IMG/VR virus record: IMGVR_UViG_3300027708_000048 | DNA length: 26,493 nucleotides | Strand: one strand, 5' to 3' | Origin: an uncultured virus (IMG/VR IMGVR_UViG_3300027708_000048) | Lineage: Duplodnaviria; Heunggongvirae; Uroviricota; Caudoviricetes | Shown here: one piece after another, positions 1 to 26,493 of the stretch | Layout: the number at the start of each line of letters is the position of its first letter | How positions within the stretch are numbered: the first letter of the stretch is position 1 | Made by a program: the position numbers and the translations under genes | Notes under the pieces: generated by a model | The model's database searches: none | What the model was told of the DNA's origin: nothing | Seen by the model: only the letters and a program-made list of their open reading frames with translations

Positions 1-1
1 T

Positions 2-493
2 GGAGTTCAGCCAGAAGACTTTGCACTGGACTCAACTGGTGCTGGTGCTGGTATAGCCGACATCATCTCCCAGAGATGGCAGGGTGGCTTTACTAGGGTG
101 AGCTTTGGAGGGGCATCTACAGACGCTCCAGTAAGCGTTGAGGACACAAGGCCAGCCAAGCAAGTCTATGCCAATCGGGTGACTCAACTATGGGGGCAGA
201 TCAAGGTTGTCGTTATGGGAGGAAGACTCCGAGGCATGGATGATCAAACTGCAAGAGAGCTTTGTGCCAGGATTTACTCGCTAAAAAATGAGAAGATTCT
301 TCTTGAGAGCAAGAAGGAGTTAAAGCGGAGAACCAAGGGAAACTCGCCAGATAGGGCCGATGCCCTTGCGTTGCTTGTGGAGTTGTTTGTATCACAAAAC
401 GGCCTTGGAGAAGCCACTGGAAGTCAAGAACAAAATAATGACAACTGGGATGAATTTGTTATGGACAACGATATGGAATCTGACTATCGGTAG
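2..493 (+). CDS. terL: Terminase large subunit, C-terminal RNase H-like nuclease domain (5'-truncated)
   Basis: Frame is open from nt 2: GVQPEDFALDSTGAGAGIADII...LESKKELKRRTKGNSPDRADALAL. DxTGxGxGxxD and SPDxADA are typical TerL nuclease motifs. Confidence 0.85.
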   Translation, partial: GVQPEDFALDSTGAGAGIADIISQRWQGGFTRVSFGGASTDAPVSVEDTRPAKQVYANRVTQLWGQIKVVVMGGRLRGMDDQTARELCARIYSLKNEKILLESKKELKRRTKGNSPDRADALALLVELFVSQNGLGEATGSQEQNNDNWDEFVMDNDMESDYR

Positions 494-497
494 TCGC

Positions 498-1247
498 ATG
501 GAAAAAACAAAACTGGTGCGTAATGCACCTCATCAAAAATACCATCTAGCTGATGGAACCCAAGTGCCGGGGGGTAGCACTATCTGCAAGATCGGAGACG
601 ATCCATCTGCCCTAATCCACTGGGCGTGGAACCTCGGATCACAAGGCAAGGACTATCGCAAGGAGCGAGATAAGGCCGCTGACATTGGAACCATCGCTCA
701 CTTCATGATTGAGTGTATGCTTAATGGTAATGTGGCTGATCTCTCCGATTACGACGAGGCTGACATAGCCAAGGCTTTAGTCTGCTACACCAAGTTCCTC
801 GACTGGTGGGAGCTTCAGAACCTCAAGGTGGTAGCTACGGAGATCCAGTTAGTTAATGAGGAGTTCCGCTATGGAGGCACGATTGACCTCATTGCAGTTA
901 ATGATGGCGGCGATCATGTGCTTCTTGACTTCAAAACTTCCAAGAAAATCAGCGATGGCTATTGGAGGCAATGTGCTGGGTACTCTGCTTTGTGGAACTG
1001 CAATCAAGAAGAATATGGGAAATGGATAGTTATTGATCCTGCAGGAGTTTTGAAAATCAAAGAAGCAGGGCATAAACAGATTCAATCCGTTGCCATCGTG
1101 CGTATCGGCAAGGAGGAGGAAGGTGACTTTGAAGTGGTATGGAAGGAGGATCTTTCCAAGGAGTGGTTTGTGTTCCAGAAGCAAGTTGACCTTTACTGGG
1201 CCTTGCAAGCCGCAAAGCCAGAGCCAAAGCGTAAGAAGAAGGCATGA
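498..1247 (+). CDS. Phage PD-(D/E)XK nuclease (exonuclease, Cas4/RecB-like fold)
   Basis: GTIAHFMIE, EIQL, YGGTIDLI, LLDFKTS and QCAGY motifs. ATG 498 follows the terL stop by 4 nt; the ORF-track start at 360 overlaps terL and is unlikely. Confidence 0.85.
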   Translation: MEKTKLVRNAPHQKYHLADGTQVPGGSTICKIGDDPSALIHWAWNLGSQGKDYRKERDKAADIGTIAHFMIECMLNGNVADLSDYDEADIAKALVCYTKFLDWWELQNLKVVATEIQLVNEEFRYGGTIDLIAVNDGGDHVLLDFKTSKKISDGYWRQCAGYSALWNCNQEEYGKWIVIDPAGVLKIKEAGHKQIQSVAIVRIGKEEEGDFEVVWKEDLSKEWFVFQKQVDLYWALQAAKPEPKRKKKA

Positions 1248-2491
1248 ACCTTCCATCCTCACAAGATGCAGAGAGGGCACTCCTCTCCTGCATCATGCAG
1301 AACCCATCCGTAATGGATGAGATTGCAGACCTTGCTTCCCCCAAGCTGTTCCATCACCCCTCGCATCGCAAGGTGTTTGAGGGGCTGGTGGAACTTTGGA
1401 AGGAGGGTAGCGACTGCGACCTTATCACCATCACCAACCACATGATGAACGCTGGCACTCTTGAGCTTTCTGGAGGGCCAGCTTTCGTGACGGAAATATT
1501 CACCTCATTTTCCGTTAGGTCAAACTGGAGGGAATACCTAGACATCCTACGCAATAAGCACACTGCAAGACTTTCGATCAGTGCCGCAGAGCGGATCATT
1601 GCCAGTGCAAACGATCCTGCACACGAAGGGGATTTGAGCGAGATCGTGCAGAAGGCTTTGGTTGCAGTAGCCGCCGATGCCGAGACAACGACCAAGATCC
1701 AGAGCATCAAGGAGGCCGCTGGCAACAGGCTTGATGAATACGAGAACATGGTCAAGAACAAGGGCAAGCTACTCGGTATCACTACAGGCTTTAGCCAGCT
1801 TGATGAGCTTACTGGAGGCTTCCGTGGAGGCCAGCTTGTGGTCATTGGTGCCCCTACCAAGGGCGGCAAGACCGCTATGGCACTCAACATGGCTATGAGA
1901 ACGAGCGATGTTGGCGGCAATCCCACTGGAATCCTCTCACTGGAGATGAGTAGCGGAGAGCTTGTTGACAGGCTTGTAGCGTCTTATAGCGGGGCTGATG
2001 TGAGCCGCCTGTCCAAAGATCCCGACAAGGAGCTTATGGATAAGATCAGTCTTGGCGTGGCCCAGTTATCCAAGCTCAAGCTGTATATCCGAGATGAGTC
2101 GTCCATGAACTGCCTCCAGCTTCGTGCGGCAATCCGTAGGCTTGTAGCCGTTCACCAAGTCAAGCTTGTAGTCGTTGACTACATCCAGCTTCTGGAGCCT
2201 ACAGACCGCAAGGACAGCCGTGAGCGTCAAGTGGCAGAGGCTTCCAGAACGCTCAAGATGCTTGCCAAGGAAATGAACATCACCATCGTTGCACTTACGC
2301 AACTCAATGCTGATGGAGCATCCAGAGAATCAAGGGCAATCGAACATGATTGCGATTTATTCTTGACAATCAACCAAGATCAAGAACGGCCCGAAGACTG
2401 GTATCTAAATATAAAGCTTGCAAGAGCCTGTCCAAGAGCTAGTATCCCTTTATCGTTCAAGTCGCAGTTCCTGCGGTTCGATGAGCGGTAA
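1244..2491 (+). CDS. dnaB: Replicative DnaB-family helicase
   Basis: N-terminal LPSSQDAERALL, GITTGFSQLDELTGG, Walker A GAPTKGGKT, SLEMS, Walker B VVVDYIQLL, LAKEMNITIVALTQLN, SRESRAIEHDCD; ATGA overlap with the upstream gene. Confidence 0.95.
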   Translation: MNLPSSQDAERALLSCIMQNPSVMDEIADLASPKLFHHPSHRKVFEGLVELWKEGSDCDLITITNHMMNAGTLELSGGPAFVTEIFTSFSVRSNWREYLDILRNKHTARLSISAAERIIASANDPAHEGDLSEIVQKALVAVAADAETTTKIQSIKEAAGNRLDEYENMVKNKGKLLGITTGFSQLDELTGGFRGGQLVVIGAPTKGGKTAMALNMAMRTSDVGGNPTGILSLEMSSGELVDRLVASYSGADVSRLSKDPDKELMDKISLGVAQLSKLKLYIRDESSMNCLQLRAAIRRLVAVHQVKLVVVDYIQLLEPTDRKDSRERQVAEASRTLKMLAKEMNITIVALTQLNADGASRESRAIEHDCDLFLTINQDQERPEDWYLNIKLARACPRASIPLSFKSQFLRFDER

Positions 2492-2507
2492 TCAACAAAA
2501 CAAAACA

Positions 2508-2732
2508 ATGCCCGAATACGATAACACAAACAGCGGAGCCGCCTTCAAGGTGTTCAACGCTAATCCTAAAGCCCCTCAATACTCTGGCCCTCTCAATGTG
2601 GATGGCAAGGAGTTTGAGGTCAGTATCTGGGAGAAGACCAGTAAGGCTGGAAAGCCTTTCTTCTCCATCAAAGTTGGCCCTCCTCGCCCCAAGAAGGACT
2701 TCAAGAAGTCAAGCGAGGAAATCCCATTTTAG
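2508..2732 (+). CDS. Small phage single-stranded DNA-binding-like protein (74 aa)
   Basis: MPEYDNTNSGAAF...PQYSG..NVDGKEFEVSIW...GKPFFSIKV with an acidic EEIPF C-terminus as in SSBs; directly after dnaB. Confidence 0.7.
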   Translation: MPEYDNTNSGAAFKVFNANPKAPQYSGPLNVDGKEFEVSIWEKTSKAGKPFFSIKVGPPRPKKDFKKSSEEIPF

Positions 2733-2766
2733 TTTCCAGTCGTAGTTGTTGACGATTGGGTGTGGG

Positions 2767-2807
2767 GAACCCCTCTCCGAGTTCATACGGAGGGGGGTTC
2801 TTTTTTT
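2767..2807 (+). terminator. Rho-independent terminator of the replication operon
   Basis: 13-bp stem GAACCCCTCTCCG / CGGAGGGGGGTTC (one G-U), 8-nt loop, followed by T7. Confidence 0.85.
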
Positions 2808-2868
2808 CTTGCATCGCCCCGAATTTCTGAAAGACTTTTCTCAAGCGGCACAACACCCGCCAACCACA

Positions 2869-3039
2869 ATGAAAACACAACACATCGCACCGCTACTAAA
2901 TCTAGCTCCCTTGTTCAAGGTGAGCATTGCACAAGCAAGACGACATGGGCTTGACGAGATCCGCATCTCCGTCCCTCGTGCCAAGGAAATCCTCCACGAC
3001 ATCGTTGTGGCAGGCAAGGCCATCAAGGAGAACAGATGA
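2869..3039 (+). CDS. Hypothetical protein (56 aa)
   Basis: ATG after an A/C-rich leader (CAACCACA-ATG), MKTQHIAPLL...; stop overlaps the next start (ATGA). Confidence 0.65.
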   Translation: MKTQHIAPLLNLAPLFKVSIAQARRHGLDEIRISVPRAKEILHDIVVAGKAIKENR

Positions 3040-3245
3040 GCGTATTCGTTATTATCTGGGGCGGCTTGGGCTGTGCAATGGCCTATATGCTGGGCCTGCA
3101 CTGCTATGGCCTCCATGTGAAGCAACAGCAACTCAAACAACTCGCTCGTCTCTTCCGAGATGATCGTGCCAACTTTGACTTGTATTTCTACAACATCGCA
3201 ATCGACATCACCAAACAGGAGATCGCAAAACAAAATGCAGAATGA
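3036..3245 (+). CDS. Hypothetical protein with N-terminal membrane anchor (69 aa)
   Basis: ATGA coupling; hydrophobic N-terminus MSVFVIIWGGLGCAMAYMLG. Confidence 0.65.
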   Translation: MSVFVIIWGGLGCAMAYMLGLHCYGLHVKQQQLKQLARLFRDDRANFDLYFYNIAIDITKQEIAKQNAE

Positions 3246-3396
3246 CATCGACACCCTCAAGTGGGAGATCCGTGAATACCTCAACCAGATCCAAGAGCTT
3301 GTCAACACGCTCAAGCAGATCCAGACCCTCAACTCACTAGGCAAGACAAAGAAGATTGCCGACACCATAAACGAAGCACTATGCAAGCAGTCCTAA
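3235..3396 (+). CDS. Hypothetical coiled-coil protein (53 aa)
   Basis: AAAACAAA-ATG, MQNDIDTLKWEIREYLNQIQELVNTLKQ with heptad pattern; overlaps both neighbours. Confidence 0.6.
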   Translation: MQNDIDTLKWEIREYLNQIQELVNTLKQIQTLNSLGKTKKIADTINEALCKQS

Positions 3397-3686
3397 AGCA
3401 TCGCACCCCCGACCAGTGGGCCGCTCACATTGAGCTATTGCCGAAGAAGATCCGCACCCAGATCGCCAAGATCGTATGGTGGGATTGGTTCGGCCCTCGC
3501 ATCGTTTCAGATCGCTGGGATCACCTAGACAAGTATGTGAATCAGAATTGCAGAGAGCTTGAGGATCACGAGGTACTGGAGGGCCTAGAGCTTCTTGGAT
3601 ACACCGAGACGCAAGCCAGACAACGCCTCTATCCAGACGAGAGAATCAGCCAGAAAACACCAAACCAAAACAAAACAAATGAGTAA
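3381..3686 (+). CDS. Hypothetical protein (101 aa)
   Basis: Fits the tightly packed operon; Trp-rich globular-looking sequence. Confidence 0.7.
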   Translation: MQAVLKHRTPDQWAAHIELLPKKIRTQIAKIVWWDWFGPRIVSDRWDHLDKYVNQNCRELEDHEVLEGLELLGYTETQARQRLYPDERISQKTPNQNKTNE

Positions 3687-4023
3687 CCTAATCGTGCCAG
3701 AAGAGTTTAAGGACAGAGCTTTAGTCCCCATGCAGTTCCCATTCCGAGCGGATGGTGATTGCATCCTAGATGCAGAAGGCCGTGAGGTGGCATCAATCTC
3801 TGCCGCCATCGCCATCAAGGAGAGCATCAATATAGCAAAGCTATTTGCCGCCGCTCCAGAGATGTTTGAGATTCTTGGCAGGGCTTATACCATTATCTTT
3901 ATATTTGCCGCACAGCGGGAAGGATTCGACCACGGAAACGATGACGAGGATAAGACCGATTGTCCCCTTTGTCAGATGGAGGACATTCTGCGTAAGGTCA
4001 ATAGCGGTATCCTGCCAGAATGA
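3679..4023 (+). CDS. Hypothetical phage protein (114 aa)
   Basis: CAAAACAAAACAA-ATG; contains AKLFAAAPEMFEIL, resembling the common phage NARLIAAAPELLEAL motif; CPLC near the C-terminus. Confidence 0.7.
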   Translation: MSNLIVPEEFKDRALVPMQFPFRADGDCILDAEGREVASISAAIAIKESINIAKLFAAAPEMFEILGRAYTIIFIFAAQREGFDHGNDDEDKTDCPLCQMEDILRKVNSGILPE

Positions 4024-4211
4024 GCGATAACGGAACCCACAATGGAGTTCCTTTAAGGATTGAGGCCGACGAATCTGGGAGCCATGCTAATGAGCTACAC
4101 TTATCCTATGTGATGAGGAAGGCCATTGATGGCTTCTGGAAGCGGAGGGGATTCGATAAGGAACCAGAACGCTTAACTACATTCATGCACGATAGGAGGA
4201 AGAAGAAATGA
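4020..4211 (+). CDS. Hypothetical protein (63 aa)
   Basis: ATGA overlaps at both ends. Confidence 0.65.
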   Translation: MSDNGTHNGVPLRIEADESGSHANELHLSYVMRKAIDGFWKRRGFDKEPERLTTFMHDRRKKK

Positions 4212-5341
4212 GATTTCACTGCTTGGGTATTCCCCACACAATTAGCAACGCTGACTACATAGCCTGTGCGTTCACGCAGAAGGTGGTTAAGTTCTGCGAG
4301 ATGATGAAGGCCAGAGGCCACTACATAATTCACTACGGACATGACAGAAGCGAAGTGGTGGCTGATGAGATCGTCGGCACTACTAACGATGCCGTCCTAA
4401 AGGAAGCCTACGGCGACTACGATTGGCACAGCAATGTGTTTAAGTTCGCAATGGATGATCCTGCCTACAAGATGTTCTATGCCAGAACAAACGAGGAGAT
4501 CGCTAAACGCAAGCAGTATGGCGACTTCCTCCTCTGCTTCTGGGGGCATGGACATCGCCCTGTAGCAGACGCTAACCCCGATATGATCGTCGTAGAGCCG
4601 GGGATCGGGTATCCCGGCGGCACATTCGCCCCATATAAGGTTTACGAATCGCAGTATATGCTAGGGGCCTTCCACGGAACCGAGGCCGTGGGAACGCCAG
4701 ATAAGTTCAGCTGGTATGATGCCGTGATTCCTAACTACTTTGACACGAGGCAGTTCACTTTCAACGCAGACAAGGAGGACTACTTCCTATTCATTGGCAG
4801 GATAGGCCATCATAAGGGGTTGCATATCGCTATTGAAGTGACGCAAGCCATCGGAGCCAAGCTAAAAGTGGCGGGACAGGGAGACATAAAGGCTATGGGC
4901 TACACGGAAATACCTAGTCATGTGGAGTTCGTGGGCTACGCAGGAGTGGAAGAGAGGCGTAAGCTAATGGCAAACGCTAAAGGGCAATTCGTAGCCACCA
5001 TGTATGGGGAGCCTTTCGGCGGAGTTCAGATTGAAGGTATGCTATCTGGCACTCCTATCATCTCTACTGACTGGGGTTGCTTCCAAGAGCTTAACCTCCA
5101 CGGCGTAACAGGATACCGATGCCGCACCTTTGAGCAGTTTGTCTGGGCCGCAAAGAACATCCATACCATCGACCCCAAAAAGTGTAGGGCTTGGGCCGAA
5201 AACTTTAGCATGGAGAAAGTTGCCGCAATGTATGAGGAATACTTTACCAGCATATCCAACATTTATGGCAAGGCTGGATGGTATGAACTTAACGAATCAC
5301 GAACAGAGTTAAGCTGGCTCTCACGCAACTACCCGCAATGA
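4208..5341 (+). CDS. GT-B fold glycosyltransferase (GT4 / glycosyl transferase group 1)
   Basis: VIPNYFD, YFLFIGRIGHHKGLHIAIE, VEFVGY, EPFGGVQIEGMLSGTPII (EX7E motif), HGVTGY. Confidence 0.92.
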   Translation: MRFHCLGIPHTISNADYIACAFTQKVVKFCEMMKARGHYIIHYGHDRSEVVADEIVGTTNDAVLKEAYGDYDWHSNVFKFAMDDPAYKMFYARTNEEIAKRKQYGDFLLCFWGHGHRPVADANPDMIVVEPGIGYPGGTFAPYKVYESQYMLGAFHGTEAVGTPDKFSWYDAVIPNYFDTRQFTFNADKEDYFLFIGRIGHHKGLHIAIEVTQAIGAKLKVAGQGDIKAMGYTEIPSHVEFVGYAGVEERRKLMANAKGQFVATMYGEPFGGVQIEGMLSGTPIISTDWGCFQELNLHGVTGYRCRTFEQFVWAAKNIHTIDPKKCRAWAENFSMEKVAAMYEEYFTSISNIYGKAGWYELNESRTELSWLSRNYPQ

Positions 5342-5445
5342 TAACGAATATAATCATATTCCTAGCACTCATGTTGGCGTTCTGCCTTATCTTCATTGGG
5401 CTGTGCCTGCTACCGAAGGGCGACGACCCAGATCGCCCCGCATAA
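5338..5445 (+). CDS. Small single-TM membrane peptide (35 aa; below the ORF-track cutoff)
   Basis: ATGA overlap with the GT stop; MITNIIIFLALMLAFCLIFIGLCLLPKGDDPDRPA. Confidence 0.55.
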   Translation: MITNIIIFLALMLAFCLIFIGLCLLPKGDDPDRPA

Positions 5446-5491
5446 TAATGGGATCGCCCTGCAAAGGCATCGCCCCGCATAATAAGGGGCG
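5432..5491 (+). repeat. Short direct repeats ATCGCCCCGCATAATAA x2 plus one partial copy
   Basis: Exact 17-mers at 5432-5448 and 5469-5485; partial ATCGCCCTGCA at 5453-5463; the second copy closes a CGCCCC/GGGGCG hairpin. Confidence 0.8.
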
Positions 5492-5565
5492 GGCGTGGAT
5501 GTCCGAGTTGAGGTGGCACTAAAGCATCGAAAGGGCCGAGCGAAGCGAGGGACTATTTTTGCAAC

Positions 5566-5602
5566 AAAAAAAAAGGGCCGGGAGGCGTAAGCCCCCCGAC
5601 CC
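5566..5602 (-). terminator. Rho-independent terminator of the minus-strand cassette
   Basis: Minus strand GGGTCGGGGGGC-TTAC-GCCTCCCGGCCC followed by T9; the stem is closed by G-U pairs on this strand. Confidence 0.85.
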
Positions 5603-5610
5603 AGATTCTG

Positions 5611-5703
5611 TTATTGTCTGAAGTGATCGTTAACGCAAGTAGCCATTGCGACGAGCCAGAAGGCGATCAGCCATTCCAGAAGTCGTTTACGGCTGTTGCT
5701 CAC
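5611..5703 (-). CDS. Small hydrophobic peptide (30 aa; below the ORF-track cutoff)
   Basis: GTG start overlaps the GATase TGA (GTGA); MSNSRKRLLEWLIAFWLVAMATCVNDHFRQ; ends just before the terminator. Confidence 0.5.
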   Translation of the reverse strand: MSNSRKRLLEWLIAFWLVAMATCVNDHFRQ

Positions 5704-6716
5704 TTGTAGTCTCCGATTCCGAGTTCGGAAGCGTCAACTGCGGCGATGGCATCCGCTTCAGTCATAAGCTCCCGCTGTTCTGCGGCCTCGTGTGCGGATA
5801 GCCAAGTAGCACTGCTGTTACTGGCTGATCCGTAGTTGCTATACTGCCAAGCCCCGGCTGATGACGCAGGGTATTCCTTGCGTTTGCGGTGCGTTGACTT
5901 GTCCCAGCCTTTGCCGAGGCTTTGCGAGGCAAAACCAAGCTGGCGGGTTGTCGCCTGCTTGTGCTTCCAGTCGCTTAACTCTGGCTCTTTGCCACCTTCG
6001 GCAAACTCAAGCCAAGTCCAAGCGGCTAGTGGATAAGCAGTGACTCCACTGCAGTTCCATGCATCTGCGACGGCTTCGACAATCTCTGGCGTGGTGCCAA
6101 AGATCCAACGCTCTTTGCTAGTTATGCCAGCGTAGAGCCTTGCCCTGTCGTCAACGGCAACGATAAGCTTGCCTTGCGGGTTAAGTGCAAGGAAAGCGGC
6201 GTAACCGCTGATGTGTTCCAATTGCTCCTTACGCTTGAGCATTGGCGTGTTGTCAGCCATTGCGATAAGCAAGTGCTGGCTGTCGCAAGTTACTTTCTCG
6301 TGTGATTTGCACTTTGGGCCTTCCCAGTTGATCACGCCATTGTGGGCGAGTGTCCAACCGCTCCTGCGGAACGGATGCACATTCTCTAGGTTGATGCCGC
6401 AAGTGGCTGTTCTGCCGTGACCGATCATATGACGGTCTGGCTTGTAACTGCCCTCGTGGGCTGTGCGATAGGTGGTTGCGAAGGCTTCTGCCATCTTGCC
6501 AGCTCTGCGATATAGATTCGGAATCCCATTCATATCGTGGAACTCATGCGGGTCGAGGTATCGGGCACGAAGGCCAGTCGAACCAGCCTGTGCGTAGCCG
6601 AAGCCGTCACGCTCGGTTTTTCTGATCTGATCGTGAGCGGCTTGTAGTGCCGCATCTGCCATTGCTTTTGCAAGTGGATTATTCTTGCTTGATGTCCATC
6701 CGACTAATTTACACAT
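5700..6716 (-). CDS. Class II (Ntn-hydrolase) glutamine amidotransferase
   Basis: Start at ATG 6716 gives the N-terminal nucleophile MCKLVG; ERDGFG, GHGRTAT, NVHPF, LAHNGVI, CDSQ, ISGYAAF motifs. Confidence 0.9.
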   Translation of the reverse strand: MCKLVGWTSSKNNPLAKAMADAALQAAHDQIRKTERDGFGYAQAGSTGLRARYLDPHEFHDMNGIPNLYRRAGKMAEAFATTYRTAHEGSYKPDRHMIGHGRTATCGINLENVHPFRRSGWTLAHNGVINWEGPKCKSHEKVTCDSQHLLIAMADNTPMLKRKEQLEHISGYAAFLALNPQGKLIVAVDDRARLYAGITSKERWIFGTTPEIVEAVADAWNCSGVTAYPLAAWTWLEFAEGGKEPELSDWKHKQATTRQLGFASQSLGKGWDKSTHRKRKEYPASSAGAWQYSNYGSASNSSATWLSAHEAAEQRELMTEADAIAAVDASELGIGDYK

Positions 6717-6738
6717 AATGTTGTTTCCTTTATTGTTG

Positions 6739-6987
6739 TTAACCGACGATTGTTGTCCATGCCTTTGCAAGTCGTGCAAGGAATGGTTTTTTGCGAAGCC
6801 TGTAGGATTTTTCTTTAGCAACCCTGCGGCTTCTTACCCTGTTGTATTCAATTTGCTTCTGGTAGGTTTCTGGAGAGAGCCAGACCTCGTATGTCTTCCA
6901 GCCAGATTTCCGCTTTTTATGCTGAAGCCCCCAGTATCTGAATCCGTCTTCTCTGGTGTCTCCAGCTTTGTGTTTTCTCTGTTTCAT
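6739..6987 (-). CDS. Small basic hypothetical protein, possibly DNA-binding (82 aa)
   Basis: ATGA coupling with the upstream gene; very Lys/Arg-rich; GDTREDG.RYWG...EVWLSPE. Confidence 0.65.
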   Translation of the reverse strand: MKQRKHKAGDTREDGFRYWGLQHKKRKSGWKTYEVWLSPETYQKQIEYNRVRSRRVAKEKSYRLRKKPFLARLAKAWTTIVG

Positions 6988-8240
6988 AATACGACTGGGT
7001 TACGGCGACGAAAGCCACGGACTCGGATGCCTGTTGCTTCAAACTCTTGCCAGAGTAGGTTGCAGGCTTCCCTGTCTTTCTGTGGCGTTGATGCCGCTCT
7101 GCACTTTTTGCGGATTACACGCAATGCATATGCAAGAGCCTCTGGTGCGTTAACTGATGACCAGCGAACGAACTCGGGCCAAGCAATGCGGGTTGTCTCT
7201 TCTGCAAGTGGATAGCTGTTAAGGCTATCTACATCTTGCCATTCTGACCACTTGGCTATTGCCTGCATGATGTCACGGCGACCGATCCAGTCTTCGACTT
7301 TCTTGGAAGTGCCCCACAGACGCATCTCTACAGTGCCTGTTCTGTTCCAAGTGTTTGCAGATAAGGCTGTTGCCTTAACTGATTTTGCACGATTGAACGA
7401 GCAACAGACAGTATTCATCTGCGACCAGTGCCCGGAGCGGCGGCTGTATGGAACAAGCCAACGCATCCAAGTCAGGTTATAACGCAGTGCTGAATAGACG
7501 CTCTCGCCTATGGCTTCGTTTTTGCCGCAGTTAATGTGGATGTGACCACCATTGCGGGATTGACTGCCCAGTGTGCGAACCAGACCGCATACAATGCGAG
7601 TGAGTTCTGGACGGATGAGGAACTGCGTCTCTGCCTGCCCTCCGCCATCACGAGCGAAGTTCAGATGAGCCGAGTGCTTCCAATACTCATGGCGACTGCT
7701 TGCAGAGCTTTTGCCTTTGGCAAGCTTGCGGATGCGGAATGTATCCATGCTGGTTGCCTCAAGCTCACCAGAGCAAGTGTAGAGCGGCATTGACTCATAG
7801 AGCGGCTTCTCGACTTTAGTTATGATATTGCTGTCGATGTGAGCCTTTTCCAGCTTGTGTATGGCATAACCAATTTCTTTTCGTAGTTGCAGGTCTAATT
7901 CGCAACCGATATATATATTTGTGCGTTGAGTTACTTGCCGCCACACATCTTTGACCGAGTATTTGCGGAAGATTGCCCTAAACTTGCGGCGACCTAATGC
8001 CATGCGGTAAACTTTACGCATAGTCTCACGCTCAAGCTTTGTGGTTTCTTCAGTGTTAGTTGCGTTGGTATACCATTGCTTGCGGCGATAGATGTCGTGC
8101 AAGCGTTTGAATTGATCACGCTCTAGTATGTCTGACAGACCCGCATTGCGAGGGGATGTGCCCCAGTTGCGAGCCTGCATGATGGTAAGGCCAGCGGCAT
8201 ATAGCGAGCCTTGGGACTTAACGATGGCTTGGTAGTTCAT
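6984..8240 (-). CDS. Putative amidoligase (glutamine-synthetase-fold COOH-NH2 ligase) with basic N-terminal extension
   Basis: Ordered motifs GELE, RDGG, ETQF..RP, NGGHIHIN, SRR, TVEMR match the GxExE / DGS / E / GxHxH / ExR pattern of amidoligases; next to a GATase II; ATG 8240 follows an A/C-rich leader. Confidence 0.75.
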   Translation of the reverse strand: MNYQAIVKSQGSLYAAGLTIMQARNWGTSPRNAGLSDILERDQFKRLHDIYRRKQWYTNATNTEETTKLERETMRKVYRMALGRRKFRAIFRKYSVKDVWRQVTQRTNIYIGCELDLQLRKEIGYAIHKLEKAHIDSNIITKVEKPLYESMPLYTCSGELEATSMDTFRIRKLAKGKSSASSRHEYWKHSAHLNFARDGGGQAETQFLIRPELTRIVCGLVRTLGSQSRNGGHIHINCGKNEAIGESVYSALRYNLTWMRWLVPYSRRSGHWSQMNTVCCSFNRAKSVKATALSANTWNRTGTVEMRLWGTSKKVEDWIGRRDIMQAIAKWSEWQDVDSLNSYPLAEETTRIAWPEFVRWSSVNAPEALAYALRVIRKKCRAASTPQKDREACNLLWQEFEATGIRVRGFRRRNPVVL

Positions 8241-8271
8241 AGTTAATGTTGTTGTTTGGGTGTGGTTGCGT

Positions 8272-8421
8272 TTACACGAAGAAGATAACTGCTTCGATGT
8301 AGACAATGAATGCAAATACCGCTGTGTATGCGGCTGTTTTTGCTATTGCTTTGCGGATTCCGCCAGCTTGGATTTTGGCGGTTTCCCATTTTTGCCATTT
8401 GGCATCTTGTGTTGTTTTCAT
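8272..8421 (-). CDS. Small tail-anchored membrane protein (49 aa; below the ORF-track cutoff)
   Basis: MKTTQDAKWQKWETAKIQAGGIRKAIAKTAAYTAVFAFIVYIEAVIFFV; first gene of the minus-strand cassette, A/C-rich leader. Confidence 0.6.
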   Translation of the reverse strand: MKTTQDAKWQKWETAKIQAGGIRKAIAKTAAYTAVFAFIVYIEAVIFFV

Positions 8422-8509
8422 ACTGCGTTTGGTTCAGTTAGCGAGCGACCAACTCGGTTGTTGTGTGATGCTAAAGCGGAAAGCGTTAGCAAGTTGGTAG
8501 AAAAGAAGC

Positions 8510-8543
8510 TTTCCGCTCCCAGCGGGAGCGGAAAATTTTTTTT
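8510..8543 (+). terminator. Perfect 11-bp hairpin plus T8 (terminator-like, no obvious upstream + gene)
   Basis: TTTCCGCTCCC-AGC-GGGAGCGGAAA, then A and T8. Confidence 0.5.
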
Positions 8544-9141
8544 CTTAAAAAGAACTAACATTGAACTAACATCAATGCTAGGTTGTTGATTAATAATACC
8601 ACTAAATAAATGTTAGTGTGGGTGAATACTGCTTTACGCCTTTCGGGGAAGGTAGAGTAGGCAAAGGCCTTTTCTGACTTTATCGCATCGGTCGTGTCTG
8701 GCGGGGCCGCTAATAACGAGCAAAAGCTGTTAAGCGAAAATCTAGGCCACTTGAAGTGTTCCGTGTTTGCTTACCTTTGCCGACATTCTGGGGTGTGCTA
8801 ATACTGGTCAGAGTCAATCGGGTGGGGCAGGGCAAAACACATTAAACACTTCCTCACAATTCAATGGAGGCAGGAACGAGCGTGTCAGCTACCATACTTG
8901 TCCGAGCGGTTCACGCTCGCATCTGCGAAGTAGGGGGGTCTCCCTAAAGCCTCCCGGAGGAGACCCGGCGATGGTGGTCGCCGATCGGCTTGGCAGGCAT
9001 GGCTAAACCCGCCCGAAAAATCGGGGAAGGGCGTCCGTACTGCGGCCGCTATCGTCAGAATCGGAGTTGCTCACCTTGGCTGGTCTCGAGGGTCTCCGAT
9101 ACAGTTAAGATAACAGATAACAGGTTGGCGTATACTAAAGA

Positions 9142-9163
9142 ATTGTTACAATATCGTAACAAT
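9142..9163. promoter_or_regulatory. Near-perfect 22-bp palindrome, operator-like
   Basis: ATTGTTACAATATCGTAACAAT matches its reverse complement at 20/22 positions; lies in AT-rich intergenic DNA between divergent genes. Confidence 0.45.
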
Positions 9164-9603
9164 AAAAGAGCGTGTGCGAATGTAAGATGGCACACTATTA
9201 GATTCCTGCGAAGCCTTCCTGTGCCCCAGCACATGAGCAATGTTAGCTACAAAGTTGATCAATTAATTCAGCATATAACATACCTAACATCTGGACAGAT
9301 CCAATCAACAACCATTATACCATTTGGATCATAACAGGATATACCATGCCGTTGTAGCCAATTAAGGAGGAGCCAAAGCGACGACGATAAGTGGCGTAAC
9401 AACGAGCAGAATACCAACCTACAAATGAAAACAATAGTGGACAATTAGCCGAAGGCTACACTGTTTCTGGGGGCGTTGCGGGGGGAACCCCCGCTAGAAA
9501 GGGGAGAAGGAGACAGCTTTGCTGGCTCATTCGGGGGGAAAGACCTTTCCCCCAAATGAACTCGACACGATGTAACGCTCATGATATTAAGTTAAATAAG
9601 CAT

Positions 9604-10107
9604 ATGGCAAAAGCACTCACAATCGACAGAGAACAAGTACGAGCAACCTTTGTAGCTACCGGCAGTTTAAAAGAGACAGGGCAACTCCACGGCATAAAAG
9701 AAAGCACCATCAGACAATGGGCTAAACGCTACCAATGGGAGACTGCCACCAATGTGCAGAAGCTACGAGCAAAAGCGGATGCGATTGTGGCAATCAAAAG
9801 AGAGAATGGACATGGAGATGTAACGCCTGTGTCACACAGTGCTGACGCACTTAACCAACACTTGGAGAACTCCTCGCACACATTCAAGACGAACATGGCT
9901 GGTGCGTTAGCACGATCTAGCTCGGCTTTAGCCGAGATGGATGGATTGTCTGCATTGGACAACAGCAGGAGGATGGTTGATTTGGCTACCGCCGCAAGCA
10001 AGGTATTCCCAAGCATGGCTGATGAGGCTGGGTTGAGTGTGAATGTGTTGAGTTTTAGTTTGGACTCGTTTGTGGCGGCTGGAGCGTTGCCAGAGCGAGC
10101 TGGCTAG
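9604..10107 (+). CDS. HTH protein, probable terminase small subunit (167 aa)
   Basis: N-terminal HTH GSLKETGQLHGIKESTIRQWAKRYQW followed by helical/coiled regions and a C-terminal beta strand (LSVNVL), the usual TerS architecture. Confidence 0.6.
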   Translation: MAKALTIDREQVRATFVATGSLKETGQLHGIKESTIRQWAKRYQWETATNVQKLRAKADAIVAIKRENGHGDVTPVSHSADALNQHLENSSHTFKTNMAGALARSSSALAEMDGLSALDNSRRMVDLATAASKVFPSMADEAGLSVNVLSFSLDSFVAAGALPERAG

Positions 10108-10208
10108 CCAGTGGAGGCTTACTGAAGTCCCAGTCCTTGTTTTGCCGGGAGGCAAAATAAGACGGCCAAGAGTAAGCTGGAACGAAGCTAGACTGCGGTC
10201 ATAGCGAG

Positions 10209-10513
10209 CCGAGTCCTTTATGGACGAGGGTTCCGAGGATGATACTTCATCCGAGGAACATCAGCCGAGCGAAGCGAGGCTGGGGGGGTTAACTCTATGC
10301 GAGGGCATTAAGCCCGAAGCATACGAGGATGATACTTCATCCGAGCGTTGTCCGAGTTAGGGTGGAGCGTTGCGGTGAGGGCCTTGTGCCCGAACTACGC
10401 CGAGCGGAGCGAGGCGAGGATGTGGCTTTCAGAGTTGAGGTGGCATGGTGCTTGCCAGTGAGGGCTTTGTGCCCGAACAACCGCCGAGCGAAGCGAGGCG
10501 GGGGGAGTTAACT
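10209..10513 (+). repeat. Array of nine hairpins with tandem GA/GA mismatches, built from mosaic repeats
   Basis: CGAGGATGATACTTCATCCGAG x2, GCCGAGCGRAGCGAGG x3, GTGAGGGCYTTGTGCCCGAAC x2, GGGGGRGTTAACT x2 (see findings). Confidence 0.9.
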
Positions 10514-10565
10514 TTTAAGCATTCTTTTTGCGGGAATAACAGCTGACGGGCACCCCCTTGGGCCA

Positions 10566-10589
10566 AGGAAGGTTCATTCCTCTTTTTTT
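10566..10589 (+). terminator. Weak terminator-like hairpin downstream of the terS-like gene and hairpin array
   Basis: AGGAA-GGTTCA-TTCCT followed by C and T7; convergent with the 10627-10875 gene. Confidence 0.35.
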
Positions 10590-10626
10590 CCAAAAGTCCC
10601 CATACAATTTTTTCTAAAATCCAGTG

Positions 10627-10875
10627 TCACTTCTTCTTTGGTTTGACTATCTGTGCTTTCACTGCTCTTCCGTAGATCGTCTGCTCGGCTACGCTTTCAG
10701 GCAACTGTTGGACGAATATTTTGAGGCGTAGGGCGTATTCTGCGTTTAGGAGGCCAACGATGTCGGAGAACTCGGCTCCTTGCGAGGCGAGTTGGGTTGC
10801 TTTGGAGTAAAGTTTTTGTTGGTTTTTGAGGTAGAGTTCGTCTGATATGTTTAGGTTTGTAGCTTTTTTAGACAT
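10627..10875 (-). CDS. Hypothetical protein (82 aa)
   Basis: Protein-like composition, A/C-rich leader, basic C-terminus KPKKK. Confidence 0.7.
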   Translation of the reverse strand: MSKKATNLNISDELYLKNQQKLYSKATQLASQGAEFSDIVGLLNAEYALRLKIFVQQLPESVAEQTIYGRAVKAQIVKPKKK

Positions 10876-11220
10876 GATTGGAAGATGTGTTTATGGTGTA
10901 GACAGATTGTAGAACCCGCTGGCGAAAAGAAAAGAAGGAAAATCCCTAAAAAGGAAGAAAAGAAAACTGCATAAGAAGCCCTATGTTGATAGAGCTTCTT
11001 GATTCCCCTCGGCTAAAGAACGACCTATGGAGCCTTGTCTGGATTGGTTGACTGGGAGTAGAAGGAGCCAATGCGAAGATGGCTCTCATTATTAAAGCAG
11101 GACGGCGAGTACCCTGCTTCTTTCCTTCACCAGCGAGGCCCTGTTCGGAACTACCTCGGTGGCTACACCATCCAACAATCTTGTTGCTGGATTGGGGGAA
11201 TCTAGGATATGGAGTGATGC

Positions 11221-11904
11221 GTGTCAATTGATATTTTTTATAGGAGCTATGCAGGGGATGCGGAGTGGCTGAAATACAGCTTGAAGTCTGTGGAGAAGTA
11301 TTGTGATGGGTTTGGGGGAGTCCATGTGGCGATTCCTGCTTCTGACATGGGGACGATGCCCTCTGTGGGGGGAGAGGTGGTTCATTTGGTGGAGCAGAGA
11401 CTGACTGGGTATTTGGATCAGCAAGTGACCAAGCTCCATGCCGATGAGTTTTGCAGGGGGGAGTATGTGCTTCATGTGGATAGTGACTGCGTGTTTTATC
11501 GGGATACTAGGCCAGAGGATTTCTTTCTTGATGGGAAGCCTGTTATTTTGCGTGAGGAGGGCGTGGAAAGCCCTTGGTTTGAGATTTCCGCTAGGTCGCT
11601 TGGGTGGAAGTGTGATGGCGAGTATATGAGGCGTTTACCGATTATTTATCCGAGGTGGATTTACAAGGCGTTTAGGATCTGGATGGAGGAGAAGCATGGA
11701 TGTAAGGTGGGGGATTGGATTGGGAGACAGCCGGGGCATGAGTTTAGTGAGTTTAATACTTTGGGTCAGTGGGCATATAAGTTCCATAGGAGAGAGTTTA
11801 CTTGGTTGCATCCGAAGGATTGGCCTGTGTATTGCAAGCAGTATTGGAGTTGGGGAGGCATAGGGGAGCATAGGGTAGAGATAGAGAAGATACTTGCAAA
11901 GTAG
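11221..11904 (+). CDS. GT-A-like glycosyltransferase-related protein (DUF6492-like)
   Basis: IDIFYRSY..D..WL.YSL.S, GYLDQQVTKLHAD, DxD-type VLHVDSDCVF, FSEFNTLG; GTG start. Confidence 0.7.
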   Translation: MSIDIFYRSYAGDAEWLKYSLKSVEKYCDGFGGVHVAIPASDMGTMPSVGGEVVHLVEQRLTGYLDQQVTKLHADEFCRGEYVLHVDSDCVFYRDTRPEDFFLDGKPVILREEGVESPWFEISARSLGWKCDGEYMRRLPIIYPRWIYKAFRIWMEEKHGCKVGDWIGRQPGHEFSEFNTLGQWAYKFHRREFTWLHPKDWPVYCKQYWSWGGIGEHRVEIEKILAK

Positions 11905-11928
11905 GGAGGGTGGTTTTAATAGGAGAGG

Positions 11929-12174
11929 ATGCCAGCAACTAGAATCCCAGAAGATAACGAGGCTAACTTTGTGATGGCCCAGTTAAGGGCGATAGCTGGA
12001 GAGCATTTTGATCATGGCATTATCATGGTTTCTAGGGAGAAGGATGGTGGGACGGAGTATTTCCATGCCGTTATTGGGAATCAGTTTGCTATTAAGGGGA
12101 TGATTGAGGCTTATATTGATGGAGAGTTTGAGCCAGAGATAGAGATTGAATTTGAGGATGATGAGGATAACTAA
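11929..12174 (+). CDS. Hypothetical protein with acidic tail (81 aa)
   Basis: Fills the gap; GNQFAIKGMIE core; EIEIEFEDDEDN tail. Confidence 0.75.
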   Translation: MPATRIPEDNEANFVMAQLRAIAGEHFDHGIIMVSREKDGGTEYFHAVIGNQFAIKGMIEAYIDGEFEPEIEIEFEDDEDN

Positions 12175-12178
12175 CCCC

Positions 12179-12207
12179 TTGACTGGTTAGTTAGGTGTGA
12201 GTAGCAA
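12179..12207 (+). promoter_or_regulatory. Putative sigma70-like promoter of the virion module
   Basis: TTGACT-17 nt-TAGCAA in the 44-nt gap before 12219; the -10 box is imperfect. Confidence 0.4.
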
Positions 12208-12218
12208 TAACAACGATC

Positions 12219-13166
12219 ATGCCCTCCCTTTCATTTGCACAAGCTAAAGTTCTTTTAGCTCCCTATTTCACATCACAGGGGCCTACTGATCCTGCTGTGG
12301 GGGCGGCAATTAACTTTGTTAACGAGAGGTTTATTTCTTCTGGGCAATGGAAGGGGAATCGGTTTATTAAAACATTCTCTGTGGGGGAAGATTCTGAAGG
12401 GAATTATTACTTTGATACGGAACCCGGCGTGGAGAGTGTGATGAGGGCAATTGCCGTGGATTACTCGCAAGGGAGTCCACAGGGAGAGATTGTCGAGATC
12501 ATGGGGGATTGGTATCCATTTAATGATGCTGGACTTGGGTTTATTCCCCCTAACTATGCTGGTGACACGCAGATCATTCGGCAGGGGCAAACGACCGCCA
12601 CATATGCTTTGGTTAGTGGAACTGGATCAATTGGGGATGGTCTTTATTCTTTGTTTTATTCTGAAGGAGATCCAACGCAACCTTATTGGCAGAATCAAAA
12701 TGGAACTACGATTGAATCAAACAGCCCCGGATGGAGAATAAAGAATGGTGATCTACTTGAGATTACATCTTTGTCTGGAGATTATCCAACAACTTCCCCT
12801 TGGGATTGCATTTGGCCCACTGGCGTGAGTGTTGTTGAAAGCAAACAGCTTTCAGACACGCAACGCTATCGCATCATTGGCAAAGTTCCAGAGACACGCA
12901 CGATGTATTGTATCGTGAAGAGAGGGTATGTGCCATTGGTTAAGAACACTGACCAGCTTGTTCCTTCTAACCGCAATGCCTATCGTTATGGCATACAGGC
13001 ATTTAACTACGAGAATATAAACGAACTGGAGAGGGCACAAGTCTATTGGCAGTTGGCTTATCAGAGCTTAAACGAGGAAGCGGCTTCCTTTGAAGAGGGA
13101 AGTGCTGATCAAGTGGATATTCAAACCAAGGCATTCTCGCCTTCGCTGATTCAAAACCTAATCTGA
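12219..13166 (+). CDS. Virion structural protein, probable head-tail adaptor / tail tubular protein A-like
   Basis: Helical N-terminus (AAINFVNERF...WKG) and C-terminus (AQVYWQLAYQSLNEE) around a beta region; first gene of the structural module. Confidence 0.5.
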   Translation: MPSLSFAQAKVLLAPYFTSQGPTDPAVGAAINFVNERFISSGQWKGNRFIKTFSVGEDSEGNYYFDTEPGVESVMRAIAVDYSQGSPQGEIVEIMGDWYPFNDAGLGFIPPNYAGDTQIIRQGQTTATYALVSGTGSIGDGLYSLFYSEGDPTQPYWQNQNGTTIESNSPGWRIKNGDLLEITSLSGDYPTTSPWDCIWPTGVSVVESKQLSDTQRYRIIGKVPETRTMYCIVKRGYVPLVKNTDQLVPSNRNAYRYGIQAFNYENINELERAQVYWQLAYQSLNEEAASFEEGSADQVDIQTKAFSPSLIQNLI

Positions 13167-13167
13167 T

Positions 13168-14019
13168 ATGGCTATTGAAGACCCAAACAGAAATCCATTT
13201 TTAGGGATCTACAAGAAGCCACAAGGTGGACAAGCAAATAATGCCGGGATGGGACAGCCGCAGGATTTCCTTTCTTCGGAGGAAGTTATTGGAAGGCCAG
13301 ATGCCCAGAATACTGCACAGAGGAGCAAGAGCGTGGCGAGTGGAATGAAGGATGCATATGATGCAGTTCAAAAAGCAAAGGACTTGGTTCCTAGAACACC
13401 ACAGCAAGAATTATCTGATTTTGACAAACAAAAGCAAGATGCATTTAAGAAGTATGGTAACATTCGAAAGAATCCTTTTTCTGGAGAAAAAGGAATGGCG
13501 TTTGATGCGGCAATGGGAAAAAGAGAGCTTACCGAAAAATTACAAGGAATTGTAAATACAAATTTTGCAGAGTTCCAAGCAGTTTCAGAAATACTTGATA
13601 GGAAGGAAAATCCTCAAAAGTATACAAAGATGGGTGCAATGGATCCCGGTTTAGGCGGAATAGAGCTTATGAAGTGGGGTGGTGGTGGCGTTGGAAAAGG
13701 TCAACACGCATCAACTTCAAAAATAAGCCATGAATATGATTTGTTTAAGCCAATGAAACCGGGTGGAGCGGCCCCTTGGGTTGGATTCTCATCTAAAGAA
13801 TCTACAACCCCAAGACTTGACGCAATGCAAGCAAGGCAAGGACAGCCAATTGCGACTCCAACGCCAAGACTTGATGCAATGAAGGCAATGAATGAAACAA
13901 GTAAACCAAATGCACTGGTTCCCGGCACTGACTTTTCTGGACGCACAATTCAAGAAAAACCAAAATATGGAAATGGTGTATATGCACCAGAATACATGGA
14001 CATTTATAACTCTTTTTAA
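13168..14019 (+). CDS. Hypothetical virion (ejection-like) protein
   Basis: 283 aa, Gly/Pro/Met-rich, no Cys, short internal repeat TPRLDAM x2; located before larger internal-protein-like genes. Confidence 0.55.
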   Translation: MAIEDPNRNPFLGIYKKPQGGQANNAGMGQPQDFLSSEEVIGRPDAQNTAQRSKSVASGMKDAYDAVQKAKDLVPRTPQQELSDFDKQKQDAFKKYGNIRKNPFSGEKGMAFDAAMGKRELTEKLQGIVNTNFAEFQAVSEILDRKENPQKYTKMGAMDPGLGGIELMKWGGGGVGKGQHASTSKISHEYDLFKPMKPGGAAPWVGFSSKESTTPRLDAMQARQGQPIATPTPRLDAMKAMNETSKPNALVPGTDFSGRTIQEKPKYGNGVYAPEYMDIYNSF

Positions 14020-14021
14020 AT

Positions 14022-14996
14022 ATGGACGAAGAACAGAGCAATTCACCTTACGCTGGAAGTTATTCTCCATATCAACCAATTGGAAGGGAGATTGGATCTC
14101 CTGTTAGTTCTTGGTCACAAATTGAAGGAGAGGCCAAATTAGACAGAGAACATCAATTTGATTTGATGGCTATTGAAGTTGCCAAAAAGAATGGTTGGAA
14201 GGTTAAAGATGCTCGTGATCTTATTGCAAAGAAGTGGGAGGCACAGCAATCCCATAAAAAGGCAGACCTTGAGGATCAGATCAAGCAGGCAACTTGGGAT
14301 GATGATTATGGCAAGATGAGGCAGGAGATTGCCCAAGTTAATACTAAAAACCTTAACGCTCAAGAACGCATAGATGATATTGCACAAAAGTATTCTTATC
14401 TTGCTGGTGCAAACGATGAGAAGATTGCCAAGGGGTATGATCTTGCCGTGACTTCTGCAACCAAGAGCCATCAGTCATATAGGGCTGGAATACAGAAATA
14501 TCTACCAAGGGGTGTTGGCGTAGATGAGGTTGGAACTATGGAGGGAGAACCAGATTGGACTTATGTTAGACAGCTTGGAACTGCAAATGCCCAGCAATTG
14601 TCTGATATAAGGGAGCAAAGGGCATCTAAATTGGCTAGAGAGAAGGCACAGCTTGAATTAGAGGCTTATGAGAAGAAGCAGGGGATTAAGTTGTCTCCAG
14701 AAGCCATTGCGGCAAGGGTGCAGGAAAAGGTGGACATCGCAAAAGGAGTTCAGCCATACAAAACTGCACCAAGTATTCTTTTTTCGGCTGGTCAGATTCC
14801 AACGCAAACAACTGGAACTCCAATGGCTACACAGCCAGCAAAGGAACCAGTTCCATCGCCAACTCCTTCTGCCGCTCCAACAACAAAATCAATGCCAGCG
14901 ACAAAAGACGATGTGATGGGATACAGGAGGAAGAATCCAAACGCCACTAAAGAAGAAATCGTGGACATGATGACCAAAGACGGCTATGCCTTTTAA
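14022..14996 (+). CDS. Hypothetical virion (ejection-like) protein
   Basis: 324 aa, helical/coiled, no Cys, Pro/Thr linker and a small C-terminal helical domain. Confidence 0.55.
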   Translation: MDEEQSNSPYAGSYSPYQPIGREIGSPVSSWSQIEGEAKLDREHQFDLMAIEVAKKNGWKVKDARDLIAKKWEAQQSHKKADLEDQIKQATWDDDYGKMRQEIAQVNTKNLNAQERIDDIAQKYSYLAGANDEKIAKGYDLAVTSATKSHQSYRAGIQKYLPRGVGVDEVGTMEGEPDWTYVRQLGTANAQQLSDIREQRASKLAREKAQLELEAYEKKQGIKLSPEAIAARVQEKVDIAKGVQPYKTAPSILFSAGQIPTQTTGTPMATQPAKEPVPSPTPSAAPTTKSMPATKDDVMGYRRKNPNATKEEIVDMMTKDGYAF

Positions 14997-15002
14997 TCAA
15001 CT

Positions 15003-18000
15003 ATGGGCGTTATTGATGAAGCATTTGCAGAGAACATTTCTACAAACCGAAGTGTTGTTGATGATGCTTTTTCGGAGGACTTGTCTCCCAAAGGAAATGT
15101 TATTGATGAAGCATTTGCAGAAAATTTATCAGATACACTAAAAGGAGGTGAAACACAAAATGAAGAAGTCATCAATCAGCCACAAACCAACTTGGAAGGC
15201 AATGCACCACGAGAAGGCGACCAACAAGAGCAACCTTCCTCTGAAGCAGGGATACGCACCAAACAAGTGCGGTTGCCAGAGCTTAAAAGGCAAGAACAGC
15301 GTGTCGGGGACATCAACGCCAGTGGGCAAGTAAAAGGAGGTGAATTATCAAGTGAAGAAGACACCAAAACAGAAGGCAAACGAACCCAAGAAAGGAGCCA
15401 AGATGGGCAAGGGATACGAGGCCAAGTCCCTTCGGGGAACCAAGAGGAAGTAAGTGGTGATTCACAAGGGGCGAGCGTTCCATCCGTAGCCTCTAAAATC
15501 GTAGGAGCCGTCACAGCCCCTATGGGGTATTTGTCAGAAGGAACATTGGGTTCTATTGCTGGCATTCAAAGATCCCTCGGTATGGACAGCCGAGCAAATG
15601 AAACGGCACTCATGGCTTCTACTGCCGTTGAGGATTGGGCAAGAACCTTTGGAGATGAGCCTGTTGCAAAGGAAGGGGCTGGAGCAACTGCCGCAAAGAT
15701 TGGTGCTGGACTCCTTTCATTGCCAGCAATGGCACTAACTGGAGGTGCTGGGCTTGTTGGAATGATTGCATCTGGTTATGGAGGCATGAAAGAGGGCCTT
15801 TATGAAAAATACAAGCAAGAGGGCCTTGATGATCAAGAGGCAAACAGCAAAAGCACTACTCATGCGGCACTGACTACAGCCGCAACTATTCCTGCATATT
15901 TGATTGGAGGCAAGATTGCTGGAAAGGTTGCCGACACATTCATTGCAGAGTCTGCACCTAAAATACTAGAAGCGGCTGGAAGGCTTGGAATGAATGCCGT
16001 GGCAAATGCCGCCGCCAGTGCCACAGTTAGGGGTTTTGCCGCAGGGCTAGAGGGTGAAGATGTAATAAAAGCAGTTAAGGATGTGAGCCTTGAGGGTTCA
16101 ATCCAAGACATATTCTTTGCCGCTCACTCTACAGCTGGTCATTTTAAGGCAAAGGCAGAGGCTGGCAGGGCAAAGGAAGCCGCAACTGAAGTTAGCGACG
16201 AGATGCTTAAAGTTCTTTCCAAGAACCCAGAGTATGCGGATGCCGCAAATGAGGAGATTAACAGAAGGGAAAAGGTGAGGGTTGGACAAGAGACAGAAGA
16301 AGCTGGACTTCCAATCACTGCATCTGCCGTCAAGCAAGGGAATGTTCTTCCAGAACAAATGACGGAGATCCCAGTTGAGGATCACATCAAATCGGCTGTT
16401 GAGGCTGGGATGCCAGATGAGGCCGCTAGTTATTTTGTTAATAAGCAAAAGGAGTCTGGGCTTGCTGATTTTGAAATATCCGCAAGGATTGCGGAGTTTA
16501 AGGATCTTAATGACCGCATTGATGCGGCGAAAAAAGCAAAAGAGCCTGTAAGGGCTGAAGAACCAAAGCCAGAGGAGCCAGTGGCACCAGAAAAGCCAAC
16601 CGCTCCAACTGAACCAGCGATAGAAGCTCCAGAAGGGGCTAGAATCGCTTCTGCGGCATATATTGCACCAGATGGCACCACATACACTGGAAAGTCTCAT
16701 ATCAAGGCAATGGAGGCCGCTAGAGATGCCGGGGCAATCACACAGAAGGAAATTGATGCCAAAGAGGAGCCAGCCTCACGAAATACCGACGAATTTGGTT
16801 ACGAAATAACCCTTCCAGATGGAACACGCACAACTACTACCAGAGAAGGAGGTGCGGCTGTGGCTAGGGCTTCTGGGCAGGCTCAAGAAGAACCATTCAC
16901 TTTTGGCGAGAAGATGCACAGCAATGAGACGGCGAAGGACGATCATCCAGACCCAAGGGGTATTGCCGAATCCATCCATCATGGGGATGTGTTCCAATAT
17001 GGCAAGGATAAGGTTAAGCTTGTGGCCCTACAGGACGATGGGGTTGTTGCAAGGAAGCTTGGAACCAACGAGGAGCTTCTTTTGCCAAAGGGAACTGAAG
17101 GTGGGCATCCAAAAGGCATTGAAGGACTGGAACTTGTAAAGCTTGCACAGGAAAAGAAGGCACCGATGAGTCCAAAGACGATGGAGGCCCTTCGCCTGCA
17201 CCTCAATGATAGGCTTAACCCAGAGACAAACTCCATCCTGCGTAGAAGGAAGTCAGAAGGTGGGTTTATTGACCTAACTGCACTCAAGCCATACTTGGAG
17301 AACATCCATGACTACGGAAGGGCTGTTTACAAGAAAGGAATGGACTTTGCCACTTGGTCTGCACGAATGATCAAAGATCTTGGACAGGGAGTGGTTAGTG
17401 CCCTAAAGAAAGTTTATGACACAATCAGCCAAGGGCCATACCTAAAAGGAAAGAGCTTTGCTGGATCAATTGGCAGTGCTGGAGATGATTTTGCAAAGAG
17501 GGTGGAGGGCAAAATGAAAGCGAAGCCAGAAGCCAAGGCACCAGAAAGAGAAATGCCTCCAGAGTCTTATCCAACAGAGCCGACATGGATGCAATACGAG
17601 AAGCTACCAGAAACGGCAAAAAAGACCGCTGAAGTTATAAAGACTGATGTTTCCACAAAGGCCAAAGAAACAATCAAAGATCCAGCCGCTAAAACCGCAG
17701 TGGAATCAGCCTTCACTGAAGGAGTTAGGTTAAGTGAGCAAAAGCAGGAAAGTGCGTTTAGGAAAGGATTGCGTAAACTTGATATGTTTACCAATGACAT
17801 GAGGATCTTGGGTGCAAAGATACCAAAGCTAGAAGACATTTATTCTGGATTTGAGGATGTAACTCAAACAGTTGCAGATAGCTGGGAAGGAAAAACAATT
17901 CCAAATCTTTCTAGGGCTGGAGTTAAGGTTCAAGCTAACGCATTGGCAAATGCAACTAAATGGGTTGATCCTCATATTGAAAACATTCTTGCAAAAGTTT

Positions 18001-20582
18001 TCCCAGATTCATATCAGAATGAAGAAGCAATGTCTAAAACAATGGAGATCCTTGCAAAAGATGACATTCTAGGCGGATATAATGCAACAAAAGAAGAGCT
18101 TAATAAAGTAAATGAAGAGCTTTTAAACCTAATGGACGAGTATGATGCTGGAACTGCACCAAGGGGTGCGGCTGGAAGAATTAAGGAACTCCAAGAAAAA
18201 GCAGATGACTTGCGTGATAGTAGAGATGCACTTTGGAATACCCACGATATTGCAAAATTTAAAGAAGATGTTGAGTCGGCAAAGGGAACAGTTATTGAAG
18301 AAAACATTAAACGATGGAAAGAAATAGTCCATCCAGCACAAGACGAGCTTCATTCAAAATGGGGGGATGAAAATGTTATACCTCTGGAAAATGCTGGTTC
18401 AGTATTTGGTGCCAGAATTAATTTATTGTCTAAAGATCAAGAATTAAGGATTAAAGACTTTAATGAAGACACCGAGAAAGACGGCAAGCTCCCATCAATG
18501 CAAGTTGTTAACTATCGCAATCCAGATGTTAAGCGTCTAAAGCTTGATAAATCCCAGCAATATAATTCAGAGTTTTCAACTGATGCCTTTAATATATTAA
18601 AGAACACATTTGCACCAAGGATTAATGATGCGGCAAAAATTGATTTGTATAATTCTTTAATTAAAAATGGTGCGGCTGTTATTAAGTCACCCGGAGGAAA
18701 CGCACCAATGTTTAATGGAGAAGAAGGCAGAAGGTTCCCAGCAAAGATGCCAGTAAAAGATCCAACAACTGGAAAAACATCAATTATTGAAAGGGATATG
18801 TGGGTTGACCCAAAAATCCATGATGAATTAATGCAGTTGCTTGATGTAAACGGAAGGGTTAAGGCACTTAAAATGTTTTCTTGGGTAACTCAACTTCAAG
18901 TTCTTGGAATTGCAGATGCAGTTGCCCACCTTAAAAACTTACATGGTGCAGTTAACAATGCTCTTTCTGGAGATCCTGCATTAAAGCAGATTGCTAAAAA
19001 AATCCCATTTATTAGCTCTGCAAATACAATAAAAAAGATTTATAATGTGTATAAAGAAATTGAATTAGATACACCAGAAATTAGGCAGGAAATTGCCGAT
19101 CTAGCAATGACTGCTGGGCTTCGCTCTAAATATGAGCAAAAGGGGATTGTAAGATATGTAAGTGCCCATAATTTATTGCACAATGTTGATACAGCCGCTC
19201 GTGTAATAATGAGCAGGAACTATGATGCTCTTGTAAAAAAGGGTCTTGCAGTTGACACGCCAGAGGGGAAAATTGATTTTGTATCCCAGATTGGCGAATA
19301 CAATAGAAAGTTAATGTCAAGATGGCAATCAACACTTCGTGATGCTGGGTTCTCTCCATTTATTGTTGCTGGTAGGTCAATGAACCGAATTGCAAGAAGG
19401 CTTGTAATGGCAGACCCCGGATTTAAATCACCTTCAGATAAAGCCGCATTTGAAGCAAGGGTGATGCAAGCATCTGGACTTGTTTTAGCGGCAACCATTC
19501 CTGCGTTAATAAACATGGTAACAACTGGCAATATGGGTGGCAGATATGGAACTCCAGTTGGTGCAATTGATTTTGGCCCTAATGCAGATACAAAGGAAGG
19601 AAAGCGTAGGATTTTGGATCTATTTGCACTTACTGGAATACGAAGGGGCATGAGGCTACTTGGTCTTAATGCCGCATTTGAAGGAGTGAAGAATGGTGCA
19701 TCTATTGAAGAGATTCAAAACAACATGAAGAATGACTTCACCACCACATCTCTTCATCCATTTATTGGGCCGGGAGTGAGTCTTGCTTGGCAAACATTAA
19801 AGGGAGAAAGGTTTGATTTAAGAACTGGATTCCAAGGAGTTTATTCTGCGAGGCAGATTGGAGGATACGAGCAATATCTTGAAAACTTGAGGGTTGGACT
19901 CAAACAACAACAGCCATTATTGTATTCAATGGGTGGAGGTGCATTGATTGAAAAGGCAGAATCAATGATTAAAACAAAGGATATGCCAGAGGGTATTCCA
20001 GCACCATCAGAAGAAACAAAATCAGATATTGAATATCCAAAGTGGTTAAAGCCGTTTGCAAAACCAGTTGAAACAGCCGCAGAGGTTGTTGCAAGCTCGG
20101 TTGGATACAAGGCTACTGTTTCTCCTGCGTTAAAGCTATCTGCCCAGCTTGGGATTAAACTCCCATACACGCCTCAACAGGATCTTCGATACGCCGTAAG
20201 AAAAGAAATATTGAAAGCCGTTAAAGAAGGAGATAAGCAAAAGGCCATACAAATCTTCAATAAAGGCATTCAAGATCAAATTCTTGTGCCAGCAGATCAA
20301 ACAACGCTTTCTGGAAAAATTAAAGAGCCAGACCTTCTTGTTCAGCGTGTTAAAAAGCTTAAAACACCGCAAGATGCACTTGAAGTGTATAGGGTTGCAT
20401 CTCCAGAGGAGCAAGACTCAATTGTTGAAGAGGTTGCTGGAAAAATCCAAAGATCAAAATCTGTTTTTAACAAAAGGAAGCTGTCATTAAGAGATGAAAT
20501 GCTTTCTGTTACAAAAAAAGGATCTAAAGCATACGAAATCCTCTCTCAAAGGGGCCTTATCCCTGTTGCAAAAGGCAAATAA
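15003..20582 (+). CDS. Very large internal virion / DNA-ejection (polyvalent-type) protein, 1859 aa
   Basis: Cys-free, Ala/Gly-rich hydrophobic helices in the N-terminal third, PEEP linker, long helical C-terminal half; third of three size-ascending genes as in podoviral ejectosome operons. Confidence 0.7.
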   Translation: MGVIDEAFAENISTNRSVVDDAFSEDLSPKGNVIDEAFAENLSDTLKGGETQNEEVINQPQTNLEGNAPREGDQQEQPSSEAGIRTKQVRLPELKRQEQRVGDINASGQVKGGELSSEEDTKTEGKRTQERSQDGQGIRGQVPSGNQEEVSGDSQGASVPSVASKIVGAVTAPMGYLSEGTLGSIAGIQRSLGMDSRANETALMASTAVEDWARTFGDEPVAKEGAGATAAKIGAGLLSLPAMALTGGAGLVGMIASGYGGMKEGLYEKYKQEGLDDQEANSKSTTHAALTTAATIPAYLIGGKIAGKVADTFIAESAPKILEAAGRLGMNAVANAAASATVRGFAAGLEGEDVIKAVKDVSLEGSIQDIFFAAHSTAGHFKAKAEAGRAKEAATEVSDEMLKVLSKNPEYADAANEEINRREKVRVGQETEEAGLPITASAVKQGNVLPEQMTEIPVEDHIKSAVEAGMPDEAASYFVNKQKESGLADFEISARIAEFKDLNDRIDAAKKAKEPVRAEEPKPEEPVAPEKPTAPTEPAIEAPEGARIASAAYIAPDGTTYTGKSHIKAMEAARDAGAITQKEIDAKEEPASRNTDEFGYEITLPDGTRTTTTREGGAAVARASGQAQEEPFTFGEKMHSNETAKDDHPDPRGIAESIHHGDVFQYGKDKVKLVALQDDGVVARKLGTNEELLLPKGTEGGHPKGIEGLELVKLAQEKKAPMSPKTMEALRLHLNDRLNPETNSILRRRKSEGGFIDLTALKPYLENIHDYGRAVYKKGMDFATWSARMIKDLGQGVVSALKKVYDTISQGPYLKGKSFAGSIGSAGDDFAKRVEGKMKAKPEAKAPEREMPPESYPTEPTWMQYEKLPETAKKTAEVIKTDVSTKAKETIKDPAAKTAVESAFTEGVRLSEQKQESAFRKGLRKLDMFTNDMRILGAKIPKLEDIYSGFEDVTQTVADSWEGKTIPNLSRAGVKVQANALANATKWVDPHIENILAKVFPDSYQNEEAMSKTMEILAKDDILGGYNATKEELNKVNEELLNLMDEYDAGTAPRGAAGRIKELQEKADDLRDSRDALWNTHDIAKFKEDVESAKGTVIEENIKRWKEIVHPAQDELHSKWGDENVIPLENAGSVFGARINLLSKDQELRIKDFNEDTEKDGKLPSMQVVNYRNPDVKRLKLDKSQQYNSEFSTDAFNILKNTFAPRINDAAKIDLYNSLIKNGAAVIKSPGGNAPMFNGEEGRRFPAKMPVKDPTTGKTSIIERDMWVDPKIHDELMQLLDVNGRVKALKMFSWVTQLQVLGIADAVAHLKNLHGAVNNALSGDPALKQIAKKIPFISSANTIKKIYNVYKEIELDTPEIRQEIADLAMTAGLRSKYEQKGIVRYVSAHNLLHNVDTAARVIMSRNYDALVKKGLAVDTPEGKIDFVSQIGEYNRKLMSRWQSTLRDAGFSPFIVAGRSMNRIARRLVMADPGFKSPSDKAAFEARVMQASGLVLAATIPALINMVTTGNMGGRYGTPVGAIDFGPNADTKEGKRRILDLFALTGIRRGMRLLGLNAAFEGVKNGASIEEIQNNMKNDFTTTSLHPFIGPGVSLAWQTLKGERFDLRTGFQGVYSARQIGGYEQYLENLRVGLKQQQPLLYSMGGGALIEKAESMIKTKDMPEGIPAPSEETKSDIEYPKWLKPFAKPVETAAEVVASSVGYKATVSPALKLSAQLGIKLPYTPQQDLRYAVRKEILKAVKEGDKQKAIQIFNKGIQDQILVPADQTTLSGKIKEPDLLVQRVKKLKTPQDALEVYRVASPEEQDSIVEEVAGKIQRSKSVFNKRKLSLRDEMLSVTKKGSKAYEILSQRGLIPVAKGK

Positions 20583-20605
20583 ACGCCATATAAGTCCTAA
20601 CTGAT

Positions 20606-23212
20606 ATGGCAACAGCAAAAAATCCAGCGTTTCCACACCCCGCTTTAGAGATTGGGGTGCCTCAATACCCAACGCCAATCATCCCATCGTTTGCCGACAG
20701 GAATGGGCATATCGTATTAGTGGAGAGGGTTAGCTCCGAAAAAGGAAGCTATACGCCACAGAAGCCAGCCATTACTGACATTGATCCTGTTATCTACAAA
20801 GGAAGGGATGCCAAGAAATGGCCCGAAACCTTGTATCTTGTCCATGAGCGTCCTACGGCTGATGGCGAGTTTGTCTATCGCTATTGGGCAAATGATCGCT
20901 CTTTAGCGTCTCAAGATCCTTGGAACTATGGGGTGAGCTATAGCTCTGAAAACCCTGCGTTCCCAATCTATACACGCCAATACATTGTTCCTCGCTCGCA
21001 ATATGCAACAATTGAGCTTGGAAACATTGACCCTGTATTTGGTGGCAATGCGGTTATTGCAAGCCAGCAAATGGCAGAGCTTGGAGAGGATAACCCATTA
21101 CGCTCACGATATGTGGTTGTTCAGAGGGTGTATGAGACTATACCCGGCCCAGTGCTTACTGGCACAAGCCTTACTGCAAGGGGAGATTTACAGACTACGA
21201 CAACGCAAGTTGTTGAGTCTGGAACTCCATCCAATGCAGATGGGCTTTATGTAACCCAAACAAGCGTTGACCCTGTTGATTCAGTTAAAAGTAGTTTAAA
21301 ATTTGGCACTGTTTCAAACTACGCAACACTTACATCAAAAGAAGAAAAGTCTGGATTGCTTGGTTCAACATATGCAACTGATGTTATTGTTGGCCCATCA
21401 ACAAACCCAGATCAATTAAGTAAAACAATTCTTTCGTCTTCAGTTGAAGCAATTTCAGCTACAAAGAGCAAGAAAGTTACAATCAGATCAACTGGCCCAA
21501 CTCTTCTTGGTGGGAGCGAAGTATCATCTGGGTTGCAAGGAATAAAATTTTCATCTGAATCAATTGTTGATTACGGAGCTTCGCCAGATCCTCTTTCACA
21601 AACAGTTCTTTCATCGCAAGTAACTCCTATTGATTCTTATAAATCAAAAAAAACAACCATTTCATCTTCTGGGCCAAATTCACTTTCTGGAGGCTCAAAG
21701 AAAAGCGGATTGCTTGGAGAAGTGTCAACAATAGAAAGAATAGTTGATTATGGTGACGATCCAGATGATTTGTCTCAAACTGTTTTAGAGTCATCTGTTG
21801 TTCCAATTGATTTAACAAAATCAAAAAAAACAACTATTGTTTCTTCTGGGCCAGTATTGTTGTCTAATCCATCAAAGAAGAGTGGATTGCTTGGCGAGGT
21901 AAATGTTGTTGAGCAAATTGTAGCCGCAGGAACAAATCCAGACCCGCTGGATATTTCTGTTGTTTATTCTGAAATAACTGCAATTGATTCAGCCAAGAGT
22001 AAGAAAACTACCGCAACAAGCACTGGCCCAACATTGCTTGGTGGTGCTTCTAAAAAATCTGGGTTGCTTGGAAATACTACAATTCAAGAATCAATAGTAG
22101 CATACGGAACATCTCCAGATGAAATTTCCTCTACTATCCTTTCATCAGAAGTAACTGCAATTGATTCTTCAAAGAGCAAGAAAACAACTATATCAACAAA
22201 TGGGCCAACGCTTCTTGGTGGTGCATCAACAAAATCTGGATTACTTGGAAATACCACAATTGAAGAGTCAATAGTCGCATACGGAACATCCCCAGATGCA
22301 GTTTCTTCTTCTGTTATTTTTTCTGAAGTAAGTCCAATTGATTCATCAAAAAGTAAGAAAACTACTACTTCCTCTAATGGCCCAACATCACTTGGAGGGA
22401 AATCAGTCAATAAATACGGCACAACAGAAACAATAACAAAAAGCATTGTTTCCCCAAGTCAAGCAGTTGACCTTACTGGTCTTCTTGTATCTGATGAAAT
22501 AGATCCTATTGATTCTGCAAAATCACAAAGGCAGAGGGTGGTAATGGACTCAACCCCGCCAGATGTTATTACTTACGAGATAAGCCATGATACGGCTGTA
22601 ATAAAAAATACCACCTCCATGATACTGCGGTCTGATCTTACTGCTCCATCCATTACTGGTGCAATTTTAGATGTGGCTGATGTGGATGTTGGGTTCCCTT
22701 GGATTAAAAGAACGATCAAGAGCTTGCCATTAGATGGCTATGGAAACCCAGTCCTTCCTCCAAGCAGGGTGGAATACAGGAGTATACAGCACACATTCCC
22801 CGGCATCATCTATACTTGGAAAGCAAAACACACTGACGATGGCATTACTGCCAGCTTGTCATTCTTTGACAACCGCTATCCAGTAAGTATGACAGTAGCC
22901 GCAAGAAGCGTGATTACTTACCATGTTGGAGAGCAGGATTTGTCAAACGAGCAGTTTTTCAGCGTTACAACTCGCCCTTGGGCAATTCAATTCTTCAATA
23001 TCCCAGACGGAACTATTCACCCACCAGCCCCTGTTAATTTGTCCACTGCTTCTATCAGCACTAATGGAATTGCACTTCAGATTGCAGGAGGACAGGCAAG
23101 CAACCCAACAACTTATAATGTAGGTGATGAAATTCTTATTGGTGGAGACTGCGAAAGATGGCAGGGTAATATCTTTATCAAAAGACTTGAATATGTAAAA
23201 GAACCAGTATAA
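20606..23212 (+). CDS. Ser/Thr-rich tail/structural protein with tandem 59-aa repeats
   Basis: 868 aa, beta-rich, repeats GPxLLGG.SKKSGLLG...IV..G..PD.....SS.V..IDS.KSKKTT. Confidence 0.7.
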   Translation: MATAKNPAFPHPALEIGVPQYPTPIIPSFADRNGHIVLVERVSSEKGSYTPQKPAITDIDPVIYKGRDAKKWPETLYLVHERPTADGEFVYRYWANDRSLASQDPWNYGVSYSSENPAFPIYTRQYIVPRSQYATIELGNIDPVFGGNAVIASQQMAELGEDNPLRSRYVVVQRVYETIPGPVLTGTSLTARGDLQTTTTQVVESGTPSNADGLYVTQTSVDPVDSVKSSLKFGTVSNYATLTSKEEKSGLLGSTYATDVIVGPSTNPDQLSKTILSSSVEAISATKSKKVTIRSTGPTLLGGSEVSSGLQGIKFSSESIVDYGASPDPLSQTVLSSQVTPIDSYKSKKTTISSSGPNSLSGGSKKSGLLGEVSTIERIVDYGDDPDDLSQTVLESSVVPIDLTKSKKTTIVSSGPVLLSNPSKKSGLLGEVNVVEQIVAAGTNPDPLDISVVYSEITAIDSAKSKKTTATSTGPTLLGGASKKSGLLGNTTIQESIVAYGTSPDEISSTILSSEVTAIDSSKSKKTTISTNGPTLLGGASTKSGLLGNTTIEESIVAYGTSPDAVSSSVIFSEVSPIDSSKSKKTTTSSNGPTSLGGKSVNKYGTTETITKSIVSPSQAVDLTGLLVSDEIDPIDSAKSQRQRVVMDSTPPDVITYEISHDTAVIKNTTSMILRSDLTAPSITGAILDVADVDVGFPWIKRTIKSLPLDGYGNPVLPPSRVEYRSIQHTFPGIIYTWKAKHTDDGITASLSFFDNRYPVSMTVAARSVITYHVGEQDLSNEQFFSVTTRPWAIQFFNIPDGTIHPPAPVNLSTASISTNGIALQIAGGQASNPTTYNVGDEILIGGDCERWQGNIFIKRLEYVKEPV
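21146..22540 (+). repeat. About 8 in-frame tandem repeats with a 177-bp (59-aa) period
   Basis: GP codons at 21494, 21671, 21848, 22025, 22202 and 22379 are exactly 177 nt apart; two degenerate units (348 nt in total) start at 21146. Confidence 0.9.
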
Positions 23213-23224
23213 ACCTATAAATAT

Positions 23225-23563
23225 ATGCCCTACGACTTCACAACTGGAAACAACCTTGTATATGTTTACGAGGAAGACACAAACACAGGAGCAACATTTA
23301 AGCCATCTTCCTTTGTTTCTGCTTCAATTATTTGGAAGGCACTTGTTTCACCAACAACATATACAGACGCACACTATCCGTATGTTGCTATTGGTTGCAT
23401 TAATGAGGTTAACCCAACGGCATTGATTGAATATAACCTTGGGGAGCCAAGGCGTAATACCGCAGGAGACGCAGATTTGACACTAACATATGCACAGGCA
23501 CAGGCCGCTCTATCAGATGTTTATTCAGCAATTGATGCTTACTACACATCCATACTGGCGTAG
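23225..23563 (+). CDS. Hypothetical tail-region protein (112 aa)
   Basis: Co-oriented, tightly packed, Tyr/Thr/Ala-rich. Confidence 0.75.
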   Translation: MPYDFTTGNNLVYVYEEDTNTGATFKPSSFVSASIIWKALVSPTTYTDAHYPYVAIGCINEVNPTALIEYNLGEPRRNTAGDADLTLTYAQAQAALSDVYSAIDAYYTSILA

Positions 23564-23565
23564 CA

Positions 23566-23892
23566 ATGATAACAATAAAGGCTCCCTATAAAGCCAGTAA
23601 GTATCAAGTTATTGACTTTGGCGACATAACATTTGAGTACCCAACAAAGGCTGGAGGACAGCCATCCACTGCAACTGGTGCAGTGATTGATGAGGTTATT
23701 CTTTCAAACAATTTGGACAGAGATCCAAATAGCATTGATTTTATCAAAAGATACAATACTTGGCTTTGCTTTACTGACATCAACGCATACGCAGTTAAGC
23801 CATATTCCATCATTTTTATTTACTATGATCGTGCCAATAAGGTAGCCTACACTCATACTGAACAGGCACTTATTACGCCATACGATCCGTGA
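23566..23892 (+). CDS. Hypothetical tail-region protein (108 aa)
   Basis: 2-nt gap after the upstream stop; stop overlaps the next GTG. Confidence 0.75.
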   Translation: MITIKAPYKASKYQVIDFGDITFEYPTKAGGQPSTATGAVIDEVILSNNLDRDPNSIDFIKRYNTWLCFTDINAYAVKPYSIIFIYYDRANKVAYTHTEQALITPYDP

Positions 23893-24107
23893 AAAAGAAC
23901 GAACCAAAGACATCGTTTGATAAAGCAATGTTCTCGACTATTGGGAATGTTGGAATTGCTGGCAATAGGCTGGTTAATAAACAATCCAATAATCCGTTTG
24001 CCAAAGATGGGTTGCCTGTTGGATATGGGCCACAAAGACTTGATGTTTGCGTAAATGGTGCGGCTGGTCACATGATGGTGATTGGAACCACTCCAGTCGC
24101 TGAATAG
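23889..24107 (+). CDS. Hypothetical tail-region protein (72 aa)
   Basis: GTGA coupling; C-terminal beta motif RLDVCVNG. Confidence 0.65.
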   Translation: MKKNEPKTSFDKAMFSTIGNVGIAGNRLVNKQSNNPFAKDGLPVGYGPQRLDVCVNGAAGHMMVIGTTPVAE

Positions 24108-24109
24108 TT

Positions 24110-24898
24110 ATGGGCAATAGAGTTGTCTCGGCAAGGAGACTTCCTGTATGTGAAGTTACTTCAAATGCAGTAGGTGTTGCCACTAATTTCCCAATAGGGC
24201 TTAATTACGAAGAGCTTCTTTATTGGTATTGGGTTCCAAACTGGAATCATGCAACTATATACTCAATTTCGTCAGCGTCATCTTCAGTTACTGATGACAA
24301 TTTAAATACAACAAGTGCATCAACAAGTTTTGTTCCTTCAGTTGTTGGTGGATATTATAAATATGAAAACCCCATAACAATAACAAATGAAAATAAACTT
24401 GTTTGTTCTGGTATATACGGATTGCTTCAAAGACAATTTGACAATGGCTCATGCACAAAACAAATGGATGGAAAATATGCTTGTGTTACAGTTACGATAA
24501 AATCATCTATTGTTGTTGATTTTAATCAAATAAATTTACATAACAATCTTTATTATCCATATGTTTATGCGGAAATACTTGGTTTTGATTTTTTGCAGAT
24601 TTATCATCCAGAATTAGAAGCGGGAAGTAATTTTGGATTTGGGTGGGCAACATACAGCCCTGTGGAAAATCCAACGCCAACCACCACAGATTGGTCTTCA
24701 ATACCATTAAATGTGTTTAACAAAACTGCATATATTTATGGTGGAATTTCAGATTATGGACTACATACTGGCTATTCATATTCCCTTCCATCATCTTTAT
24801 CTTTATTTCCAACAAGTTACTGGCCCTATGCTTCAAGGGCAGGGACGGCTATTTATGATACTCTTACAGGGGCACAATTGCAGAGTCCTTTTGCTTGA
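24110..24898 (+). CDS. AT-rich beta-type tail-region protein, candidate receptor-binding/tail-tip protein
   Basis: 262 aa Tyr/Ser/Thr/Asn-rich; last gene of the structural run. Confidence 0.55.
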   Translation: MGNRVVSARRLPVCEVTSNAVGVATNFPIGLNYEELLYWYWVPNWNHATIYSISSASSSVTDDNLNTTSASTSFVPSVVGGYYKYENPITITNENKLVCSGIYGLLQRQFDNGSCTKQMDGKYACVTVTIKSSIVVDFNQINLHNNLYYPYVYAEILGFDFLQIYHPELEAGSNFGFGWATYSPVENPTPTTTDWSSIPLNVFNKTAYIYGGISDYGLHTGYSYSLPSSLSLFPTSYWPYASRAGTAIYDTLTGAQLQSPFA

Positions 24899-24923
24899 CA
24901 CGCTTTAAGCATGGATGTAAAAG
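24895..24923 (+). promoter_or_regulatory. Putative sigma70-like promoter
   Basis: Perfect TTGACA-17 nt-TAAAAG just upstream of ATG 24936; the -10 box is imperfect. Confidence 0.45.
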
Positions 24924-24935
24924 CGTCCTACTGAA

Positions 24936-25967
24936 ATGATAGTTGCAATCTCTTACTACGGAGCAGATAAGCCGCTTATGGAGCGTTGGGCGGCTCATGT
25001 TAAGAAACTTGGGCCTTACCCAAACCACAAGATCATCCTTCTTCCAGCACACAATGCCAATACTGATGGCGTGATAGAGCCATTGCGTGAGTGCTTTGGA
25101 TCTGTGGAGGTTAGGCCATGCTACCACACGCAGACTGGGTGGCCTGTTTCCTGCAATCTGGCATTTGAGAACATTGCTCGTCATGCCGCTGACAACCTAA
25201 AGGCTCCGTTCTTGTGGATGGAGCCAGATGCCATTCCAATCCAACCGCAGTGGCTTGATTCGATTGAGCTTGCCTACAAATCCTGTGGACAGCCTTTTAT
25301 GGGAGACTTTGTAGGTATTGCTGGCATCATGCCCAACGGAGTTGACCATATGAGCGGGATTGCCGTGTATCACTGGGATCTCCATAGGCTTGCACCATCC
25401 TTGTTTAACAACGAGCGGCTTGCTTGGGACATTGCTAGTGCAAAGCAAGTTATTCCATTGTTCGCCAGAACAAGCCTTATCCAGCATGATTGGGTTCCAA
25501 CCAAGGCATGGAGGAGGGATAAGGTTGATGTCTCTTGCGTTAATCCTTTAGCTGTCATATATCATCCAGATAAGTTGGGTGTATTATTCAACGATGGCTT
25601 ATCTCCGAATGGTACGCAGGGAGATCCTGCGGCGGGTGTCCCCTGTGAGGGAAGTCCTCATGAAACAAAGGAAAAGCCATTTGCTGGGACTCAACCAGCA
25701 ATAGACCTAGCAATCTCCAACGCAATCAATGTATTAATATTCCATGCAAAACAATCCAGAAAAGCCAAAAAGGAAATCACGCAACGGCTCTGCCAAGAAA
25801 ACTTCTTTGCCAAAGCCAAGAGTGCCAAGCAGTCTCGAAAGAAAGTTCGATCTGCTTTGGGCAAGCGTAAAGGGGCCGATTCTGGAGACGGAGTATCGGT
25901 TTCATCCAACGAGGAAGTGGAGAGCCGATTATGTGCATCACGAAAGCCACACTCTCATAGAGATTGA
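24936..25967 (+). CDS. GT-A-like glycosyltransferase-related protein with long C-terminal extension
   Basis: GWPVSCNLAF, PFLWMEPDAIP (DxD-like), WLDSIE..Y, HMSGIAVY, AWD, VIYHPDK; the last ~74 codons overlap the next gene. Confidence 0.6.
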   Translation: MIVAISYYGADKPLMERWAAHVKKLGPYPNHKIILLPAHNANTDGVIEPLRECFGSVEVRPCYHTQTGWPVSCNLAFENIARHAADNLKAPFLWMEPDAIPIQPQWLDSIELAYKSCGQPFMGDFVGIAGIMPNGVDHMSGIAVYHWDLHRLAPSLFNNERLAWDIASAKQVIPLFARTSLIQHDWVPTKAWRRDKVDVSCVNPLAVIYHPDKLGVLFNDGLSPNGTQGDPAAGVPCEGSPHETKEKPFAGTQPAIDLAISNAINVLIFHAKQSRKAKKEITQRLCQENFFAKAKSAKQSRKKVRSALGKRKGADSGDGVSVSSNEEVESRLCASRKPHSHRD

Positions 25968-26133
25968 GGGTGGGGCTTGGGGAGGTCGCCATGCTAGGGG
26001 CGGTGGATTCCTTAAAGATGCAGAGAAATACTGGGAGGCTACGAAGTTAGGGTGGAAGGTTGTTAGGTGGACAGCCCCGCTTATTACCATAGAGAATTGC
26101 GAGAATCTAAAGGAAATGCTTCTAAATGATTAG
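25744..26133 (+). CDS. Phage Vsr/DUF559-like PD-(D/E)XK endonuclease
   Basis: EYRFHPTRKWRADY, LIEIEGGAW.GRH.RG.GF.KDAEKY..A..LGWKVVR; exact start uncertain. Confidence 0.85.
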   Translation: MQNNPEKPKRKSRNGSAKKTSLPKPRVPSSLERKFDLLWASVKGPILETEYRFHPTRKWRADYVHHESHTLIEIEGGAWGGRHARGGGFLKDAEKYWEATKLGWKVVRWTAPLITIENCENLKEMLLND

Positions 26134-26140
26134 AAAGCCG

Positions 26141-26170
26141 TTGACGATTTAGTAGAAGTTAAGGTAGTTG
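26141..26170 (+). promoter_or_regulatory. Putative sigma70-like promoter of the capsid gene
   Basis: TTGACG 7 nt after the upstream stop, with a weak -10 candidate (TAGTTG at 18-nt spacing) just before a structured leader. Confidence 0.35.
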
Positions 26171-26171
26171 C

Positions 26172-26266
26172 TTGGTTATGGCGTATCTGGGTTCGCCGCC
26201 AGAAAATAAGCGTAGGAGGTGTCGCTTCTCCAAAACCAGAGTAAGCATCCGCTTATTCATAACCAA
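26172..26266 (+). promoter_or_regulatory. Structured 5' leader (multi-branch fold) of the putative capsid gene
   Basis: TTGGTTATG(26172-80)/CATAACCAA(26258-66), AATAAGCG/CGCTTATT and TCTGG/CCAGA pairings. Confidence 0.5.
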
Positions 26267-26293
26267 AACCAAACCAATTTATCTTTAACTTAT

Positions 26294-26493
26294 ATGGCTA
26301 TTACTTGCTCCACAGTTAACGATCTGTTCCAGCGGGAAACCAATCGGTTCTCCGTTGATGTTCACGAGCGTTACTCCGTTGACGGCCCTTGGGGTCGTCT
26401 AGTCCGTGTTGGCAAATTCCCACAGGGAATGGGCGTAACACTTTCCGAAATCACAGTTGAGCGTGTCCTCTCTGGCTCGTTTGAAAACAGCTG
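26294..26493 (+). CDS. Probable major capsid protein, N-terminus (3'-truncated; absent from the ORF track)
   Basis: Open frame MAITCSTVNDLFQRETNRFSVDVHERYSVDGPWGRLVRVGKFPQGMGVTLSEITVERV...; own promoter and long A/C-rich leader; helix followed by a PxGxG..(L/I) beta segment as in HK97-fold capsid E-loop starts. Confidence 0.55.
   Translation, partial: MAITCSTVNDLFQRETNRFSVDVHERYSVDGPWGRLVRVGKFPQGMGVTLSEITVERVLSGSFENS

Follow-up and report, generated by a model that had tools for sequence, protein, structure and literature searches.

REP/BIME elements of Enterobacteria are extragenic clusters of short, imperfect and strand-asymmetric palindromes, and their hallmarks are many dispersed near-identical copies, an alternating orientation and a RAYT gene. 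The promoter-early stem-loop cassettes of T4-type phages are intergenic modules with a promoter and perfect stems. GA-cis is an RNA motif of Rfam (RF02987; Weinberg et al., 2017). The family is listed there as a candidate for cis-regulation at the 5' end. On the level of single-stranded DNA, the mini-hairpin motif comprises GCGNAGC and GCGNNAGC, and a review of these structures gives a melting temperature of 76.5 °C for the DNA hairpin and 39 °C for the RNA version, reports that the DNA mini-hairpins exclude SSB and resist nucleases, and places them at the G4, ssiA and N4 initiation sites (PMC13037366). In the same account, a promoter of the N4 type consists of a fully paired 5-bp stem and a 3-base GGA or GAA loop (PMC13037366). 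TIGR arrays, as outlined in PMC12045711, have two alternating 8-12-nt repeats, 9-nt spacers and a Nop-domain protein nearby.

Here, we analysed a locus of an uncultured phage that resembles each of the first four systems in part. The window (the whole stretch of DNA under analysis, 26,493 nucleotides) corresponds to the minus strand of a virus record in IMG/VR (37.5 kb), which is rated 85% complete and stems from freshwater metagenomes. It contains a fast-evolving modular cluster of GA-clamped mini-hairpins, each composed of an outer and an inner stem, both Watson-Crick paired and separated by a tandem G-A/A-G mismatch in a Y-GA-R context, with a loop that is either GNA or rich in T. The building blocks, GNA mini-hairpins and sheared tandem G-A pairs, are well known; a description of multi-copy GA-clamped arrays in phages was not found in full-text literature searches.

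Nine GA-clamped hairpins on the plus strand

An initial annotation of this DNA had proposed nine GA/GA hairpins within 10209-10501, and all of them are present, each exactly where it had been placed. The four inner stems that it named (GTCC, GGATGA, GC and GGGC) are confirmed as well. The array and its neighbourhood are organized as follows (L128 denotes the relative with 94% identity):

9556-10107, plus strand: gene of a 183-aa HTH protein, upstream of the array (Pfam HTH_28 2.2e-5, Terminase_5 2.5e-5)
10136-10161, plus strand: perfect non-GA hairpin before the array, 11-nt arms and 4-nt loop (inverted repeat I1)
10209-10229, plus strand: H1, CC-GA-GTCC-tttat-GGAC-GA-GG (descriptor scan)
10230-10259, plus strand: H2, GTTCC-GA-GGATGA-tact-TCATCC-GA-GGAAC (descriptor and fold; identical in L128)
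10262-10282, plus strand: H3, CAGCC-GA-GC-gaa-GC-GA-GGCTG, GCGAAGC cap (descriptor and fold; identical in L128)
10283-10293, plus strand: G run and GTTAAC after H3, repeated after H9 (direct repeat D4, 39 nt, 90%)
10296-10323, plus strand: H4, TATGC-GA-GGGC-attaa-GCCC-GA-a-GCATA, with a 1-nt bulge (fold)
10324-10345, plus strand: H5, C-GA-GGATGA-tact-TCATCC-GA-G, a copy of the H2 core (descriptor; direct repeat D1)
10354-10419, plus strand: composite unit III with leader GAGTTAGGGTGG, H6 and H7 (repeats D2 and D3)
10375-10395, plus strand: H6, GT-GA-GGGC-cttgt-GCCC-GA-AC (descriptor scan)
10398-10416, plus strand: H7, CGCC-GA-GC-gga-GC-GA-GGCG, GCGGAGC cap (descriptor scan)
10432-10513, plus strand: composite unit IV with leader GAGTTGAGGTGG, a non-GA hairpin (10441-10457), H8, H9, a G run and GAGTTAAC
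10458-10478, plus strand: H8, GT-GA-GGGC-tttgt-GCCC-GA-AC (descriptor scan)
10481-10501, plus strand: H9, CCGCC-GA-GC-gaa-GC-GA-GGCGG, GCGAAGC cap (descriptor scan)
10513-10630, plus strand: conserved non-coding block with motifs at 10513-10531, 10543-10554 and 10598-10630 (alignment of nine relatives)
10627-10875, minus strand: convergent gene of 82 aa, no family, reading frame kept in relatives
5497-5552, plus strand: dispersed copy of the composite unit, leader and CC-GA-GC-gaa-GC-GA-GG at 5536-5550 (descriptor scan)

For the search, we used a descriptor with a Watson-Crick outer stem, GA, a Watson-Crick inner stem of at least 2 bp, a loop of 3-7 nt, the inner stem, GA and the outer stem. 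Eight of the nine hairpins match it perfectly on the plus strand, seven of them with an outer stem of at least 2 bp. The outer stem of H5 is 1 bp long, and H4 with its 1-nt bulge falls outside the perfect descriptor, although RNAfold returns the same shape. The minus strand of the array region has no match at all. As a control for chance, 2000 dinucleotide-preserving shuffles of 10200-10515 were scanned: the seven matches with an outer stem of at least 2 bp compare with a shuffle mean of 0.075 (sd 0.28, maximum 2), and permitting a 1-bp outer stem gives nine matches in this region against a mean of 0.31 (maximum 4). Shuffled sequence did not reach the density of the array. A scan of all 2x2 dinucleotide combinations returned GA/GA seven times, AT/AT twice, and AC/GG and CT/TA once each, with GA/GA as the sole recurrent 2x2 loop in the array; the AT/AT cases are the paired part of a stem. 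Over the whole 37.5 kb record, there are 13 matches on the plus strand (seven in the array and one at 5536-5550) and two on the minus strand.

Besides the nine hairpins, we noticed an overlapping mini-hairpin at 10225-10237, the perfect non-GA hairpin at 10441-10457, the covarying hairpin at 10136-10161 and the dispersed copy at 5497-5552. The stem at 10136-10161 differs in sequence in L128 and preserves its pairing. In terms of perfect-hairpin density along G000 and G003, the array region does not stand out. The array region does not code for protein: its only open reading frame (10329-10511, 60 aa) has no family match, and the stretch is not alignable in relatives.

Folding of the two strands

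Minimum free energies with RNA parameters are -142.7 for the plus strand (z -4.0, none of 100 shuffles equally good) and -107.3 for the minus strand (z -3.0). Summed over single hairpins, the plus and minus strands reach -93.6 and -75.4 kcal/mol as RNA, and -44.3 and -40.9 kcal/mol as DNA. Hairpin by hairpin, the plus strand folds better with RNA and DNA parameters alike, and this, together with the lack of descriptor matches on the minus strand of the region, bears out the strand-specific design claimed at the outset. The hairpins of the complementary strand, for which unstable TC/TC mismatches had been expected, are weaker but not abolished. Per-hairpin DNA energies range from -0.3 to -8 kcal/mol; nearest-neighbour parameters miss the extra stability of mini-hairpins.

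A mid-genome locus at a convergent junction

The phage has no DNA match among GenBank phages, and the best relative of its DnaB there shows 30% identity. Recognisable genes encode an exonuclease, a DnaB-like helicase, an SSB-like protein, Erf, a phosphoesterase, a glycosyltransferase and an amidotransferase-like protein. Neither a primase or polymerase nor a transposase-like family was identified among the ORFs scanned. The 1859-aa protein and other large proteins gave no sequence match in Pfam, PHROG, NCBIfam or PDB; one large protein may be the portal, based on an atlas lead.

The array sits between the plus-strand gene of the 183-aa HTH protein and the convergent minus-strand gene of 82 aa. 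The upstream neighbour had been addressed as terS. In support of this, the protein matches PHROG small-terminase families weakly (4e-5 to 9e-4), but the similarity is of the HTH type only: none of its 61 homologue clusters carries an informative name, and the AlphaFold model (N-terminal HTH and long helices, pLDDT 71.5) finds 2ao9 as its best hit in the PDB with a non-significant E value of 0.72. Here, it is called terS-like, with terS as a putative assignment.

The start of the HTH gene is found at 20.3 kb in the record and at 20.8-21.9 kb in three relatives of 42.6-44.6 kb, one of which is rated complete and linear, and the record is collinear inside this relative. The array is thus located mid-genome, about 21 kb into a linear phage of about 44 kb. 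Packaging had been one of the roles suggested initially; a packaging signal at the genome end is unlikely with a distance of about 21 kb from the record end and the same mid-genome place in three relatives. Likewise, we rejected a genome terminus or terminal repeat, as the locus is mid-genome in four records and L142 is the only contig that ends at the conserved block.

Cumulative GC skew does not switch at the array, and the array does not contain a promoter-like site. The terminator scan found no terminator-like site within 10209-10501 and one downstream at 10559-10576; in total, three such sites compare with 2.1 expected in shuffles. Rfam at gathering score and ARAGORN report nothing in the window. 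The array and the copy at 5497-5552 mark the only two plus-to-minus convergent junctions of the window, and both lie in sense orientation 3' of plus-strand genes. A T run is found 6 nt further 3' of the hairpin at 5536-5550. The dispersed copy is missing in L147, in which the glycosyltransferase is 95% identical. A positional homologue of this copy was not found via glycosyltransferase relatives, because the glycosyltransferase is widely shared and its contexts vary.

Conserved position, content in flux

Relatives were retrieved as loci with the HTH protein, which yielded six viral and 17 metagenome loci, one per set being identical to the window. The order is constant: the HTH gene is followed by a variable spacer of 70-850 nt and the conserved three-motif block, which is kept down to 50% protein identity. 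In 15 of 15 distinct relatives, the place of the array adjoins the terS-like HTH gene.

The content of this place, by contrast, is variable. With an outer stem of at least 2 bp, GA/GA hairpins number eight in L128, seven in L131, four in L123 and three in L121, and there are none in L130, L134, L136, L122, L139 and L143. The full design is thus retained in four of the ten relatives' arrays and lost in six. When a 1-bp outer stem is permitted, L130, L134 and L136 contain minimal C-GA-GC-loop-GC-GA-G hairpins. A clade with 50-53% identity has ten or so GTAAGACA iterons at the place of the array instead. Since the design is lost in six of ten arrays and the 5497-5552 copy is missing in L147, the element is dispensable or replaceable.

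Turnover is also evident among close relatives. H4 and H5 are swapped for 17 other letters in contigs of two runs and in L128; near-identical strains also show 105 nt exchanged for 95 nt and, separately, an insertion of 18 nt. In L128, a 7-nt direct repeat flanks an additional block of about 250 nt. Modules turn over by replacement and microhomology.

Where hairpins persist, their fold is maintained. H1, H2, H3, H8 and H9 can be aligned one-to-one with L128, and these five differ in no more than a single compensatory pair (T-A to A-T) and a single loop base, with changes at 0 of 20 GA bases. The compensatory change lies in H1 (10214 T>A with 10224 A>T) and occurs in contigs of three runs and in L128. 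A three-hairpin sub-block that is common to L128 and L123 and absent here has one and three compensatory pairs in two stems. The 33 unique GA hairpins of the clade draw on 13 different inner stems, 19 different outer stems and 20 different loops. Around the mismatch, 29 of the 33 read YGAG on the 5' side, and 29 of the 33 read CGAR on the 3' side. These data agree with the early suggestion that structure rather than sequence is conserved and that the GA/GA motif is invariant. The prospect that homologous loci would lack the pattern or its compensation came true for the first half only: six of ten arrays are without the full design, but compensatory changes are present. Selection acts on the folding of the plus strand alone.

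Comparison with described elements

The closest described element is GA-cis. Like the array, it has two adjacent hairpins with GA on either side of each, the second being capped by GC-GAA(A)-GC. Unit IV (10435-10512) aligns with positions 1-88 of the GA-cis model, with one deletion in the cap, which is GC-GAAA-GC in GA-cis and GAA in the array. The array differs in being multi-copy and in its location at the 3' end of a gene. The match scores 17.9 bits with an E value of 0.44 in a 601-nt search and of 0.0065 in the record, compared with a gathering score of 34.7 bits, and membership in RF02987 was rejected at this score. The loci of seven relatives and 20 seed loci gave no GA-cis match. The initial view that no named element has this multi-copy design thus needs a qualification: GA-cis shares the same two GA-flanked hairpins, although the match stays below the cut-off.

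The DNA mini-hairpin motif occurs as GCGAAGC in H3, H9 and 5536-5550, and as GCGGAGC in H7. With these GCGNAGC caps, a dominance of GNA loops and a single-strand logic, the array resembles the G4 origin, RSF1010 ssiA and the N4 early promoters. As far as the account in PMC13037366 describes them, those sites are single, fully paired hairpins that go with a known primase or virion RNA polymerase, whereas the array comprises nine hairpins, each with a tandem GA clamp, and the ORFs scanned revealed no such enzyme. A set of N4-type promoters was rejected on two grounds: GAA and GGA loops are present, yet the stem below the loop is interrupted by the GA mismatch after just two pairs, and the large proteins have no match to a virion RNA polymerase in Pfam, PHROG, NCBIfam or PDB, with remote homology remaining conceivable.

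In common with REP/BIME, the array forms extragenic, strain-variable clusters at gene 3' ends and convergent junctions. It differs in having two loci in 37.5 kb instead of hundreds, all on the plus strand and with several unrelated stem sequences, and in lacking a flanking conserved tetranucleotide and, among the ORFs scanned, a RAYT-like gene. Like the T4-type cassettes, it consists of stem-loop modules that lie between genes at mosaic borders and favour the exchange of modules, but the array is without a promoter-like site and the GA is obligatory.

Further identities were discarded. A K-turn or box C/D-type GA motif does not fit, as there is no 3-nt bulge, eight of nine hairpins being symmetric 2x2 and one having a 1-nt bulge. 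TIGR and CRISPR-like arrays are excluded by the lack of a regular period, and for TIGR also by the lack of a Nop-domain match in the ORFs scanned. A row of intrinsic terminators would require G+C-rich hairpins with a T run right after them, and terminator-like sites number 0 inside 10209-10501.

GA hairpins in other viruses

The 15-mer of the simplest hairpin is found at no fewer than 118 viral loci (at least 118), a count that by arithmetic is near chance when taken alone. Among the matches listed, the outer stem is extended by at least one pair in 83 of 123 distinct seeds, compared with about 31 expected at 25% per pair, and these extensions have many different sequences. Again among the matches listed, 37 seeds are accompanied by additional GA/GA hairpins on the same strand within 300 nt (60 hairpins), and 16 seeds by such hairpins on the other strand (18 hairpins). 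For the 85 unrelated seeds among them, there is no rule for the orientation relative to flanking frames; 36 of the 85 fall within long open frames and are probably chance matches.

Two unrelated phages, both complete and with terminal repeats, carry one-strand clusters. L145 (230 kb) has ten plus-strand and no minus-strand GA hairpins, located where no ORF of 90 aa occurs over more than 3 kb, and L144 (121 kb) has nine on the plus and two on the minus strand in ORF-poor DNA. In the 230 kb jumbo phage G001, the hairpins are on the same strand as the flanking genes, with an OTKONC RNA (160 bits) and terminator-like hairpins nearby on this strand. No paper on OTKONC was found in the literature search.

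Single-stranded DNA or RNA

Loop statistics were collected from 116 unique non-seed GA/GA hairpins, a sample that includes chance hairpins. Of its triloops, 28 of 55 are GNA; its tetraloops comprise GNNA in 9 of 24, GNRA in 1 of 24 and UNCG in 0 of 24; T-rich pentaloops recur. Internal G-T pairs number three against two in the A-C control, alongside 44 all-Watson-Crick hairpins with 258 pairs, and therefore wobble is not used in the stems. The initial proposal of a plus strand that functions single-stranded gains from these numbers, which fit single-stranded DNA better than RNA. Because the loops follow the rules of DNA mini-hairpins and the stems are without G-T wobble, we infer that the relevant state is single-stranded DNA rather than RNA. 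That the array folds as single-stranded plus-strand DNA and thereby acts as a strand-specific element is our leading, albeit tentative, explanation, with a putative role in replication or recombination and a putative hairpin-binding partner.

If so, the hairpins would form in the plus strand whenever it is unwound, be it as the lagging-strand template of rightward forks or, during transcription of the upstream operon, as the non-template strand. Their extra-stable caps would persist in this state, keep SSB away and withstand nucleases. The result might be a multivalent zone for landing, priming or stalling next to the conserved non-coding block, with a mode of action like that of REP/BIME clusters or of ssi-type signals, which direct primase-dependent priming on an SSB-coated single strand in an orientation-dependent manner. 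As supporting context for the single-stranded DNA we counted the conserved place by the block, the GTAAGACA iterons in distant relatives, the encoded DnaB-like helicase, SSB-like protein, Erf and exonuclease, and the one-strand clusters in the unrelated L145 and L144 phages. Counted against it were the sense 3'-end sites at convergent junctions, which suit an RNA 3'-end role or a repeat haven at least equally; the RNA parameters, which favour the plus strand too; the filing of GA-cis as RNA; the G001 hairpins, which lie in the same region and on the same strand as a bona fide ncRNA and terminator-like hairpins; and the lack of a GC-skew switch, the six of ten arrays without the full design and the absence of the 5497-5552 copy from L147.

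Ranked by likelihood, structured RNA comes nearly level with single-stranded DNA, a REP-like repeat is third, and duplex recognition is unlikely. As RNA, the array would belong to the 3' untranslated tail of the plus-strand operon or to an ncRNA, and serve as an exonuclease barrier, as an insulator separating the convergent units, or as a set of multivalent sites for a protein that recognizes tandem sheared G-A. This is in line with the sense position directly 3' of a plus-strand gene at both plus-to-minus convergent junctions of the window, with the RNA fold (z -4.0, 0 of 100 shuffles as good), with the alignment of unit IV over the whole GA-cis RNA model, with the T run 6 nt past the 5536-5550 copy and with the strand of the G001 hairpins, which the flanking genes and OTKONC RNA (160 bits) share. 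Yet the terminator-like site is downstream (10559-10576), none being inside the array, and the loops that stabilize RNA are avoided (GNRA 1 of 24, UNCG 0 of 24). As RNA, GC stems of two pairs that carry a triloop have little stability, with 39 °C against 76.5 °C for DNA in the data given by PMC13037366, G-U is hardly used (three vs two A-C controls), and an orientation rule is missing across the 85 unrelated seeds among the matches listed. Taken together, we consider a structured RNA a serious competitor that is only slightly less likely. A selfish or neutral repeat of the REP kind, spread by local duplication, microhomology recombination or a hairpin-specific enzyme, would have no dedicated phage role and persist in promoter-free convergent spacers. 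The extreme variation among near-identical strains (17 nt in place of H4 and H5, 95 for 105 nt, the 18-nt insertion and the 250-nt block of L128), the loss of the design in six of ten relatives' arrays, the location of both copies in convergent spacers and the all-Watson-Crick stems are what such a repeat would produce. It is nevertheless improbable, as there are two loci in the record, in a single orientation, and no dispersed family, the ORFs scanned include no transposase-like family, and the indel borders indicate replacement and microhomology and not insertion with target duplication; moreover, compensatory changes and invariant GA over 66-94% protein identity point to purifying selection on the fold.

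Recognition as duplex, in the sense of a pac/cos-type site for the terS-like protein with the CGAG repeats as iterons, could account for the neighbouring HTH gene in 15 of 15 distinct relatives and for the true GTAAGACA iterons at the same place in distant relatives. But stem variation that preserves pairing and strand asymmetry are unexpected for a duplex site, the evidence for terS is weak, four records, the complete and linear one among them, have the locus mid-genome, and just one contig (L142) ends at the conserved block, which makes this explanation very unlikely.

Implications for phage biology

Returning to single-stranded DNA, it is conceivable, although speculative, that GA-clamped arrays represent an undescribed class of strand-specific single-stranded DNA signals in diverse phages, from the 44 kb freshwater phage to genomes of 120-230 kb. 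In such a class, the G-A clamp and the GNA cap would create SSB-free hairpins on one strand only, the multiple copies would attract or stall a factor of replication or recombination, or else titrate a host factor, and GA-cis would be a two-hairpin member. The array constitutes a hypervariable mosaic border by one of the most conserved non-coding blocks of this lineage, and the region of this block is likely a control or origin region. If the folding as single-stranded DNA holds true, the array would be a rare natural case in which a non-Watson-Crick clamp provides a strand-specific signal in a double-stranded phage genome, and it would give a function to the orphan GA-cis design.

Conserved surroundings of the hairpin array

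Directly 3' of the array lies a non-coding block (10513-10630) whose conservation, in an alignment of nine relatives, exceeds that of the adjacent protein. An origin, a regulatory site and an RNA are all candidate identities for this block, whose conserved motifs are listed below.

Conserved motifs of the block, kept in the nine relatives of the alignment, whose protein identity goes down to 50%
10513-10531, conserved motif
10543-10554, conserved motif CTGACGGGCACC
10598-10630, conserved motif

In the clade with 50-53% identity (loci L139-L143), the place of the GA hairpins downstream of the HTH gene is occupied by approximately ten iterons (GTAAGACA/TGTCTTAC) in both orientations, together with a -10 element resembling TGTATAAT in the same stretch. 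L139 and L140 have an additional minus-strand ORF at the iteron stretch.

Further along the window, at 10700-11700, the plus-strand GC skew reaches +0.36 to +0.45, the highest of the record, and despite this peak the conserved small ORFs located there are encoded on the minus strand. Upstream of the window (L126:4603-6831), a 742-aa protein has viral clusters as its closest atlas neighbours. Since one of the nearby clusters (score 0.97) carries SU10_portal on 19% of its members, this protein is a possible portal, located 14 kb from the terS-like gene.

Dispersed and exchanged hairpin units

A short, dispersed copy of the composite unit (leader plus one GA hairpin) is found at 5497-5552, 3' of the glycosyltransferase gene. 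Beyond it follows a strong hairpin (5560-5600) that looks like the terminator of the minus-strand gene, because the A run preceding it corresponds to a T run trailing the hairpin on that strand. Within 4208-8315, the glycosyltransferase (PHROG 3408, E 1e-143) adjoins a minus-strand pair, of which one member is an amidotransferase-like protein and the other has 443 aa and no family. This gene group is a possible module for modifying DNA or the surface.

GA hairpins also occur in an unrelated 230 kb phage with terminal repeats, where the cluster (L145, G001:199000-205000, at 2600-4460) lies in a stretch of more than 3 kb without a 90-aa ORF. This ORF-poor stretch holds ten GA hairpins, all on one strand. 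It also contains an OTKONC RNA (RF03053, 160 bits) and a repeated terminator-like hairpin with four copies.

Two relatives of the window phage, one of them with 94% protein identity, have in common a three-hairpin sub-block of approximately 150 nt (L128:907-1125 and L123:3664-3880) with 85% identity between both. This sub-block is absent from the window. It shows compensatory pair changes (one and three), and this indicates that array modules are swapped between phages.
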